From assembly GCA_965116875.1 (NCBI GenBank), contig OZ220733.1, forward strand, positions 1,792,001-1,856,000: a stretch of 64,000 nucleotides of DNA, read 5' to 3'. The notes under the pieces are model-generated. The model worked only from the letters and a program-made list of their open reading frames with translations. It was not told the DNA's origin and did not search any database. Positions within the stretch are counted from its first letter, which is position 1, and each line of letters starts with the position of its first letter. The position numbers and the translations under genes are program-made. Source of the DNA: Candidatus Latescibacterota bacterium. GTDB taxonomy: Bacteria; Latescibacterota; UBA2968; GCA-2709665. Below, in pieces: positions 1 through 64,000 of this stretch.

Positions 1-830
1 TATCGGCTCCTGGTTTCTGATACCTGAAGATCTTCAATGCGGCGTTCGACTTCCAGTGGGCTCAGATAATCAGGGAGCATAATGTAAGTGCTCACTGCAC
101 TGACGTTCAAGCCGCGTTCTTGATTGTCCGGTTTTAATGAGGAAAGAAAGTCAAAGCGAATGGTGGAGTTCCTGGGAATGTCCCTGATCACACCGGTTAT
201 CGTCATTTCCTGAGTCGGTCGAGCGTCTGCGAATTCGTCCTTGGATTCAGGGGGTTTGCTTTGTCGACCTATCGAAATCACGTTCAAGCCGGATGCTCCC
301 ACGGTGAATACTGCCGCCTCGATGTCTTGAACCGAGATTGTCTTTCCAATCGGGTCCTCACCCGGGAAATACTTATCGGCCATTGTTTCAGTTATGACGA
401 CATAGTCTGGATCCGACAATGCGGTGGCAGGGTCTCCCTTGATCAGAGGAAAGGAGAAGACGTCCAGAATCTCTGGGTCTGCAAAAAGGAAATCTGCCTT
501 GGTCGTCTCACCAGCGCGCCCAATCACGCGTCCACCGGGATCCAATCTCACGCATTGGACATCCGGCTGAGCTTCTGACAACTTTGGTGCTAACGTGATC
601 TCCGTCCTTTCAGACAAGTAAACCGCATCATTAACCTTTAGCTCCCTTACAATCCGGTAAATCCGATCCGCGTTTTCGTGAAACCCGTCGTACGTCCACT
701 CGTATCGCACAAACAGGAACGCCAGCAGGCAAAATGAAATCGCGATGCCGAGGCCGACGACGTTGATCGCGGCATAGAGCGGATGCCGCAGCAGGTTTCG
801 CCAGGCCACCTTGAGATAATTCCAGAACAT
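1..830 (-). CDS. ABC transporter permease (MacB/FtsX-like), 3' end runs off the window
   Basis: Manual translation from ATG at 830: MFWNYLKVAWRNLLRHPLYAAINVVGLGIAISFCLLAFLFVRYEWTYDGFHENADRIYRIV...FADPEILDVFSFPLIKGDPATALSDP...ITGVIRDIPRNSTIRFDFL, typical of MacB periplasmic-core permeases. Absent from the ORF track because it has no stop in the window. Confidence 0.9.
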   Translation of the reverse strand, partial: MFWNYLKVAWRNLLRHPLYAAINVVGLGIAISFCLLAFLFVRYEWTYDGFHENADRIYRIVRELKVNDAVYLSERTEITLAPKLSEAQPDVQCVRLDPGGRVIGRAGETTKADFLFADPEILDVFSFPLIKGDPATALSDPDYVVITETMADKYFPGEDPIGKTISVQDIEAAVFTVGASGLNVISIGRQSKPPESKDEFADARPTQEMTITGVIRDIPRNSTIRFDFLSSLKPDNQERGLNVSAVSTYIMLPDYLSPLEVERRIEDLQVSETRSR

Positions 831-921
831 CAATAGACTCCTCTTGGATTGGATTCATCGATGAAATGTCCGCGCATATGGGTTTACCGCGCGTTGACCT
901 CATGGACAGTCGAGAAGACGG

Positions 922-1012
922 GAGATTCTTCGCTCCACTACGAATGACATGGCTTGCAATAACCATTGGCGAAATGAACCGGCCAGATCTTCGCTCCGCT
1001 CTGAATGACATG
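922..1012. repeat. Two degenerate copies of a REP-like unit AGAT(T)CTTCGCTCC...GAATGACATG
   Basis: Copies at 922-951 and 985-1012, in the permease 5' leader. Confidence 0.55.
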
Positions 1013-1063
1013 CTGGCCGATTGCCGAACACGATGCTTCCCGCTGTCACCCTGGTAGAACATC

Positions 1064-1079
1064 AGCAATGGGCGTGCCA
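1064..1079 (-). promoter_or_regulatory. sigma54 (-24/-12) promoter facing the ABC permease
   Basis: Minus strand TGGCACGCCCATTGCT matches the consensus TGGCACG-N4-TTGCW exactly. Confidence 0.85.
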
Positions 1080-1142
1080 TGTGGATTTCGCCCGATTTTA
1101 CAGGGATTTAGCGCTGGGTCGACGAAAACGCCGGCCTCTGAG

Positions 1143-1179
1143 TGTCCGATAATGATACAGTAGTGTGCGAAAATGAACA
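1143..1179. promoter_or_regulatory. Tandem candidate enhancer (UAS) sites for the sigma54 activator
   Basis: TGTCCGATAATGATACA (1143) and TGTGCGAAAATGAACA (1164): TGT...ACA boxes 21 bp apart, between two divergent sigma54 promoters. Confidence 0.55.
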
Positions 1180-1267
1180 CGCGGGCGGCGCCGGTCCTCG
1201 AACCGCTTGACAGGATAAGTCTCTGTGATCATTATGGTTGTGTGTGATTTCGATCCGGGAGGTGTAT

Positions 1268-1283
1268 TGGCACGAAAAATGCG
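1268..1283 (+). promoter_or_regulatory. sigma54 promoter upstream of the response regulator
   Basis: TGGCACGAAAAATGCG with GG-N10-GC spacing, ~25 bp before the ATG at 1309. Confidence 0.65.
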
Positions 1284-1308
1284 TCATAATGGACTGATAG
1301 AGGCTTCC

Positions 1309-2685
1309 ATGAAGACATTCGACAAAATCCTGATTGTGGACGACGACCGCGACGTGCTGCTGGCCGCACAACTCTTCCTCAAGCAGCACGCGGGCCGTGT
1401 GGATACCGAAGCCGATCCCGAGCGCATTCCCGAACTGCTGCAGAACGACGCATACGACGTGATCCTCCTGGATATGAACTTCGCGCAGGACGCCACGTCC
1501 GGAAGGGAAGGATTTCACTGGCTCGGCAGGATCCTGGAGATGGATCCGTCCGCCGTTGTGGTCCTGATCACGGCGTTCGGCGACGTCAATACCGCTGTGC
1601 GGGCCATACGGGAAGGCGCCACGGACTTTGTCCTCAAGCCCTGGCAGAACGAGAAACTGCTGGCCACGTTGTCGTCCGCGGCCAGGCTCCGCCGGTCGCG
1701 GCTCGACGTCTTCCGGCTGCGCTCCCGCCAGCGGCAGATCCACGCCGACCTGGACAGACAGTTTCCGGGCATCGTGGCCGTCTCTCCGGTGATGCGCGAC
1801 GTTTTCGAGACCATTCGGAAGGTCGCCGCCACCGACGCCAACGTGCTCATCCTGGGCGACAACGGAACGGGCAAAGACGCGGTCGCCCGTGCCCTTCACC
1901 GTCATTCCGGGCGCGCGGACCAGGTCTTCATCCACGTGGACCTCGGCGCCGTACCTGAGACCCTCTTCGAGAGCGAACTCTTCGGGCACAAAAAAGGCGC
2001 CTTTACAGACGCCAGGGAAGACCGTGCGGGTCGATTCGAAACGGCGTCGGGCGGGACGCTGTTTCTGGATGAGATCGGCAACCTGTCACTGCCGCTTCAG
2101 GCAAAGCTGCTCACCGTACTCGAGAAACGCACGGTCTTTCGCCTGGGCACCAACAAACCGGTCCCCATCGATATCCGGCTCGTCTGCGCCACCAATACGC
2201 CCATCCACGACCTGGCCGCGCGAAACGAATTTCGCCAGGACCTGCTCTACCGCGTCAACACCGTTGAAATCCGGCTCCCGCCGCTCCGGGAGCGCCGCGA
2301 AGACCTGCCGCTGCTCATCGGCAGTTTCCTGGACCGGTATTGCAGGAAGTACAAGAAGCCCCGCATCGGTCTGCATCCCGGCACCCTGGAAAAACTCAAG
2401 GGGTACTCCTGGCCCGGAAACGTCCGCGAACTGCAGCACGCCATCGAACGCGCGGTCATCATGAACGAAAACGGAACGATGCAGCCGTCCGACTTTCCGC
2501 TCAGTGCGCCGGAAACCACGGCGGGCGACCACATTCACTGCGAAGACTTCAACCTCGAACGCATCGAGAAGACCGCGATCCGCAAGGCCATCGAGAAGCA
2601 CGAGGGCAACATCAGCCACACGGCCCGGGAACTGGGCATTACACGCAGCGCACTTTACCGCAGGCTGGATAAATATGGTCTATAG
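1309..2685 (+). CDS. sigma54-dependent response regulator (NtrC/AtoC family: REC, AAA+, Fis-HTH)
   Basis: [52 protein letters not shown] and a C-terminal HTH. Start placed at MKTFDK (1309). Confidence 0.95.
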
Positions 2686-4018
2686 ACACTTCCGGACGCT
2701 CTGCATCGTGCGGGTGGCCTTCCTCTGCGCCACCATCTGCGCCCTTGCGTACGTCCTCTTCGAAACGTCCTACTACACCACCGTCCTCATCCTGGCCGGC
2801 ATCACGCTCTACCAGGCCTATGCCCTCATTCACTACGTCGAGCGCACCAACCGGGACCTCACGCGCTTCCTGCAGGCCATCCGATACGAGGACTTCTCCC
2901 AGTCCTTCAGCGGCCGGGGACTCGGTTCCGCCTTCGACGACCTGAAAAAGGCGTTCAACGAGGTGCTGAACGCCTTCCGGAGGACGCGCGCGGAAAAGGA
3001 GGAGAACTTCCAATACCTGCAGACCGTGGTCCAGCACGTGGGCGTTGGCCTGGTCTGCTACGGGTCCGACGGCCGCATCGAGCTGATGAACACCGCCGCC
3101 CAACGCCTGCTTCGCCGGCCCCATATCCACAACGTGCGGGAACTCGAGGAGGTGAGTCAGACCCTTGCCGACACGCTTCTCACGCTGGGCCCGGGCCACC
3201 GGACCCTGGTCAAGGTCCAGGACGAGGACGAACTCCTTCAGATCATCATCCACGCCACGGAGATCCGGATGCGCGGCGAGTCGTTCATTCTGGCTTCGGT
3301 GCAGGACATCCAGAGCGAACTTGAAGAACAGGAAATGGAAGCGTGGCAGAAACTCATCCGGGTGCTCATCCACGAAATCATGAATTCGATCACGCCCATT
3401 TCGTCCCTCGCATCCACGATACGAGGCCACTTTCCCGAATCCAATCGTCCGTCCGCGCTCGATCCGCAGACCGCGGCAGACGTAAGCGCCGCGCTCGAGA
3501 CGATACAATCGCGGAGCGACGGCCTGCGACAGTTCGTGGACACCTACCGCCAGCTCACGCGGATCCCCCGGCCCGACTTCCGGATCTGTCCTGTCGCCGG
3601 GCTTTTCGACCGCGTTGCGTCCCTCATGAATCCGGAATGCGAATCCGCGGGCATCGCCCTGCGCACGCGGGTCGAACCCGGGTCCCTGGAAGTCACGGCC
3701 GATCCCAACCTCGTGGAGCAGGCGCTCATCAATCTCGTACGAAACGCGGCGGAAGCCCTGGCCGGGCGCGATCAGGCCCGCGTCGACCTCAATGCGGGCC
3801 TGGACCGAAGGGGGCGCGTGCTCATCCGCGTACGCGACAACGGCCCTGGCATCCTCGACGACGTGCAGGACCGCATCTTCATCCCCTTCTTCACGACCAG
3901 ACAGGAGGGGTCGGGCATCGGGTTATCGCTTTGCCGGCAGATCATGCGCCAGCATCGCGGCGCTATCAGCGTTCAATCCACGCCCGGTGAAGAAACCGTA
4001 TTCACCCTCCGGTTCTGA
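2675..4018 (+). CDS. Sensor histidine kinase (2 TM, PAS-like, HisKA/HATPase; NtrY-like)
   Basis: VLIHEIMNSITPI H-box, LINLVRNA N-box, DNGPGI, FIPFFTT, GSGIGL. ATG at 2675 overlaps the end of the regulator. Confidence 0.93.
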   Translation: MVYRHFRTLCIVRVAFLCATICALAYVLFETSYYTTVLILAGITLYQAYALIHYVERTNRDLTRFLQAIRYEDFSQSFSGRGLGSAFDDLKKAFNEVLNAFRRTRAEKEENFQYLQTVVQHVGVGLVCYGSDGRIELMNTAAQRLLRRPHIHNVRELEEVSQTLADTLLTLGPGHRTLVKVQDEDELLQIIIHATEIRMRGESFILASVQDIQSELEEQEMEAWQKLIRVLIHEIMNSITPISSLASTIRGHFPESNRPSALDPQTAADVSAALETIQSRSDGLRQFVDTYRQLTRIPRPDFRICPVAGLFDRVASLMNPECESAGIALRTRVEPGSLEVTADPNLVEQALINLVRNAAEALAGRDQARVDLNAGLDRRGRVLIRVRDNGPGILDDVQDRIFIPFFTTRQEGSGIGLSLCRQIMRQHRGAISVQSTPGEETVFTLRF

Positions 4019-4033
4019 CCCCCAGCCCGCCCG

Positions 4034-5575
4034 CTATCCCCAATCCTCCAGGATGGCCTTCGCGGCGTTGTGCCCCGGGGCGCCGGTCACCTCGCCGCCC
4101 GGGTGGGTACCCGCGCCGCAGAGATAGAGGTTGGGGACCGGCGTGGCGTAGCGCGACCATCCGCCGAGGGGGCGCTGGGCGAGGAACTGGTCCGGCACGG
4201 TGTCCAGATGTCTGATATTGCCGTCGGTAAGGCCAACCCTCTCCTCCAGATCATACGGCGTGAATAGCGACCAATCCACCAGAATCTCCCGGAGATTCGG
4301 CGCATAAATCGACAGCGTATCGATCATGCGCTCGCCCACCTCTTCGCGTCTCTCCTCCCACGTGCCGTCGCGCGGCTGCACGGGCGCGTAAAGGGCCCAG
4401 ACGGACATGACGTGGTGGCCGGGCGGCGCCATCGTGTCGTCGTAGACAGAGGGTATCTGCACTTCCAATACGGGTTCGCTCGCGGGATCCCCCCGCCTGG
4501 CCTCGTCCCAGGCGCGGACGAAGTAGTCGATGGACGGACAGATCTTGATTTCGGCCATCCAGCGCGGATCGAAACCGGATTCGCCCCTCGCGAAGTCCGG
4601 TAGGCCGGAAAGCGCCGCGTGGAACTTCAGGTAGGCCGTCCGGGTCTTCAGACGATTCGCCCTTGCAAGAAATCGTCCATCCAGCGAATCCGGCGGCAGC
4701 AGCTTCAGAAACGTCCGCTTGGGATCGGCATTGGAGACCACGATCCGGCTGCGGATCTCCGTCCCGTCGGCAAGCGTCACGCCGCAGGCCCGTCCCTCTT
4801 CCAGCAGGATTTGTTGAACTTCCGCTCCCGTCTGCAAGACCGCATCGCGAGACCGCGCGGCCCTCGCGAGCGCGTTGGCGATTCCGCCCATCCCGCCCTT
4901 GACGATGCCCACGTTCTCCGGCCGGCCGAACACGTTGCATTTGATGTACGCGTAACACCACGCGCTGCCCGGCGCCGCCGGGTCACCCACGTCCTGCGCC
5001 TGAATGAACGCGCCCTGGGCCTCATCGGACTCGAAGAACTCCGTCACGAGGTCGGTCATGCTGGTCGTGAGCAGGCGGTCCAGAAACTCTTCGTCGGGCG
5101 TGCCCTTGAGCCGCGAGGCAATCTCCCCGATCGTAGGCGGCGCCGCCAGGAAATACGGGTAGATGATTCCCGCGGCGCGTTCCCAGAAAGCCAGCCACTC
5201 GGGATAGGCCTCCGCGTCCTTTCGCGAGAACCGCGCGAGTTCGTCCTGGCTGCGTTCCAGGTCGTCCCAGAGGCGAAGCGCGGACCCGTCGGGGAAGGGC
5301 TGGTGACGGGAGGGGTCGAGATGATAGACCTCGAATCCGTGCTTCCGCAGATCCAGGTCATCGATCACCCTGTCCTGCAGCAGGTGGCAGATGTAGGAAC
5401 AGGACGAAAACCGGTACCCGGGAAAGAGTTCCTCGGTTGCGCAGGCGCCGCCCAGAAGGTCGCGGCGTTCCAGCAACAGCACGTCCATTCCAGCTTCCGC
5501 CAGGTAGGACGCCGCAACCAGCCCGTTGTGTCCGCCTCCCAGAATCACTGCATCGCAATCTACAGTGGCCATCAT
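4034..5575 (-). CDS. Phytoene dehydrogenase-family (PYROXD2-like) FAD-dependent oxidoreductase
   Basis: GGGHNGLVAA, LERRDLLGGAC, and C-terminal LYLCGAGTHPGGEVTGAPGHNAA. Confidence 0.88.
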   Translation of the reverse strand: MMATVDCDAVILGGGHNGLVAASYLAEAGMDVLLLERRDLLGGACATEELFPGYRFSSCSYICHLLQDRVIDDLDLRKHGFEVYHLDPSRHQPFPDGSALRLWDDLERSQDELARFSRKDAEAYPEWLAFWERAAGIIYPYFLAAPPTIGEIASRLKGTPDEEFLDRLLTTSMTDLVTEFFESDEAQGAFIQAQDVGDPAAPGSAWCYAYIKCNVFGRPENVGIVKGGMGGIANALARAARSRDAVLQTGAEVQQILLEEGRACGVTLADGTEIRSRIVVSNADPKRTFLKLLPPDSLDGRFLARANRLKTRTAYLKFHAALSGLPDFARGESGFDPRWMAEIKICPSIDYFVRAWDEARRGDPASEPVLEVQIPSVYDDTMAPPGHHVMSVWALYAPVQPRDGTWEERREEVGERMIDTLSIYAPNLREILVDWSLFTPYDLEERVGLTDGNIRHLDTVPDQFLAQRPLGGWSRYATPVPNLYLCGAGTHPGGEVTGAPGHNAAKAILEDWG

Positions 5576-5692
5576 TCGTTCTCCACAATATATGTTTCGC
5601 TGGTACCAGTCAGCGACAGGCTCATGGATCGGTTAATCCATGCCGGGAGAGGTGAGACGGAAGACGGAAGAGGGCCGCCCACGTCATAGCCA

Positions 5693-6010
5693 TCATCGAA
5701 CCCCCCAGCCGTTTTCCACCAACCAGTCACGGACCCTTTGACGGCAATCTCCCTGCAACTCGATCGTTTCCCCCCGAATCGTCCCTCCCGTTCCACAGGC
5801 TTCTCTCAAGGCACGCGCCAGGTCCTTCATATCTCCCTTCACCAGCACCAGACCTTCCGCCAGTGTTACGACCTTGCCCCGCTTCCTCTTCTCAAGTCGA
5901 ATCCGGATCCGCTGCTCCTCCGGCGCGCGTGAGACCAGCGGTTCCATGTCGGAGTCAGGCACGTCATCGGACACAAACGCCCATCCCTCTCCGGATACTC
6001 GCTTAATCAC
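5693..6010 (-). CDS. yciH: SUI1/eIF1-like translation initiation factor (YciH)
   Basis: RIRLEKRKRGKVVT, LREACGTGGT, IELQGD. Start uncertain; GTG at 6010 chosen. Confidence 0.85.
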   Translation of the reverse strand: MIKRVSGEGWAFVSDDVPDSDMEPLVSRAPEEQRIRIRLEKRKRGKVVTLAEGLVLVKGDMKDLARALREACGTGGTIRGETIELQGDCRQRVRDWLVENGWGVR

Positions 6011-6181
6011 CTGGTGTCTCCCGAAAATGGGGTACGCTGGTACAATTGTGCGGCACGTCAACCTCAATTCGAAAAAAGGCAACCGCGAAAATGGCCACAA
6101 AAGGTATCGGTGAGATTCGGCGCGTGTCGCAACGCCGTCGGCCTGAAGTATCCTGGAAATCCGAAGTTAAATCGCCTTACT

Positions 6182-7384
6182 TTACTTGCGCATTATCGAA
6201 TGAACGTCCCCGAAATCCGGCACCTCCGTCAGCGCGCCTCCGTTCATCGCGGACTGGTGCGCCACCAGCCCCGGAACCAGGTACCTCGCCGCCTGCCACA
6301 CGTTGTTGGGCGGCGTTCGGCCCGTCACGCACGCCGTCACGAAATCGTGTACGAGGAACTGGTGCGCGCCCTTGTGCCCGTTTCCCAGGCCGATGAACTC
6401 CCTCGGCAGCAGGTGTACCGGGTGCACCGGAGACGCCCCCTGGTGCGTGCCGTCGTCCCCCGTAACCGCGCCCATCGGGTCATCGGCCGGAGCGGCCGGC
6501 ACGCCTCCGCAGGACAGGTCCGAGGTCAGGTCCACGCATGTGTTCCGGTCTTTGGTGATCCACACCTGCCCTCCCACCTGCTCCTCGTATCCGGCATCCG
6601 TTCCGTACAGGCTCATCCCCACGGTGCCGGGATGTCCGATCCGCCGGAACTCGTTGAACCGCGCCATGCTTCCGTCCGACATTCTGCACAACATGGTCTG
6701 GTTGCTGAACGGGTTCTTCCAGACATTGTCCTCACGCGCATAGAGATTGTCTTCATGCCGGTCCGTGAACCCCATTCCGCTCACGTGCGTGGCGTGCGCC
6801 CCGGTGACAGACACGATCATGCTGGTCGAATGCGTGGGATAATGAAGCGGCGGGGACCCGAAAAGCTGCTTCCATTTCTCGCCATGCCGCCATTGCGCGA
6901 CCGCGTACAGTCCGTGCGAGTAATCGTGGTAATACTCCGCCTCCCCGTACACGATATGTCCGAAGTCTCCCTTCTGAAACCGGTTCCGGCAATAGATCGT
7001 ACAGGGGTAATAGTAACTCGTCTCCCCGATCATATACGTCAGGCCCGTCTCCTCGACCGCCCTGACAAGCTCCGTGATTTCATCCAGCGTCACGGCCGAC
7101 GGTACCGCCGAATACACGTGCTTGCCGCTGCGCAACGCCTGGACCGCCTGTGGTCCGTGCAGATGGTGCTGGGTAATGATCGCGATCGCGTCCACGTCGG
7201 AAATGCACAGCGCATCGAGCGACGGGGATGTGTCCGGAACGTCGAAACGCGCCGATTTCTCCGCCAGTTTCTCCGCGTCCAGGTCGCATAACACCAGGTG
7301 GTCGACGCCCGGATGCGCCTTGAACAGAGGGATGAACGAATTCGCAAATGCTCCGGTGCCGCAGATTCCGAGACGGATACCCAT
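6182..7384 (-). CDS. Gfo/Idh/MocA family oxidoreductase
   Basis: GICGTGAF Rossmann start, GKHVYSAVP, YGEAEYYHD, YPTHS. Confidence 0.88.
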   Translation of the reverse strand: MGIRLGICGTGAFANSFIPLFKAHPGVDHLVLCDLDAEKLAEKSARFDVPDTSPSLDALCISDVDAIAIITQHHLHGPQAVQALRSGKHVYSAVPSAVTLDEITELVRAVEETGLTYMIGETSYYYPCTIYCRNRFQKGDFGHIVYGEAEYYHDYSHGLYAVAQWRHGEKWKQLFGSPPLHYPTHSTSMIVSVTGAHATHVSGMGFTDRHEDNLYAREDNVWKNPFSNQTMLCRMSDGSMARFNEFRRIGHPGTVGMSLYGTDAGYEEQVGGQVWITKDRNTCVDLTSDLSCGGVPAAPADDPMGAVTGDDGTHQGASPVHPVHLLPREFIGLGNGHKGAHQFLVHDFVTACVTGRTPPNNVWQAARYLVPGLVAHQSAMNGGALTEVPDFGDVHSIMRK

Positions 7385-7403
7385 CGTAGCTCCAAGAGCA
7401 GCG

Positions 7404-7547
7404 GTCAGCTATCAGTTGTCAGCCGTCAGCTTTCAGCCAAAACCAAAAACCGAATCAGGTGACGTGTCAGCGCTATTGCACGGCCGATCGCGAATGGCGC
7501 AGACCTCTCTCCCCGGCCCTCTCTCCTAAAGGAAAGAGGGAGAAAGG
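7404..7547 (+). repeat. Dispersed composite repeat, copy 1 (TCAGC heptamers + core + CCCTCTC..GAGGG palindrome)
   Basis: 7419-7547 is a close reverse-complement match to 54689-54815. Confidence 0.85.
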
Positions 7548-7835
7548 CCGGATGTCGCCTTGACGGTCACCGAAAACATCCTGATCGACGGGACAATGCA
7601 GTCCCGTCACAATCTCAAACCCAATCCATCAGCCCATCACCGTTCCCCTTTCCTTCAGGAAGGGGTCAGGGGTAGGTCCGAAACGTACAGTCGATAAGAA
7701 ATACACGTGACCGGCGAATCGCAAGCCCTAAAGCGGCCGGCGAAGGGGCACGAAGGCGGCTCTGTGCGGCATGCGCGATGATTCTTGAACCGCCATTCCC
7801 CATTTCGTAAATTGCCCCAAACGAAAGGAGACGCC

Positions 7836-10160
7836 ATGGATCAATCCATGTTCGAAGACGACGCCATTGTTTCGGAATGGACCCTCTCGAGGGGCGAACA
7901 GACCGGGCAGATCGACCTCCCCCTGAATGCCGGCGACTGGGCCCTGGCAAACGAAATCCGCGCCGAGATCTTCCTGCCGGAAGGGGTGGACGACCAGATC
8001 TACTGCACGCTCACCTCGGGTCATCGAACCGAAGGTATGAGCCAGGACGACGGCTATTGGTTCAACGCCATCGTCTCCCCTCGCGGCGGCAACATCTGGG
8101 GGGGCTGGCGCGAGTTCCGCTTTCCCGCGGAGTGTTTTTATGCAGCCGGAATCCCAACGGCGGGGTGGGGCGATATGTCCTCGGGCGATATCCGCGTGCC
8201 GCCCGGAAGCCGTGTCCGGAATGTCCGCCTGGTCCAGCGCCGGATTGTCACCGGCCCGCGCATGACGGACGATGCCCTCATCTCCGCGATTGATCTGAAC
8301 CATCCGGGGCTCGAAGCCGCTTCACGGGCAACCGACCGCGAGGCCCGGCTTGCGGCGATCGCGGCGCACTTCCGTTCCAGCGGGTACGACCGGCGGCACA
8401 CAACGCCCGATCCGGGACCAGATGCCAACATCGAAGAAGCGGACCGGATCCTGGCCGGTTACATCATGGACCACCACTGGCCCGACGGCGTGGACTGGGA
8501 CGCCAACCCGTACGGATATATCGAGTGGTCCATCATCATCCACGCGTTCTACTATTTCAAGGCCCTCGAACGCGCGTGGGCAAAGACCCGGGACCCCAGA
8601 TATCCCAAAGGAATCGAGTCCATCCTGCGCGACTGGATGCGCAAAACCCCCGTGCCCTACGACGTCCGGGCAGGCGGCCTGGCCTGGGGGCATTCTCTGA
8701 TCGTGAGCATGCGGGCGTTCAATACGCTGGTCGACGCGTTTACCGTGCTCTGCGACTGTCCGGAGACCGAAGACCGGACCATCCTGGACCTGCTCAAGTC
8801 CATCTACGAACACGCGGTCTACCTCCTGAAGTTCGAATCCTTCCCGCCTTCCAACAAAACCATTTCGGAAGGCAGGTCTCTGCTCGCAACTGCCTGCTCC
8901 TTCCCCGAATTCAAAGACGCCGAGGCCTGGTACGAGGCCGCCGGCCGGCGTCTCATCAACGACATGGACATCCAGGTTTTTCCGGATGGCTCCTCTTACG
9001 AACTCACCCCGGGCTATCAGATCTCGATCGCTTCCTGGTTCCTGGATGCGTATAAGGTCGCGGGGAAGTTCGGCCGATCGCTGGATCCGGAACTGGAATC
9101 CGGCATCCGGCGCATGTACGACTGGTGCGTCTCCGTCAACCGTCCCGACTTCACGTTTCCGTCGATTTCGGACGCCGGCAGCCTGGACGGTAAATTCGGC
9201 GACGCGCTCGCCGGACCGGGCGCCATTCTGAAGAGCGAATCCGCTGCCTGGATCGGCAGTGAAGGCGAAGAAGGCAGCCCGCCGGACTACACTTCCATCG
9301 CCCACCGGGACTCCGGTTACTTCGTGATGCGCAGCGGCTGGGACCGCGACGCCCGATACCTCCTGTTCGAAGGAAGTCCGTACGGGCGTTTTCACCAGCA
9401 CGAAGACATGCTCTCGTTCGATCTCTACACCCACGGTCTGCCCTTCATCGTGGACCCCGGGATCACCTCATACTATCCGAACGACTGGACTTCATTTTAT
9501 CGGACAACCGAAGCGCACAACACGGTCCTGGTGGACGGCTGCGGGCAGAACCGCCGGGCCCGGACCGTTGCGGAATGGATTGAATCCGCACGCGACAAGA
9601 CGGTCTGGCGATCCGACGACCGCTCCGACGTGGCCATCGCCACGTACGACGCCGGGTATGCCGGGCTGGATGCAGACGTCGCCCACCGCCGGGTCGTGAT
9701 GTTCGTCAAACCCGATTACTTCCTGATCTTCGACGAACTCACGGGCGAAGGCCGCCGGACCTACGAGGCGCTCTTCCACTTCATGCCCTACCGCGTGCTG
9801 ATCGACCCGGAAAGCCGCGCCGTCCGGACCGGGCGTATGCATCCCCCCAACCTGGAAGTCCTCCCCCTCGTCAGAATGACGCCCCGCCTCGTCTGCGGCG
9901 GGAACGACCCGGTTCAGGGGTGGCTCGCAATGGACGGGCAGGACGTTCCCGCGCCCGTCGTCATCTACAGGAAACGGACGTCACTGCCGTTCCGGACCGG
10001 CTACGCCCTCGTACCCTTCACGGACGGCGTCAGCGCGGGCGTCACGTCGAGGATCACCCGCCGGGGCGATCTCTGGAACGTCCGCATCGCCCATCCCAAC
10101 GGGAAGGTGGACCGGATCCGCATGGACTGGTCCGACGCGAATGGGCCGGTGCTGGTTTAG
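7836..10160 (+). CDS. Heparinase II/III-family polysaccharide lyase-like protein
   Basis: DGSSYELTPGYQ, SGYFVMRSGW, HQHEDMLSF, VDPG, AHNTVLVDG. RBS AGGAG before the ATG at 7836; no signal peptide. Confidence 0.85.
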   Translation: MDQSMFEDDAIVSEWTLSRGEQTGQIDLPLNAGDWALANEIRAEIFLPEGVDDQIYCTLTSGHRTEGMSQDDGYWFNAIVSPRGGNIWGGWREFRFPAECFYAAGIPTAGWGDMSSGDIRVPPGSRVRNVRLVQRRIVTGPRMTDDALISAIDLNHPGLEAASRATDREARLAAIAAHFRSSGYDRRHTTPDPGPDANIEEADRILAGYIMDHHWPDGVDWDANPYGYIEWSIIIHAFYYFKALERAWAKTRDPRYPKGIESILRDWMRKTPVPYDVRAGGLAWGHSLIVSMRAFNTLVDAFTVLCDCPETEDRTILDLLKSIYEHAVYLLKFESFPPSNKTISEGRSLLATACSFPEFKDAEAWYEAAGRRLINDMDIQVFPDGSSYELTPGYQISIASWFLDAYKVAGKFGRSLDPELESGIRRMYDWCVSVNRPDFTFPSISDAGSLDGKFGDALAGPGAILKSESAAWIGSEGEEGSPPDYTSIAHRDSGYFVMRSGWDRDARYLLFEGSPYGRFHQHEDMLSFDLYTHGLPFIVDPGITSYYPNDWTSFYRTTEAHNTVLVDGCGQNRRARTVAEWIESARDKTVWRSDDRSDVAIATYDAGYAGLDADVAHRRVVMFVKPDYFLIFDELTGEGRRTYEALFHFMPYRVLIDPESRAVRTGRMHPPNLEVLPLVRMTPRLVCGGNDPVQGWLAMDGQDVPAPVVIYRKRTSLPFRTGYALVPFTDGVSAGVTSRITRRGDLWNVRIAHPNGKVDRIRMDWSDANGPVLV

Positions 10161-10213
10161 TCGTTCCACTGCGCAACAGGAACATACCCGATACACGGCA
10201 GAGGAGGAAGGAT

Positions 10214-10405
10214 ATGAAAATGCAAAAGTACATCTACTGGCAGGACGGCTCCGTGTTTCTGGGGTATCTCGAAGAGTTTCCCGACTACTGGACACAAGCC
10301 GAAACCATTGAAGCGCTGAAGGAGAACCTCATCGACATTTACAACGAACTCACGGGGGGAGCCATTCCCTGTGTGCGCCGGGTCGCCGAGCTACAGGTAT
10401 CATGA
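10214..10405 (+). CDS. hicB: HicB-family antitoxin (short form)
   Basis: MKMQKYIYWQDGSVFLGYLEEFPDYWTQAETIEALKENLIDIY; strong RBS GAGGAGGAAGG. Confidence 0.8.
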   Translation: MKMQKYIYWQDGSVFLGYLEEFPDYWTQAETIEALKENLIDIYNELTGGAIPCVRRVAELQVS

Positions 10406-10458
10406 AGCGACGAGACTTGATATCGGAAGGAATCCAATGTTGCCAAACTACAATGTAG
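10402..10458 (+). pseudogene. HicA toxin 5' remnant (MKRRDLI...)
   Basis: ATGA overlap with the hicB stop; the first 7 codons match a typical HicA start, then homology ends and a stop follows 18 codons in. Confidence 0.6.
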
Positions 10459-12116
10459 ACATGCAACTGGACGTGAAGGTCCCCATGCGCGACGGGATCA
10501 ACCTCTCGGCGGACATCTACCTGCCTCGCGCCCGCGGGAGATTCCCCACGGTCCTGATGCGCACGCCATACAGCAACAACGACGACGGGATGGTCGCAAA
10601 AGCCAGGCGCCTGGCCAATAACGGATACGCCTGCGTCCTTCAGGACTGCCGCGGGCGCTGGGACTCCGAAGGCGCCTATTATGCGTTTCGGGAAGGGGAA
10701 GACGGGTTTGACACGCATGAGTGGATCGGGAACCGGGAATGGTGCAGCGGCAGGATAGGCATGGCCGGCAGCTCCTACGGCGGCGCCGTACAGTGGCGCA
10801 GCGCGCCGTACGGCAGCCAATATCTCAAATGCATGACGCCCCGGGTCATCTGCACCGATTACTACACCGGGCTCGTCCACCCCGGCGGCGCATTCCAGCT
10901 CAACGTCATGCTCACCTGGGGGATGCGCACCAACGCCCGCACGGGCCAGACCATCGAGTTTCACAACTGGACCGAAGCCTTCCGCGCGCTGCCCCTCAAC
11001 AGAATGGACGAAGCCGCGGGCCGCGACGTCGCATTCTGGAAAGACTGGGTCGAGCACGACGCGTACGACGACTACTGGGAGGAATTCAACGACGAGACCC
11101 GCTGGGGGGATATTATGGCGCCGGCGTTCAACATGGGCGGCTGGTACGATCTCTACGCCGCCCAGACCTTCAGCAACTACAACGGCCTGCGTCAGAACGG
11201 CGGCTCCGAAGACGCGAAGAAAAGCAAGCTCATCGTCGGCCCGTGGCCGCACGCGCTCAGCACGTCGCCAAAGACCGGCGACGTCGACTTCGGGGCGCCT
11301 TCCATGGTGGACCTGGAAAGCCTCGAGCAACACTGGTTCGACTACTGGCTCAAAGGCATTGACAACGGTGTCGTAGACGAACCTCCGCTGAGGCTGTTCA
11401 TCATGGGGGTCAACCGGTGGCGGGATGAACACGAGTGGCCGCTTTCCCGGACGCTGTGGCAGAAGTGGCACCTGCATTCCGCCGGCCAGGCCAACACGCT
11501 CCTCGGCGACGGTTGTCTCTCTACCGATTCCCCGGGCGAGGAACGCCCCGATCGTTACACGTACGATCCGCGCTACCCGGCGCCGACCATGGGCGGCAAC
11601 AACTGCTGCTCACCCCATATCGTCCCCTGGGGGCCGCAGGACCAGCGCCCGGTGGAAATGCGCAGCGACGTGCTCTGTTACACCAGCGGACCCATGGAAG
11701 ACGACCTGGAAGTCACCGGTCCCATCCAGGTCGTACTCTACGCCGCCACCGACTGCACCGACACGGACTGGACCGCCAAGCTGGTGGACGTATCACCGTC
11801 CGGGTACGCCATGAACCTTTGCGACGGCATCCAGAGAGCCCGGTTTCGGGAAAGCCTTACCAGCCCATCTCTGATCGAGCCCGGAAACGTGTACGCCTAT
11901 GAGATCGACCTGGGTGTCACGGGAAACGTCTTCAAAAAGGACCACCGCATCCGCCTCGAGGTCTCGTCGTCGAACTTTCCCCGGTTCGACCGCAACCTCA
12001 ACACGGGCGGCTCTCTGGCAGGCGAAACCGAAATGCGCCAGGCCCATCAGACCGTCCATCACTCAAGACAATATCCGTCCCATATCGTCCTGCCGGTCAT
12101 CCCGGCAACGCGATAG
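10437..12116 (+). CDS. CocE/NonD family hydrolase (S15)
   Basis: VPMRDG, RTPY, QDCRGRWDSEG, GSSYGG nucleophile, GGWYD, IVGPWPH, SSSNFPRFDRN. Confidence 0.93.
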   Translation: MLPNYNVDMQLDVKVPMRDGINLSADIYLPRARGRFPTVLMRTPYSNNDDGMVAKARRLANNGYACVLQDCRGRWDSEGAYYAFREGEDGFDTHEWIGNREWCSGRIGMAGSSYGGAVQWRSAPYGSQYLKCMTPRVICTDYYTGLVHPGGAFQLNVMLTWGMRTNARTGQTIEFHNWTEAFRALPLNRMDEAAGRDVAFWKDWVEHDAYDDYWEEFNDETRWGDIMAPAFNMGGWYDLYAAQTFSNYNGLRQNGGSEDAKKSKLIVGPWPHALSTSPKTGDVDFGAPSMVDLESLEQHWFDYWLKGIDNGVVDEPPLRLFIMGVNRWRDEHEWPLSRTLWQKWHLHSAGQANTLLGDGCLSTDSPGEERPDRYTYDPRYPAPTMGGNNCCSPHIVPWGPQDQRPVEMRSDVLCYTSGPMEDDLEVTGPIQVVLYAATDCTDTDWTAKLVDVSPSGYAMNLCDGIQRARFRESLTSPSLIEPGNVYAYEIDLGVTGNVFKKDHRIRLEVSSSNFPRFDRNLNTGGSLAGETEMRQAHQTVHHSRQYPSHIVLPVIPATR

Positions 12117-12223
12117 CCGGCCTCAGTTCGAAACAAGACTGCCGTTGACTTGCCACAAATTGCACAGAAGGAATCGGTGCGAAACGGCGCGCGCGTTCCC
12201 TGACGCGAAGAGGATCTTCCGAT

Positions 12224-13612
12224 ATGCCAGATCCCTGTCTCCTCATTTCCATTCCCGACAAGAGCTTCGGCTTCGTGCCCTGCCGGCGGGTCTCCATCGA
12301 CGTCCATGTGATCGGGCTGGACAAACAGACGGTGCGCGTCCGGCTCGCGATCAACGATCCCCTGGGCACAACGCGGTACGCATCCGGAGAGGTCAACCGG
12401 GACCTGGACGACGGGCACGCCGTTCTCCCGTTCGAGTGCGGCCTCGAATCCGATTTTCAGGCGGGTACCCATCTCGTCACGGCGCAGGTCCACTCTAGGG
12501 CGCAGAACTTCAGAGCCATCGCCACCGAATCGTTTGACGTGGTCGTTCCCGGCCGCCGCCTGGCCGACGGCTTTCCGGTTGCGCCCCGAGACCGCATCAT
12601 CGATGCGAACTACGCCTTCGACGCGACAGACCCCGAAACGCTGGATGCGGCGTTCCGGACGGCGCATGCCGAATGCGAAGCGTGCCGCAACCCGGACGGC
12701 GGCTGGGGTACGGTCCCGGATGCGGAGAAGCCCGCGTACCGCTGGCCCTCGGACGTCATCCTGGGTTATCTGTACGGCTACGAAGCGCTGGGCGACGAGC
12801 AGTACCGGAAGCTGGCTGTCGACGGCCTGGACTATCTCCTTGCGGAGCAGGACGAGAACGGCGCCTTCCGCTGGTGGTACAAGGGCGTTCCCGGCGGCGT
12901 GATGAACCAGCGCGACAACTTCTACGATACGGGCTGGGCGGGGCTGGCCCTTGCGGAGGGCTTTCGGGTTACCGGAAAGGAGGAATACCTCAACGCCGTT
13001 CGAAGGGCCGCGGACTGGACGACGTCCTGCCCCTTTACCGGGAACAACAACTACGATGCCTTCGCGCTCTGGTTTCTATCCCTGCTGTACGCGTTCACCG
13101 GAGAAGAAAGTTACCTCGAGACGGCCATCTGGCGGACCCGCGGCGGCGTCTTCTTCGCGCAGCTGCCCCGGGGGGGCTGGCCGGGTCACAACTTCCATAT
13201 CGGCTATCAGTCCATTACCGCGAACGGCTTCGCCTCGCTGTACGACGTTCTCCCCATCGATCATCCATTTTCCGATTCACTCAGGGACCGCCTCTGCGCG
13301 GCCCTCAATTTCACCACGTTCCTTCAGACGCGCACGGGAGACTATTGCATGGGCTGGGAATACGACCGGGAATTTCGTATCGACAGCGCAGGCACGCCCA
13401 CGGGGACCATGATTCCCGCCCGGTCGGAACTCGTTCGCGCCTTCTACAAGACCCGCAACCGCATCGAAGTGCCCGGTAATATCTTCAATGGGCTCTGTCG
13501 TTCCACCACAGGTAGAATCGAATCCCTCAAGGACCGCTCCGATCACAGCAAGTCAGACTCCATTTACCTGATGGACATCGGCACCCTCCTCAAATGGCGC
13601 CACAACAAATAA
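12224..13612 (+). CDS. Uncharacterised protein with a probable alpha/alpha-toroid domain
   Basis: RNPDGGWG, DYLLAEQDENGAF, QLPRGGWPGHN repeats after an Ig-like N-terminus. Confidence 0.55.
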   Translation: MPDPCLLISIPDKSFGFVPCRRVSIDVHVIGLDKQTVRVRLAINDPLGTTRYASGEVNRDLDDGHAVLPFECGLESDFQAGTHLVTAQVHSRAQNFRAIATESFDVVVPGRRLADGFPVAPRDRIIDANYAFDATDPETLDAAFRTAHAECEACRNPDGGWGTVPDAEKPAYRWPSDVILGYLYGYEALGDEQYRKLAVDGLDYLLAEQDENGAFRWWYKGVPGGVMNQRDNFYDTGWAGLALAEGFRVTGKEEYLNAVRRAADWTTSCPFTGNNNYDAFALWFLSLLYAFTGEESYLETAIWRTRGGVFFAQLPRGGWPGHNFHIGYQSITANGFASLYDVLPIDHPFSDSLRDRLCAALNFTTFLQTRTGDYCMGWEYDREFRIDSAGTPTGTMIPARSELVRAFYKTRNRIEVPGNIFNGLCRSTTGRIESLKDRSDHSKSDSIYLMDIGTLLKWRHNK

Positions 13613-13636
13613 GAAGCTGTATTAAAATTACCGGGG
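13613..13636 (+). mobile_element. MITE family A left-end remnant
   Basis: TAA-GAAGCTGTATTAAAATTACCGG matches the end of the 41778 element. Confidence 0.65.
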
Positions 13637-13676
13637 AGACGATCGGTATCCCGCGCATCCAGTTGTCGAGTCGCAT

Positions 13677-14573
13677 CTATCTGGGTACAACTTCAATTTC
13701 GAACAGCTTCGGCCATCGTTTTCCGGTCACGAACAGGCGCTTCCCGTCCCCGTCATACGCGATTCCGTTCAACGCGGCATCCGCGCCGAGTCGTTCCCGC
13801 CCGGGCAGCAGCCCGGCCAGGTCGATCCAGCCCACCACCCTGCCGGATTCCGGGTCGATCCTCGCGATCAGGTCCGATTCCCAGACATTGGCGTAGATTT
13901 CACCCTCGACGTATTCCAGTTCATTCAGCCGGGTCACCGGACCCATCTCGTCCCGGACCTCCACCCGCCCCATCTCCTTGAACGTCTCCGGATCCCTGAA
14001 ATACAGGGTCGGCGTCCCATCGCTCACAATCAACCGCCGGCCATCGTTTGTGATCCCCCACCCCTCGGAGGTATAGGTGAACGACCGAACGCGTTCGAAT
14101 GTCTCCCTGCTGTAGACGAATCCGGTCCGCGCCACCCAGGTCAACTGGAGGATGCGATTACCGAAGATCGTAATCCCTTCCCCAAAATACCGGGACTCCA
14201 GCATCTTGATCCGCGTGACCTGGCCGGTTTCCAGCACGACCTCGCGTAATGAAGACCTCCCGTAAAGCCCCGTTCCCTCGTACAGAAGGCCTCGTTCATA
14301 AACCAACCCCTGGGTAAACGCGCCGTGATCGTGGGGATACGTGTTTATTACGCGGTACGTGTACGACCGCGGTTTCCAGGCCGCGCTTGAATCCGCATGC
14401 GATGCCGCTCGAGAATCCGGCAAAGCCTGCCGGGCGGCAACCTGATCGATTGCAAGTGGAACCGTCAGAATCGACGCGGCGGAAAGGGCCAGAACGATTC
14501 CCGGCAGATCGCGCAGGCGCGGGACAGTCTTCAAAGGCGAATGACGGGTTCCGTTCAGGGACCGTGAGGTCAT
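13677..14573 (-). CDS. Glutaminyl-peptide cyclotransferase (glutamine cyclotransferase)
   Basis: YPHDHGAFTQGL, YEGTGLYGRS, FGEGIT, EGWGIT, LNELE, LNGIAYD, VTGKRW. Confidence 0.93.
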   Translation of the reverse strand: MTSRSLNGTRHSPLKTVPRLRDLPGIVLALSAASILTVPLAIDQVAARQALPDSRAASHADSSAAWKPRSYTYRVINTYPHDHGAFTQGLVYERGLLYEGTGLYGRSSLREVVLETGQVTRIKMLESRYFGEGITIFGNRILQLTWVARTGFVYSRETFERVRSFTYTSEGWGITNDGRRLIVSDGTPTLYFRDPETFKEMGRVEVRDEMGPVTRLNELEYVEGEIYANVWESDLIARIDPESGRVVGWIDLAGLLPGRERLGADAALNGIAYDGDGKRLFVTGKRWPKLFEIEVVPR

Positions 14574-14615
14574 TACACTCGGTTTCTTTGTCTGATCTCA
14601 TTCGTCGCTGAATTC

Positions 14616-14643
14616 GTAGGGGCGACCGGCCGGTCGCCCCTAC
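14616..14643. repeat. GTAG-type REP palindrome
   Basis: GTAGGGGCGACCGGCCGGTCGCCCCTAC is a perfect palindrome; relatives at 51228 and 60813/60894. Confidence 0.8.
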
Positions 14644-14678
14644 AAAAACCTTGCATCCGTGAATTGACATCGCCGCTT

Positions 14679-15131
14679 TTAGGCTTTTCCGGCTGCCTTC
14701 TGAGGCGCAGATGGATCGCCTTCAATCCACTCTTCGCCGTCCGTCCATACTTCCTTCTTCCAGATCGGCACGGTTTCCTTCAGCCGGTCGATCGCGTAAT
14801 GACAGGCTTCCAGTGCCGCCTTGCGGTGCGGCGCGGAAATCGCGATCAGCACGCTGGTCTCGCCGATCTCCAATCGCCCCACGCGATGGAGCATGCCCAC
14901 CCGGTCCACCTCCCACCTCGCCTTCACTTCCCGGCCGATTGCTTCCATCTTCTTTTCGGCCATCTCCCTGTAGGCATCGTACACCAGATAGCTCGTCCTG
15001 CGGCCCATCGAATGGTCTCGCACCACGCCCGCGAAGGTCGCCACCGCGCCATTCGAATCTCTCAGCACGGCGTCGTGCAGCGCGTCGGCCGATATGGTTC
15101 CTTCCTGGATGCGGTAAAGATCACCTGACAT
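14679..15131 (-). CDS. moaE: Molybdopterin synthase catalytic subunit
   Basis: GAVATFAGVVRD, HRVGRLEIGE, APHR, LKETVPIWKKE. Start MSGDLY after RBS GGAGAAG. Confidence 0.93.
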   Translation of the reverse strand: MSGDLYRIQEGTISADALHDAVLRDSNGAVATFAGVVRDHSMGRRTSYLVYDAYREMAEKKMEAIGREVKARWEVDRVGMLHRVGRLEIGETSVLIAISAPHRKAALEACHYAIDRLKETVPIWKKEVWTDGEEWIEGDPSAPQKAAGKA

Positions 15132-15423
15132 GCGGTCTCTTCTCCTGCGATCTGGCTTTTGACGCGCAGCCCGCCGGGGCTCCCCCGCTGACCGGCGGAA
15201 TAAACGCCACCTCGTCCCCATCATTCAGCCGCCGGGTCCGATCCACGTACGCCTGGTTGACAGACACCATCAGGCTGGCTTCCATTTCCTTCAGCCGGGG
15301 ATGTTCTTCCGCCAGCCGCGCGAACAGGTCAGTAACGCGTGCGCGATCGGGCAGCGATATCGATGCCTCAGGCGTCCCGACCAGGTCCCTGCACGACGCG
15401 AAAAACAAGACCTTGACCTCCAT
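15121..15423 (-). CDS. moaD: MoaD/ThiS sulfur carrier with a 19-residue tail after the GG motif
   Basis: MEVKVLFFA...DGDEVAFIPPVSGG followed by APAGCASKARSQEKRPHVR. Confidence 0.88.
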   Translation of the reverse strand: MEVKVLFFASCRDLVGTPEASISLPDRARVTDLFARLAEEHPRLKEMEASLMVSVNQAYVDRTRRLNDGDEVAFIPPVSGGAPAGCASKARSQEKRPHVR

Positions 15424-15476
15424 ATTCCTTCTCCAACCCTTTGTTGGTTGAACCCGCCGGGGGAGGGGTTGTTTCG

Positions 15477-16469
15477 TCAACGCACCCGCCTGAGCCTGGT
15501 ATTTTCCGTCACCCCCGGCCTCCGTCCCCGCTTCGAAACGGGCCGCCGTCCCACGGCCTTGATATCGGACGTAAAGTCGATGGGAGACGCTCCGCTGATT
15601 GCGCTGCCCACGCCGAACCCGTCCACCGCGGACCCTGCCGCTGCGAACTCCCGGATGCGCTCCGGCGTCATTCCGCCGCTCACGTATATCTTCACCTGCC
15701 GATGCCCCGCGCGATCCAGCCCGTTTCGAACCCGGCTCACGAGATCGGGCGTCACACCACCCAGTTCAGAGGGCGTGTCCAGACGCACGCCCTGCAGCCG
15801 TCCGCCCATCTCCCGGGCCAGCCGCACACTCTCCTCCGCTTCGTCCATAAATGTATCCACCAGCACGAGCCGCCCGATCGATTCGGGCATGTGCCGGTCG
15901 AAGGCCTGGGCCGCCGTAAGCGTGTCACCCATGATCAACATCAGCGCGTGCGGCATGGTGCCCGTTGGATCGCGGCCGGCCAGCCGCGCCCCCGCCGGTG
16001 TGGCGCAACCTGAACACCCGCCAACGAGGGCCGAGTATTCCATTGCGTCCGAAATCGCCGGATGGACGTGCCGCGCGCCGAAGCTGATCACCGGAATTCC
16101 CTCTGCAGCCTCCACGCATTCCCGCGCCGCCGTCGCCCAGCCGCTCTTCTGGGCGAGCGTACCGAGATAGGCGGTCTCGTAGATGCCGAAGCCGCTGTAA
16201 CGCGCCTGTATCCGGAGAACGACTTCCTTTCGGGACATCGGCTCACCCTCGCCCAGCGCCCAGACTGACGCATCCTCAGGCAAGACTTCAGCCAGATTCC
16301 CGAGGACCTCCGTCATGCCGCAGAGCGTACCGTCCCCGTTCGGAAACACCTCCATCGTAACAACCGGATCGATCCCCTCCCGCGACAACACCTCTCGGGT
16401 ATTCAAAAAGTAGAGATCGGCCCGGTTTTCGTCAAAAAAGGCCCTGTCCGGCAGCATTGGCTGGTCCAA
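15477..16469 (-). CDS. pncB: Nicotinate phosphoribosyltransferase (short, archaeal-like type)
   Basis: DLYFLNT, SFGARHVHP, GTMPHAL, LVDTF, GVRLDTP, SGG, GFGVGS, SKRG. Confidence 0.85.
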   Translation of the reverse strand: MDQPMLPDRAFFDENRADLYFLNTREVLSREGIDPVVTMEVFPNGDGTLCGMTEVLGNLAEVLPEDASVWALGEGEPMSRKEVVLRIQARYSGFGIYETAYLGTLAQKSGWATAARECVEAAEGIPVISFGARHVHPAISDAMEYSALVGGCSGCATPAGARLAGRDPTGTMPHALMLIMGDTLTAAQAFDRHMPESIGRLVLVDTFMDEAEESVRLAREMGGRLQGVRLDTPSELGGVTPDLVSRVRNGLDRAGHRQVKIYVSGGMTPERIREFAAAGSAVDGFGVGSAISGASPIDFTSDIKAVGRRPVSKRGRRPGVTENTRLRRVR

Positions 16470-16533
16470 TCGACGTGTCTCCCGCCGCGGTATGACCAGG
16501 CGACCACGCTTCCCGCATCCCTGCGCTGCATCG

Positions 16534-17364
16534 TTACCGTCTTCCGGCCTCGAGGCGTTCCCTCATCGCCTCCACGTAGGACGCGGGCACATCCACGGTC
16601 CCGATGATCGGATCCCCCCTGCCGTCGCCGTGGCAATCGGACCCGCCCGTGCACAGGAGGTTGTTGTCCGATGCAATCTTCGAATATCTGGCGACCTGTG
16701 AGGCATTGTGCTTCGTGTGCCGCACCTCGATACCGTCCAGCCCGGCGGATACCATGCCCGGTATCAGGTCGTCCCGTCGATACAGCCCGGGGTGAGCAAG
16801 ACTCGCCAGCCCGCCCGCGGCCCGGATCACCTGAATCGCACGGGACGGCGACTGCGAATATTTGCCGACATAGGCCGGCTTCGAATACCCCAGGTATCTG
16901 TGGAACGCTTCGTCGACCGAAGAAACAAGGCCTTCTTCCACCATCACATCGGCGATATGGGGACGTCCTATCGCGCCCGGTCCCGCCCTGGCCAGGACCT
17001 GCTCGAGAGGCACGCGCAAGCCCAAACGATTCAGCTTTCTCACGATTCCTTCCGCCCGCTGCAACCTGGCCTGTCGAAACGTGTCGAGCCACGAGATCAG
17101 ATCCGGGTGATCCGGGTCGATGAAGTACCCCAGAATGTGAACGTCGGCGCCTTCGTTGCTGGCGCTCAACTCCGTTCCCGCAATCACTTCGACACCCAGC
17201 CGTGCGCCTTCCTCCTGCGCCTCCAATACACCCCCGGTCGAGTCGTGATCCGTCAAACTGATCACGCTGAGTCCGGCTTCCGCGGCCCGCCGAACCACTT
17301 CCCGGGGCGTGAATGTCCCGTCGGAGTTCGTCGAGTGCAGATGCAGATCAATACGCTGGTTCAA
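16534..17364 (-). CDS. PHP-domain protein (TrpH/YciV-like)
   Basis: DLHLHSTNSDG, LTDHD, HILGY, GRPHIA, LAHPG, GGSDCHG. Confidence 0.92.
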   Translation of the reverse strand: MNQRIDLHLHSTNSDGTFTPREVVRRAAEAGLSVISLTDHDSTGGVLEAQEEGARLGVEVIAGTELSASNEGADVHILGYFIDPDHPDLISWLDTFRQARLQRAEGIVRKLNRLGLRVPLEQVLARAGPGAIGRPHIADVMVEEGLVSSVDEAFHRYLGYSKPAYVGKYSQSPSRAIQVIRAAGGLASLAHPGLYRRDDLIPGMVSAGLDGIEVRHTKHNASQVARYSKIASDNNLLCTGGSDCHGDGRGDPIIGTVDVPASYVEAMRERLEAGRR

Positions 17365-17933
17365 GGCCCGGCTTTCGAATTGTCCACGGGGACCGGATCC
17401 ACATAGATCAGCCCGCGCTTCTGGCGGCTGCCTTCCCGTTTCAACGCGACGAGTTGGCTGCGCAGAAGGTTCCGTTTGATTGCGCTGAAATGGTCCGTCA
17501 CCAGAACGCCGTTCAGGTGATCCACCTCATGCTGAACCGCACGTGCGGCAATATCCGACATCGTCCCGCTGAAGGCGTTGCCATCCCGGTCAAGGGCGTC
17601 AACCCGGACCTGCGCCCGGCGGTTGACGTCTCCCACAATCCCCGGCAGGCTCAGGCACCCCTCTTCACCGACGACCTCGCCCTCATCCTGGCTCAGCTCC
17701 GGGTTGATCAACACCGTTGCCTCGGCCTCAGGATCTCCCGGGCTGACGTCCAGAACCACGACACGCAGGCTTACGCCCACCTGGGGCGCCGCAAGCCCGA
17801 TCCCCTCCGCCGCGTACATGGTCTCGAACATATCGTCCACGAGGGCACGCACCTCTTCCGTAACCGCTTCAACCGGCCGCGCCTTCCTTCTGAGTGTCGG
17901 GCAGCCGAATTTCTTGATTTCGAGCAGTGCCAC
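17361..17933 (-). CDS. def: Peptide deformylase
   Basis: GIGLAAPQ, EGCLS, QHEVDHLNG. Confidence 0.97.
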   Translation of the reverse strand: MALLEIKKFGCPTLRRKARPVEAVTEEVRALVDDMFETMYAAEGIGLAAPQVGVSLRVVVLDVSPGDPEAEATVLINPELSQDEGEVVGEEGCLSLPGIVGDVNRRAQVRVDALDRDGNAFSGTMSDIAARAVQHEVDHLNGVLVTDHFSAIKRNLLRSQLVALKREGSRQKRGLIYVDPVPVDNSKAGP

Positions 17934-17963
17934 TGATCAGGTCCCGTATGTCTTAGATGCCGT

Positions 17964-18839
17964 TCACCTGTCCTGGATGTTCAGAAACGTCTCGTTCAAA
18001 CTTCCGCTGCGGTATCCCTGCATATCCAGCGTAACGTATCGATATCCGATTTCCTTCAGATGCGCCACCACCCGTTCGACGAGTCCGTCCATGAAAAACC
18101 GGCCGATCTCCGCGGGTGAAACTTCGATGCGCGCAATGTCGTCATGGTGCCTCACCCGCACCGGGCTGAATCCCAGCGTCTTGAGGAACGCCTCGGCCCG
18201 GTCGACCATTGACAGCGCTTCCACGGTCACGGGAGTACCATAGGAAATGCGGGACGACAGGCAGGCCGACGCCGGACGATCCCAGGCGGGCAAACCCCAG
18301 GCTCTGGACAACAGGCGGATATCCTCTTTTGTCAGGCCCGTCTCCACCATGGGGGCCCGCACCCCCCGGTCACGTGCGGCCGTCATTCCCGGCCTGAAGT
18401 CTCCCACGTCGTCCGCGATGGCCCCGTAAATCAGAAACCGATACCGGCCCTCATATTTTTCGAGAACTTCATCCAGCTTGTCGGCCAGCGCCGTTTTGCA
18501 ATGATAGCATCGGTCGGGCTCGTTTTTTACATAGTCCGGGTTCTCCATTTCCCGGGTGTGCACCACTTCCATCGAAATGCCGATCCGGCCCGCGAGAGCC
18601 CGCGCGTTCTCGAGTTCCCCGGTGGCGTAGCTGGCCGAAACCGCGGTCACCGCGAGCGCTTTCGTTCCCAGCACCCGGTGCGCCGCCGCCGCAAGAAACG
18701 TGCTGTCCACGCCCCCGGAGAACGCCACGACCACGCTCCCCATATCCTGGAGAAGCTTCTCGAGCCGGCGCAGTTTTTCTTCGGCCTCCAAGAGCCCCGA
18801 CCGGGCGCCTTCGTCCGTATGTCGTTCCACCGCTGACAT
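17964..18839 (-). CDS. larE: LarE-family ATP-dependent sulfur transferase
   Basis: PP-loop AFSGGVDS, RCYHCK, DFRPG, ACLSSRI, GYRSGSLN. Confidence 0.92.
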   Translation of the reverse strand: MSAVERHTDEGARSGLLEAEEKLRRLEKLLQDMGSVVVAFSGGVDSTFLAAAAHRVLGTKALAVTAVSASYATGELENARALAGRIGISMEVVHTREMENPDYVKNEPDRCYHCKTALADKLDEVLEKYEGRYRFLIYGAIADDVGDFRPGMTAARDRGVRAPMVETGLTKEDIRLLSRAWGLPAWDRPASACLSSRISYGTPVTVEALSMVDRAEAFLKTLGFSPVRVRHHDDIARIEVSPAEIGRFFMDGLVERVVAHLKEIGYRYVTLDMQGYRSGSLNETFLNIQDR

Positions 18840-20287
18840 CACTCGCGATCCTCCACCCCGCCCGGCATGACAACCGCATCGACCATCCCGTGCAGTACTT
18901 TCTTGTCCGGCGGGCAAACCGTGGCCTGCACGCCCGACAATACGGGCCGCCCGTCGTGAATGAAATAATAAGGCTGGATGCGCACCCGTCCTTTGAGGCG
19001 CATCATGCGATCCGACTGGAAATCGTAGTACGACACCGAAAAGCGGGAACCCGTGTGGAACTCCTGCAATATGTGGGGAGAACCGGGAAATTCGGCAAGC
19101 GCGGACTCGATCGTGGTCTGCCAGTCCAGCTCCGACATATCGTGGCCGACGGCCACGCCGCGGCTCCCCCAGGCCTGATCGGAGAAACCGGACGGCTTAA
19201 TCACAAAACGGCGTTGCTTCTGTCCCAAGGCGCCGAGGTCCCGCCAGTTTCCGAAATTCCTGCCGTCCACGCTCAAACCCGGGATAACGGCGTGCGGCGG
19301 CAGGGCACGCGGGTCCAGAATCCACGTCTTCGGAAAGGTCTGCATGAGGAACTCCACCGCTTCTTCTCCAAGCTCGCGAAGCCAGAACGAACGCAGGAGG
19401 GGATGGTGGAACAGGGCCATCAGCATTTTCTCTTCCAGGTGGGCTTTCAACGGCGGCGTCGCCTTAACCGTTCCCTTTCGGATGGCATATAGAATCAGAT
19501 CCATCTTCGGTATGTTTTTCAGGTCGAACAGTTCGAAAAAACGATAGAGAACGTCGATCTGCCGTCGACCGCCCGTGCCGTTCACGAACAGTCCGGCTTC
19601 GCTGAAGATGATCTCTTCCGGGCGCACCACGCAGGTTTCAAGTCCCGCCCGGTTCAGGGCTTCCCCCAACCACGTCATTTCGGGACGATACCCCGAAGAT
19701 TCCTCTGAAACCACAATGCCCAGCACCGGCTCTGCAATCCCGGCAACCGAACGCACCATCCCCATGAATCCGTTCACCATACCATCGGCGCCGCCCACGA
19801 TTCCGAATCCGAACCGGCCGTACCGCTCCGCCAGACTGGCGGTAAACCCGATTCCCCCCGGCACCGAGTCCAGTTCCGAGGCGATCGTCCCCGAGGGGGT
19901 CGGAATCAGGTCCGGCCGGATCACCAGGGGCAGATGCTGTTTGAAACGGTTCATCCGGCCGTATCCGATTACGGTTTCGGGCTTCCCCTGATCCAGGTAT
20001 GCCGCCACCCACTCCGGCTGGATCTTTCGGACACTTTGAGAATACAGAAGGTTGCATGCCTTGTAGAAATCGTACAGATGCGTGCCCAGGCGTTCCAGAT
20101 GGTCAATCACCCGCTGCGGCATCCAGAACGGTTCGGGCGACACCCGCCACGGGCTGTTGGATTTGGGATGCACCGTGCGCTGCACATCCGTATACAGCCC
20201 TCCACCGGGCGTCATTCTGTCAATACAGAGGCTGCGCTCCTTCGCGTCGGTCACTTGTATCGTCTCTTCTTCTGCGCAGATTCCCAT
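18839..20287 (-). CDS. Glutathionylspermidine-synthase-like / circularly permuted ATP-grasp protein
   Basis: IRPDL, ELDSVPGG, VLYRFFELFD, EEK, VIKPSGFS...WGSRGV, ILQEF. Stop overlaps the larE ATG (TGATG). Confidence 0.7.
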   Translation of the reverse strand: MGICAEEETIQVTDAKERSLCIDRMTPGGGLYTDVQRTVHPKSNSPWRVSPEPFWMPQRVIDHLERLGTHLYDFYKACNLLYSQSVRKIQPEWVAAYLDQGKPETVIGYGRMNRFKQHLPLVIRPDLIPTPSGTIASELDSVPGGIGFTASLAERYGRFGFGIVGGADGMVNGFMGMVRSVAGIAEPVLGIVVSEESSGYRPEMTWLGEALNRAGLETCVVRPEEIIFSEAGLFVNGTGGRRQIDVLYRFFELFDLKNIPKMDLILYAIRKGTVKATPPLKAHLEEKMLMALFHHPLLRSFWLRELGEEAVEFLMQTFPKTWILDPRALPPHAVIPGLSVDGRNFGNWRDLGALGQKQRRFVIKPSGFSDQAWGSRGVAVGHDMSELDWQTTIESALAEFPGSPHILQEFHTGSRFSVSYYDFQSDRMMRLKGRVRIQPYYFIHDGRPVLSGVQATVCPPDKKVLHGMVDAVVMPGGVEDRE

Positions 20288-20391
20288 GTCGATATCACCC
20301 GGCCTGCTTTGTTCACCACGATTCGTTTGTTTTTGTGGACGTTAAATGGATCGTCCGATCTCCGGCGAATGCGGACTATCGCCGCGAATCC

Positions 20392-20895
20392 TCAGGAACC
20401 GCTTCCGCCGCTCCGGCGCTGACGCCGTTTGGGCTTCTTCACTCTCTTCCAGACCAGGGTGGACCCGCCAATCTGCAGCCGGCGCCAGGATTCGGGCGCG
20501 CCGCCGTCCTCCCCGCCCCGTTGACGGGTCGGCGACCCGTCAACGGGGCGGGGCCGGCTCCGCAACGCCGCGGACTCGTCATCGGTCAGAAGCGTCTGAA
20601 CGGATGACAGGGTTTCCGAAACACCCTCGCCGTCCGATTCATCCTGCAGATTCAGTCGGGCGGCAGCGGCTTCGTAGACGGCCTTCGCCGTCTCGACACG
20701 CGCTTCGAGCATGCCAAGCGCACGTCTCAGCTCCTCAACCTGTAAGGCCGATGATTCTATTTCGCGGCGTGCGTGTTCGAGTACTTCTTCGTAGAGATCG
20801 TTCCGTTCGCCGTTTGCGTCTTCCATGATCTCCGCCCACTTGTCGTGGTTATCCCGCGCAAGGAACTTCGGTTGAGCAACCGGTTTCGCGTTCAA
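20392..20895 (-). CDS. Hypothetical protein with an N-terminal coiled coil
   Basis: Overlaps the upstream stop by 4 nt; heptad-like LEHARREIESSALQVEELRRALGMLEARVETAK. Confidence 0.55.
   Translation of the reverse strand: MNAKPVAQPKFLARDNHDKWAEIMEDANGERNDLYEEVLEHARREIESSALQVEELRRALGMLEARVETAKAVYEAAAARLNLQDESDGEGVSETLSSVQTLLTDDESAALRSRPRPVDGSPTRQRGGEDGGAPESWRRLQIGGSTLVWKRVKKPKRRQRRSGGSGS
20511..20553. repeat. Perfect 21-bp-arm inverted repeat
   Basis: CCCCGCCCCGTTGACGGGTCG-G-CGACCCGTCAACGGGGCGGGG. Confidence 0.9.
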
Positions 20896-22829
20896 CGCCC
20901 GGTTTCGCCGGCGAGCGCCAGCTTCAACCTTTTCCTGTACCGTTCCGGGTCTCTGAGAATTCGGACCGCCTCGTGAAACTGTTCATCGCCCTTCAGCCGC
21001 GCCAGAATGCGCCCCTTCCTCCCCCAGACCCGGTTTCCCAGTTCCCTTCCGATTTCCAGACGGATAAACGGTTCGGCTTTTTCGAATTCCGCTTCCCGTT
21101 CTGACTCAACAACGTTCCGCAGGACTTCCAATGCCCGGTCCGCTTTTGCGTCCAGGCCCGCGGCCGCCAGCGCCCGGTTCAGATTCTCCAGTTCGTTCTG
21201 GGCAGGCGTTCGGTAGCGCTTGAAATTGCCAAGTTTCGACGTGTCCGCGAGAAATTCCCGGAACGCGCTGATTTCCTCTTCCCCCACCTCATAGCCCTCC
21301 GGGTTCCGGGGAAACGTGGTCCGCGCGGCGTATTCTACGGCAAAGTCGAAAAACAAACCGGCCCGGTACATTTCGAGTATCAGTCGCGGTCTGCGCTTCG
21401 GCTTCACCACCACGTCAGGCGTGATGCCGCCTCCGCCGAAGACCGAGCGCCCGCCGGCAGTCTTGAAAACCCTGGCCGAATCCGAGACGTCGTTCGCCAC
21501 CCGGTCCTCTCTCAACGCCATTCCCAACATCTGCCCCAGCTCCGTCTCGAACAGCTGCTCTGCCTGTTTTGTGGATTCCAGATCGAACTGTTCGAAAAGC
21601 CGTGTGATCGCATCCTCCCGACTCTCTTCCCCCGCAATCGTCGCAACCGTCTGATACAGAGGCACCTGCGAGTCCCCGACGTTCAACGCCAGATTGCCGA
21701 GCCTTCCGAATCTCCTGTTCTTGTGGATGCTGCGCCCGCTGGGCGTGTAGTAAAGGGCCGTTGTCCACTTCAGCGCTTTCTTGTCACTGACACGCTGAAA
21801 GGATTGAACGGAGCCCTTGCCGAATGTTGGTGTGCCCAGGATCAGCCCCCGGTCCGAGTCCTGAATTGCCCCCGCGACAATCTCCGAGGCGCTGGCGCTG
21901 TGGCTGTTGACCAGAACCACGAGCGGGATATCCTTAACCCTGGACGCTTCGGCGGTGCGATACTCCTTATTCTGGGAATCCACGCGGCCACGCGTGGTGA
22001 CAACCAGCAGATCGGGTCCCAGAAACACGTCGGCGACGGCGACGGCCTGCGCCAGCAGCCCACCCGGATTCCCCCGCAAGTCCAGGATAATACCCCTCGT
22101 ATTCTTCGCTTTCAGCTCGTCCACGGCGGCTTTCAGCTCAATGGGCGTGGATTCCGAGAACCGGCTGCCGATCAGGCCGGACATGGCAATGTAACCGATG
22201 CCTTCTTCGATCCCGTCGATGCTCGCCACGCTTTTCACACGAATATGCGCCCGGATAATCTCCTGGTCGAACGGTTGCGACCGGCCCGGTCGTTCGATTG
22301 TGATCACGACCCGGTTACCCGGGTGCCCGCGCAGCACGTCCACAACCTCCTCCAGTTTCCGGTTGAGCGTGGGGTCTCCGTCCACCTTCACGATCCGGTC
22401 GCCGACCACGAGACCGGAAGTGTCGGCAGGCGTACCGTCGATCACACTCAGAACGACGGGCACCTCGACGCCATTCCTCTTCATCGTGCTGATCGTGATG
22501 CCCAACCCGCCGAATTTGCCCTGGGTATCGATCAGAAGATCGTCCAGTCCGCGCCGATTGAGCATCTGCGTATACGGATCGAGTTCGTCCAGCATGCCTT
22601 CGATGGCTGAAGTCGTGAGCGAGTCGGACGCCAGTGGCTTATAGTAACTCGTTGTGAGCAGTTTCAGCGTTTCTATGTATTCGTCTATGCTGTTTTCCAC
22701 GGCGGCGTACCCGTCTTCCCCTTTGACAAGCCGCGAGTCCAGGACCAGGCATGTTCCCAGGAGGCCGATAAGTGCCGTTCCAACCCATATTCGTCTGCGT
22801 TTCCGTGCGCTCATATCCCGCCTCCGCAT
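20892..22829 (-). CDS. S41 carboxyl-terminal processing protease (CtpA/Prc-like, PDZ)
   Basis: LDPYT, FGGLGI, LDLRGNPGG, SASASEIVAGAIQD, TFGKGSVQ, YYTPSGRSIH, GGGITPD. Confidence 0.95.
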   Translation of the reverse strand: MRRRDMSARKRRRIWVGTALIGLLGTCLVLDSRLVKGEDGYAAVENSIDEYIETLKLLTTSYYKPLASDSLTTSAIEGMLDELDPYTQMLNRRGLDDLLIDTQGKFGGLGITISTMKRNGVEVPVVLSVIDGTPADTSGLVVGDRIVKVDGDPTLNRKLEEVVDVLRGHPGNRVVITIERPGRSQPFDQEIIRAHIRVKSVASIDGIEEGIGYIAMSGLIGSRFSESTPIELKAAVDELKAKNTRGIILDLRGNPGGLLAQAVAVADVFLGPDLLVVTTRGRVDSQNKEYRTAEASRVKDIPLVVLVNSHSASASEIVAGAIQDSDRGLILGTPTFGKGSVQSFQRVSDKKALKWTTALYYTPSGRSIHKNRRFGRLGNLALNVGDSQVPLYQTVATIAGEESREDAITRLFEQFDLESTKQAEQLFETELGQMLGMALREDRVANDVSDSARVFKTAGGRSVFGGGGITPDVVVKPKRRPRLILEMYRAGLFFDFAVEYAARTTFPRNPEGYEVGEEEISAFREFLADTSKLGNFKRYRTPAQNELENLNRALAAAGLDAKADRALEVLRNVVESEREAEFEKAEPFIRLEIGRELGNRVWGRKGRILARLKGDEQFHEAVRILRDPERYRKRLKLALAGETGR

Positions 22830-22937
22830 TGTCTGGTCCCAACCTTCCTCGTTGTCGCGGGTCCTGCCCCTGCATTCTCCTGCTGTTTTCGTCGTGGAGC
22901 CATCGCTGACTGCCGTCCGCGCCGGTTTTCCTGTCGA

Positions 22938-23573
22938 TCAACCCGTCGGCCGAACCGCGCCCGCCAGCCGTTCCCGTACTTCTCTGTGGATCCGGCGCCC
23001 GAGGTCCTCGACAGGGAGCCGGCCGTCAACCCGAAGAATCCGTTCCGGCTCCTCCTGCCAGATCCTTTGGTACCCGTCCCTTACGCGGTCGAAAAACGCG
23101 TGGCCGGCGGCTTCGAGTCTGTCGGCATCTTCAGGTATCCATCGCTGCTTCAAGGTTTCGAGGTCCACGTCGATCCAAACGGTCAGTTCCGGTCTCAGCC
23201 CCCCTGTGGCCACTTCCTGAACCGTCTGAATACGTTCCAGGTTCAGCCCGCGCCCGTACCCCTGGTAGACGACCGTGGAATCGAAAAACCGATCTGATAT
23301 CACCACTTCTCCCCGCGAGAGCGCCGGACGGATCACCGTGTTGACGTGTTGAGCCCGATCAGCCGCGAATAGCAGCATCTCCGCGGCGGGGTCCACTTCC
23401 GATCGACGTTCCAGCAACAGACTGCGGACCTTACGGCCCAGCCCGGTTCCGCCCGGTTCCAGGGTGAACACCACGGATCGCCCCTCCGCACGAAGACGTT
23501 CGGCCAGCCGTTTGGCCTGGGTGGTTTTCCCGCTTCTGTCGATGCCTTCAAAGGTAATGAAGAGTCCCGCCAC
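22938..23573 (-). CDS. tmk: Thymidylate kinase
   Basis: FITFEGIDRSGKTTQ, LFAADRAQH, DRFFDS...YQG. Start placed at GTG 23573. Confidence 0.95.
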   Translation of the reverse strand: MAGLFITFEGIDRSGKTTQAKRLAERLRAEGRSVVFTLEPGGTGLGRKVRSLLLERRSEVDPAAEMLLFAADRAQHVNTVIRPALSRGEVVISDRFFDSTVVYQGYGRGLNLERIQTVQEVATGGLRPELTVWIDVDLETLKQRWIPEDADRLEAAGHAFFDRVRDGYQRIWQEEPERILRVDGRLPVEDLGRRIHREVRERLAGAVRPTG

Positions 23574-23611
23574 GCCGATCCACACTCCCGCGCCGCGCGG
23601 GGGCGGCTCCG

Positions 23612-24520
23612 TTATCCGAGCAACTGCGTCAGGATCGCCTTCTGGACGTGCATCCTGTTTTCCGCCTGGTCCACCGCCACGCATCGCCGGCTCGCCATCA
23701 CTTCCGCTGTCAACTCGTACCCCTTGTGTGCGGGAAGACAATGCATGACCAGCGCATCGGTTTTGTCCAGCAGGTCCATATCTATCTGATACCTGGCAAA
23801 TGCCTCGACGCGTCGCTTCTTTTCCGCTTCATATGCAGGATCTTCGAAGAATTCCATGTCGATCCAGGTATCCGTATACAGGAAATCCGCTCCGGCCACC
23901 GCCGCCTCCAGGTCCAGGGTTTCCCGGAAAAGACCGGTCTTCCTGGCCCGATCGGTAAGTTCTTCGTCTTCAGAGGGTTTGTTTACTTCCGGCGTCACCG
24001 TCGTGATTCGCACGCCGGCCTTGGTACATCCGGCGATCAATGAATTGCACACGTTGTTCCGGATGCCCACGTAGACCAGGTGGGCGCCCTCCAGATTTCC
24101 ACGGATTTCACGTACCGTCATCAGATCGCCAAGCGCCTGGCACGGATGGTACCGGTTGCAACAACCGTTAATCACGGGAACCTCCGCCCCGTCCGCAAGT
24201 TCCCGGAGGTCGCAATGACTCAACATCCGGGCCATGATGACGTCTGAATAGCGGGAAAGCACCTGGGCTTCGTCCCTGAGGTCCGCCAACTGGAAATTCG
24301 TGGCGCGCCAATCCAGATTCATGGCGTACCCACCCAGCTGATTCATCCCCGTTTCGAACGAACATCGGGTCCGCGTCGATGGTTTCTGAAACAGCATCGC
24401 CAGCGTTCGGCCCCGCAATGCTCCCGAAAACCGTTTCGGGTCTGCCTTCATCAACAGACCCGCCTCGATCGTTTCCAGGATTTCGTCAGACGACCATGTC
24501 TTGAGTGTAATCAAATCCAT
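23612..24520 (-). CDS. argF: Ornithine carbamoyltransferase
   Basis: FQKPSTRTR, HPCQ, YTDTW, MHCLP, QAENR. Confidence 0.9.
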   Translation of the reverse strand: MDLITLKTWSSDEILETIEAGLLMKADPKRFSGALRGRTLAMLFQKPSTRTRCSFETGMNQLGGYAMNLDWRATNFQLADLRDEAQVLSRYSDVIMARMLSHCDLRELADGAEVPVINGCCNRYHPCQALGDLMTVREIRGNLEGAHLVYVGIRNNVCNSLIAGCTKAGVRITTVTPEVNKPSEDEELTDRARKTGLFRETLDLEAAVAGADFLYTDTWIDMEFFEDPAYEAEKKRRVEAFARYQIDMDLLDKTDALVMHCLPAHKGYELTAEVMASRRCVAVDQAENRMHVQKAILTQLLG

Positions 24521-24578
24521 TGGCGAACGACGTTCCTCCTCACCCGGCCGGGCGTCAGACGGCCGGCCGCGGGTCGTA

Positions 24579-25562
24579 TCAACCCGGTTGGATCGTTCGG
24601 CACGATCCCAATTGCTTCTTTACTGCGGCCAACAGAAGCCGTTTCGCCTCTTCAACGGGCTTTTCGATCCTGCATCCCGAGGCGCGCCTGTGCCCGCCGC
24701 CGCCGAACGCTGCGGCGATTCGATTCACATCCACCCCGCCCCGGGAACGCAGGCTGATACGGAACCGACCCTGTGCCTCTTCCTTCAGAACCACCGCCAC
24801 CTGAACCCCCTCTATTGCCATGGCGTGGTCCACCACGGGATCCGGATCGCCGCCTTTGCGGTACGTCTCGTGGTCCACCACCACGGTACTCACCCGGCCA
24901 TCGCAATGCAGATCCAGCGTACCCAGAGCGGCCGCCAGCGTCACCATGGTTTCAAGGCTTTCCCGGGCGAACAGCGCGTCGGCGATCGCTTCCGGGTCCG
25001 CACCGTAATCCACCAGTTCGCTGCATACCTTCAGTGCTCGTTCCGGATGCGAAACCCTGAACAGCTTGGTATCGAAAGCGATACCCGCGTAAATCTGATT
25101 TGCGACCTCCGGCCCGATCTCCGCCTCCGCCGCAAGAAGCAGCCCATAGACCAGCTCACTGGCGGAACTGGCCGCGCTGTCGACGATGCGGACGTCGCCC
25201 TGCGGCTTCCGCGCCGCGTGATGATCGATAATCATTGTGCTGGCGCGCTCTCCGAGCAGCCGACACACGTCGCCCACGCGCTGCGGGTCGAGCGTGGGCG
25301 TGTCCACAAATACCGCCCTGTCAAAGGACGGTTGATCCGCAAGAGATCCGTACAACTCAATATGCTCAAATCCCGGTAGAAAAGCAAACTTCGGATTCAA
25401 AGTCTCGTCGCTGAGGACGAGCCTGCAAACCCGCTTTTTCCGGACAAGCATCTCCCTCAGCGCCAGGAGGCCCCCAATCCCGTCACAGTCTGCATTGACA
25501 TGGGTTGCAAGCAGAACCGGTTCATCAGGTTCGAAAAAAGATATGGCTGCGGTATAGTCCAT
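24579..25562 (-). CDS. DHH/DHHA1 phosphoesterase (NrnA-like)
   Basis: THVNADCD, IIDHH, SLRS, FGGGGH. Confidence 0.9.
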   Translation of the reverse strand: MDYTAAISFFEPDEPVLLATHVNADCDGIGGLLALREMLVRKKRVCRLVLSDETLNPKFAFLPGFEHIELYGSLADQPSFDRAVFVDTPTLDPQRVGDVCRLLGERASTMIIDHHAARKPQGDVRIVDSAASSASELVYGLLLAAEAEIGPEVANQIYAGIAFDTKLFRVSHPERALKVCSELVDYGADPEAIADALFARESLETMVTLAAALGTLDLHCDGRVSTVVVDHETYRKGGDPDPVVDHAMAIEGVQVAVVLKEEAQGRFRISLRSRGGVDVNRIAAAFGGGGHRRASGCRIEKPVEEAKRLLLAAVKKQLGSCRTIQPG

Positions 25563-25586
25563 CGTTATGTTTCGTATCCGTCCCGT

Positions 25587-26753
25587 TTAATGGTTTCCTG
25601 CAAGCCACAGCGCCGGATTTACGGGCTCCTCACCCCGCATGATCTGAAAGTGGAGTTGTGGAATGCCGTCAATCCGGCCCGTACTTCCCACCGTTCCGAG
25701 TACGGCCGCCTGAATCACCGGCTGTTTCGGCAACACATGTACTTCGGCAAGATGCCCGTAAAGCGTATAGTACCCGCCCGGATGGTGCAACAAAACAAAT
25801 TGGCCGTACCCCGGATACCAGTCCACGAGCGCGACCGTGCCCGGCGCGACCGCCCGGACCTCGATTCCGGCAGGCGCAGCGATGTTGATGCCTCGATTGA
25901 ACGTCCACGTCTTCAGTTCAGGATCCTGGCGCCGGCCGAAGCGTACCACCACGCCGCCGGGAACCGGCCGGGGCAGTCTCCCGCGGTGGGATGAGAAATC
26001 GAATGGCGGCAATGCGGTATGCCGACGCCAGTCCTGTGTCTCCTGGATGATCCGCCCGATCCGCTCACTGGACGCGGCCAGGGCCGCCTGCGTCTTTCGA
26101 ACCGCCTCCGAGCGGGCGTCCGCGTCCCGCCGGAGTCGTTTGAGTTCAGCCTCCCGCCGTCTGACTCGATTTGCCAGGCGGTCCTCGGTTCTGCGTTTGA
26201 CGCCCAACAGGGCCTTCTGCCGTTCGTGCCGCACGGCCTGCAGTCTGAGTACGCCGGAAATCCGCTTTCGATCATGCTGAATGGCTTCAAAGTCCCTGCG
26301 ATCCTGAGCCGCAACCCTGGAGAGATAGCGAAGACGTCTGAACGCTTCAGTAAACGAATCCGCCGAAAAAAGGATCCGCAACGTACCCCGCCTGCCGAGT
26401 TTGTACATCTCACGCATACGGCTGGAGATTTCCAACTCACGCACCTTCCTCCGCGCGTCGACGCGGGTCAGTTCACGCTTCGCCGTTCCGAGTCGTCTCG
26501 ACAGCTTTCCCTGCCGGCGTGCCAGACTGCGCAGCTCGCCCCTGATTCGGACGATGTCCCGTTCCCTTCGCTCCAGATCCAGGGAAACCGCTTTCTGCCG
26601 GGACTTCGCCTGTTCCAGCTGCTCACGGTCGGATTGAAGCCTCGCCTTCAAGCTGTCGAGCGCGGCGCGCTCCTCGGCCAACGCTGCCTGCAGGTCAGCC
26701 TGCGCCGGCGACGCCATTGCCAGGATCATCAGTACCGGAACGAGAATCCGCAT
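25587..26753 (-). CDS. envC: Murein hydrolase activator EnvC (coiled coil + degenerate M23)
   Basis: Signal peptide, long coiled coil, NRGINIAA, YTLYGHL, LHF; lies downstream of ftsEX. Confidence 0.85.
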   Translation of the reverse strand: MRILVPVLMILAMASPAQADLQAALAEERAALDSLKARLQSDREQLEQAKSRQKAVSLDLERRERDIVRIRGELRSLARRQGKLSRRLGTAKRELTRVDARRKVRELEISSRMREMYKLGRRGTLRILFSADSFTEAFRRLRYLSRVAAQDRRDFEAIQHDRKRISGVLRLQAVRHERQKALLGVKRRTEDRLANRVRRREAELKRLRRDADARSEAVRKTQAALAASSERIGRIIQETQDWRRHTALPPFDFSSHRGRLPRPVPGGVVVRFGRRQDPELKTWTFNRGINIAAPAGIEVRAVAPGTVALVDWYPGYGQFVLLHHPGGYYTLYGHLAEVHVLPKQPVIQAAVLGTVGSTGRIDGIPQLHFQIMRGEEPVNPALWLAGNH

Positions 26754-26811
26754 ACGCTTCTCTTCCATCCTCAGCTTCGTTCCCACCCTGATCTGTACAG
26801 CCCCAGGCAAC

Positions 26812-27669
26812 CTACGCCAGCGCCCGCAACACGCGGTTTAACGATACCCAGCTTCCCAGGATGCCCAACAGGACCCCCAGTCCGATCAATCCGGGATAAA
26901 CCGGCGCAACCCGTGTCGCGACGGGAATCCAGGCCGCCCACCATTGCGAACTGCTCCACAGAGCCAGTACCGCCAGTACGCCTCCGACGCATCCCAGAAC
27001 AGCGCCGCCCATCAACACGGTCAGGCGGATGAAACCGCCGGTGGCCCCGACCATGCGCATAACCTCGATCGCATCCCGCTGGGCAAGTACCAGCAGCTTG
27101 GTGGTGTTGGCGACGGCAAATGTGCATGCCAGACATAGCACCACGCCCAGCGAAACCCCTATCCAGGTAACCGCCTCCCGCGCGCGGTCCAGAGAGGTCA
27201 GCCAGGCTTCGCCTGCATCCACGCTTTCGACTCCCTTGCGGCCGGCTGCGTTTTCAGCGATCGCGCGCGCATTTTTCACCATACCGTCCCCCGCCCGAAT
27301 TACGACGCGGACAGATGCCGGCAGCGGGTTCCGCGATACGGCATCCAGAAGTCCGTCGCCGAACATGGACCTGAATTCCTCAGCTGCCGCCGCTTTGTCT
27401 ACGTAACGGACCGAGGCCACTCCCTTCATCGCTTCGAATTCCCGCGCCAATTCAAGCGCCCGCGTCCGGTCGATTCCGTCGTCCAGATACACGTCCACCT
27501 CTATTTTTTCCTGTAAGGACTCGAAGATCGACAGCCCGCCCCCGACAAGGAGCACAAATATCCCGAGGACCATCAGTGAAACTGCTGTTGTCAGGCCCGA
27601 CACCACTCCCGCCATCCCCGTGCGCCTCAACCCCCTCATTGCCTCTCTGAACGCCATCAGAAGCACCAT
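26812..27669 (-). CDS. ftsX: Cell division permease FtsX
   Basis: NPLPAS and IEVMRMVGAT, 4 TM. Start moved to MVLLMAF because the ORF-track ATG at 27702 lies inside a MITE remnant. Confidence 0.9.
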   Translation of the reverse strand: MVLLMAFREAMRGLRRTGMAGVVSGLTTAVSLMVLGIFVLLVGGGLSIFESLQEKIEVDVYLDDGIDRTRALELAREFEAMKGVASVRYVDKAAAAEEFRSMFGDGLLDAVSRNPLPASVRVVIRAGDGMVKNARAIAENAAGRKGVESVDAGEAWLTSLDRAREAVTWIGVSLGVVLCLACTFAVANTTKLLVLAQRDAIEVMRMVGATGGFIRLTVLMGGAVLGCVGGVLAVLALWSSSQWWAAWIPVATRVAPVYPGLIGLGVLLGILGSWVSLNRVLRALA

Positions 27670-27680
27670 ATTGCCCCCTG

Positions 27681-27717
27681 GCAGCCCGTTGAAAAAACCC
27701 ATCCGGGCTGCGGCCGG
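27681..27717 (+). mobile_element. MITE family B left-end remnant between ftsE and ftsX
   Basis: GCAGCCCGTTGAAAAAACCCATCCGGGCTGCGGCCGG is nearly identical to 56349-56385. Confidence 0.75.
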
Positions 27718-27752
27718 ACCAACCCTGCAAGCTCATATTGCCGGAACCGGCT

Positions 27753-28433
27753 TCAGGACCGGTATTGCCCTCCCGGCCAGCCCCCTCCTGCGATCCTCCC
27801 ATCCTCCAGCCGAAGCACCCTCCGGCGCTGCCGGGACACCAGGGCTTCGTTATGCGTTGCCACCAGTACCGTTGTTCCCCGCGCCTGTGCCCCGGCCAGA
27901 ATTCGCATGACGAGGTCTGTCGTCTCCGGATCCAGATTCGCGGCGGGTTCGTCCGCCAGGAGGACAAACGGCTCATTTGCCAGTGCGCGGGCGATCGCCA
28001 GCTGTTGCTGCTCGCCGCCGGACAATGCACCGGGACGGACGGATCGTTTATGGTTCAGCTCAACGTCCGCCAGCAGCGCATGGGTGCGCCGCCTGACAAC
28101 CCCGCGCGGCGTGCCCGTAACTTCCATGGCAAATGCTACGTTCTCGTAGACGGTCCGGTCCTGCAACAGACGGTGATGCTGAAAGACCATGCTTATGCTT
28201 CGGCGCACCGCCGGGATATCCCGGTCCCGAATCGTCTCCGAGTTGAAATCCCCCACCCGAACCACACCGGACGTTGGCCGCCGTTCGAACAGAACCAGTT
28301 GCAGTACCGTACTCTTCCCGGCCCCCGTCGGCCCCAGCAGGAAGGCGAATTCACCCCGTTCGATTTCGAAATCCACGTCTGTCAGGATACTGCGCCCCCG
28401 CTGCTCCACGCCAACCTGCCGAAGCGTAATCAC
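27753..28433 (-). CDS. ftsE: Cell division ATP-binding protein FtsE
   Basis: GPTGAGKST, VFQHHRLL, LSGGEQQ, LADEP, VATH; adjacent to ftsX. Confidence 0.92.
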   Translation of the reverse strand: MITLRQVGVEQRGRSILTDVDFEIERGEFAFLLGPTGAGKSTVLQLVLFERRPTSGVVRVGDFNSETIRDRDIPAVRRSISMVFQHHRLLQDRTVYENVAFAMEVTGTPRGVVRRRTHALLADVELNHKRSVRPGALSGGEQQQLAIARALANEPFVLLADEPAANLDPETTDLVMRILAGAQARGTTVLVATHNEALVSRQRRRVLRLEDGRIAGGGWPGGQYRS

Positions 28434-28660
28434 AAAACCTCCAGCCAGGGGGAATTCCCGAGAGTTAACCTTGATTCGTCATTTTTCGGGGAAGTTAATT
28501 CGAATATGTGCGAGTTAATAAAGGCGATTCAACTGCTGATTAACAGGATAAACCAGGACACTGTACGTGAAAGGAAAAAATGTCCTTCAGGACGACCATT
28601 GCGGCCCGTTTCGAAAGGTCTCGCCCCCGGTGCCGCGTTGCGGCTTTTGCGGAATTGAGG

Positions 28661-29452
28661 TCAAAGGATCGCGCGCCCGGATGTGCCATCGCCAACTTTG
28701 CGCAGTACGAAATGCACCCGGTCCGAACCTTCGTCAGGCCCGCGGAAACCAAATCCGTCGTAGGTCCCTTCCAGCGAAAACGGTGACTGTTCCAGTGCGG
28801 TCAACACGTCCGACAGCGCATAGATTCGCTGACGATGTTCCTCTTCCACGGACTCGTCCGTCTGTTTGAACCTGATCTTGAATCGATTGAACTGGATCCC
28901 GTTCCTGTAGAAGCTCTCCCTGACGTACGTGAACCCGTCGCCACCGTCCTTATCCGTCAGCCTGCGAAAATATCGCAGGGAGTTCGTTTCAGTACAGACG
29001 TCGAAGACGAACAGGCCGTTCGGCAGCAGAATCCGGTGGACCTCTCTCAGCGCCAGGGCGACGTCCTCGATTGTCATGAGGTAATTCATGCTGTCATACA
29101 GACAGAGCGCCGCTTCCACCGGCGGCAGGCGGGACAGGTCCGTCAGGTTTCTCTGGAAGAATTGGACATTCTGCCGTGCTTTTTCGGTTTTATCTATCGC
29201 CACGTCCAGCATTTCGCGGCAATTGTCCGCTCCGTAAGCCCGGTAGTTCCGCTTCCGAAGTTCCAGCGCCATGCTGCCCGTGCCGCATGCCAGGTCGAAC
29301 ACCCGCGCCGGCGCGACGTTATGTCTGGCGAAGACGGCCTCGATGTAGTCCGCCCATTGCACATAGTCCACGTGCCGCATTACATGATCATAAATCTCGG
29401 CAAGCCGGGTGTAGGGCTGCGCCGTGAGTCTTTCTTTCTTTCGTCCGAACAT
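28661..29452 (-). CDS. Class I SAM-dependent methyltransferase
   Basis: DLACGTG, CLYDSMNY, GLFVFD. Confidence 0.9.
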   Translation of the reverse strand: MFGRKKERLTAQPYTRLAEIYDHVMRHVDYVQWADYIEAVFARHNVAPARVFDLACGTGSMALELRKRNYRAYGADNCREMLDVAIDKTEKARQNVQFFQRNLTDLSRLPPVEAALCLYDSMNYLMTIEDVALALREVHRILLPNGLFVFDVCTETNSLRYFRRLTDKDGGDGFTYVRESFYRNGIQFNRFKIRFKQTDESVEEEHRQRIYALSDVLTALEQSPFSLEGTYDGFGFRGPDEGSDRVHFVLRKVGDGTSGRAIL

Positions 29453-29524
29453 AAATCCAATATAAACAGGTCAAAGCGAAAGGGCAAACAACACGCCCAC
29501 GCTCTTTCGATTCGGGGTGCGCGC

Positions 29525-29549
29525 AAAAAAAAGCCCCGCCCCGCAGGGC
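29525..29549 (-). terminator. Intrinsic terminator after the S4-domain gene
   Basis: Minus strand GCCCTGC-GGG-GCGGGGC followed by T8. Confidence 0.6.
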
Positions 29550-29586
29550 CGGACACGACGCCTTGACGTCCTCGCAATGGGTGTCT

Positions 29587-29859
29587 TCAGAAATCCGTGA
29601 CTTCGCGTACTTCGTCCCGAAGCACTTCGTAATAGGTCCTCGCCTCCGTCCTGGAGACGTTCCCGGCGGGAAGCTTGAGAACTTCCAGCTCCAGGTATCG
29701 ATCCAGAAAGGATATGCTCACCCGCCTGCCCGGCACGACGGCCTGACCCGGCTTCGCGCGCCGCCCGTCCAGCATGACGATCCCGTTCTCGCAGGCGCGT
29801 TTTGCTTCGGAACGCCGCCGTGTCAAACAACATCGCTTGAGGTACAAATCGAGCCGCAT
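29587..29859 (-). CDS. S4-domain RNA-binding protein (RqcP/YabO/Hsp15-like)
   Basis: MRLDLYLK...RRRSEAKRACENG...AKPG. Confidence 0.88.
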   Translation of the reverse strand: MRLDLYLKRCCLTRRRSEAKRACENGIVMLDGRRAKPGQAVVPGRRVSISFLDRYLELEVLKLPAGNVSRTEARTYYEVLRDEVREVTDF

Positions 29860-29913
29860 ATCGAACAAAACGCGTTGTCGTTGGGGAGCACTGCGCCGCC
29901 GCACACGGCGGCC

Positions 29914-31215
29914 TCACTCCCGCGGTCCGCTTCCATAGCCCAGATCGTACGGTCGAACTTCCACGTACAGGCGCTCCCGCGTCTCCGAAAGCACCTCTTC
30001 AAACCGTTCCTGCAGGCGGACCTGTTGTATGATTTCCTTCACGGCGTCCTGGTCGTCGTTCACTTTTACGACATGCCATCCGTACTCCGTCTGTATCGGC
30101 GCGCTTATTTCGCCCATGCGCATGGTTTTCAGGACGTCCGCGAATTCGGATGGGAGGTTTTTCTGCGTGAACGGGCCGGGAAGCCTTCCGCCCTTCCTGG
30201 CGGTCTCCTCGTGCGCGGAATGTTCTCGAGCCAGTTCCGCGAAATCCTCTCCCGCCTGGGCCTTTTTTGCAAGATCCAACGCTTTGTCGTAGGCCGTCTT
30301 CACGTCCCTCGTCGAAGGCTGCAGCGGAATGAGAATGTGCCGCGCCCGTACCTGGTCCCCGGACACTGCTTCCACCTTGATGACGTGGTAGCCGAACTTC
30401 GTTCTGACCGGCGCGCTGATCTCCCCGGGCCGCAGCGCGAAGGCCGCCTCCTCAAACGCCGGGACCATGCGCCCGCGCGGAAAATAACCCAGGTCGCCGC
30501 CGTCCTCCCGGCTTCCCGCGTCGCTGGAAACCTGCTGCGCCAGGGTCGCAAAGTCTTCACCGTTCTTCAGGCGGGCAATGACCGCGTCCGCCTGTGCCCT
30601 GACTTCCGCCGCACGGTCGTCGGACGCTTCGATTGCCACCAGGAGATGACTGATACTCAACAATGGCGGAAGTTCGTTCTTGTAGCGCGCCTTATAGTCC
30701 TGAACGTCCTTGAACGAGACTTCGACCTGCTGGTTCAGGCGTGTGTACATCCGCTGTCTCAGGAAATCCTTCCGAAACTCCTGCCTGTACTGGTCGCGCA
30801 GGTCCCGTTCCGTCACGCCACCTTCGGAAAGCTGGCTGGCAAATTCCTCTTCGCCATGTTCCGCCTTGAGTTCCCGGACGCGCGAACGGACCGCGCGTTC
30901 GATGACCTCCTCGTCCACCTCGATGCTGTCCTGTTCCGCCCTGGCCAGCAGGAGCTTTTCCTGGATCATGTTCCCGAGTATAACCTCGAACAACTCACTG
31001 ACCCTGTCCGGCGTGAGGTCCTCCCGGCTCAGCCCCCGCTGCATGGCAACCAGCGCCATGCTGGACATCACGTCTGAACGCAATACGATCTGATCGTCCA
31101 CCACCGCGACGATCTGATCCAGAAGCTGCGGTTCTGCCGCGGCGTTGGCCGTGCATATCAACGCAGCAGCAGCGGCCAAAGCAATCCAGGCGCCTCCTGG
31201 AACGCTATTTGTCAT
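29914..31215 (-). CDS. surA: SurA-like parvulin peptidylprolyl isomerase
   Basis: Signal peptide, [10 protein letters not shown], two rotamase domains (GGDLGYF, TKFGYH; TEYGWH). Confidence 0.88.
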
Positions 31216-31360
31216 CGTGTTCCGTCTCCGAATGCGAAGCACGTCCCCACCGCCTCAGCGGGGCGATAGTGCATAGGACACACAGCTTGTATTTGTGACT
31301 ACCGGGGCGTCGTCCGGTTCCGAATGTTCTGTCCACGTATCCAGCCGGGAATATATCCGA

Positions 31361-34300
31361 TCAGACGAGGCTCTGCAACACCTTTTTGGCATTTGCAAGA
31401 CGTTCCCTGGGGCCGTCGCCCTCGAGTTCCGCCTCGATCAGCACCTGTTCCCCCAGGGAAAACTGGAGCGGGACCGGCGCAGCCGCTATCCAGGCTTCCA
31501 CCTGCTTCCTCGTCAGCATTCTGCCGCCGGGAAATACAACCGCCAGCGTGCGTCCGGTACGTACCGTGTGGGCGCGCAGCTGCCTCGCCAGTATCCGCAC
31601 GGATACGGTATCCAGAAGCGCCGCGGCGGGGTCGGGCAACGGACCGAATCGATCCTCTATTTCCTCCTCGAGCGCCAGAACCTCAACCGTCTGCCGGCAG
31701 TCGCCGAGGCGCTGGTAGAACTGCATCTTCAGATCTTCATCCGAAATATAGGTTTCGGGAATATAGGCCGATACGGCCACCTGTACATCCGGCTCCGCGG
31801 CGGGCACGGTTTCGTCGCCATGAATCTGGGCGATCGCCTCATCCAGCAGACGGCAATAGAGTTCGAAACCGACGGCCGTAATATGCCCGTGTTGTTGTGC
31901 GCCCAGTAGATTGCCCGTTCCCCGGATCTCCATGTCCCGCATTGAAATATTGAACCCGGAGCCAAGATCCGCGAATTCCTCGATGGCGCGCAGGCGCCGA
32001 ACGGCCGGCTTTTTCAGCGACTTCCACGAAGGTATCAGGAGATACGCAAACGCCTGCCGCGCGGACCGGCCCACGCGGCCGCGAAGCTGGTAGAGCTGCG
32101 CCAGCCCCATACGGTCCGCCCGGTTCACAATCAGCGTATTCACACTGGGGATATCCAGGCCCGACTCGATAATCATCGTGGAAATCAGGCAGTCGTACCT
32201 GGCGTCCAGAAAATCCATCATCACCTTTTCGAGTTGTCTCTCCGGCATCTGACCGTGGGCCACTCCGAACCGCACCTGTGGGACGAGCTGCTCGAGGAAA
32301 TTCACCATGGCCGGCATCGACTGCACCCTGTTGTGGACAAAATACACCTGTCCCCCGCGGTCAACCTCCCGCAGAATCGCCTCCGCGACCCTCTCTTCGT
32401 CAAACGGCAGGACTTCGGTCGTAATCGGCAGCCGGTCTCTCGGGGGCGTTCGGATGATGGACATATCCCGGGCGCCCATCAGCGACATGTGCAGCGTCCT
32501 GGGAATGGGCGTCGCCGTCAGCGTGAGTACGTCCACTTGCCGCCGAACCTGCTTGAGCCGCTCCTTGTGACGCACGCCGAACCGGTGTTCTTCATCGATC
32601 ACGAGCAATCCCAGGTCCCGAAACCGGACGTCCTGCGACAACATGCGGTGGGTTCCGACGGCAACGTCCACGCGCCCGGCGGCGAGGCCGTCCAGCGCCG
32701 TCCGCAACTCACGGGGCGTGCGAAACCGGCTCAACACGTCGACCGTGACCGGAAGACCGTCCAAACGCTCAGAAAACGTGCGATAGTGCTGCTGCGCGAG
32801 AATGGTGGTCGGCGCCAGAACCGCAACCTGCTTTCCTTCGGCCACCGCCTTGAACGCTGCTCTTACCGCCACTTCGGTTTTTCCGTACCCAACGTCGCCG
32901 CACACCAGACGATCCATCGGCGCCGACTGCTCCATATCCTCCTTTACTTCCCGAATGGTCTGAAGTTGATCCCGCGTCTCCTGGAACGGAAACGAAGCTT
33001 CAAGAGCTTTCTGGAGCGCTGAGTCATTCGAAAATTCGATTCCGGGCGTTGCTTTTCGCTCCGCGTACAGAGACAGCAACTCGCCCGCCATCTTGAAGAC
33101 TTCCTTTCTGGTCTTTTCCTTTATGCGTTCCCAGGCTGCCGTACCCAGCTTGCTCAGCGCCGGGACAATTCCGTCCTGTCCCGCGTATTTTTGCACACGG
33201 TCCATCTGGTCCACCGGGACGAACACCCGGTCTCCGCCTCTATAATACATCGTCAGACAGTCCTGCCGGACCCCGTCGACCGTGAGATGTTCGATACCTT
33301 CGTAGCGGCCGATTCCATGGTCCACGTGTACGACGAAATCGCCGGCCCGGAGGCTTGAAATGCTGCGGATCGGCGTGGCGTCCTTGAATCGCCGGTAACG
33401 GCGACGCCTGCGGGTGAGGGGATAAATCTCGTGATCGTTCAGCACGGCCACCCGCGCCGTCGGGGACGTATAGGTAAAGCCGCTGTGCAGGGTGCCCACG
33501 CGAATCGTAATGAGGCGCTCCTCTTCTTCGAGCAGTTCTTCGAACCGCGCTTTCTGGCCCTGGCTCTCGCACAACAGAACCACCTCGTAATCCGCCTGCC
33601 AGTGTCTCCTCAAGTCCTCCTTCAGTGATTCCAGATGTCCCTCATATCGCCTGCCGCCGATGCCGGAGAAGTGGACGCCGTCCTCCGACGGCCCGCCCAG
33701 CGGCCAGTTCAGGACGCGGCGCATACCGGACAGCCGTTTCAGGGTCGCATCCGGATGACGGGCGACGGAACATGCCGGAAGGGGCTCCGGCTCTCCGCGA
33801 CGCTTCTTCTGGCGCCGTGCCGCCACCTCCACCCGCGCCCAGGCGTCAGCCGCAGCCGTTTCCACGGCCGGTGGGTCGTCCACAACGACGTAACCTTCCT
33901 GAACGTGGTCCAGCAGGCCGGTGTTGTCCCTGTACAATACGCCCAGGTAATGCTCGAGCCCGTCGAATGCGCCCTGACTCTCCATGAATTCTCGCAGCCC
34001 TTCAAGATCCATCCCAAGCTGCCGTTCCGCTTCGGCCAGGTGCGTCGCAAACACGTCCGACAACGTCTCCGCCAGGACCGCCTCACGGCACGGCAGCACC
34101 CGCACGTTTTCGCGTCCGGCCACAGACCGCTGCGTACCCAGATCGAATGCTCGAATCGATTCCACTTCGTCGCCGAAAAACTCGATGCGGACCGGGTGCG
34201 TGCTGCCAAACGAGCAGACATCCAGAATTCCGCCCCTCACGCTGAACTGTCCCACCCCGCCGACCAGGGTCACGCGCTCGTAACCGATATCCACCAGATG

Positions 34301-34771
34301 TTCCGCCAGTCCATCGGGCGCGACCTCGTCCCCGACCTGAATTTCCTGAACTGCCAGATCAAAAAGGTCTGGCGGCAGGGTATGGCTCATCAGGGCCTCC
34401 ACCGGCGCAACCACAACCCCGTCACCCACGCCCCGCAACTGGTCCAGCGCCTCAAGCCGAAGCCCCATCACGTCGAGATGAGGCGACCGGTGGTCGTAAG
34501 GAGAACCGCCCCAGGCCGGAAAGATGCCCACGCGCGCCGAACCCAGCACGCGTTCGAGATCGTCTCGAACTTCCTCCGCCCGGTCCTCCGAAGCACACAC
34601 CACCAATACCGGTCCCGTCGTCGTCTCCTCAATACAGGCGATGCCGAACGCAGCCAGCGAACCGGGCAGCCCGCGCACGGGGATTTCCGGGGTTCGCGCG
34701 GATACCAGACGCGCCAGTTCCTCGAACGGCCGGGACTTCACCATCCTGTCATATATCTGCCTGATCGACAT
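31361..34771 (-). CDS. mfd: Transcription-repair coupling factor
   Basis: VVHVDHGIG, GDVGYGKT, DEEHRFG, TATPIPRT, QLRGRVGRS, and a TRCF C-terminus. Confidence 0.98.
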   Translation of the reverse strand: MSIRQIYDRMVKSRPFEELARLVSARTPEIPVRGLPGSLAAFGIACIEETTTGPVLVVCASEDRAEEVRDDLERVLGSARVGIFPAWGGSPYDHRSPHLDVMGLRLEALDQLRGVGDGVVVAPVEALMSHTLPPDLFDLAVQEIQVGDEVAPDGLAEHLVDIGYERVTLVGGVGQFSVRGGILDVCSFGSTHPVRIEFFGDEVESIRAFDLGTQRSVAGRENVRVLPCREAVLAETLSDVFATHLAEAERQLGMDLEGLREFMESQGAFDGLEHYLGVLYRDNTGLLDHVQEGYVVVDDPPAVETAAADAWARVEVAARRQKKRRGEPEPLPACSVARHPDATLKRLSGMRRVLNWPLGGPSEDGVHFSGIGGRRYEGHLESLKEDLRRHWQADYEVVLLCESQGQKARFEELLEEEERLITIRVGTLHSGFTYTSPTARVAVLNDHEIYPLTRRRRRYRRFKDATPIRSISSLRAGDFVVHVDHGIGRYEGIEHLTVDGVRQDCLTMYYRGGDRVFVPVDQMDRVQKYAGQDGIVPALSKLGTAAWERIKEKTRKEVFKMAGELLSLYAERKATPGIEFSNDSALQKALEASFPFQETRDQLQTIREVKEDMEQSAPMDRLVCGDVGYGKTEVAVRAAFKAVAEGKQVAVLAPTTILAQQHYRTFSERLDGLPVTVDVLSRFRTPRELRTALDGLAAGRVDVAVGTHRMLSQDVRFRDLGLLVIDEEHRFGVRHKERLKQVRRQVDVLTLTATPIPRTLHMSLMGARDMSIIRTPPRDRLPITTEVLPFDEERVAEAILREVDRGGQVYFVHNRVQSMPAMVNFLEQLVPQVRFGVAHGQMPERQLEKVMMDFLDARYDCLISTMIIESGLDIPSVNTLIVNRADRMGLAQLYQLRGRVGRSARQAFAYLLIPSWKSLKKPAVRRLRAIEEFADLGSGFNISMRDMEIRGTGNLLGAQQHGHITAVGFELYCRLLDEAIAQIHGDETVPAAEPDVQVAVSAYIPETYISDEDLKMQFYQRLGDCRQTVEVLALEEEIEDRFGPLPDPAAALLDTVSVRILARQLRAHTVRTGRTLAVVFPGGRMLTRKQVEAWIAAAPVPLQFSLGEQVLIEAELEGDGPRERLANAKKVLQSLV

Positions 34772-34876
34772 GAAAGCTCCTGAGCACCCCGCTGTCCGTA
34801 ACGTTTCCGTACGTAATGACGCCGGCGGCGAATGACGGAAACCACAGGCCGGATCACCGCGACCAACCCCAACGCC

Positions 34877-34905
34877 AAAAGGCCCGACCCTGCGTTGAGT
34901 CGGGC
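34877..34905 (-). terminator. Probable terminator downstream of tRNA-Asp
   Basis: Minus strand GCCCGACTC-AACGCA-GGGTCGGGC-CTTTT. Confidence 0.5.
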
Positions 34906-34944
34906 ATTCTCAGTACACACACAAAAAACCACCCTTCCCGATGA

Positions 34945-35028
34945 GACGCTGTATTTAAATTCCCGGTGAGTTCCCGACCGACGCTTTTGCAGCCGCGCGA
35001 AGACCGCTGGGAATTTTAAAACAGCTTC
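34945..35028 (+). mobile_element. MITE family A, internally deleted 84-bp copy with TGA target duplication
   Basis: TGA-GACGCTGTATTTAAATT...AATTTTAAAACAGCTTC-TGA. Confidence 0.82.
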
Positions 35029-35113
35029 TGAAAGGAAGTGGTGGGAGTCCGCAATTCCGCGAAACTTCGGGACGCGGCCTGACCGGTCTTCAGAGACCTC
35101 AGTGACCAATAAA

Positions 35114-35192
35114 TGGCGGGGTAGACGGGACTCGAACCCGCGACCTCAGGCTTGACAGGCCTGCACTCTCACCAATGCTGAGCTACTACCCC
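35114..35192 (-). tRNA. tRNA-Asp (GTC)
   Basis: Cloverleaf with GGGGTAG/CTACCCC acceptor stem, CAGGC-CTGTCAA-GCCTG anticodon arm, TTCGAGT T-loop and encoded CCA. Confidence 0.96.
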
Positions 35193-35240
35193 GCATCGTT
35201 GGAACAAACGCCCGGATCTCCCGCATTTTGGGCGGGCGTA

Positions 35241-35269
35241 AAGATAACACAGCCCCCGGATGCTGTCAA
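35241..35269 (-). promoter_or_regulatory. sigma70 promoter of tRNA-Asp
   Basis: TTGACA-17 bp-TATCTT with a TG extension. Confidence 0.8.
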
Positions 35270-35451
35270 GCCTTTTCAGGCAAATGCCGCGCGGCCGCGC
35301 GCTTCGTCGGGTGTCCCTCCTTGCCTCAAACTGCCCTTTGTCTTATATTGATCCGATGTCTCAATTTCGTCCTTGTGTCAGGCTCGATTTCGCGGCGGAA
35401 ACGAGCTTCGGACACAAGGGTCAACACATGATCAGGAGCATGGATTCCACC

Positions 35452-36759
35452 ATGGCCAACAACAGTCCCATCGGTATCGGTCTCATCGGCATGGGCGTCG
35501 TGGGCGCCGGCGTCGTTCGCATTCTCAAACAGCGAGCAGACTATTTCCGCTCAATTCGCGGCGTGGCGTTCGACCTGAGGCGGATCGCCGTGAAAGACAT
35601 CTCCAAATCGCGCGAAAGTGACCTGCCCGACGATATCCTCACCGCCAGCGCCGGCGAGGTTGTTGACGATCCCGATATCCAGATCGTTGTGGAAGTGATG
35701 GGAGGCCTCGACCCGGCCGGGAAACTCTGCCTGAAAGCGCTGGAAAACGGCAAAGACCTGGCCACCGCCAACAAGGCCCTGCTCGCGGAACACGGCAACG
35801 ACCTGTTCAGCGCGGCCGCGCGCAGCGGCGCAAACATCGGCTATGAGGCAAGCGTATGCGGCGGCATACCCATCATCCGATCACTGACGGATGGCCTGGC
35901 CGCGAACCGGATTCAGTCCATCTACGGAATCCTCAACGGTACCACCAACTACATCCTTACCAGGATGGCGGATGACGGAGGTGACTTTCATGCGATGCTC
36001 CGCAAGGCCCAGGAAAAGGGGTTTGCCGAAGCGGATCCTGCAATGGATATCGACGGCACGGACGTCGCCCAGAAACTCGCCCTTCTGTGCCGCATCGCCT
36101 TCCGAGTCAGCCTGGATCCCTCGCGAATTCTAAAAGAGGGGATCTCACACGTTTCTCCACTTGATGTAGACTTCGCCAGGGAACTTGGATATACCATCAA
36201 GCTACTGGCCATTGCGAAAGCGATTCACGACCGGATCGAAGCACGCGTCCACCCCGTCCTGGTGCCTTCCGACGCGCTGCTGGCAAATATCAAGGATGAA
36301 TTCAACGCCGTGGAGATCGTGGGGAATGCTGCCGGGCCTCAGGTATTCTACGGCCGGGGCGCGGGGCAGATGCCCACGGCCAGCGCCGTGGTATCCGATC
36401 TGCTCGACCTCGCCGAACGCCGTCTGAGCGGCCGGTCCGCTGGCCGTCCGGCTCTCGCCGATCTGCCCCAGGCAGAAGCAATTCCGCCCGAAGAGGTCGA
36501 AACCAGTTTCTACTGCCGGTTTACCGTGTACGATCAACCCGGCGTACTCGCACGGATCGCGCGCATCTTTTCGGAGCAGAAAATCAGCATCGCGACCGTA
36601 ATCCAGCACGGCCGGTCCGAAACCGAGCAGGGGACCGTGCCGCTTATCATGACCACGCACGAGGCTCGGGAAGCCAGCATGCGTATGGCGGTTCAGCGGA
36701 TCGACCGGCTTTCCATAATCACCGAACCTTCGCAGATCCTTCGCATCGAAGCGCTGTAG
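35452..36759 (+). CDS. hom: Homoserine dehydrogenase with C-terminal ACT domain
   Basis: GMGVVG, TANKA, EASVCGGIP, NGTTNYIL, GFAEADP, GAGQMPTASAV, DQPGVL. Confidence 0.96.
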   Translation: MANNSPIGIGLIGMGVVGAGVVRILKQRADYFRSIRGVAFDLRRIAVKDISKSRESDLPDDILTASAGEVVDDPDIQIVVEVMGGLDPAGKLCLKALENGKDLATANKALLAEHGNDLFSAAARSGANIGYEASVCGGIPIIRSLTDGLAANRIQSIYGILNGTTNYILTRMADDGGDFHAMLRKAQEKGFAEADPAMDIDGTDVAQKLALLCRIAFRVSLDPSRILKEGISHVSPLDVDFARELGYTIKLLAIAKAIHDRIEARVHPVLVPSDALLANIKDEFNAVEIVGNAAGPQVFYGRGAGQMPTASAVVSDLLDLAERRLSGRSAGRPALADLPQAEAIPPEEVETSFYCRFTVYDQPGVLARIARIFSEQKISIATVIQHGRSETEQGTVPLIMTTHEAREASMRMAVQRIDRLSIITEPSQILRIEAL

Positions 36760-36780
36760 AATGAACCCCTCGGCAGACTG

Positions 36781-39270
36781 CTATTGCACGTCTCCGTTGG
36801 GGCCGATCTCCGGCGGAAGCCCTTCCGAACCATCCCCGTCGTTGTTCTGAGAAATCACGCACGCGACGTCAATCACCTCGTCGTCACCGTCGAGATTGAT
36901 CAGCCGCACGCCTTGCGTATTCCTTCCAATTGAACTGATTTCGTGGATCGGCTGCCGGATCAGGATTCCGTTCAGAGTCACTATCATCAGTTCATCCTCG
37001 TCCTCCACTCCCCTCACCGCCACGACCTTTCCGTTACGATCGGTTGTCCGGATGTTGATCACGCCCTTGCCGCCGCGACGGGTCAGCCGGTAATCCGTTA
37101 CACCCGTCCGCTTGCCGTATCCCTTCGCGGAAACCGTAAGAAGCGTGCTGTCGGCGTCCTGCACGACCACCATACACACCACTTCGTCGCCGTCGTCCAG
37201 GGAAACGCCTCGCACCCCCCGGGCGCCCCGCCCCATATCGCGCACGTCGTGTTCGTGAAACCGTATGGCCTGACCGTTTCGGGTTGCCAGCACGATTTCC
37301 TGTGACCCATTCGTGACTTCGGCTCCGATCAATCGGTCGTCGTCGAGGATGTTCATCGCGATGATTCCGCCGCGCCTGGGCCGGCTGTACGCCGGCAGGA
37401 CCGTCTTTTTGACCAGTCCGTTGCGCGTCACTTTCATCAGATAACGCCCGTCGTCAAACGCTCTGACCGGCACGATTGCGGCCACCTTGTGACCCTCGCC
37501 GATCTCGATCAGGTTGACCACCGGACGCCCGCGGGAAACACGTCCGCCTTCGGGAATCTCGTGTACCTTCAGCCAGTAACAGTGACCCCGATCCGTCAGA
37601 AACAGAATGTAGCTGTGGGTGGAAGCGATGAAGAGGTGTTCCACGAAATCCTCTTCCTTGGTCCGCATCCCCTTCACCCCGCGCCCGCCCCTGCGCTGCT
37701 GCCGGTAGGTGTCCACCGGAATTCGCTTGATATATCCCTGGTGGGAAATGGTGATGACCATATCCTCGTCGGCGATCAGGTCTTCGATGTTGAATTCCGA
37801 AGCGGACAACTCGATTCTGGACCGCCGCTCGTCTCCGTATTTCGCTTCTACTTCCTCCAGTTCGGTCCTTACAAGCCCCATTCGCTCCTGCCTGCTGTCC
37901 AGGATCGACTTGAGCCGTGCGATCTCCCTGACCAGCGCCTCGTATTCCTCCTCGATCTTACGGTGTTCGAGTCCCGTCAACCGCTGTATGGTCATCGTCA
38001 ATACTGCCTGCGCCTGCCTCTCGGACAGGGACAGACGTTCCATCAGGACCGAGCGGGCGGCGTCCGGATCGGCTGCCCCCCGGACAATCCGGATGACTTC
38101 CTCTATTGCATCCAGCGCAATTCTCAGTCCTTCCAGGATGTGCGCGCGGTCCTCCGCCACCTGAAGCTCGTACGTGGTGCGCCGAACGACCACGTCGTGC
38201 CTGTGATCGATGTAGTGCTGCAGCACCTGTTTCAGATTCAACTGCCTTGGCTGCCTGTCCACCAGCGCAATCATGTTGGCGCCGAACGTGTTCTCCAACT
38301 GGGTATGTTTGTACAGCTGGTTCAGGACCACCTCGCTATAAGCATCCTGCTTCAATTCCACCACAACCCGCATCCCCTTGCGGTCGGACTCGTCCCGGAT
38401 ATTCGAAATCCCTTCGACCCGCTTCTCCCGAACCAGGTCGGCCATCTTTTCAAGCAGCGCGGCCTTGGCTACCATATAAGGGATTTCAGTAATCACGATG
38501 TTCTCGCGTCCGTTCTTCAGGGTCTCCACGGCGGCGGTCGCCCGCACCCGTATCAGTCCGCGGCCGGTACGGTAGGCATCCAGCACGCCGCTCATCCCGT
38601 AAATCACGCCGCCGGTTGGAAAGTCCGGACCCTTGATGTATTCCATGAGATCCAGGACTTCCAGGTCGGGATTGTCGATCAGCGCCACCAGTCCGGCGAC
38701 GACTTCGCGGAGGTTGTGCGGTGGAATCGCCGTCGCCATCGTCACGGCGATTCCCACGGCGCCGTTGCAAAGCATATTCGGAAAACGGGACGGCAGGACA
38801 GCGGGTTCTTCGAGCCTTTCGTCGTAATTCGGATTGAAATCCACCGTGTCCTTGTCGAGGTCCTGCAACATCTCGCTGCCCGGGCCGGCCATCCTCGCCT
38901 CGGTATACCGCATGGCCGCCGGAGGATACCCGTCGATCGAGCCGAAATTGCCCTGTCCGTCCACCAGCGGATAGCGAAGCTTGAAGTCCTGCGCCAGGTT
39001 GACCAGCGTGGGGTAGACGATTTCCTCGCCGTGAGGATGGTAATTCCCTGAGGTATGCCCGGCGATGTTGGCGCACTTCCTGTGCTGTCGCGTGGGTCCC
39101 AGGCCCAGGTCGTTCATTGCAATGAGGATGCGCCGCTGCGAGGGCTTGAGTCCGTCACGCACGTCCGGCAACGCACGATTCACCAGCGTGCTCATGGAGT
39201 AGTCCAGCATCGACTTCTTCAATTCGTCGCCGATGTCCATCGGAACGATCCGCTGCCGAGCGCTCATCAT
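36781..39270 (-). CDS. gyrA: DNA gyrase subunit A
   Basis: RALPDVRDGLKP, AAMRYTE, GyrA-box QRRGGRG, beta-pinwheel repeats. Confidence 0.97.
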   Translation of the reverse strand: MMSARQRIVPMDIGDELKKSMLDYSMSTLVNRALPDVRDGLKPSQRRILIAMNDLGLGPTRQHRKCANIAGHTSGNYHPHGEEIVYPTLVNLAQDFKLRYPLVDGQGNFGSIDGYPPAAMRYTEARMAGPGSEMLQDLDKDTVDFNPNYDERLEEPAVLPSRFPNMLCNGAVGIAVTMATAIPPHNLREVVAGLVALIDNPDLEVLDLMEYIKGPDFPTGGVIYGMSGVLDAYRTGRGLIRVRATAAVETLKNGRENIVITEIPYMVAKAALLEKMADLVREKRVEGISNIRDESDRKGMRVVVELKQDAYSEVVLNQLYKHTQLENTFGANMIALVDRQPRQLNLKQVLQHYIDHRHDVVVRRTTYELQVAEDRAHILEGLRIALDAIEEVIRIVRGAADPDAARSVLMERLSLSERQAQAVLTMTIQRLTGLEHRKIEEEYEALVREIARLKSILDSRQERMGLVRTELEEVEAKYGDERRSRIELSASEFNIEDLIADEDMVITISHQGYIKRIPVDTYRQQRRGGRGVKGMRTKEEDFVEHLFIASTHSYILFLTDRGHCYWLKVHEIPEGGRVSRGRPVVNLIEIGEGHKVAAIVPVRAFDDGRYLMKVTRNGLVKKTVLPAYSRPRRGGIIAMNILDDDRLIGAEVTNGSQEIVLATRNGQAIRFHEHDVRDMGRGARGVRGVSLDDGDEVVCMVVVQDADSTLLTVSAKGYGKRTGVTDYRLTRRGGKGVINIRTTDRNGKVVAVRGVEDEDELMIVTLNGILIRQPIHEISSIGRNTQGVRLINLDGDDEVIDVACVISQNNDGDGSEGLPPEIGPNGDVQ

Positions 39271-39341
39271 GCTTCGTGTCTCCCGTATCTGTCAATTCGG
39301 CGCCCGACCCGGCGTGTTTCCGGGACAGGCGCCATACACGT

Positions 39342-41336
<1,995 letters not shown>

Positions 41337-41684
41337 TCACCTCCTGAAACGGATGGACGTTACGACCTCCCGTCCCAGGGCCTTGTTCAACCTGGCCTGT
41401 ATGCGGTGCCGTTCGATCGACAGCCGGTGGCGCACCGCGTCGTGTGTGATCCGGATGACGAGTTCCCCCTTTCGAATCTCCGCCGGTCGGGCCATCGCGT
41501 CGGGCACACCGGTAAGTTCGTCAATCAGTTCCGGCAAAAGCATCAACGCGCGCTGCTCAAGGAGCTTCGTCCCGATGCCCAGCGCACGTACGGCCGCTGC
41601 CAGGGCCTCTCTCAGTGTAACCGTGCCCGCGCCCGTCCGATCGACCCGGTGCGTGCGGCTTGCGACTTTTTCACTGAAACCCAT
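41337..41684 (-). CDS. DUF721 / DciA-like protein
   Basis: Position between recF and gyrB; GELVIRI...RLNKALGREVVTSIRF. Start uncertain. Confidence 0.7.
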   Translation of the reverse strand: MGFSEKVASRTHRVDRTGAGTVTLREALAAAVRALGIGTKLLEQRALMLLPELIDELTGVPDAMARPAEIRKGELVIRITHDAVRHRLSIERHRIQARLNKALGREVVTSIRFRR

Positions 41685-41689
41685 CTCAT

Positions 41690-41749
41690 GCCGTCCGTTG
41701 ATAAAGTCGCTCTTCCGGCGAGCCCGTATGGGCTTTCTCAACGGATTGT
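41690..41749 (-). mobile_element. MITE family B, 60-bp mini copy retaining both ends
   Basis: Minus strand ACAATCCGTTGAGAAAGCCCATACGGGCT...GAGCGACTTTATCAACGGACGGC matches both ends of 56349-56674. Confidence 0.7.
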
Positions 41750-41777
41750 CACATCCCGGGCAGCCCCGTGCGGCTAA

Positions 41778-41939
41778 GAAGCTGTTTTAAAATTACCGGT
41801 GAGTTCCCGAGCGCGAGCGAAAAAGTGGCGGTCAAGGCGGGAAAATCCGCCCATATTTGTCTATACGGGTGGATTTGACCAACGCCGACCGGCGCTTTTG
41901 CAGCCGCGCGAAGACCGCTGGGAATTTTAAGACAGCTTC
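41778..41939 (+). mobile_element. MITE family A, 162 bp, 17-bp TIRs, TAA target duplication
   Basis: TAA-GAAGCTGTTTTAAAATT...AATTTTAAGACAGCTTC-TAA. Confidence 0.88.
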
Positions 41940-43021
41940 TAAATCCTCACCAATTGAAATCCGCGATCCTCGAAGTTCATTCCGGGTTCCCGCGCGGCGG
42001 TGATGAACACCTGACCGAATGACGTGACAAGCTCCATGGCCGCTTCTGAACGGTGCTGGTCCAACTCCGCGAAGACGTCGTCCATCAACAGCACCGGGAA
42101 ACGACCGGTGTGGGACTTGAGATACGCGGCCTCCGCAAGTTTCCAGGCCAGCAGAATGCTCTTGAGTTGGCCCTTGGATGCGAATTTGTGCGCGCTTCTG
42201 CTGTCCAGCGTGAAAATCAGGTTGTCCCTGTGCGGGCCGACCAGCGTATAGCCCAGGTCCGCTTCATCTGCCCGCTTCCGATTCAGTTCGGCCTCCAGGA
42301 TTTCCTGGCCGCGGTCTCGTTCGTCAGGGCGTACGGGACTCCGGTAAACGGGCCCGATCTGTTCCCTGCCCTGCGAAATCTTCCGATAGGTTTCGTGGAT
42401 TGCGGGCCGCATCGCATCCAGCGCGTCCAATCTTTCGTGAATGATTCGCGCCCCAAGCGCCGCCAGTTGTACGTCCCAGGGCGCGAGATGGCGGACATCC
42501 GGCGCCCGTCCCTGACCCTCTTTCAGCAGCCGGTTCCTCTGGGCCAGTACACGGCGGTATTGATCCAGATCGGACAGGTAGGAGGCCTTGCTCTGGGAGA
42601 CGAGGATGTCCAGGAGACGGCGACGCTGGGGGGGATCCCGCAAGACCAGGTCTACATCTTCCGGGAAGAACAGAACGGCGTTAAAGGTGCCGACGAGGTT
42701 CGAAAGGCGAGGGAGAGGGGCTGTATCCAGAAGCGCTTTTTTTTTGCCGGCGCGACGATCGAACGCGATCCGGATCGACCTCGAGCGGTCTTCGCAGGCG
42801 ACGCCCGCTTCGATGACGAAGTATTCCGCCCCCCACCGAACGACGTCCCTGTCTCGCGAGCCGCGACCGGATCTGGCTATGGCAAGAAAATATATCGCTT
42901 CCAGAAGGTTTGACTTGCCCGCACCGTTTTCGGCGCAAACCGCGGTCTTCCGGCCCGGAAACTCAAAGTCGACGGCATCGAAATTTCGATAGTTGACAAG
43001 CTTGAGCGCCGTAAGGTACAA
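41939..43021 (-). CDS. recF: DNA replication/repair protein RecF
   Basis: NYRN, ENGAGKSN, RRRLLD, GPHRD, SKGQ, LLMDDVFAELD. Confidence 0.95.
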   Translation of the reverse strand: MYLTALKLVNYRNFDAVDFEFPGRKTAVCAENGAGKSNLLEAIYFLAIARSGRGSRDRDVVRWGAEYFVIEAGVACEDRSRSIRIAFDRRAGKKKALLDTAPLPRLSNLVGTFNAVLFFPEDVDLVLRDPPQRRRLLDILVSQSKASYLSDLDQYRRVLAQRNRLLKEGQGRAPDVRHLAPWDVQLAALGARIIHERLDALDAMRPAIHETYRKISQGREQIGPVYRSPVRPDERDRGQEILEAELNRKRADEADLGYTLVGPHRDNLIFTLDSRSAHKFASKGQLKSILLAWKLAEAAYLKSHTGRFPVLLMDDVFAELDQHRSEAAMELVTSFGQVFITAAREPGMNFEDRGFQLVRI

Positions 43022-43100
43022 AACCCTTCGCCATTCAGTCGTTTAACCGTAGCAGGCTCCGAGCGCCGCGGCCGACCGACCGGAGGACCATGCCCACCCA

Positions 43101-44300
43101 TCAGTCGTTTATCCGAAGCGGCATCAGCAGGCAGAGATAGTCTTCGCCTTCCGGCTGCTCGGCCGGACGAATGATCCCCGCGGCCATCGGCCCGTCCAAC
43201 TCGAACATTACCTGCTCGGAGTCGATACGTCTGAGAATATCGAGGAGATAGTTCGAATTATAACCGACCACCATTTCATTACCGCTGTATTCGGCTTCCA
43301 GTTCCTCGCGCGCCTCGCCTCCAATCTCCTGGCTCGAGGCCGAGAGTACGACGCGGTCGGTGTTCATTTCCAGGCGCACCTGGTGGGTCTGCGCGCTGGA
43401 AAGGATCGAGACCCGTCGAACAGCAGGCATGAACTGGCCGTTGGGCACTTTCATTCTGGTGGCATTGTCCTGGGGGATCACCTGCTCGTAGTCGACATAG
43501 GGCCCTTCGACCAGTCGAGAAAACAGACGTATGGCGCCCCCGGCGCCCGTCCCGGAGCCATTGGCCGCCCGCAGATCGAACACGAGGTGATTCTGACCGA
43601 ACAGCACCCGGCCCAGGCTGCATCCGGCGGAATCCAGCTTCACCAGATGGTTCAGCGCCCGTGTGGGAACGATTGCTTCGGTTGAGACCTCCTGCGCGTC
43701 GGACCGGGAGAGGCTCCTGGAGTACCGGACCAGCCTTGCGCCGTCCGTGGCAACCATGGTCATCCGGCCGCCGCCGACCTTCCAGAACACGCCGTTCAGC
43801 ACGGGTCTGGTTTCGTCCCTGGATACGGCAAACGAAGTTTTCTGAATCATGTCCCGCAACAACAGACCCTCGCTCCCGGCCTCAGGCGCTTCTTCTTCGG
43901 TTTCGAAAGCCATCTCGGGGCCCTCGATTTCGGCGGGCAATTCGGGAAAGTCTTCAGCAGGCGCCGCCATGAGCGCATACGATCCTTCCAGCCCTGACTG
44001 GCACTGAAGCGCCACGCGCCCGGACGCTTCCGTGAGAACAACGGGGCCCTCCGGCAATTCCCGTACGATTTCGGCGAATTTGCGCGCCGGGACCGTGGTC
44101 GATCCCGGTGTTTCCACGGTACCCTCCAGCATACAGTTGATGGATATATCCAGATCTGTTGCGGTCAGGCAAACTTCACCGCTCTCGTTGGTTCCGACGA
44201 GTATATTCGACAGCACCGGGAGGGCTGTTTTCGACGGAACGATATCCAGCACCGAGTTGATGCCCCAGATGAGCATTTCCTGCTCGATAACCACCTTCAT
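43101..44300 (-). CDS. dnaN: DNA polymerase III beta sliding clamp
   Basis: LPVLSNI, ATDLDI, RPVLNGV, VATDGARL, SRLVEG, LLMPLR. Confidence 0.96.
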   Translation of the reverse strand: MKVVIEQEMLIWGINSVLDIVPSKTALPVLSNILVGTNESGEVCLTATDLDISINCMLEGTVETPGSTTVPARKFAEIVRELPEGPVVLTEASGRVALQCQSGLEGSYALMAAPAEDFPELPAEIEGPEMAFETEEEAPEAGSEGLLLRDMIQKTSFAVSRDETRPVLNGVFWKVGGGRMTMVATDGARLVRYSRSLSRSDAQEVSTEAIVPTRALNHLVKLDSAGCSLGRVLFGQNHLVFDLRAANGSGTGAGGAIRLFSRLVEGPYVDYEQVIPQDNATRMKVPNGQFMPAVRRVSILSSAQTHQVRLEMNTDRVVLSASSQEIGGEAREELEAEYSGNEMVVGYNSNYLLDILRRIDSEQVMFELDGPMAAGIIRPAEQPEGEDYLCLLMPLRIND

Positions 44301-45211
44301 TTTAAGTCTCCCGGGAACACGTGCTTCAACGACGTTGCTCCACCAGAATCCGGTTGAAATTCAGGGATTGATTTCGCAGGAAAAAGTGCCTTGATCGGCC
44401 GCAGGTTACTAAACCGTAATATACTGATTTTTATCGAATTTGTCAACGATCTTTGTCTATCTCGAGGTCCTCCGGAAAGCCTCTTTCGAAACGCCCGGTA
44501 CGCCATCGCGACGAACCGGGTTTCAGTCTTTTTGACGCACGCTCGAATTGACCCGTGAACCCGCCGTTTTTCCCTGTCAACTGCTGCGAGAGCCCGCGGA
44601 TTCCGGAGTGGATTCAACGGTGCTGCGGCGCTCCGGGTCAACGTCTCGAAGGGCCGACACGGCAACCCGTCTTTCAGGAAAACGCATCATCCCGCATCCG
44701 GTCGTGTTTATTCACAATCAGCGCTGTGAATAACTATCGCCGGTTCCCACGGAATTTTTGTCAGAATTACGATTTCAAATGTATATTTATACGATAGATA
44801 TGAGTGTTACTCACCACTTGACAACCGGAACCGGTCCATGTGGAAAATTCTCTGGAGGAATTGTGGAACAGAAGAGCATCGATGGAATCCACGGGCGAAC
44901 GCGTGAACAACACGCGGCATATCCACATGTTTTCCATAACGATCCAACATCATAGCAAACGCGTTTTCCTGCGAGAGGCCGCCCTGAATCCACCTTCTCC
45001 ACTTTCCTCACATTCATGTAGTTGTTGTATCTTGAAATCCATGGAGTAAGTAATCAAAAACACTATAAATCAAATACAGCATGTCTCTTGTGGATATCGT
45101 CGCGCATTATCAAAGAAAAGACCGATTCATAATACTGAATCGGTCTTTTCATGTGTCAGGGCCTGTGAAAGTACCCGCACCGGTCTGTCCGTACGCCGCT
45201 CATCGAAAGGC
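44301..45211. other. oriC: Putative oriC (dnaA-dnaN spacer)
   Basis: DnaA boxes TTATTCACA 44708, TGTGAATAA 44725, TGTGGAAAA 44839; near-boxes at 44862, 44919, 44930, 45089; AT-rich tracts; gene-strand bias flips nearby. Confidence 0.75.
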
Positions 45212-46639
45212 TCAGGCCGACGCGAACTGTTGAACCCGGTTCTGGATCCGGCTGACAAGAGCCTGGAAATCCGGATCGTCTGCAAGCCTGGCAGCGATGT
45301 TTTTGCACGCGTGAATGACTGTTGTATGATCCCGATTCCCAAACTCAGTGCCGATTGACTTGAGCGGCGCCTGTGTGAGGCTTCTGCAGAGGTACATGCA
45401 TATATGTCGTGCCGTTGCGATTTCCTGCCTGCGGGTGGCGCCGGTCAACATTTCCACCGAAATATTGAAGTATCCGGCGGTACGTCTCTGAATCTCGCGG
45501 ATGCTGATGGTCGGCGAAGTGATGGATTTTACGCGTCCGAGACTCTTTATGGTATCCCTTGCGATTTCGAGCGAGACGGGCGCGCGTTTATATACCGAAA
45601 AAGTTATGAGTTGGGTAAGCGCACCTTCCAGCTCCCGGACGTTTGAATTGATCTGTTCAGCCATGAAACGGGCTACTTCCGCGGGAATCCGGACGCCATG
45701 ATCGCCGGCTTTCTGATTGATGATCGCCATCCGCGTCTCCAGGTCAGGCCGGTCGATATCCGTAACGAGGCCCCACTGGAATCGCGAGATAAGTCTGTCC
45801 TCGAATCCCTTCAGGGTTGACGGGGGACGGTCTGAACTCAGGACGATCTGTTTGTTCAGTTGATATAATGTATTGAATGTGTGGAGGAGTTCGCGTTGGC
45901 ATGCCTCGGTCTTCACGTAGAACTGAATGTCGTCGATCAGCAGGATGTCGGCGTTTCGATAAATCTCGACGTAGGCCGACGTATCCTGTTTCTGAATGGC
46001 TTTCAGATAGTCGGTGAAGAACTTTTCGGCGGATGTATACACGACGCGCCCGGCCGTGCCGTTGCGTACGCAATAATCGGCGATCGCCTGCAGCAGGTGC
46101 GTTTTCCCGAGGCCCACGCCACTGTAGATGACGAGAGGATTGTAGGATGTTGCGCCTGGCGACTCCGCGACGGCTCTCGCCGCCGTAAAGGAGAATTGAT
46201 TGCTCTCGCCGACGATGAAATCTTCGAACCGGTATCGGGGGTTCAGCGGAAATACGGCTTCGGAAACGGGACCGGGAACGACCGGTTCTTTCGAGGGCGC
46301 GGGCTTTCGCTCGGAAACCGAACCGTCAGTTGTCAGGAAGTCCAGTGGCGCCCCTGCCGAAGCGGGCGTATTTTTCTTGACGGAGAACCTGATCTCGGGC
46401 GCCCATGATGTAATCTCTTCTATTGTAGACCGGATGAGATCAAGCCAATGCTCCTCCAGCCAGTCTACGAAAAAGGTCGTTGGCACCTCGATTACGGCAA
46501 GTCTGTCGTCAAGCTGCGTTGAGGATGTCTGGGCGAACCATGTGCCGTAGGCATTCGCCTCGATCTTCCCCTCGATCTTCCGCAAACACTGGTCCCAGAG
46601 GCCGGAATGTTTGTCAACCATGGAGACAAAACCGCCCAT
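45212..46639 (-). CDS. dnaA: Chromosomal replication initiator DnaA
   Basis: YNPL, GVGLGKTHL, LLIDDIQF, RLISRFQWGL, NVRELEGAL, RDHTTVIHA. Confidence 0.97.
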   Translation of the reverse strand: MGGFVSMVDKHSGLWDQCLRKIEGKIEANAYGTWFAQTSSTQLDDRLAVIEVPTTFFVDWLEEHWLDLIRSTIEEITSWAPEIRFSVKKNTPASAGAPLDFLTTDGSVSERKPAPSKEPVVPGPVSEAVFPLNPRYRFEDFIVGESNQFSFTAARAVAESPGATSYNPLVIYSGVGLGKTHLLQAIADYCVRNGTAGRVVYTSAEKFFTDYLKAIQKQDTSAYVEIYRNADILLIDDIQFYVKTEACQRELLHTFNTLYQLNKQIVLSSDRPPSTLKGFEDRLISRFQWGLVTDIDRPDLETRMAIINQKAGDHGVRIPAEVARFMAEQINSNVRELEGALTQLITFSVYKRAPVSLEIARDTIKSLGRVKSITSPTISIREIQRRTAGYFNISVEMLTGATRRQEIATARHICMYLCRSLTQAPLKSIGTEFGNRDHTTVIHACKNIAARLADDPDFQALVSRIQNRVQQFASA

Positions 46640-46932
46640 ACGTTAGCGATGGAACTGAGCCATCGCCAAGCCCGATTTGCTATATATGAGAGAGTTGGCG
46701 GGGAAGTAAGCCGAGCCCTGCCGGAAGCCAGAAGATCATCTATGGAGGGAGGATTGCAGAAGATATTCTGGGGGGATGGAATTCACGGCAGATAAAGAGG
46801 TGAATTCCTCACAAGCGGACAATACAAAGTCCTGCCGGCGGCTGACCGGCCAAATTAAAAGTCAAATGCGAGTATAAATATAGTATACGGGGGAGCCGCC
46901 GAAGGAACAGCCTCGGCGATCAGGATGGGGCC

Positions 46933-46961
46933 AAACTAAAGAATGGAATCGCAAAAGTCAA
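46933..46961 (-). promoter_or_regulatory. Candidate sigma70 promoter for dnaA
   Basis: Minus strand TTGACT-17 bp-TAGTTT. Confidence 0.45.
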
Positions 46962-47099
46962 GACCTTTTTGGCCGATTTTTCAGTTAATTTTATGAGAAA
47001 AATTCAAAGGTGTCGAGATACGTTATAATGTATCAAATATTATATATACACAATATATAGTAGTATTTTTCATAAACTTACCGTTGCCGACGAAATCCC

Positions 47100-47128
47100 T
47101 TGACAAAGATTCGCTCCCCGTCTATATT
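47100..47128 (+). promoter_or_regulatory. sigma70 promoter for the rpmH operon
   Basis: TTGACA-17 bp-TATATT after an AT-rich upstream region. Confidence 0.8.
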
Positions 47129-47196
47129 CATAACTTCCTACAATTCATCTAGATACAACAACGGTCGTTCTTCGCGCAAAGCATGGACAATTCCCA

Positions 47197-47331
47197 ATGA
47201 AGCGGACGTTCCAGCCCAGCAACCGGAAACGTAAGAACAAACACGGTTTTCGCCATCGCATGCGAACCCCAGGCGGTCGTCAGATCTTTTCCAGGCGTCG
47301 CCGAAAAGGCCGCGTTCGGGTCTCTTTTTAG
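47197..47331 (+). CDS. rpmH: 50S ribosomal protein L34
   Basis: Manual translation [44 protein letters not shown]; below the ORF-track length cutoff. Confidence 0.97.
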
Positions 47332-47335
47332 CCTC

Positions 47336-47680
47336 ATGTCCGGGACATTGGGCCGTCTGCGCAGGGAGGTCCGGCATCTACGGCGAACCGGTTCGGTATT
47401 CAGGGGCCGCTGGCTTCACGTCCGTGCCGGTAAATCCACAGAAGAGCGTATTATCATCTCCGTGCGCAAGCGGTATGGAAAGGCGGTCGCGCGAAATCGC
47501 GCACGGCGGCGAATTCGTGCAATCTGCAGGGAGATGGAGCCGCACCGCAGCACGGGTCATCTGGTCATCATATCAGTCGGCGACGGGTCGGCCGCTGCAG
47601 GGTTCCGGGACTTGCGCAGTGATATCGTCGCTGCGTTCGAAAAACAGGGTCTGCTCCGCGGCCCGGCCATCCCGACGTAG
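47336..47680 (+). CDS. rnpA: Ribonuclease P protein component
   Basis: SVRKRYGKAVARNRARRRIR (RNR motif) and synteny. Confidence 0.9.
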   Translation: MSGTLGRLRREVRHLRRTGSVFRGRWLHVRAGKSTEERIIISVRKRYGKAVARNRARRRIRAICREMEPHRSTGHLVIISVGDGSAAAGFRDLRSDIVAAFEKQGLLRGPAIPT

Positions 47681-47743
47681 CATTCCGTTGATCGAGTCGC
47701 TCTGCAGTCCTGCCAGTGACGTCCTGGCAGGCAGGTAGCCCGG

Positions 47744-47980
47744 ATGGACTCTCTCAACGGACTGGTAGGGGTTGCTTCCTCGTTGAATCGCCCTCCGCTC
47801 AGTCTTCGGTTGTGTATCTCCCCCCTCATCACGCCCACCGCCGGAATTCCGACCCGGAAACAGATCATCGAGAATCGGCCGATGCGTCTGACCCGACGGC
47901 AAAGGGTCGGCACAGGATGGCGCTTTGAATGCGCCACCTTCCGGTCTTCTTCCAGCAGGTCCTCGACAATACAGGTCTGA
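47744..47980 (+). pseudogene. yidD: Decayed yidD (membrane protein insertion efficiency factor)
   Basis: Occupies the rnpA-yidC slot; LRLCISPLITPT resembles the YidD start, but the CRF.PTCS and RCHP motifs are broken. Confidence 0.55.
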
Positions 47981-47983
47981 CGG

Positions 47984-49666
47984 ATGGATAAGCGTACAAT
48001 CTTCGCATTTGTTTTGATCGGCCTGATCATTATTCTCTATCCCCATTATATGGAGTGGATAATGGGACCGGAAGTACCGATTTCGCCACCTGAACCGGTC
48101 CCCGTCGAAAGCCTGCGGACGCCGCCTCCTCCAACGGCCGACCGCCCCGTCCATTCGCCCGAAATTGCGTCTGAAGCGCCGCGGATCCCATTTACCGAAC
48201 AGCCGGACAGGCGAACCGCCCCCGGAGAATTCGCCTCCCGGGACGTCGTTGTGGAGACCGATCTCTTTACCGCCACGTTCAGCACTCGCGGCGGGGTGCT
48301 GAACCGGCTTGTGCTGAAGGCCTACGAACATCCCGACGGCGGTCAGCTCGATCTGATCGCTCCCGGGAGTACCGCTCTGGGTCTTTCACTGGCCGGTGAG
48401 CCGCTGGATGCATACGAGTTTTCCACTGACACACCCGGACTCACGCTGGTCGGCGCGGAACAGGCCGAGCTGATCTTCAGGTGCCAGGCGGGAACCCGCA
48501 CGATCGAGAAACGGATCCGATTCCAGGGCAACCGCTACCGCGCGGACATGGCGGTGGCCGTTTCCGCGCTGCAGCCTCAGGAAAAGCTGGGGGTCGGATG
48601 GTCGGGCAGCCTGGCCGATACCGAGAACAACCCCGAAGAGAACGCGGCCTATACGTCGGTGGTTACGCGTGCGGGCGGCGAGGTGGAAACCTGGAACGTG
48701 GAGGATATGGGACCCGACGGCGACCCCCCGCCCGGCGGCAGGATCTCCTGGATCGGAATCAGGAACAAATACTTTCTGGTCGCCCTGATTCCCCCGGAAG
48801 GCAGCTATGGCCTGAATATGGCCGGCGACATGCGCGATATCGCCGAGTGGTACGACGTCGAAATCCTTTCGAAAGGGGTCGATCCGGGACAGCGCTACGG
48901 CGTCTATTTCGGTCCGATCTCCTACGATCGGCTCCGGCAGCAGAATCAGGATCTGTCCGGCAGTTTCCGGGAACTGGAGATGGAGGAGTTCATGGAGTAC
49001 GGTTTTGCCATCTTCCGTCCCATCATCAAACCCATCACCAATCTGAATCTCAGAGCGTTTCTCGCGCTCCATCCCCTGATTCCGAACTATGGTCTGGTCA
49101 TTATCGTCTTTTCCGTGCTGATCAAAATCGTGGTGTTTCCGCTGACGCACAAGAGTCTCGAGGCTGCCGCCAGGATGCAGCAGCTTCAACCCAGGATCGC
49201 CGCGATGCGCGAGAAATACCCGGACGACCAGCAGAAGGTCAGCCGGGAAATGATGAAGCTCTACAAGGAGGAGGGCGTCAACCCGCTCGGGGGCTGCCTG
49301 CCGATGGTCATCCAGATGCCCATCCTCTTTTCGCTGTTCAACGTGTTCAGGGGAGCAATCGAACTCCGGCAGTCCGAGTTCGTATTCTGGATTACGGACC
49401 TGTCGCAGCCGGACCGGTTATACATCGGCGGTTTTGAAATCCACCTTCTGCCGCTGTTGATGGCCGTTTCCACGTTTGTACAGTCAAAAATGACCATGAA
49501 GGATCCGAAACAGGCGTTCATGGTCTACCTAATGCCCGTTTTCATGACCTGGATTTTCTGGAGCATGTCGTCCGGTCTGGTGCTCTACTGGACCATGTTC
49601 AACGTGCTCACCATTTTACAGCAGCAAGTCATGGAACGCGTGAAGCGTGTGCTGGGCACACGCTGA
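47984..49666 (+). CDS. yidC: Membrane protein insertase YidC
   Basis: NYGLVII, PLTHKS, NPLGGCLP, QMPI, WITDLSQPD, SGLVLYW. Confidence 0.96.
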   Translation: MDKRTIFAFVLIGLIIILYPHYMEWIMGPEVPISPPEPVPVESLRTPPPPTADRPVHSPEIASEAPRIPFTEQPDRRTAPGEFASRDVVVETDLFTATFSTRGGVLNRLVLKAYEHPDGGQLDLIAPGSTALGLSLAGEPLDAYEFSTDTPGLTLVGAEQAELIFRCQAGTRTIEKRIRFQGNRYRADMAVAVSALQPQEKLGVGWSGSLADTENNPEENAAYTSVVTRAGGEVETWNVEDMGPDGDPPPGGRISWIGIRNKYFLVALIPPEGSYGLNMAGDMRDIAEWYDVEILSKGVDPGQRYGVYFGPISYDRLRQQNQDLSGSFRELEMEEFMEYGFAIFRPIIKPITNLNLRAFLALHPLIPNYGLVIIVFSVLIKIVVFPLTHKSLEAAARMQQLQPRIAAMREKYPDDQQKVSREMMKLYKEEGVNPLGGCLPMVIQMPILFSLFNVFRGAIELRQSEFVFWITDLSQPDRLYIGGFEIHLLPLLMAVSTFVQSKMTMKDPKQAFMVYLMPVFMTWIFWSMSSGLVLYWTMFNVLTILQQQVMERVKRVLGTR

Positions 49667-49678
49667 GGGTATGTCCGG

Positions 49679-51028
49679 ATGAGACCGTCGGACCGCGATA
49701 CCATTGTCGCAATCGCCACCGGTCACGGCGAGGCAGCGATAGGCATCGTTCGGCTCTCGGGTCCGGAGGCGGTAGGAATTGCCTCCGGTTTTTTTTGTGG
49801 TTCGCCTGAACTGAACCGGGTCGGGGACCGGCGCCTGACGTACGGGAGATTCGTCGTCGGAGACCGGGATCTTGATGAAGTCCTGGTCTCTGTGATGAGG
49901 GGTTCGCGGTCGTTTACCGGCGAGGATACGGTCGAATTCAACTGCCACGGAGGCCCTCTGCTTCTGCGGCGCGCGATGGAGGCCCTCGTGTCTGCGGGCG
50001 CCCGTCCGGCTGAACCGGGTGAATTCACCCGGCGGGCATTTCTGAATGGCCGAATCGACCTCACGCAGGCGGAAGCCATCGCGGATATGATCACCGCAAG
50101 GGCGGACCGAAGTCTTCAGTCCGCATACTTTCAGTTGCGCGGCGGTTTGAGATCCAGGTTCGAGGATTTGGCGGAAGCCCTTCGGGATTCGCTGACGTTG
50201 CTCGAGGCAGGGCTCGATTTTTACGAAGACGCGGAGGTCGAGCAGGACGCCATAGGCCCATCGCTGAAGCGGGCATCGGAAGAAATCGAGCGCTTGAGCG
50301 CCTCCTACCGCCACGGAAAGGTGATCCGCGACGGCGCGCTTGTTGCGCTGGCGGGACCTCCCAACGCGGGCAAGTCGAGCCTGCTCAACCGGCTGCTGGA
50401 AGAGGACCGGGCGATCGTGTCGCCGGTTTCCGGAACGACGCGAGATACAATTGAAGAGTCCATCACGCTGGATGGCATTCGCGTAACGCTGGTCGACACG
50501 GCCGGTATCGCACAGCCTCGGGACGCCATCGAGCGGGAAGGCGCCCGCCGGTCACGGGAAGCGATCGCCAGGGCGGCGCTTGTGCTGCTGGTCGTGGATG
50601 CGTCCGTCCCCGCAGCCGACGGACTGGAAGAGATGGTCTCGGACGTGGATCCCGCCAATGTGGTTCTCGTAAAGAACAAGAATGACCTGGGTCTCCACGC
50701 CGACTGGCGGGGAGATCGCTCATCTCAGGACCTTGCGGTGTCGGCCCTTACCGGGGAGGGCCTCGGCCGTCTCAGGAAACGCGTCGCCGGGCGGGTCGTG
50801 ACGGCATCCGATCCCGACGCCGTTACGCACGCACGCCACGCCGAGGCGTTGCGGCGCGCGGGGGACGCTCTTGGCCGGGCGACGGGGGCGCTGGATCAGG
50901 GGCTGCCGAGAGAAGTGATCGCGGTCGAACTGAGGGAGGCGGCCGACGCATTGGCCGAGATTGTCGGTGAGATTACGTCGGACGAGATCCTGGACCGGAT
51001 CTTCAGTACGTTTTGTATCGGTAAATAG
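49679..51028 (+). CDS. mnmE: tRNA modification GTPase MnmE
   Basis: DTIVAIAT, GPPNAGKSS, GTTRD, DTAG, NKND, FCIGK. Confidence 0.97.
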   Translation: MRPSDRDTIVAIATGHGEAAIGIVRLSGPEAVGIASGFFCGSPELNRVGDRRLTYGRFVVGDRDLDEVLVSVMRGSRSFTGEDTVEFNCHGGPLLLRRAMEALVSAGARPAEPGEFTRRAFLNGRIDLTQAEAIADMITARADRSLQSAYFQLRGGLRSRFEDLAEALRDSLTLLEAGLDFYEDAEVEQDAIGPSLKRASEEIERLSASYRHGKVIRDGALVALAGPPNAGKSSLLNRLLEEDRAIVSPVSGTTRDTIEESITLDGIRVTLVDTAGIAQPRDAIEREGARRSREAIARAALVLLVVDASVPAADGLEEMVSDVDPANVVLVKNKNDLGLHADWRGDRSSQDLAVSALTGEGLGRLRKRVAGRVVTASDPDAVTHARHAEALRRAGDALGRATGALDQGLPREVIAVELREAADALAEIVGEITSDEILDRIFSTFCIGK

Positions 51029-51076
51029 CGGAAAGGCGGGGAGACGGAAGAAGAAATGCGGGGAGAGGGCAGAGGG

Positions 51077-51204
51077 GAGACGGGAGAAAAAATGCGGGTA
51101 GACGGGAGACGTAAGACGGTAGATGAGATCATTGCCGGGTATGTTATTCCTCGTTGCCTCCGGCACGAGAGAAAACCTCACAGGGCAGGAAATCTCTCCC
51201 CTCT
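51077..51204 (+). repeat. 128-bp direct repeat, copy 1, flanked by GAGACGG/CCGTCTC heptamers
   Basis: Identical by eye to 54336-54463. Confidence 0.9.
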
Positions 51205-51227
51205 CCCGTCTCCCCGCCTTTGCATTT

Positions 51228-51252
51228 GTAGGGGCGACCCTTGTGGTCGCCC
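51228..51252 (+). repeat. GTAG-type REP
   Basis: GTAGGGGCGACCCTTGTGGTCGCCC. Confidence 0.75.
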
Positions 51253-51318
51253 GCCTGATCCCGGTTCGCTTTTGATCTATGCTGACAGCTGAAGACTGAT
51301 AGCTGATAGTTTTTTTGA

Positions 51319-51334
51319 TGTTCCACGTGAAACA
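51319..51334. promoter_or_regulatory. parS: parS centromere site
   Basis: TGTTCCACGTGAAACA, origin-proximal, upstream of rsmG. Confidence 0.9.
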
Positions 51335-51391
51335 TCGGGTGCGGTCTATGGAATCGGCGTGTGGCGTTTTTCGGACGTTCGGGGAGGAGCG

Positions 51392-52036
51392 GTGACCGAT
51401 CAGCAATTCCTGGCGGCGGCGGAAGCGTTGTCAGGCAGGCTGTCTGATGAGCAGGCCACGGCGTTCGAACAATATGAGGCGTTGTTGAGGACCTGGTCCG
51501 GGCGTGTGCGACTGGTTTCCCGGGGGGATCGGGACAAGATCAGGGAACGCCACTTTATCGACAGTCTGCGGCTGACCCCTTTTCTGCCCCGCGGCGGGAT
51601 TACGTTGCTGGACCTGGGATCGGGTGCGGGTTTTCCGGGCGTGCCGATCAAGATCGCCCGCCCGGAGGTGAAGGTTGTGCTGCTGGAGTCGGCGCGCATG
51701 AAGGGGCTTTTCCTGAACCACCTGGCGGGAGAACTCAAACTGGACGGGCTGTCCGTTTTGGCCGAGCGGGCGGAGGACGCCGGCGAGCGTGCCGAACATC
51801 GCGGGAGATACGATATTGTAACGGCTCGGGCGGTGGGCGCGCTGCCCCTCCTCTGGCGCCTTTCGTCGGGATTCCTCAAGAAAGACGGTGAGTTGCTGGC
51901 GTTGAAGGGTCCCGGCGCGCTCAGGGAAGCAGAGGAACTCGGCCCCGACGGCCCGGTTGTTTCCATCGAATCCATGGAGACCGGAAGGCCCCACGGGAAC
52001 ATGATGCTCGTCCGGATCTCGGCGCGTCGCGAGTGA
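51392..52036 (+). CDS. rsmG: 16S rRNA m7G527 methyltransferase
   Basis: RHFIDS, LDLGSGAGFPG, RAE, VTARAV, LKG. GTG start after GGAGGAG. Confidence 0.93.
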   Translation: MTDQQFLAAAEALSGRLSDEQATAFEQYEALLRTWSGRVRLVSRGDRDKIRERHFIDSLRLTPFLPRGGITLLDLGSGAGFPGVPIKIARPEVKVVLLESARMKGLFLNHLAGELKLDGLSVLAERAEDAGERAEHRGRYDIVTARAVGALPLLWRLSSGFLKKDGELLALKGPGALREAEELGPDGPVVSIESMETGRPHGNMMLVRISARRE

Positions 52037-52435
52037 TTACTCGTCCTGAACGAGTTCGATCAGGACGCCCGATGTGCTCCTGGGATGGATGAAAGCCACC
52101 TGTCTCCCGAGCGCGCCCGTCCTGATCGCGCCGGATAACGTGAGCCCCTCTTCTTCGCAGGTTGAGACTGCCGCTTCGATATCCTTGACCCGGATCGCGA
52201 CGTGGTGCAGGCCCGGCCCGCGCCCCGAAAGGAATCGGGCGAGAGAACTCCCGTCGTGCAGCGGTTCGAGGAGTTCTACTCTGGTCAGGCCGGCGCCACC
52301 GAGAAATACGGCCCGGACGCCTTCTGAATCTACGGTTTCATCCTCCATCTTTTCGAACCCCAGCATGGAATAGACGGCCAGGGTCCGTTCAATCTCCTCC
52401 ACAGCGATGCCCACGTGGTCCACACGTCCGTCCAC
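52037..52435 (-). CDS. mce: Methylmalonyl-CoA epimerase
   Basis: DHVGIAV, VELLEP, GLHHVA, AFIHP, GVLIELVQ. Confidence 0.9.
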   Translation of the reverse strand: MDGRVDHVGIAVEEIERTLAVYSMLGFEKMEDETVDSEGVRAVFLGGAGLTRVELLEPLHDGSSLARFLSGRGPGLHHVAIRVKDIEAAVSTCEEEGLTLSGAIRTGALGRQVAFIHPRSTSGVLIELVQDE

Positions 52436-52437
52436 GA

Positions 52438-54273
52438 CTATCCTCCCGGTCTGTAGGATCCAAAGACAGCGCGCATCCTGTCCGATATCTCGCCCACGGT
52501 CGCGCCGGCGGAACAGGCCGCCACAACCGCGTCGGTGATCGACCCCCCACACCTCGCCCGCCGTTCGACGACGTCCAACGCTTCGTTCGTCGCGTCGGTG
52601 TCCCGCAGGCTTCGCGCGCTCGCTAGCCTGCTCTTCTGCGTGTCTTCGGTTTCCTGCGGAGGCTGGAAAGCCGAAGCCGGCGGATCCGCGGCGTCCTGAT
52701 ACCGGTTAACCCCCACCACCACGGTCTCGCCCGATTCGATTTGTTTCTGCGCATCGTATGCGGATTCCGCGATACAGGCCGCGGTGAAGCCGCTTGCGGC
52801 GGCCTGCGCCGCGCCGCCCTCCCGGTCGACCGACTCGAGAACGGCAACAGCTTCCTCCTCCAGGTCATCGGTTATCCGTTCCACGGCACAGGACCCGCCC
52901 ATGGGATCCACGGTGTCGGGGATGCCGCTTTCGTATGCGAGGACCTGCTGGGTGCGGACAGCCATCCGCGCTCCGGAGTCAGACGGTAGCCCGAGCGCTT
53001 CGTCATAGGCGTTGACGTGCAGGGACTGCGCGCCGCCCAGGACCGCCGCCAGGGCCTGCAGGGTGGTACGCGCGCAGTTGTTCAGGGGTTGCTGGGCCGT
53101 GAGTGTCGAGCCGGCGGTCTGGGCGTGGAATCTCAGTCGCCGGGAACGCAGGTCCTGCACACCCAGGCGCTCAACCACGAGCCGGTTCCAGAGTCGCCTT
53201 GCCGCACGAAATTTGGCGATTTCTTCCAGGAAATGGTTGTGGACGCCAAAAAAGAAAGAGAAGTTCGGGAGAACCCGCTCAAGTTCGAGGCCGGCCTCGC
53301 GGGCGGCATCGGCGTACGCCAGGGCGTGGGCGAGTGTAAAACCAAGCTCTTGTGCGGCGGTTGCGCCGGCTTCTCTCATGTGGTAGCCGCTAACGCTGAC
53401 GGGATTCCATTTCGGCGCCTCCCGGAGACAATAGCCCATCAGGTCCACGACGAGACGCATCGATTCGGCGATCGGGAAGATATATGTTCCACGTGAAACA
53501 TATTCCTTGAGAATGTCGTTCTGGACCGTGCCGGAAAGCGCCGATGCCGGCAATCCGCGCTTTTTTCCGAGGGCCGCGTACAGGGCGAACAGGATGCTCG
53601 CCGTCGCATTGATGGTCATGGACGTGCTGATGCGGTCCAGCGGGATTTCATCGAACAGGGTTTCCAGGTCCCACAGGCCGTCCACCGCCACGCCCACCCG
53701 GCCCACCTCGCCTTCCGCATTCGGATGGTCCGAGTCATAGCCCATCTGCGTGGGCAGGTCGAACGCCACGCTCAGGCCGGTCTGGCCCGTTTCGAGCAGG
53801 GCGCGAAAGCGGGCATTGGTCTCCGCCGGGGTGGAAAATCCCGCGTACTGGCGGATGGTCCAGAGGCGCCCGCGATACATGGTGGGATATGCGCCGCGAG
53901 TGAAGGGCGGCTCGCCCGCCCGCCCGATCCGGTCCGGGGGGCGCTCTACCCGCGCGACCCCGGGTCGTTGGTGGTCGCCTTCGGCGGCGCCGCCCTGCTC
54001 GCGGCCCGCAGGTTCGGCAATCATTCCAGCCATGTCGTCGAAAAGGCGCCTGGCTTCTTTTGTACCGGCGCGCTGTCTGTACGCCTGAACCAGGAGCGCC
54101 CTGGGGTCCAGGTCAAGGACGGTCGCCAGGTCGAGACACCGCTCATCCGAGGGAATGCGTTTTCCGTTTTCTATCTGTCCGATGTAGGTACCCCAGACGC
54201 CGATCTTCTCGCCCAGCCCGTGCTGGCTGAACCGGCCCCTGCGCGCCTTTTCGATCATTTCTCCCAGGGTCAT
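52438..54273 (-). CDS. XRE-HTH domain fused to methylmalonyl-CoA mutase large (substrate-binding) subunit
   Basis: N-terminal SQHGLGEKIGVWGTYIGQIENGKRIPS, then PFTRGAYPTMY, WTIRQYAGF, GLSVAFDL, QNDILKEY, SGYHMREAG, QSLH; no B12-binding domain. Confidence 0.88.
   Translation of the reverse strand: MTLGEMIEKARRGRFSQHGLGEKIGVWGTYIGQIENGKRIPSDERCLDLATVLDLDPRALLVQAYRQRAGTKEARRLFDDMAGMIAEPAGREQGGAAEGDHQRPGVARVERPPDRIGRAGEPPFTRGAYPTMYRGRLWTIRQYAGFSTPAETNARFRALLETGQTGLSVAFDLPTQMGYDSDHPNAEGEVGRVGVAVDGLWDLETLFDEIPLDRISTSMTINATASILFALYAALGKKRGLPASALSGTVQNDILKEYVSRGTYIFPIAESMRLVVDLMGYCLREAPKWNPVSVSGYHMREAGATAAQELGFTLAHALAYADAAREAGLELERVLPNFSFFFGVHNHFLEEIAKFRAARRLWNRLVVERLGVQDLRSRRLRFHAQTAGSTLTAQQPLNNCARTTLQALAAVLGGAQSLHVNAYDEALGLPSDSGARMAVRTQQVLAYESGIPDTVDPMGGSCAVERITDDLEEEAVAVLESVDREGGAAQAAASGFTAACIAESAYDAQKQIESGETVVVGVNRYQDAADPPASAFQPPQETEDTQKSRLASARSLRDTDATNEALDVVERRARCGGSITDAVVAACSAGATVGEISDRMRAVFGSYRPGG
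53485..53500. promoter_or_regulatory. parS: parS site inside the mutase CDS
   Basis: TGTTCCACGTGAAACA, identical to 51319-51334. Confidence 0.85.
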
Positions 54274-54335
54274 CTTCGGAGTCTCCGTTGCAAGGCGGAA
54301 AAAAGGTAGAAGAAAGGCGGGTAGACGGTAGACGT

Positions 54336-54463
54336 GAGACGGGAGAAAAAATGCGGGTAGACGGGAGACGTAAGACGGTAGATGAGATCATTGCCGGGTA
54401 TGTTATTCCTCGTTGCCTCCGGCACGAGAGAAAACCTCACAGGGCAGGAAATCTCTCCCCTCT
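54336..54463 (+). repeat. 128-bp direct repeat, copy 2
   Basis: Identical by eye to 51077-51204. Confidence 0.9.
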
Positions 54464-54688
54464 TCCGGCTCACGTCTCACCAGGTGGTTGGGCGGAGTGT
54501 GGTCCTCTCCCCTCTCCCGTCTTCCGTCTCCCCGCTTTTAAGGAACACGCCGTAGGCATAAACGGGATCTGTGTGGCCTGCCGACCCTTCAGCAGTGCCA
54601 GTGCAAATGCGCTGGACGGATTGGCACGGAAAAACCCCCCGTACCCCCCCGTCGCCGGCTGTGAAATGCATTGATTGAGCGAAACCCG

Positions 54689-54815
54689 CCTTTTCTCCCT
54701 CTTTCCTTTAGGAGAGAGGGCCGGGGAGAGTGGTCTGCGCCATTCGCGGTCGTCCGTGCAATAGCGCTAACGTCCCTAATTCGGTTTTTGGTTTTCGCTG
54801 AAAGCTAACGGCTGA
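54689..54815 (-). repeat. Dispersed composite repeat, copy 2
   Basis: Reverse-complement match to 7419-7547. Confidence 0.85.
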
Positions 54816-54843
54816 TCGCGAATTCCTTTTTTTAGTGAGGCGC

Positions 54844-54867
54844 ATACACACACTTGCGTGTGTGTAT
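54844..54867. promoter_or_regulatory. Palindromic candidate operator
   Basis: ATACACACAC-TTGC-GTGTGTGTAT next to an AT-rich promoter-like tract (54868-54930). Confidence 0.45.
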
Positions 54868-55030
54868 ATAGGTTATAAACTATTGTTTATTAAAAGGTTT
54901 ATGAAATTCAATTGAATCTGAAAAATAAGAGCGGATGGCGTCCGGGAAGAGCGGGAACGACGAGGTCTGACGGGAGTCGAGAGGCATTCGGACCCGCCGG
55001 GAACGCGCCGGGTTTTCGACGTCCGAGCGG

Positions 55031-55888
55031 TCAGCCCGAGACAACCGGATTCTCGAGTCTTCCGATACCGTCGATTTCGCAGACAACGGTGTCGCCGGCC
55101 CTGAGCCAGAGTTGCGGATCGCGGGCCATTCCGACTCCCGGCGGGGTTCCTGTAAAGATCAGGTCGCCGGGCTGCAGGGTGACGACCCGGGACAGATAGG
55201 CGATCAACTGGTCGACCCTGAAAATCAATTGCGCCGTGTTCGAGTCCTGTACGATTTCTCCGTTCAGGATACAGCGAATGCCCAGATTGTGCGGATCTTC
55301 AATCTCGTCGGGCGTGACGAGTTCCGGGCCCAGCGGCGCGAAGGTGTCGAAGGTCTTGCCGAGCAGCCATTGACCGCCGGGTTTCTCGAGCTGGAAGTCC
55401 CGCGCGCTTACGTCGTGACCCACGGTATAGCCCGCCACGTGGTCCAATGCGTCGGACTCCGGAATATCCTTACCCGACGTTCCGATGACGACAACGAGTT
55501 CGACCTCGTAGTCGACGGACTGCGTGATCGAAGGGAGCCGGATCGCATCGCCGGGACCGATAATGGTGGAAGAGAACTTGGAGAATACCACCGGCTCCGA
55601 TGGAATGGGCATATTGCTTTCGGCCGCGTGGTCCGCGTAGTTGAGGCCGATGCAGAGGACCTTATCCGGTTTCCCGATGGGCGCCGACACGTGGACGTCG
55701 CCTGCGTGGATGCCTTCGCCGCGCTCTGCCGCCTCTTCCGCCGCGGCCAGCGCATCCGGACCCGCTTCGAGCAGACGTACGAGATCCGGCGGAACGTCCG
55801 GATCGACGCGGCTCACGTCCACGATCGAGTCACCCGATCGGACGCCGACGCGTTGCGAGCCCTGATATTCAAAAGTGAGCAGTCGCAT
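55031..55888 (-). CDS. Fumarylacetoacetate hydrolase family protein
   Basis: CIGLNYADH, DYEVEL, DVSARD, GKTFDTF, TGTPPGVG. Confidence 0.93.
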   Translation of the reverse strand: MRLLTFEYQGSQRVGVRSGDSIVDVSRVDPDVPPDLVRLLEAGPDALAAAEEAAERGEGIHAGDVHVSAPIGKPDKVLCIGLNYADHAAESNMPIPSEPVVFSKFSSTIIGPGDAIRLPSITQSVDYEVELVVVIGTSGKDIPESDALDHVAGYTVGHDVSARDFQLEKPGGQWLLGKTFDTFAPLGPELVTPDEIEDPHNLGIRCILNGEIVQDSNTAQLIFRVDQLIAYLSRVVTLQPGDLIFTGTPPGVGMARDPQLWLRAGDTVVCEIDGIGRLENPVVSG

Positions 55889-56046
55889 AAGTTGGATACC
55901 CTCTTATTTTGGGATTACGATATCCTGCCGAACAGGGTGCGAAGAATAACATGCCGGCCGACTCCTGTCAAGGGATAAGGACGACGAAGCAGTCGTTCGC
56001 ACGCATCGGCGGGGGTCGACCACCGGAGTCGGATTCGGTATCTGAC

Positions 56047-56185
56047 GCATTCACAATTCACACTGTGGATAAACTGGGCGGCCGCTGGTGTTGATAAATA
56101 AACATTTGTTATTTTTTAATTTAAGTGAATTAATTCACAGTCATCCACCGCCGAAACCGCGATATGTGGAAAACATCGGGATAAC
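56047..56185. promoter_or_regulatory. Second DnaA-box cluster with AT-rich core
   Basis: TGTGGATAA 56064, TGTTGATAA 56089, TAATTCACA 56131, TGTGGAAAA 56165, plus weaker boxes. Confidence 0.7.
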
Positions 56186-56348
56186 TACGAATGCGTCGAG
56201 CGCGCCTCCTGTCGACGGACGGAAACCGGTCGATCCCCGGCGCGTCCGGGATGGAAGATTTCTCTTGCTACCCCCCTGCGATTACTCTATATTTCGGAAA
56301 TTCAGCAAAGGGCTCATTTAAGCCCTGAAAGCGGGTATTTGCGGTCTA

Positions 56349-56674
56349 ACAGCCCGTTGAAAAAGCCCATCCGGGCTACGGCCGGCCCTTGCGGTCGAAA
56401 TACTGCGTTGCGCTCCCTCGCCGAATCGCAGGATGGGACTCGGTCGCGCGCCTTGTCTTCGACCACAATGGCAAGTGTTCCGACCCGGAAATAGATTGCC
56501 GAAATTCGACCGCCGAGTCGCCCGGCTGGCAAGGCGCCTGAGCAAGGAGACCTGTCCGTGGTCGCCGAGTGAAGGCAACGCCGCCAGACGGGATGAATCG
56601 GCGGATGAATGGTGACATATTTCCGGGACGGGACACCAAGCCTCGCCTGCAGAGCGACTTTCTCAACGGACTGC
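56349..56674 (+). mobile_element. MITE family B, 326 bp, TA-flanked
   Basis: TA-ACAGCCCGTTGAAAAAG...CTTTCTCAACGGACTGC-TA (14/17 inverted match). Confidence 0.8.
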
Positions 56675-56692
56675 TATGGAGAATGCCGGCTC

Positions 56693-57274
56693 GTGATCGA
56701 AAAGGTCAAAGACGACGTCGCCGAATTGCTTGAACCGTCCACGCAGTATCTTGTCAAGAAGCGGTTCCGGCCGAATGCGCTTACCCTGGTCGGGTTCCTC
56801 CTGAACCTGGTTGCGGCGGTGCTTTTCGGATTCGAATACCTGCGGTGGGCGGGTCTGACAGTGCTGCTTGCCGGAGTGTTCGATTTTCTGGATGGACAGG
56901 TGGCTCGCGTGGGGCGGAGCGAAACCACGTTCGGGGCGCTCCTGGATTCCACGGTAGACCGGTATTCGGAAATCGTCATCTGGTTCGGCGTGGCGGTCAG
57001 CTTCATACGGTCGGACTCCCTGTGGACCACCTCCGCCGTGTTTTTTGCGCTGGCCGGCTCGTTGATGGTGAGCTATATCCGGGCGCGCGTCGAAGGTCTG
57101 GGCGAGGAGTGCAAGGTCGGTTTCATGCAGCGGCCGGAACGGGTCATCGCCATCGGCGTGGGGGCATTGGTAGGAGAAATCGGTCTTACGATAGCGATCT
57201 GGGCCATTGCGTTTCTGTCCAACTATACCGCCCTGCACAGGGTGTTGTATTTCCGCAAACGGTCCCGGGATTGA
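56693..57274 (+). CDS. CDP-alcohol phosphatidyltransferase (PIP synthase/PgsA-like)
   Basis: PNALT, DFLDGQVAR, GALLDSTVDR, SYIRARVE, QRPER. Confidence 0.92.
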   Translation: MIEKVKDDVAELLEPSTQYLVKKRFRPNALTLVGFLLNLVAAVLFGFEYLRWAGLTVLLAGVFDFLDGQVARVGRSETTFGALLDSTVDRYSEIVIWFGVAVSFIRSDSLWTTSAVFFALAGSLMVSYIRARVEGLGEECKVGFMQRPERVIAIGVGALVGEIGLTIAIWAIAFLSNYTALHRVLYFRKRSRD

Positions 57275-57339
57275 CGGGATGACTGTCAGCATTCGACTGA
57301 ACTGAAGACAGGCGACTGGCTTTACATGCCAAGAGAGAA

Positions 57340-57363
57340 GGCGCACCGCGGTGCGCCGTTTTT
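57340..57363 (+). terminator. Intrinsic terminator
   Basis: GGCGCACCGCGGTGCGCC followed by GTTTTT. Confidence 0.65.
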
Positions 57364-57460
57364 GTTGGAATCGCCAGAGGAATTCCGGGAGAGAAACGGA
57401 TATGTGTTTTCTGCCGGTTTTTTATATTCTCGCTCTAGCCGCACCGGATGGAGGCAGGGG

Positions 57461-58321
57461 TTGGCATCAGAAGAAAAGAGATCGAACCTCGCGTTGTTCA
57501 CGGACCTGGACGGGACGCTGCTGCAGAGCGATCGAAAGGCCAGCGCACGAAGCCTGAAAACGCTGAGGGCGCTGGGCAGAAAGGGCATCTGGCGGACGGT
57601 GGTCACCGGCAGGTCCCACATGTCGGCCCGGACCGTTCTGAGCGACACGTTTCCGATCGATTTTCTGATCACGTCGTCCGGCGTTGGAATTTTCGACTTC
57701 CGGGACCAGACGCTTGTGGAGTCCCATTCTCTCTCCGCCGGAGTCGTGCGTCGCGTTACCGGGTATCTGATCGACGGCGGATACGACTTCATGGTCCATG
57801 CGCCTGTTCCCGATAATCACACGTTCGAGTACTGGGAACAGAACGAGCACAATCCCGATTTCCTGCGCAGGCGTCAAAACAGCGCGGAACATTGTCGCCG
57901 GTTGAATCCCGGCTGCCCGGAGAACGGCCGCGCTTCGCAGTTTGTTGTGGTCTGTCCGGCGGATGCGGACCCCTGGCGCACTCACGACGCGCTCTCGAAC
58001 GCCCTGGAGGACCTGTCGGTGATCCGGACCACGTCGCCTTCGGACCACCAGTCCACCTGGTTTGAGATATTTCCGAAGCAGGTATCCAAGGCCCGGTCCG
58101 CGGCCAGGTTGTGCGAACGCCTGGGGGTGGACGGCGGCCGGTCTGCAGCCGTCGGCAACGACTACAACGACTCGGACATGCTGCAGTGGTGCGGTTTTCC
58201 GTTTGTCGTCCGAAACGCCCCGGAACCCCTGCGAGCGCGGTATCCGGTGGTGTCCGACCACAACGCGGACGGCTTCTCGGAGGCGGTTCAACGGTGGCTC
58301 GACGGCATAGAGCAGGGTTAG
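57461..58321 (+). CDS. HAD-superfamily hydrolase (Cof-like, subfamily IIB)
   Basis: FTDLDGTLL, VTGR, SK, VGNDYNDSDM. Start uncertain. Confidence 0.85.
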   Translation: MASEEKRSNLALFTDLDGTLLQSDRKASARSLKTLRALGRKGIWRTVVTGRSHMSARTVLSDTFPIDFLITSSGVGIFDFRDQTLVESHSLSAGVVRRVTGYLIDGGYDFMVHAPVPDNHTFEYWEQNEHNPDFLRRRQNSAEHCRRLNPGCPENGRASQFVVVCPADADPWRTHDALSNALEDLSVIRTTSPSDHQSTWFEIFPKQVSKARSAARLCERLGVDGGRSAAVGNDYNDSDMLQWCGFPFVVRNAPEPLRARYPVVSDHNADGFSEAVQRWLDGIEQG

Positions 58322-58339
58322 GAATCAACATTATTCTCA

Positions 58340-58378
58340 CACAAAGGCACAAAGGCACGAAGGCACGAAGGCACGAAG
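58340..58378 (+). repeat. Tandem 8-mer (CACRAAGG) x ~5
   Basis: CACAAAGG CACAAAGG CACGAAGG CACGAAGG CACGAAG. Confidence 0.85.
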
Positions 58379-58447
58379 AAAACCATTCGATAGTCAAATG
58401 ATCGTTCCCCACGTTTCATCTTGGACCACGATTGAACGGAACAAGCC

Positions 58448-60844
58448 ATGCCTGTAGAACTCACAAAAGCCGACCTCGAAGCCGCGCTGCCGGATGTGAC
58501 CTCCACGCTGCGCCTGCCAGGGCTGATCGACGCCGTTACGATCTATCGGGACCGGTGGGGCATACCGCACATTCGGGCCGGGAACGAACACGACGTCTTC
58601 TTCGCGCAGGGTTTCGCAACAGCCCAGGACCGGCTCTGGCATATGGACTACGACCGGTACCGGGCGCTGGGCCGTTGGGCGGAAATCGCCGGCCGGGACG
58701 GCGTTGACCAGGACCGGTTGTTGCGAACGGCGGGAATGGGACGCACGGCGCGGCTGGACTACGAGGCGGCGGGCGCCGAGGCGAAGGCGATGGTGGACGC
58801 CTACACCGCGGGCGTGAACGCGTTCATGGAAACAGCGCCGGCGTATCCGATCGAATACAAACTCCTGGACATGTCGCCCGAACCGTGGGAAAACTGGCAC
58901 TGTATTGCCGTCTACAAGATGCGCAATACCCTGCTGGGAACGTTCGAGCCGAAACTGTTCCGTACGCGTCTGGCCCTCAGAATCGGCCCTGAGAACGCAG
59001 CGCGCGTCATCAAGGGGTATCCCGGCGGCCATCTGCTCACCGTACCCCCCGGCGAGGTGTATCGGGGGCCCGACGTAGACGGGCTGGACGAACTCACCAG
59101 GGCGCTGGAGGACGTCAACTGGCTGAAGGAGGCGGACGCCGGTTCCAACGCCTGGTCGATTTCGGGGGAACGTACCCGATCGGGGATGCCGCTGATGGGT
59201 GGAGATTCTCACAGGGCTCTGGATACGCCGAGCGTCTACTATCAGGCCCACCTCTCCTGCCCCGAATTTTCGATTGTCGGCTCCTCGATACCCGGGGTGC
59301 CCGGGATCCTGCACTTCTGCCACAACGAGCACGTGGGCTGGGGAATGACCTACGGGAATGCCGACACGCAGGACCTCTTCGTGGAGCGCTTCCGGGACAG
59401 GGCCGGCCGGCGGGAGTATGCATTCGGGGACGCGTGGAGACAGGCTGTAGTCCTGCGTGAGACAATCGAAGTACGGAACGCCGAGGCGGTAGAAATCGAA
59501 GTGACGATCACGCATCACGGCCCTGTGATCGCTGGCGAACCCGATGCCGGATACGGAATTGCGATCAGCGATCCAGGCCTCATCGACGGCACCCCGTGGC
59601 TGGACGCCGCAAGGGAGGCGATGTTCTCGACCACCGTCGAGGAACTGCACGGCGCATTCGAGAAATGGACCGACCGGGTGAACAACTATGCGGTTGTGGA
59701 CGTCCAGGGCGGTTTCGGATATCTGCACGAGGGAAAGATACCCATACGCACCGAGGCCAATGGATGGCGGGCGGTACCGGGGTGGACCGGGGAATACGAG
59801 TGGGAGGGGTATATCCCTCATGGCGACCTGCCCCGGGCGATCTCTCCGCAGGCCGGGTACGCGGTGACGTGCAACCAGCGCGTGGCAGGACACGAGTATC
59901 CGTACTACGTCGGGCTGTATTTCAGTCCCGAATATCGGGCCAGAAGACTTCAACTGGACATACTGGATCTGAAACCGGGGACGGCAACCGTGGAGGATAT
60001 GGCGCGCATGCACGCCGACAGGACCTCCATTCCGGCGAAGATATTTACACAGGCGCTTCTTCGGATAAAGGCGCCGGATGCGGCGTCCGGGCGGGCCCTG
60101 GCGCTCTTGCGCGAATGGGACTATCGCATGGACCGGGACCTGCCTCAGCCGACGATCTATTCGCAGACCCGCCTGTGCGCCACGCGGACCCTGGCGGAGC
60201 ACCTGCTGGGCGACATGGCGGACCCGGCGCTGGAGGGCGCCTCAGGAGCGGAAGCGCACATCCGGATGATCGTACTTGAGATGATCCTGGGCATCGAGAG
60301 GAGCGACGGGACCATGTTGCCGGAGGGGACCCGTTGGGAAGACCTTCTTGCGGAGAGTCTCAAGCAGGCCGTTGCGGACCTCAGGGAGCGCCTGGGCGAT
60401 GAAATGTCGGAGTGGCGGTGGGGCCGCGTCCACCATACCCGTCCGAAGCATCCACTGTCGCGGGTTTTTCCGAAATGCGCGCCGCTTCTGGATCCGCCCT
60501 GCCTGCCGACGCATGGGGACGGGGACGTGCCGCTGGCCGGCGGGTACGACGTGGGCGAGCCCTTCATTGCGACGGGGATGTCGGTAAACCGGTATATTCA
60601 CGATCCGTCGGACTGGAGCAATTCGTTGTGGATCGTGCCGCTGGGGGCGTCCGGCCATCCCGGAAGCGCGCATTATTCCGACCAGGCGCGACTCTGGGCC
60701 GACGTGGGATATATCCCGCAACTGTGGGACTGGGAGACCATTGCCTCGGAGGCGGAGACACGACAGGTTCTGGAGCCGGACGAGGGCGCGGGGTGTCGAG
60801 CTACGACAGTGTCCGGGCGCCCACAAGGGACGCCCCTACATTAA
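58448..60844 (+). CDS. Penicillin acylase / Ntn-hydrolase family S45 protein
   Basis: RDRWGIPHI, AQDRLW, GSNAW nucleophile, DSH, DTQDL, GASGHPGSAHYSDQ. Confidence 0.93.
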   Translation: MPVELTKADLEAALPDVTSTLRLPGLIDAVTIYRDRWGIPHIRAGNEHDVFFAQGFATAQDRLWHMDYDRYRALGRWAEIAGRDGVDQDRLLRTAGMGRTARLDYEAAGAEAKAMVDAYTAGVNAFMETAPAYPIEYKLLDMSPEPWENWHCIAVYKMRNTLLGTFEPKLFRTRLALRIGPENAARVIKGYPGGHLLTVPPGEVYRGPDVDGLDELTRALEDVNWLKEADAGSNAWSISGERTRSGMPLMGGDSHRALDTPSVYYQAHLSCPEFSIVGSSIPGVPGILHFCHNEHVGWGMTYGNADTQDLFVERFRDRAGRREYAFGDAWRQAVVLRETIEVRNAEAVEIEVTITHHGPVIAGEPDAGYGIAISDPGLIDGTPWLDAAREAMFSTTVEELHGAFEKWTDRVNNYAVVDVQGGFGYLHEGKIPIRTEANGWRAVPGWTGEYEWEGYIPHGDLPRAISPQAGYAVTCNQRVAGHEYPYYVGLYFSPEYRARRLQLDILDLKPGTATVEDMARMHADRTSIPAKIFTQALLRIKAPDAASGRALALLREWDYRMDRDLPQPTIYSQTRLCATRTLAEHLLGDMADPALEGASGAEAHIRMIVLEMILGIERSDGTMLPEGTRWEDLLAESLKQAVADLRERLGDEMSEWRWGRVHHTRPKHPLSRVFPKCAPLLDPPCLPTHGDGDVPLAGGYDVGEPFIATGMSVNRYIHDPSDWSNSLWIVPLGASGHPGSAHYSDQARLWADVGYIPQLWDWETIASEAETRQVLEPDEGAGCRATTVSGRPQGTPLH

Positions 60845-60921
60845 CCAAACAACCGCAAATCGATCTGCCTGGGTTACGCGCCGACCTTGCACTTGTAGGG
60901 GCGTCCCTTGTGGGCGCCCGG
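60813..60921. repeat. Inverted GTAG-REP doublet (REPIN-like)
   Basis: 60813-60840 and 60894-60921 are exact 28-bp reverse complements. Confidence 0.85.
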
Positions 60922-60957
60922 CTGACGGCTGAATCCTTTTCTATAAGGAGAGGCGAA

Positions 60958-61293
60958 ATGGTACAAATCGTCAAACCGGACCAGAGGGACATGAAGCTGT
61001 ACGATGCGCCCGGCGCGAAGGTACACGTATCCGATCCGATCCTCGGCAAGGACGACTGCCTCGCCGCGGGATTCACGGAATACCTCGAACCCAGCCGGCT
61101 GGAATGGACCTTCGACTACAACGAGGTTTTCTTCATGCTGAAGGGTGGGCTGGAAGTCCACGCCGAAGGACAGGAGCCGGTGCGTTTCGAAGTCGGAGAT
61201 CTGGGCTATATAGAGAAGGGAACGTCAACCGTGATCACGGTTCCGGAGGGCGCGCTGCTGCTGCATGTCACACAGCCGGCGTGGCGGGAATAG
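60958..61293 (+). CDS. Cupin-domain protein (EutQ-like)
   Basis: AAGFTEY, WTFDYNEV, GDLGYIEKG; RBS AAGGAGAGG. Confidence 0.75.
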   Translation: MVQIVKPDQRDMKLYDAPGAKVHVSDPILGKDDCLAAGFTEYLEPSRLEWTFDYNEVFFMLKGGLEVHAEGQEPVRFEVGDLGYIEKGTSTVITVPEGALLLHVTQPAWRE

Positions 61294-61324
61294 GAAAGAA
61301 CCAGGGTGTCATTCAACGGAGCGT

Positions 61325-62386
61325 TCAATTGAACCCGGGTGCGACGTGTTCGGAGAACATGCGCAGGGACTTGCAGACCAGATCGGGATGCAGGTCTCCA
61401 ATGCGGGTCCAGCCCATAAAGTTCTGTAGCCCGGTGTGTTTCCGGATCCAGCCGATTTTGTCGGCCACGAAGTCCGGATCGCCTACGATGGCGTGTTCGG
61501 CCAGGATTTCGTCGAAGCTGATATTCGAGAATTTCTGCTTCAGTTCCTGGTAGAATTCCATCTGGCCGGGAGGCGCGATCTCCGGCGGGGGCGCGATCAC
61601 CTCGGCGAGCAGGGTGCGGAAATACCACATGAGCTGATCGTGACACTCCTCTCGGGCCTTATCGGTGGTTTCGGCGACGTATAGAAACCTCGCAAGGGGG
61701 AAGTCCAGCTTGCCGGAGAGCCCGCACGCGTCCGCCGTCTTGTGGTACGCCTCGTATAACTCGAAAACCTGATCGTAGGGATGCAGGAACGAGGTCAGGA
61801 CGTTGTAGCCGTTTTTGATGACCCATTCGTACGTTGAGGGACTCACCGCCGCGACGTAAACCGGTGGATGCGGCTGTTGTACCGGCTTCGGGATGACGTT
61901 GACTTTCCGGACCTTGTGGAATTTGCCGTCGTATTCCACGGGGCCGGTCCAGGCTTTCAGGATGATTTCCAGTTCTTCCTGAAAGCGTTCGCGGCTTTCC
62001 TCCGGATCGATGCCCCAGTTGTGAAACTCCTCCAGCTGGTAGCCGCGCCCCACGCCGAAGAGGAGCCTCCCTCTGGACATGATATCCACGGTAGCGAAGT
62101 CTTCCGCGACGATGACAGGGTTATGGAAGGGCAGCACGATGACCGCCGTACCGATTTTGATACGCTCGGTAATGGCGGACGCGTACGCGGCCATGGTGTG
62201 GATGGACGGGGTAATCGAATAGTAGTTGGCGCCCGGCGCCTTGTGGTCGAAGTGATGTTCGGCCAGCCAGATGGCGTCCCAGCCCAGTTCGTCCATGAGC
62301 CTGAACTGCTCGAACGCTTCGTGGTAGACCTCTGCGTGGTCTTTTCCGGGCGGGGTCTCCAGCAGGTAGAATTGGCCGAATTGCAT
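61325..62386 (-). CDS. LLM-class flavin-dependent oxidoreductase
   Basis: WLAEHHF, IGTAVIVLP, AEDFATVD, GVGRGY, PKPVQQPHPP. Start MQFGQF after AGGAG. Confidence 0.92.
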   Translation of the reverse strand: MQFGQFYLLETPPGKDHAEVYHEAFEQFRLMDELGWDAIWLAEHHFDHKAPGANYYSITPSIHTMAAYASAITERIKIGTAVIVLPFHNPVIVAEDFATVDIMSRGRLLFGVGRGYQLEEFHNWGIDPEESRERFQEELEIILKAWTGPVEYDGKFHKVRKVNVIPKPVQQPHPPVYVAAVSPSTYEWVIKNGYNVLTSFLHPYDQVFELYEAYHKTADACGLSGKLDFPLARFLYVAETTDKAREECHDQLMWYFRTLLAEVIAPPPEIAPPGQMEFYQELKQKFSNISFDEILAEHAIVGDPDFVADKIGWIRKHTGLQNFMGWTRIGDLHPDLVCKSLRMFSEHVAPGFN

Positions 62387-62573
62387 CGAAGATCTCCTGA
62401 ATTTTCGTGACTCGCTACCGGTTTTCAACGGGCTGTTAAGGTAAAGATCGGCCCGTTGATGTCAAGCGGTTTTCCGGGTCGATGGCGGACGATGGAACGC
62501 CTTCGAGGGAGTGGATTTTGCCCGTCGTTCGCGGTGCAGACCGATGTTTCCTCAAGGTACACGGGAGATTGTG

Positions 62574-64000
62574 ATGACTTTGAATCGAATCGGCGCCGGC
62601 AGGCTTTTGCTGTTCGGAGTCCTGTTGGCCGGATGTGCTTCGAAGCGAAACGAGTCCCGGACGATCACCTACTCGCCTGAGACGGCCAGGCTGGTCAGCC
62701 ACGTGACGTCCGACCTCATCCGCGCGGGAGACCTCATTCGCGTACGATTCGTGTCGCCTGTCGTACCGGGTGACCGGGTCGGGCAGAGCCCCGGGAAGAC
62801 CGTGTTCACGTTCGCACCGCGCATCGCCGGGACCGCCCGCTGGGGGGACCGGCGCACCCTTCTCTTTCAACCGGATGCTCCGCTTCCGTTCCGGCGGCAA
62901 TACCGGGGGTCCCTGGATCTCGCCGCCCTGTTCCCGCAGCGGAGAGACCTGCGGCCGCTGGAGTTTGCGTTTCAGGTCGCCGGCCGGGAGATCGTTTCGT
63001 TGAACGCGGATTTCGAGTTGTGCGAAAAAGACGATCCGCGGCGCGTGGTCTACAAAGGGCGGGTCGTGTTCAGCGAAGAGACCTCGCTGGAACAGGTGCG
63101 CCGGGCCGGCCGGCTGTCTCTGGGCCGGGAGCCGCTCGCCATGGCGTGGAAGGCGGATGAGGAGGGGTATACCTTCGCGTTTGTCTCAGACCCCATCGCG
63201 CGGGGGACGGCCAGTCGAGAGCTCCGTTTCAGCCTCGACAGAGAGGGTTTGGAGATATCGCGGGACTACAGGGACAAAAGGACGGTGGCTCCCGTAACCG
63301 AGATGAGAATCGTCAAAGTCGAAGGGCGGGAAGATGAGCGGCAGCCAGGCCTCACGGTCGAAATGACGGACGACGTGGACCCCTACCAGGACCTCCGCGG
63401 GCTGATTGCCGTGGACCCGCCGATGGATATCAGGATCAGCGCGGCGGGCAGGAGAATCCACGTGAGCGGGGCGTTTGAGCACGGCCGGCACTATACGTTC
63501 AGGGTTTATCCCGGCATTCGCAGCAGATGGGGATCGGCGACGGCCACGGAACATACCGAAACGGTCCAGATTCCGGACCTGAAACCCCAGATTCGATTTT
63601 CCGAAGACGGGATGATTCTGCCAACGATCAACCGCCAGCGCGTGCGGTTCCGGACCGTGAACGTGAACCGGGCCAGGTTGCAGATCAAGCAGGTATTCGA
63701 CTCGAACCTGGGCCAGTTCCTGCAACGTCAGAACCTGAAAAGCGGCGCGGACCGCAGGCGGGAATTCTCCTCGTGGGAGGTCAACCGCGTTGGCGTTGGG
63801 ATTGTGGATACGGTCCTGGAGATCGGCCAGGTCCGCAACCGGTGGCTGCAACACGAACTGGACCTGAACGCACTGCTCGATCCGACCGAAAAGGGGCCGC
63901 TTCTGCTCAGTCTTAGCTATAAGCACGTTGACATGCTGTACGGCGCGCCGGGCGAGGCAGAGGAAGCGAGAAAGCAGTGGCGGTGGAACCGGGGGTTATG
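62574..64000 (+). CDS. Bacterial alpha-2-macroglobulin family lipoprotein, 3' end runs off the window
   Basis: Manual translation MTLNRIGAGRLLLFGVLLAGC (lipobox)...FAPRIAGTARWGDRRTLLFQP...LKPQIRFSEDGMILP...FRTVNV...VFDSNLGQFLQ. Confidence 0.78.
   Translation, partial: MTLNRIGAGRLLLFGVLLAGCASKRNESRTITYSPETARLVSHVTSDLIRAGDLIRVRFVSPVVPGDRVGQSPGKTVFTFAPRIAGTARWGDRRTLLFQPDAPLPFRRQYRGSLDLAALFPQRRDLRPLEFAFQVAGREIVSLNADFELCEKDDPRRVVYKGRVVFSEETSLEQVRRAGRLSLGREPLAMAWKADEEGYTFAFVSDPIARGTASRELRFSLDREGLEISRDYRDKRTVAPVTEMRIVKVEGREDERQPGLTVEMTDDVDPYQDLRGLIAVDPPMDIRISAAGRRIHVSGAFEHGRHYTFRVYPGIRSRWGSATATEHTETVQIPDLKPQIRFSEDGMILPTINRQRVRFRTVNVNRARLQIKQVFDSNLGQFLQRQNLKSGADRRREFSSWEVNRVGVGIVDTVLEIGQVRNRWLQHELDLNALLDPTEKGPLLLSLSYKHVDMLYGAPGEAEEARKQWRWNRGL

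Follow-up and report, generated by a model that had tools for sequence, protein, structure and literature searches.

Bifunctional proteins that act both as enzymes and as transcription regulators, the 'trigger enzymes', include NadR, BirA and PutA. RbkR, a fusion of an enzyme with a helix-turn-helix (HTH) domain, is described as binding DNA under the control of its product (PMC5397151). Enzyme-regulator hybrids of this kind are known and their origin is rarely visible; at the locus described here, three states survive in related genomes. Titles and the opening lines of abstracts in the literature contained no described example of an acyl-CoA mutase fused to an HTH domain. The window, that is, the whole 64-kb stretch of DNA that was analysed, contains such a gene, and the reading favoured here with moderate confidence is that a genus-specific, in-frame fusion gave rise to a bifunctional mutase that inherited the DNA-binding role of an older regulator.

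Architecture of the fused gene and its mutase half

The open reading frame at 52438..54273 (minus strand) encodes 611 aa, in which an XRE-type HTH domain, a linker and a mutase barrel are joined in one chain. The XRE/Cro-C1-type HTH domain (residues 1-82; 54028..54273, minus strand) is defined by Pfam, by AF2-predicted helices and by homology to standalone regulators: HTH_3 (PF01381) matches residues 15-58 with 32.4 bits (cut-off 23), and five helices are predicted (3-11, 24-35, 43-52, 57-68 and 72-82), so that the profile score and the five-helix fold both place it in this class. The linker (residues 83-109; 53947..54027, minus strand) is disordered and variable in length, and the methylmalonyl-CoA mutase catalytic domain, or substrate-binding barrel (residues 110-611; 52441..53946, minus strand), extends to the TAG stop codon at 52438-52440 (minus strand). 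The AF2 model of the fusion (mean pLDDT 87.6) consists of two domains joined by a disordered tether: the barrel has pLDDT above 90, the linker falls below 50, and the HTH is modelled with moderate confidence (53-80, and below 50 at residues 16-24). The tether is flexible and measures 17-45 aa across the fused proteins. In current annotation the fused proteins are termed merely 'methylmalonyl-CoA mutase family protein'.

The MM_CoA_mutase family (PF01642) matches residues 118-605, corresponding to positions 27-512 of the 512-position profile (E 2.8e-194; 646.9 bits, cut-off 22.1), and TIGR00641 scores 645.8 bits against a cut-off of 303.8, which identifies an acyl-CoA mutase catalytic domain. 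The equivalog of full-length single-chain methylmalonyl-CoA mutases, NF006944, in which a C-terminal B12 domain follows the barrel, scores 576.3 bits where 876 are required, and Pfam detected no B12-binding domain within the 611-aa chain; thus, the fusion is a large subunit of the split type and not a member of that equivalog. The barrel (residues 109-608) matches PDB entries 4r3u_A (485 bits), 2xij_A (449 bits) and 1req_A (436 bits), and its gene is the only PF01642 match in the 5.45-Mb genome. In alignment with HcmA (4r3u), the I, Q and STDFD of HcmA stand opposite Y, R and SVAFD in the fusion; at the first two of these positions the human enzyme also has Y and R. The Tyr of RQY and the Arg of (V/S)R(N/G)TY, which we take from the P. 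shermanii literature to hold the substrate carboxylate, are both present, as in methylmalonyl-CoA-specific mutases. Ahead of FTRG the fusion has ~14 mutase-like residues, compared with 27-76 (median 58) in 61 unfused relatives; loss of the N-terminal arm of a mutase could affect subunit pairing.

The stop codon is followed after 2 nt by the GTG start of a methylmalonyl-CoA epimerase gene (mce; 52037..52435, minus strand), with GGGAGGA just upstream of the GTG and a product that matches TIGR03081 (125.1 bits, cut-off 114.95). The epimerase gene lies directly downstream in only 9 of the 15 fused loci that were fetched. A separate B12 subunit of 131 aa (PF02310, 97 bits), with the DxHxxG motif in the form DGHDRG, is encoded by a gene that overlaps meaB (317 aa; PF03308, 255 bits) in an operon at ~946 kb, about 900 kb from the fusion gene. 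B12 subunit, MeaB and epimerase, the partners of a methylmalonyl-CoA-specific mutase, are therefore all encoded in the genome, and we infer from these sequences that the barrel remains a functional large subunit, forming a split mutase together with the 131-aa B12 subunit and MeaB.

These results bear out most of the initial annotation, which had described an XRE HTH, linker and mutase barrel in a single open frame (now confirmed by the 611-aa frame and both Pfam matches), the motifs RQY, QND, RGTY and GYH (all readable in the translation), the absence of a B12-binding domain (upheld by Pfam), a missing N-terminal arm (a real shortening relative to the 61 unfused proteins) and mce 2 bp after the stop (in agreement with the junction sequence and the TIGR03081 match). 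The separate B12 subunit and meaB that it had predicted were found as the overlapping gene pair.

Distribution and origin of the fusion

When 168 genomes of the phylum were searched with the fusion protein, full-length matches (query 1-611; 11-611 in one genome) were found in all 15 species genomes of its own genus (g1), mutase-only matches starting at query 108-117 in nine other genomes, and HTH-only matches (query 1-~89, 51-62% identity) in 31 genomes; residues 1-~88 of standalone regulators are likewise 51-62% identical to the fusion. Both Pfam domains are also present in 11 further protein clusters of 601-692 aa. No HTH-mutase fusion from another phylum was found among the best 150 representatives of 21,033 hits (E <= 0.001), none of which aligned to query 1-87, the best stretch beginning no earlier than query 88. 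Pfam detected no HTH in 20 of these representatives, hand-picked for long N-terminal extensions, which carry mce, B12-binding or other domains instead, and the ESM Atlas returned plain mutase clusters only (scores 0.79-0.80), with no cluster combining HTH and mutase.

The conserved order of the locus is FAH - regulator - rsmG - mnmE. In the window its anchors are an upstream fumarylacetoacetate-hydrolase-family (FAH) gene (55031..55888, minus strand; PF01557, E 1.2e-78) and the convergent neighbour rsmG/gidB (51359..52036, plus strand; PF02527, E 1.7e-38). The slot between them, occupied by the fused gene in g1, holds in other genera a standalone XRE regulator of 165-192 aa, which is flanked by FAH and rsmG in 12 of 17 fetched loci and by FAH alone in one more, and which sits at the same locus even in genera without any methylmalonyl-CoA mutase. 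The sources name this regulator only as 'XRE-family HTH transcriptional regulator'. In the sister genus g4 the order is FAH - unfused 558-aa mutase - mce - rsmG; the FAH-mutase spacer keeps a ~30-nt element seen upstream of standalone HTH genes, and no relic of an HTH gene was detected in that spacer by tblastn (E <= 10). Elsewhere in the g4 genomes there is a standalone HTH that has diverged (45-48% identity) and lacks the palindrome described below. The mutase-mce pair is present at the FAH/rsmG locus only in g1 and g4. Related genera thus show one locus in three states: with the regulator alone, with an unfused mutase from whose locus the regulator gene has disappeared, and with the fusion. 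Of the two features that together would have counted against the initial annotation, separate HTH and mutase genes in relatives and a fusion unique to this assembly, the first is indeed found in more distant relatives, but the fusion is not unique, being present in 15 of 15 g1 genomes.

The standalone regulator could be modelled with greater confidence than its fused counterpart (HTH pLDDT 93-97 versus 53-80). Its HTH superposes on those of P22 c2 (3jxb), C.AhdI (1y7y), SinR (3zkc) and 434 with TM 0.74-0.86 and rmsd 1.1-1.7 Å, the Foldseek matches having 30-37% identity and E values of only 1e-3 to 2e-2 (best 1.5e-3). For the C-terminal domain, neither a Pfam family nor a clear fold match in the PDB was found. 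Homodimer modelling of the standalone regulator gave a score of 0.61 (best control 0.00). Of proteins with solved structures, 20 of 30 determined as pairs and 1 of 23 determined as single chains reached this mark. At least 96% of contacts are shared between the runs, and partner pLDDT is at least 86. The modelled interface consists mainly of residues 98-164, the part lost in the fusion. The models suggest that the C-terminal half of the regulator, in whose place the fusion has the mutase, is a dimerisation domain.

Between the FAH gene and rsmG, the ancestral locus would have held a standalone XRE regulator with its HTH at the N-terminus and a helical dimerisation domain at the C-terminus. In g1, a deletion would have taken the C-terminal domain of the regulator together with the first ~45-50 mutase codons, leaving HTH(1-82), a flexible linker and the mutase barrel, and the mutase body would supply the pairing of two HTHs formerly given by the lost domain.

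Candidate operator and role of the fused HTH

In 27 of 32 loci, the 1300 nt upstream of the HTH gene contain a palindrome of the form ACACACAC-N2-4-GTGTGTGT, with 6 matches in the other 128 kb of the same loci; it is missing upstream of 4 of 17 standalone genes (L045, L046, L048 and L049). The only such site in the window, ATACACACAC-TTGC-GTGTGTGTAT (54844..54867, unstranded), lies 570-595 nt upstream of the fusion ATG and is one of three in the genome (G000), in which the reversed control pattern has no match. The three sites are upstream of the fusion operon, in an EamA/NIF3-like spacer and beside a WD40 gene, the two outside the window lying at genome positions ~2,131,340 and ~2,236,625. 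In other g1 genomes the matching spacers also hold the palindrome (EamA/NIF3-like in 6 fetched loci, p214/WD40 in 2), and 3 more fetched sites adjoin WD40 matches only. The palindrome is a candidate operator of the HTH. On the favoured reading, the fused HTH would still bind DNA, most likely the palindromes upstream of its own operon and at the two other conserved sites, and by such binding the fusion would keep the old regulator's job.

The palindrome at 54844..54867 folds into a hairpin of -18.2 kcal/mol without a U-tract, and an Rfam scan of 54200-55100 (E <= 1) gave no matches. The palindrome may represent an RNA or DNA hairpin instead of an operator: the extended complementary flanks are particular to each copy, and each of the three sites is found a short way downstream of another gene. 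A search of 54200-55100 for sigma-70 promoter and terminator consensus sequences found neither, and the promoter of the fusion gene was not located. Insertions place the palindrome 590-1105 nt from the ATG in G000 and seven other g1 genomes, which makes simple promoter occlusion unlikely in those eight. In the window, the palindrome is separated from the start codon by an inserted MITE-like 180-nt interspersed repeat with terminal inverted repeats (54292..54471, unstranded). This repeat shares 93% identity with 51033-51212; blastn gave 120 HSPs for it across the genome, of which 32 span 140 nt or more.

The initial annotation had proposed an acyl-CoA-sensing transcription factor or trigger enzyme for propionyl/methylmalonyl-CoA metabolism, and neither the sensing nor the control of propionate metabolism is supported as stated: the HTH was not recruited for the pathway but descends from an older regulator that also occurs in genera lacking the mutase, and none of the three genomic sites is close to either the B12 subunit/meaB operon (~946 kb) or the carboxyltransferase (~3.476 Mb). 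Both observations weigh against a ligand-responsive trigger enzyme, in which methylmalonyl-/succinyl-CoA, the AdoCbl-loaded small subunit or MeaB would switch DNA binding by the HTH and so report propionate or B12 status to transcription. Such a protein would resemble known enzyme-regulators in having enzyme and DNA-binding domain in one chain, its candidate operator lies upstream of its own mutase-mce operon, and HTH and barrel are separated by nothing more than the flexible 17-45-aa tether. The other two palindromes, however, adjoin NIF3-like/EamA and WD40 genes, not pathway genes, and the linker evolves nearly neutrally (dN/dS 0.70), which argues against a tuned allosteric connector. Even with the precedent of product-controlled DNA binding by RbkR (PMC5397151), this reading is rather doubtful. 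An equally tentative extension is that a working B12-radical enzyme doubles as a transcription factor whose DNA binding is set by its assembly or ligand state (B12-loaded small subunit, MeaB, methylmalonyl-/succinyl-CoA), so that propionate or cobalamin status would govern a small ACACACAC/GTGTGTGT regulon to which its own operon belongs. If true, this would be the first DNA-binding acyl-CoA mutase, observed soon after it arose, while sister genera still show the unfused and the regulator-only state.

Selection on the fused HTH bears on whether it binds DNA at all. By the Nei-Gojobori method, applied to 14 of the 15 fused genes (91 pairs), dN/dS is 0.13 for the HTH, 0.13 for the barrel and 0.70 for the linker, the mean identity of which is 39% among fused genes. 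The fused HTH is under purifying selection equal to that on the barrel; the fusion is thus both conserved (15 of 15 g1 genomes) and selected, which lends partial support to the initial annotation. In 14 of 15 fused proteins, none of the 17 residues invariant in the standalone family has changed; these include the TYIGQIE block, which lines up with helix 3 as predicted in the standalone model and, by likeness of fold, would be the recognition helix. In one fused gene, G053 (locus L014), the first ~12 codons show what looks like a frameshift. The HTH is present in the genome as a single copy, the fused one.

It is conceivable that the HTH has lost DNA binding and persists as a constrained appendage, either standing in for the lost N-terminal arm (in solubility, subunit pairing or partner docking) or carrying promoter-proximal translation signals. 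The mutase has indeed lost an arm present in its relatives, the HTH is modelled less confidently in the fusion than in the standalone protein, and the palindrome is far from the start in many g1 genomes. Nevertheless, a mere spacer would not need a dN/dS equal to that of the enzyme, nor does it account for the retention of the family-invariant residues with the TYIGQIE block; moreover, the genome has no second copy of an otherwise widely kept regulator, and the palindromes are conserved at three loci within the genus. The appendage reading is therefore considered unlikely, and the inheritance of DNA binding from the older regulator is preferred.

Translation of the full-length chain was also considered. 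The start ATG, 24 codons ahead of GVWGTYIGQIE, is common to fused and standalone genes; a Shine-Dalgarno sequence, GGAGA, can be read ahead of it (54282..54286, minus strand), and all 15 fused loci have GGAG(G) at a distance of 7-11 nt ahead of the start. By these signals, the fusion is shown to be translated from the HTH's own ATG and Shine-Dalgarno sequence. Internal initiation at codon 81 or 84, which would also yield a free unfused mutase and make the full-length protein a minor regulatory isoform, is very improbable: although 13 of 15 fused genes have ATG at codon 81, L010 has GTG and L018 has ATC there, neither in-frame ATG has a purine-rich Shine-Dalgarno sequence before it, and the codon-81 Met is conserved inside standalone regulators too, so that the HTH family itself explains its presence. 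The earlier statement that there is no convincing internal start holds, as no conserved one was found.

Short-read contigs of run X1 span 52400-53777 and 53753-54365 with 0 differences, and an independent 534-nt metagenome contig from another study (X3) spans 53767-54298 with 12 substitutions and 0 gaps; the junction at 53900-54050, across which the initial annotation had advised that reads be checked, is therefore without indel. Metatranscriptome run X18 gave short contig pieces only, for example 216 nt at 53530-53743, and no transcript ends. Linker indels among the 15 fused genes are multiples of three, and the position of FTRG ranges from residue 107 to 131. An assembly or sequencing artefact, by which a lost stop codon or frameshift merged two genes, is rejected with near certainty, as the frame is uninterrupted in all 15 genomes of the genus, with linker indels in frame, 11 further database clusters carry both domains, and independent contigs cross the junction without gaps.

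Comparison with known systems

This locus illustrates how an enzyme-regulator hybrid can arise by simple deletion, and it makes testable, in a concrete instance, the idea that an oligomeric enzyme may take over from the dimerisation domain of a repressor. The fusion may couple the B12-dependent step of propionate metabolism to gene control, and it draws attention to an uncharacterised, order-wide XRE regulator and its probable operator.

Like the large subunits of split-type mutases (HcmA, 4r3u; also 1req/2xij), to which its barrel is homologous over residues 109-608 (436-485 bits), the fusion has a separately encoded B12-binding subunit and MeaB, and an adjacent epimerase; its residues at the Y, R and SVAFD positions match methylmalonyl-CoA mutase chains and differ from HcmA. 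Unlike those subunits, it has an N-terminal arm cut to ~14 residues, with an HTH and linker in its place. With the standalone XRE regulator it shares a start codon, 17 invariant residues, a genomic slot and an upstream palindrome, whereas the C-terminal helical domain of the regulator (residues ~90-165) is replaced by a 500-aa enzyme. The HTH of that standalone homologue, compared by predicted fold, resembles those of Cro/C1-type repressors (P22 c2, 434, SinR and C.AhdI; TM 0.74-0.86). Like the trigger enzymes, the fusion combines an enzyme and a DNA-binding domain in one polypeptide and has a candidate operator upstream of its own gene. It differs from them in that its DNA-binding head derives from an unrelated resident regulator, no link was found between its candidate sites and the rest of the pathway, and its enzyme, a subunit of a B12 radical mutase, depends on two additional proteins.

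Architecture of the fused gene and its mutase half

A single open reading frame on the minus strand (52438-54273) encodes a 611-aa protein in which an XRE-type helix-turn-helix (HTH) domain is joined through a linker to a methylmalonyl-CoA mutase barrel. Pfam places HTH_3 at residues 15-58 (32.4 bits; cut-off 23) and MM_CoA_mutase at residues 118-605 (profile positions 27-512 of 512; E 2.8e-194), with no B12-binding domain found in the protein. Among NCBIfam models, TIGR00641, the N-terminal (catalytic) domain of the mutase, scores 645.8 bits, and the full-length equivalog NF006944 scores 576 bits, under its cut-off of 876. The motifs RQY, QND, RGTY and GYH can all be read in the translation. 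The methylmalonyl-CoA epimerase gene (mce), whose product matches TIGR03081 (125 bits), starts with a GTG 2 bases after the TAG stop codon of the fusion gene and is preceded by GGGAGGA. The initial annotation had described an HTH, a linker and an arm-short barrel in one frame, with these motifs kept, no B12-binding domain and mce 2 bp downstream, and its account of the sequence was correct at every checkable point.

When aligned to solved structures, the fusion protein has Y, R and SVAFD at positions that we take to govern substrate specificity, corresponding to I, Q and STDFD of 2-hydroxyisobutyryl-CoA mutase (HcmA); the first two are Y and R in human methylmalonyl-CoA mutase as well. Taken singly, both halves are ordinary by sequence, the barrel as a split-type methylmalonyl-CoA mutase large subunit and the head as a Cro/C1-type HTH; what is unusual is their combination.

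The fusion gene is the sole PF01642 match of the 5.45-Mb genome. The separate B12 subunit and meaB, sought elsewhere in the genome, were found about 900 kb away, where the gene of a 131-aa B12-binding protein (DGHDRG motif) overlaps that of a 317-aa MeaB, and a PCC-type carboxyltransferase is also present. Three more B12-binding-domain matches (C1:3143639-3143971, 718719-718991 and 3570857-3571150) lie in frames of 257, 1352 and 669 aa, and the genome therefore encodes other cobalamin-dependent proteins. Only about 14 residues precede FTRG in the fusion protein; in 61 unfused relatives this segment has 27-76 residues (median 58). It is the N-terminal arm, which wraps the partner subunit in the enzymes of P. 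shermanii and human.

Distribution of the fusion and its probable origin at the FAH-rsmG locus

Full-length matches (79-91% identity) were found in all 15 genomes of the genus (g1) among 168 genomes of the phylum, spanning residues 1-611 in 14 and 11-611 in one, so the fusion is not unique to this assembly, as the initial annotation had allowed it might be. Both domains also occur together in 11 further clusters (601-692 aa) of a large protein collection. Linker length varies among g1 species by whole codons only, with FTRG at residue 107 to 131. A check of reads across the linker junction gave short-read contigs of run X1, which may be the source sample of the assembly, that equal 52400-54365 with zero differences, and, in run X3 of another study, a 534-nt contig that spans the HTH, linker and barrel start with 12 substitutions and no gap. 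The genus-wide fusion, whole-codon linker changes and contigs crossing the junction rule out an assembly artefact; the fusion is real and conserved, with both halves under selection. Contigs 97-100% identical to parts of the gene occur in runs X2 and X3, recorded as sponge and coral-reef metagenomes (for example, contigs of 236, 416 and 534 nt with 0, 4 and 12 differences, respectively), which hints that close g1 relatives live in such habitats.

Two kinds of variation were noted within the genus. In the complete genome G053 (L014, G053:C1:1648655-1653457), the fused gene opens with ~12 codons that read in a different frame (…ESRRHDRKGA… versus …LGEMIEKARRG…), either a real indel disrupting HTH helix 1 or a long-read error. 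Within the ~1.5 kb fetched past the mutase, six of the 15 fused loci (L008, L010, L012, L013, L014, L020) have no mce or rsmG match; the L008 contig stops at the mutase stop codon, with downstream genes out of view, and mce may be displaced in at least some of the others.

A further 31 genomes of the phylum match over the first ~89 residues of the fusion protein only (51-62% identity), through standalone proteins of 165-192 aa. The ATG lies exactly 24 codons ahead of GVWGTYIGQIE in standalone and fused genes alike. The standalone gene is located between a fumarylacetoacetate-hydrolase-family (FAH) gene and a convergent rsmG-mnmE pair in 12 of 17 fetched loci, with FAH alone visible in one additional, short locus; in the window, the fusion gene and mce fill this slot. 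Homology to the standalone family stops near residue 88 (M..LLADP), and mutase homology begins near residue 109 (RIGRAGEPPFTRG, versus KIGFPGRLPFTRG in the sister genus g4).

The gene order in g4 is FAH, an unfused 558-aa mutase whose N-terminal segment is complete, mce and rsmG. The g4 FAH-mutase spacer (L022 936-1335, from G043, and L023) keeps a ~30-nt element (…ACGCTGTCCAGTGTGTGTTGTCAAAG) also found upstream of standalone regulator genes, the opposite strand of which reads as a near-consensus TTGACA-17-TAAATT promoter, as well as a degenerate palindrome. These remnants look as though a whole regulator gene had been deleted there; a diverged copy of the regulator HTH is present elsewhere in g4 genomes. 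In the simplest history, the ancestral order would have been FAH, regulator, mutase, mce; one deletion would have taken the whole regulator gene in g4, and a separate deletion in g1 would have taken the C-terminal half of the regulator and the first ~45-50 mutase codons, joining the frames.

Candidate operator and repeats upstream of the fusion

A palindrome, ACACACAC-N2-4-GTGTGTGT, was sought within 1300 nt upstream of the HTH gene, with one mismatch tolerated in each half, and was found in 27 of 32 loci (14 of 15 fused, 13 of 17 standalone); the other 128 kb of these loci contains 6 matches. The fused locus lacking it (L010) gives just 410 nt of upstream sequence; it was absent from this interval in standalone loci L045, L046, L048 and L049. 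Six fused loci have it at -83 to -85, standalone loci at about -202 to -252, and eight g1 genomes with repeats inserted there at -590 to -1105; in the window it occupies 54844-54867. Between it and the gene lies one of two copies (51033-51212 and 54292-54471; 93% identical) of a 180-nt MITE-like repeat with ~20-nt terminal inverted repeats (AAAGGCGGGGAGACGGAAGA / TCTCCCGTCTCCCCGCCTTT), the second ending 18 nt ahead of the fusion ATG. Blastn with this repeat yields 120 HSPs across the genome, of which 32 have a length of 140 nt or more, and the repeat resembles a MITE family that is active or was so recently; like repeats lie between palindrome and ATG in several other g1 genomes. L035 (from G063), the sole standalone locus with ORFs listed, has a 146-aa coiled-coil protein (2201-2641), without a Pfam family above cut-off, divergent from the regulator and sharing with it the spacer that contains the palindrome; no counterpart is listed between the fusion gene and FAH in the window.

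The genome has three palindrome sites, with ~0.3 expected by a rough count; a reversed control pattern gave 0, as in 14 of 15 g1 genomes. The two further sites (ACACACAC-NN-GTGTGTGT; C1 ~2131343 and ~2236626; related loci L055-L065) are outside the window. Both are in intergenic spacers that recur in other g1 genomes: one lies between genes for an EamA-type transporter and a NIF3-like protein (6 fetched g1 loci), the other has a 214-aa gene on one side and a WD40-repeat gene on the other (2 g1 loci), and three more fetched sites adjoin WD40 matches only, these names being a reading of the sequences without a family-library scan. All three sites lie away from the genes for the B12 subunit/meaB and for the carboxyltransferase. 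The palindrome core is kept and the flanks differ between copies, which fits recognition by a protein. It is also possible that the palindrome is an RNA or DNA structural element: each copy has its own extended complementary flanks, and the hairpin folds at -18.2 kcal/mol (z -4.6), with no U-tract and no Rfam match at this stretch. Together, the three sites may constitute a small regulon or a conserved hairpin family.

The HTH half and bifunctional enzyme/regulators

All 15 fused loci have GGAG(G) ahead of the HTH ATG. No Shine-Dalgarno-like signal accompanies the in-frame ATG of codon 81, which two species replace by GTG or ATC; translation therefore begins at the start codon of the HTH. The Met of codon 81 is also conserved in standalone proteins, and the earlier impression that there is no convincing internal start holds.

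The AF2 model of the fusion protein (98-row alignment; mean pLDDT 87.6) has a head of five helices (residues 3-82; pLDDT 53-80, under 50 at 16-24), a disordered tether (83-109; under 50) and a barrel above 90. A 165-aa standalone regulator is modelled as all-helical (pLDDT 87), and its head superposes on the DNA-binding domains of P22 c2, C.AhdI, SinR and 434 (TM 0.74-0.86; rmsd 1.1-1.7 A), at Foldseek E-values of merely 1e-3 to 2e-2; Foldseek gave no clear match for its tail. As two copies it scores 0.61 (best control 0.00). Among proteins of solved structure, 20 of 30 pairs and 1 of 23 single chains attain this mark, counts that are approximate here since a custom alignment was used. At least 96% of contacts are shared between the two-copy runs, pLDDT is at least 86, and the predicted contacts involve mainly residues 98-164, the part lost in the fusion. 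If the HTH must still act paired, the mutase body would have to supply the pairing; split mutase large subunits may pair with one another.

By the Nei-Gojobori method, the 91 pairwise comparisons among 14 fused genes (L018 was left out by a motif filter) give a dN/dS of 0.13 for both the HTH (residues 12-80) and the barrel and of 0.70 for the linker (81-108). Across 45 standalone proteins, 17 positions are invariant, and 14 of 15 fused proteins keep every one of them; the remaining one is the apparently frameshifted G053. No second copy of this HTH was found in the genome. Such conservation indicates that the HTH is under selection for something. The fusion protein is probably a working mutase subunit that also continues the DNA-binding role of the absorbed regulator. 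A bolder version, in which DNA binding responds to a ligand, is doubtful, and it is quite improbable that the HTH is an appendage that no longer binds DNA.

Among the best 150 of 21,033 representative homologues (E <= 0.001), none aligns to residues 1-87, the earliest best stretch beginning at 88, and Pfam found no HTH in 20 relatives picked from these for long N-terminal extensions, of which two carry an epimerase, three a B12-binding domain and the rest other domains or none that Pfam recognizes. Other lineages have epimerase-mutase, epimerase-mutase-B12 domain and B12 domain-mutase proteins (P0012, P0033, P0034, P0039, P0078); these fusions to N-terminal pathway partners suggest that the N-terminus of the barrel tolerates large additions.

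Literature searches brought up no description of such a fusion. Conceptually, the HTH-mutase protein is one of the bifunctional enzyme/regulators, a group that includes NadR, BirA and PutA. RbkR is another (PMC5397151). Any pathway regulon and ligand control of the HTH-mutase fusion are putative, and, unlike in those four, its head appears to have been inherited from a resident regulator that predated the enzyme at the locus.
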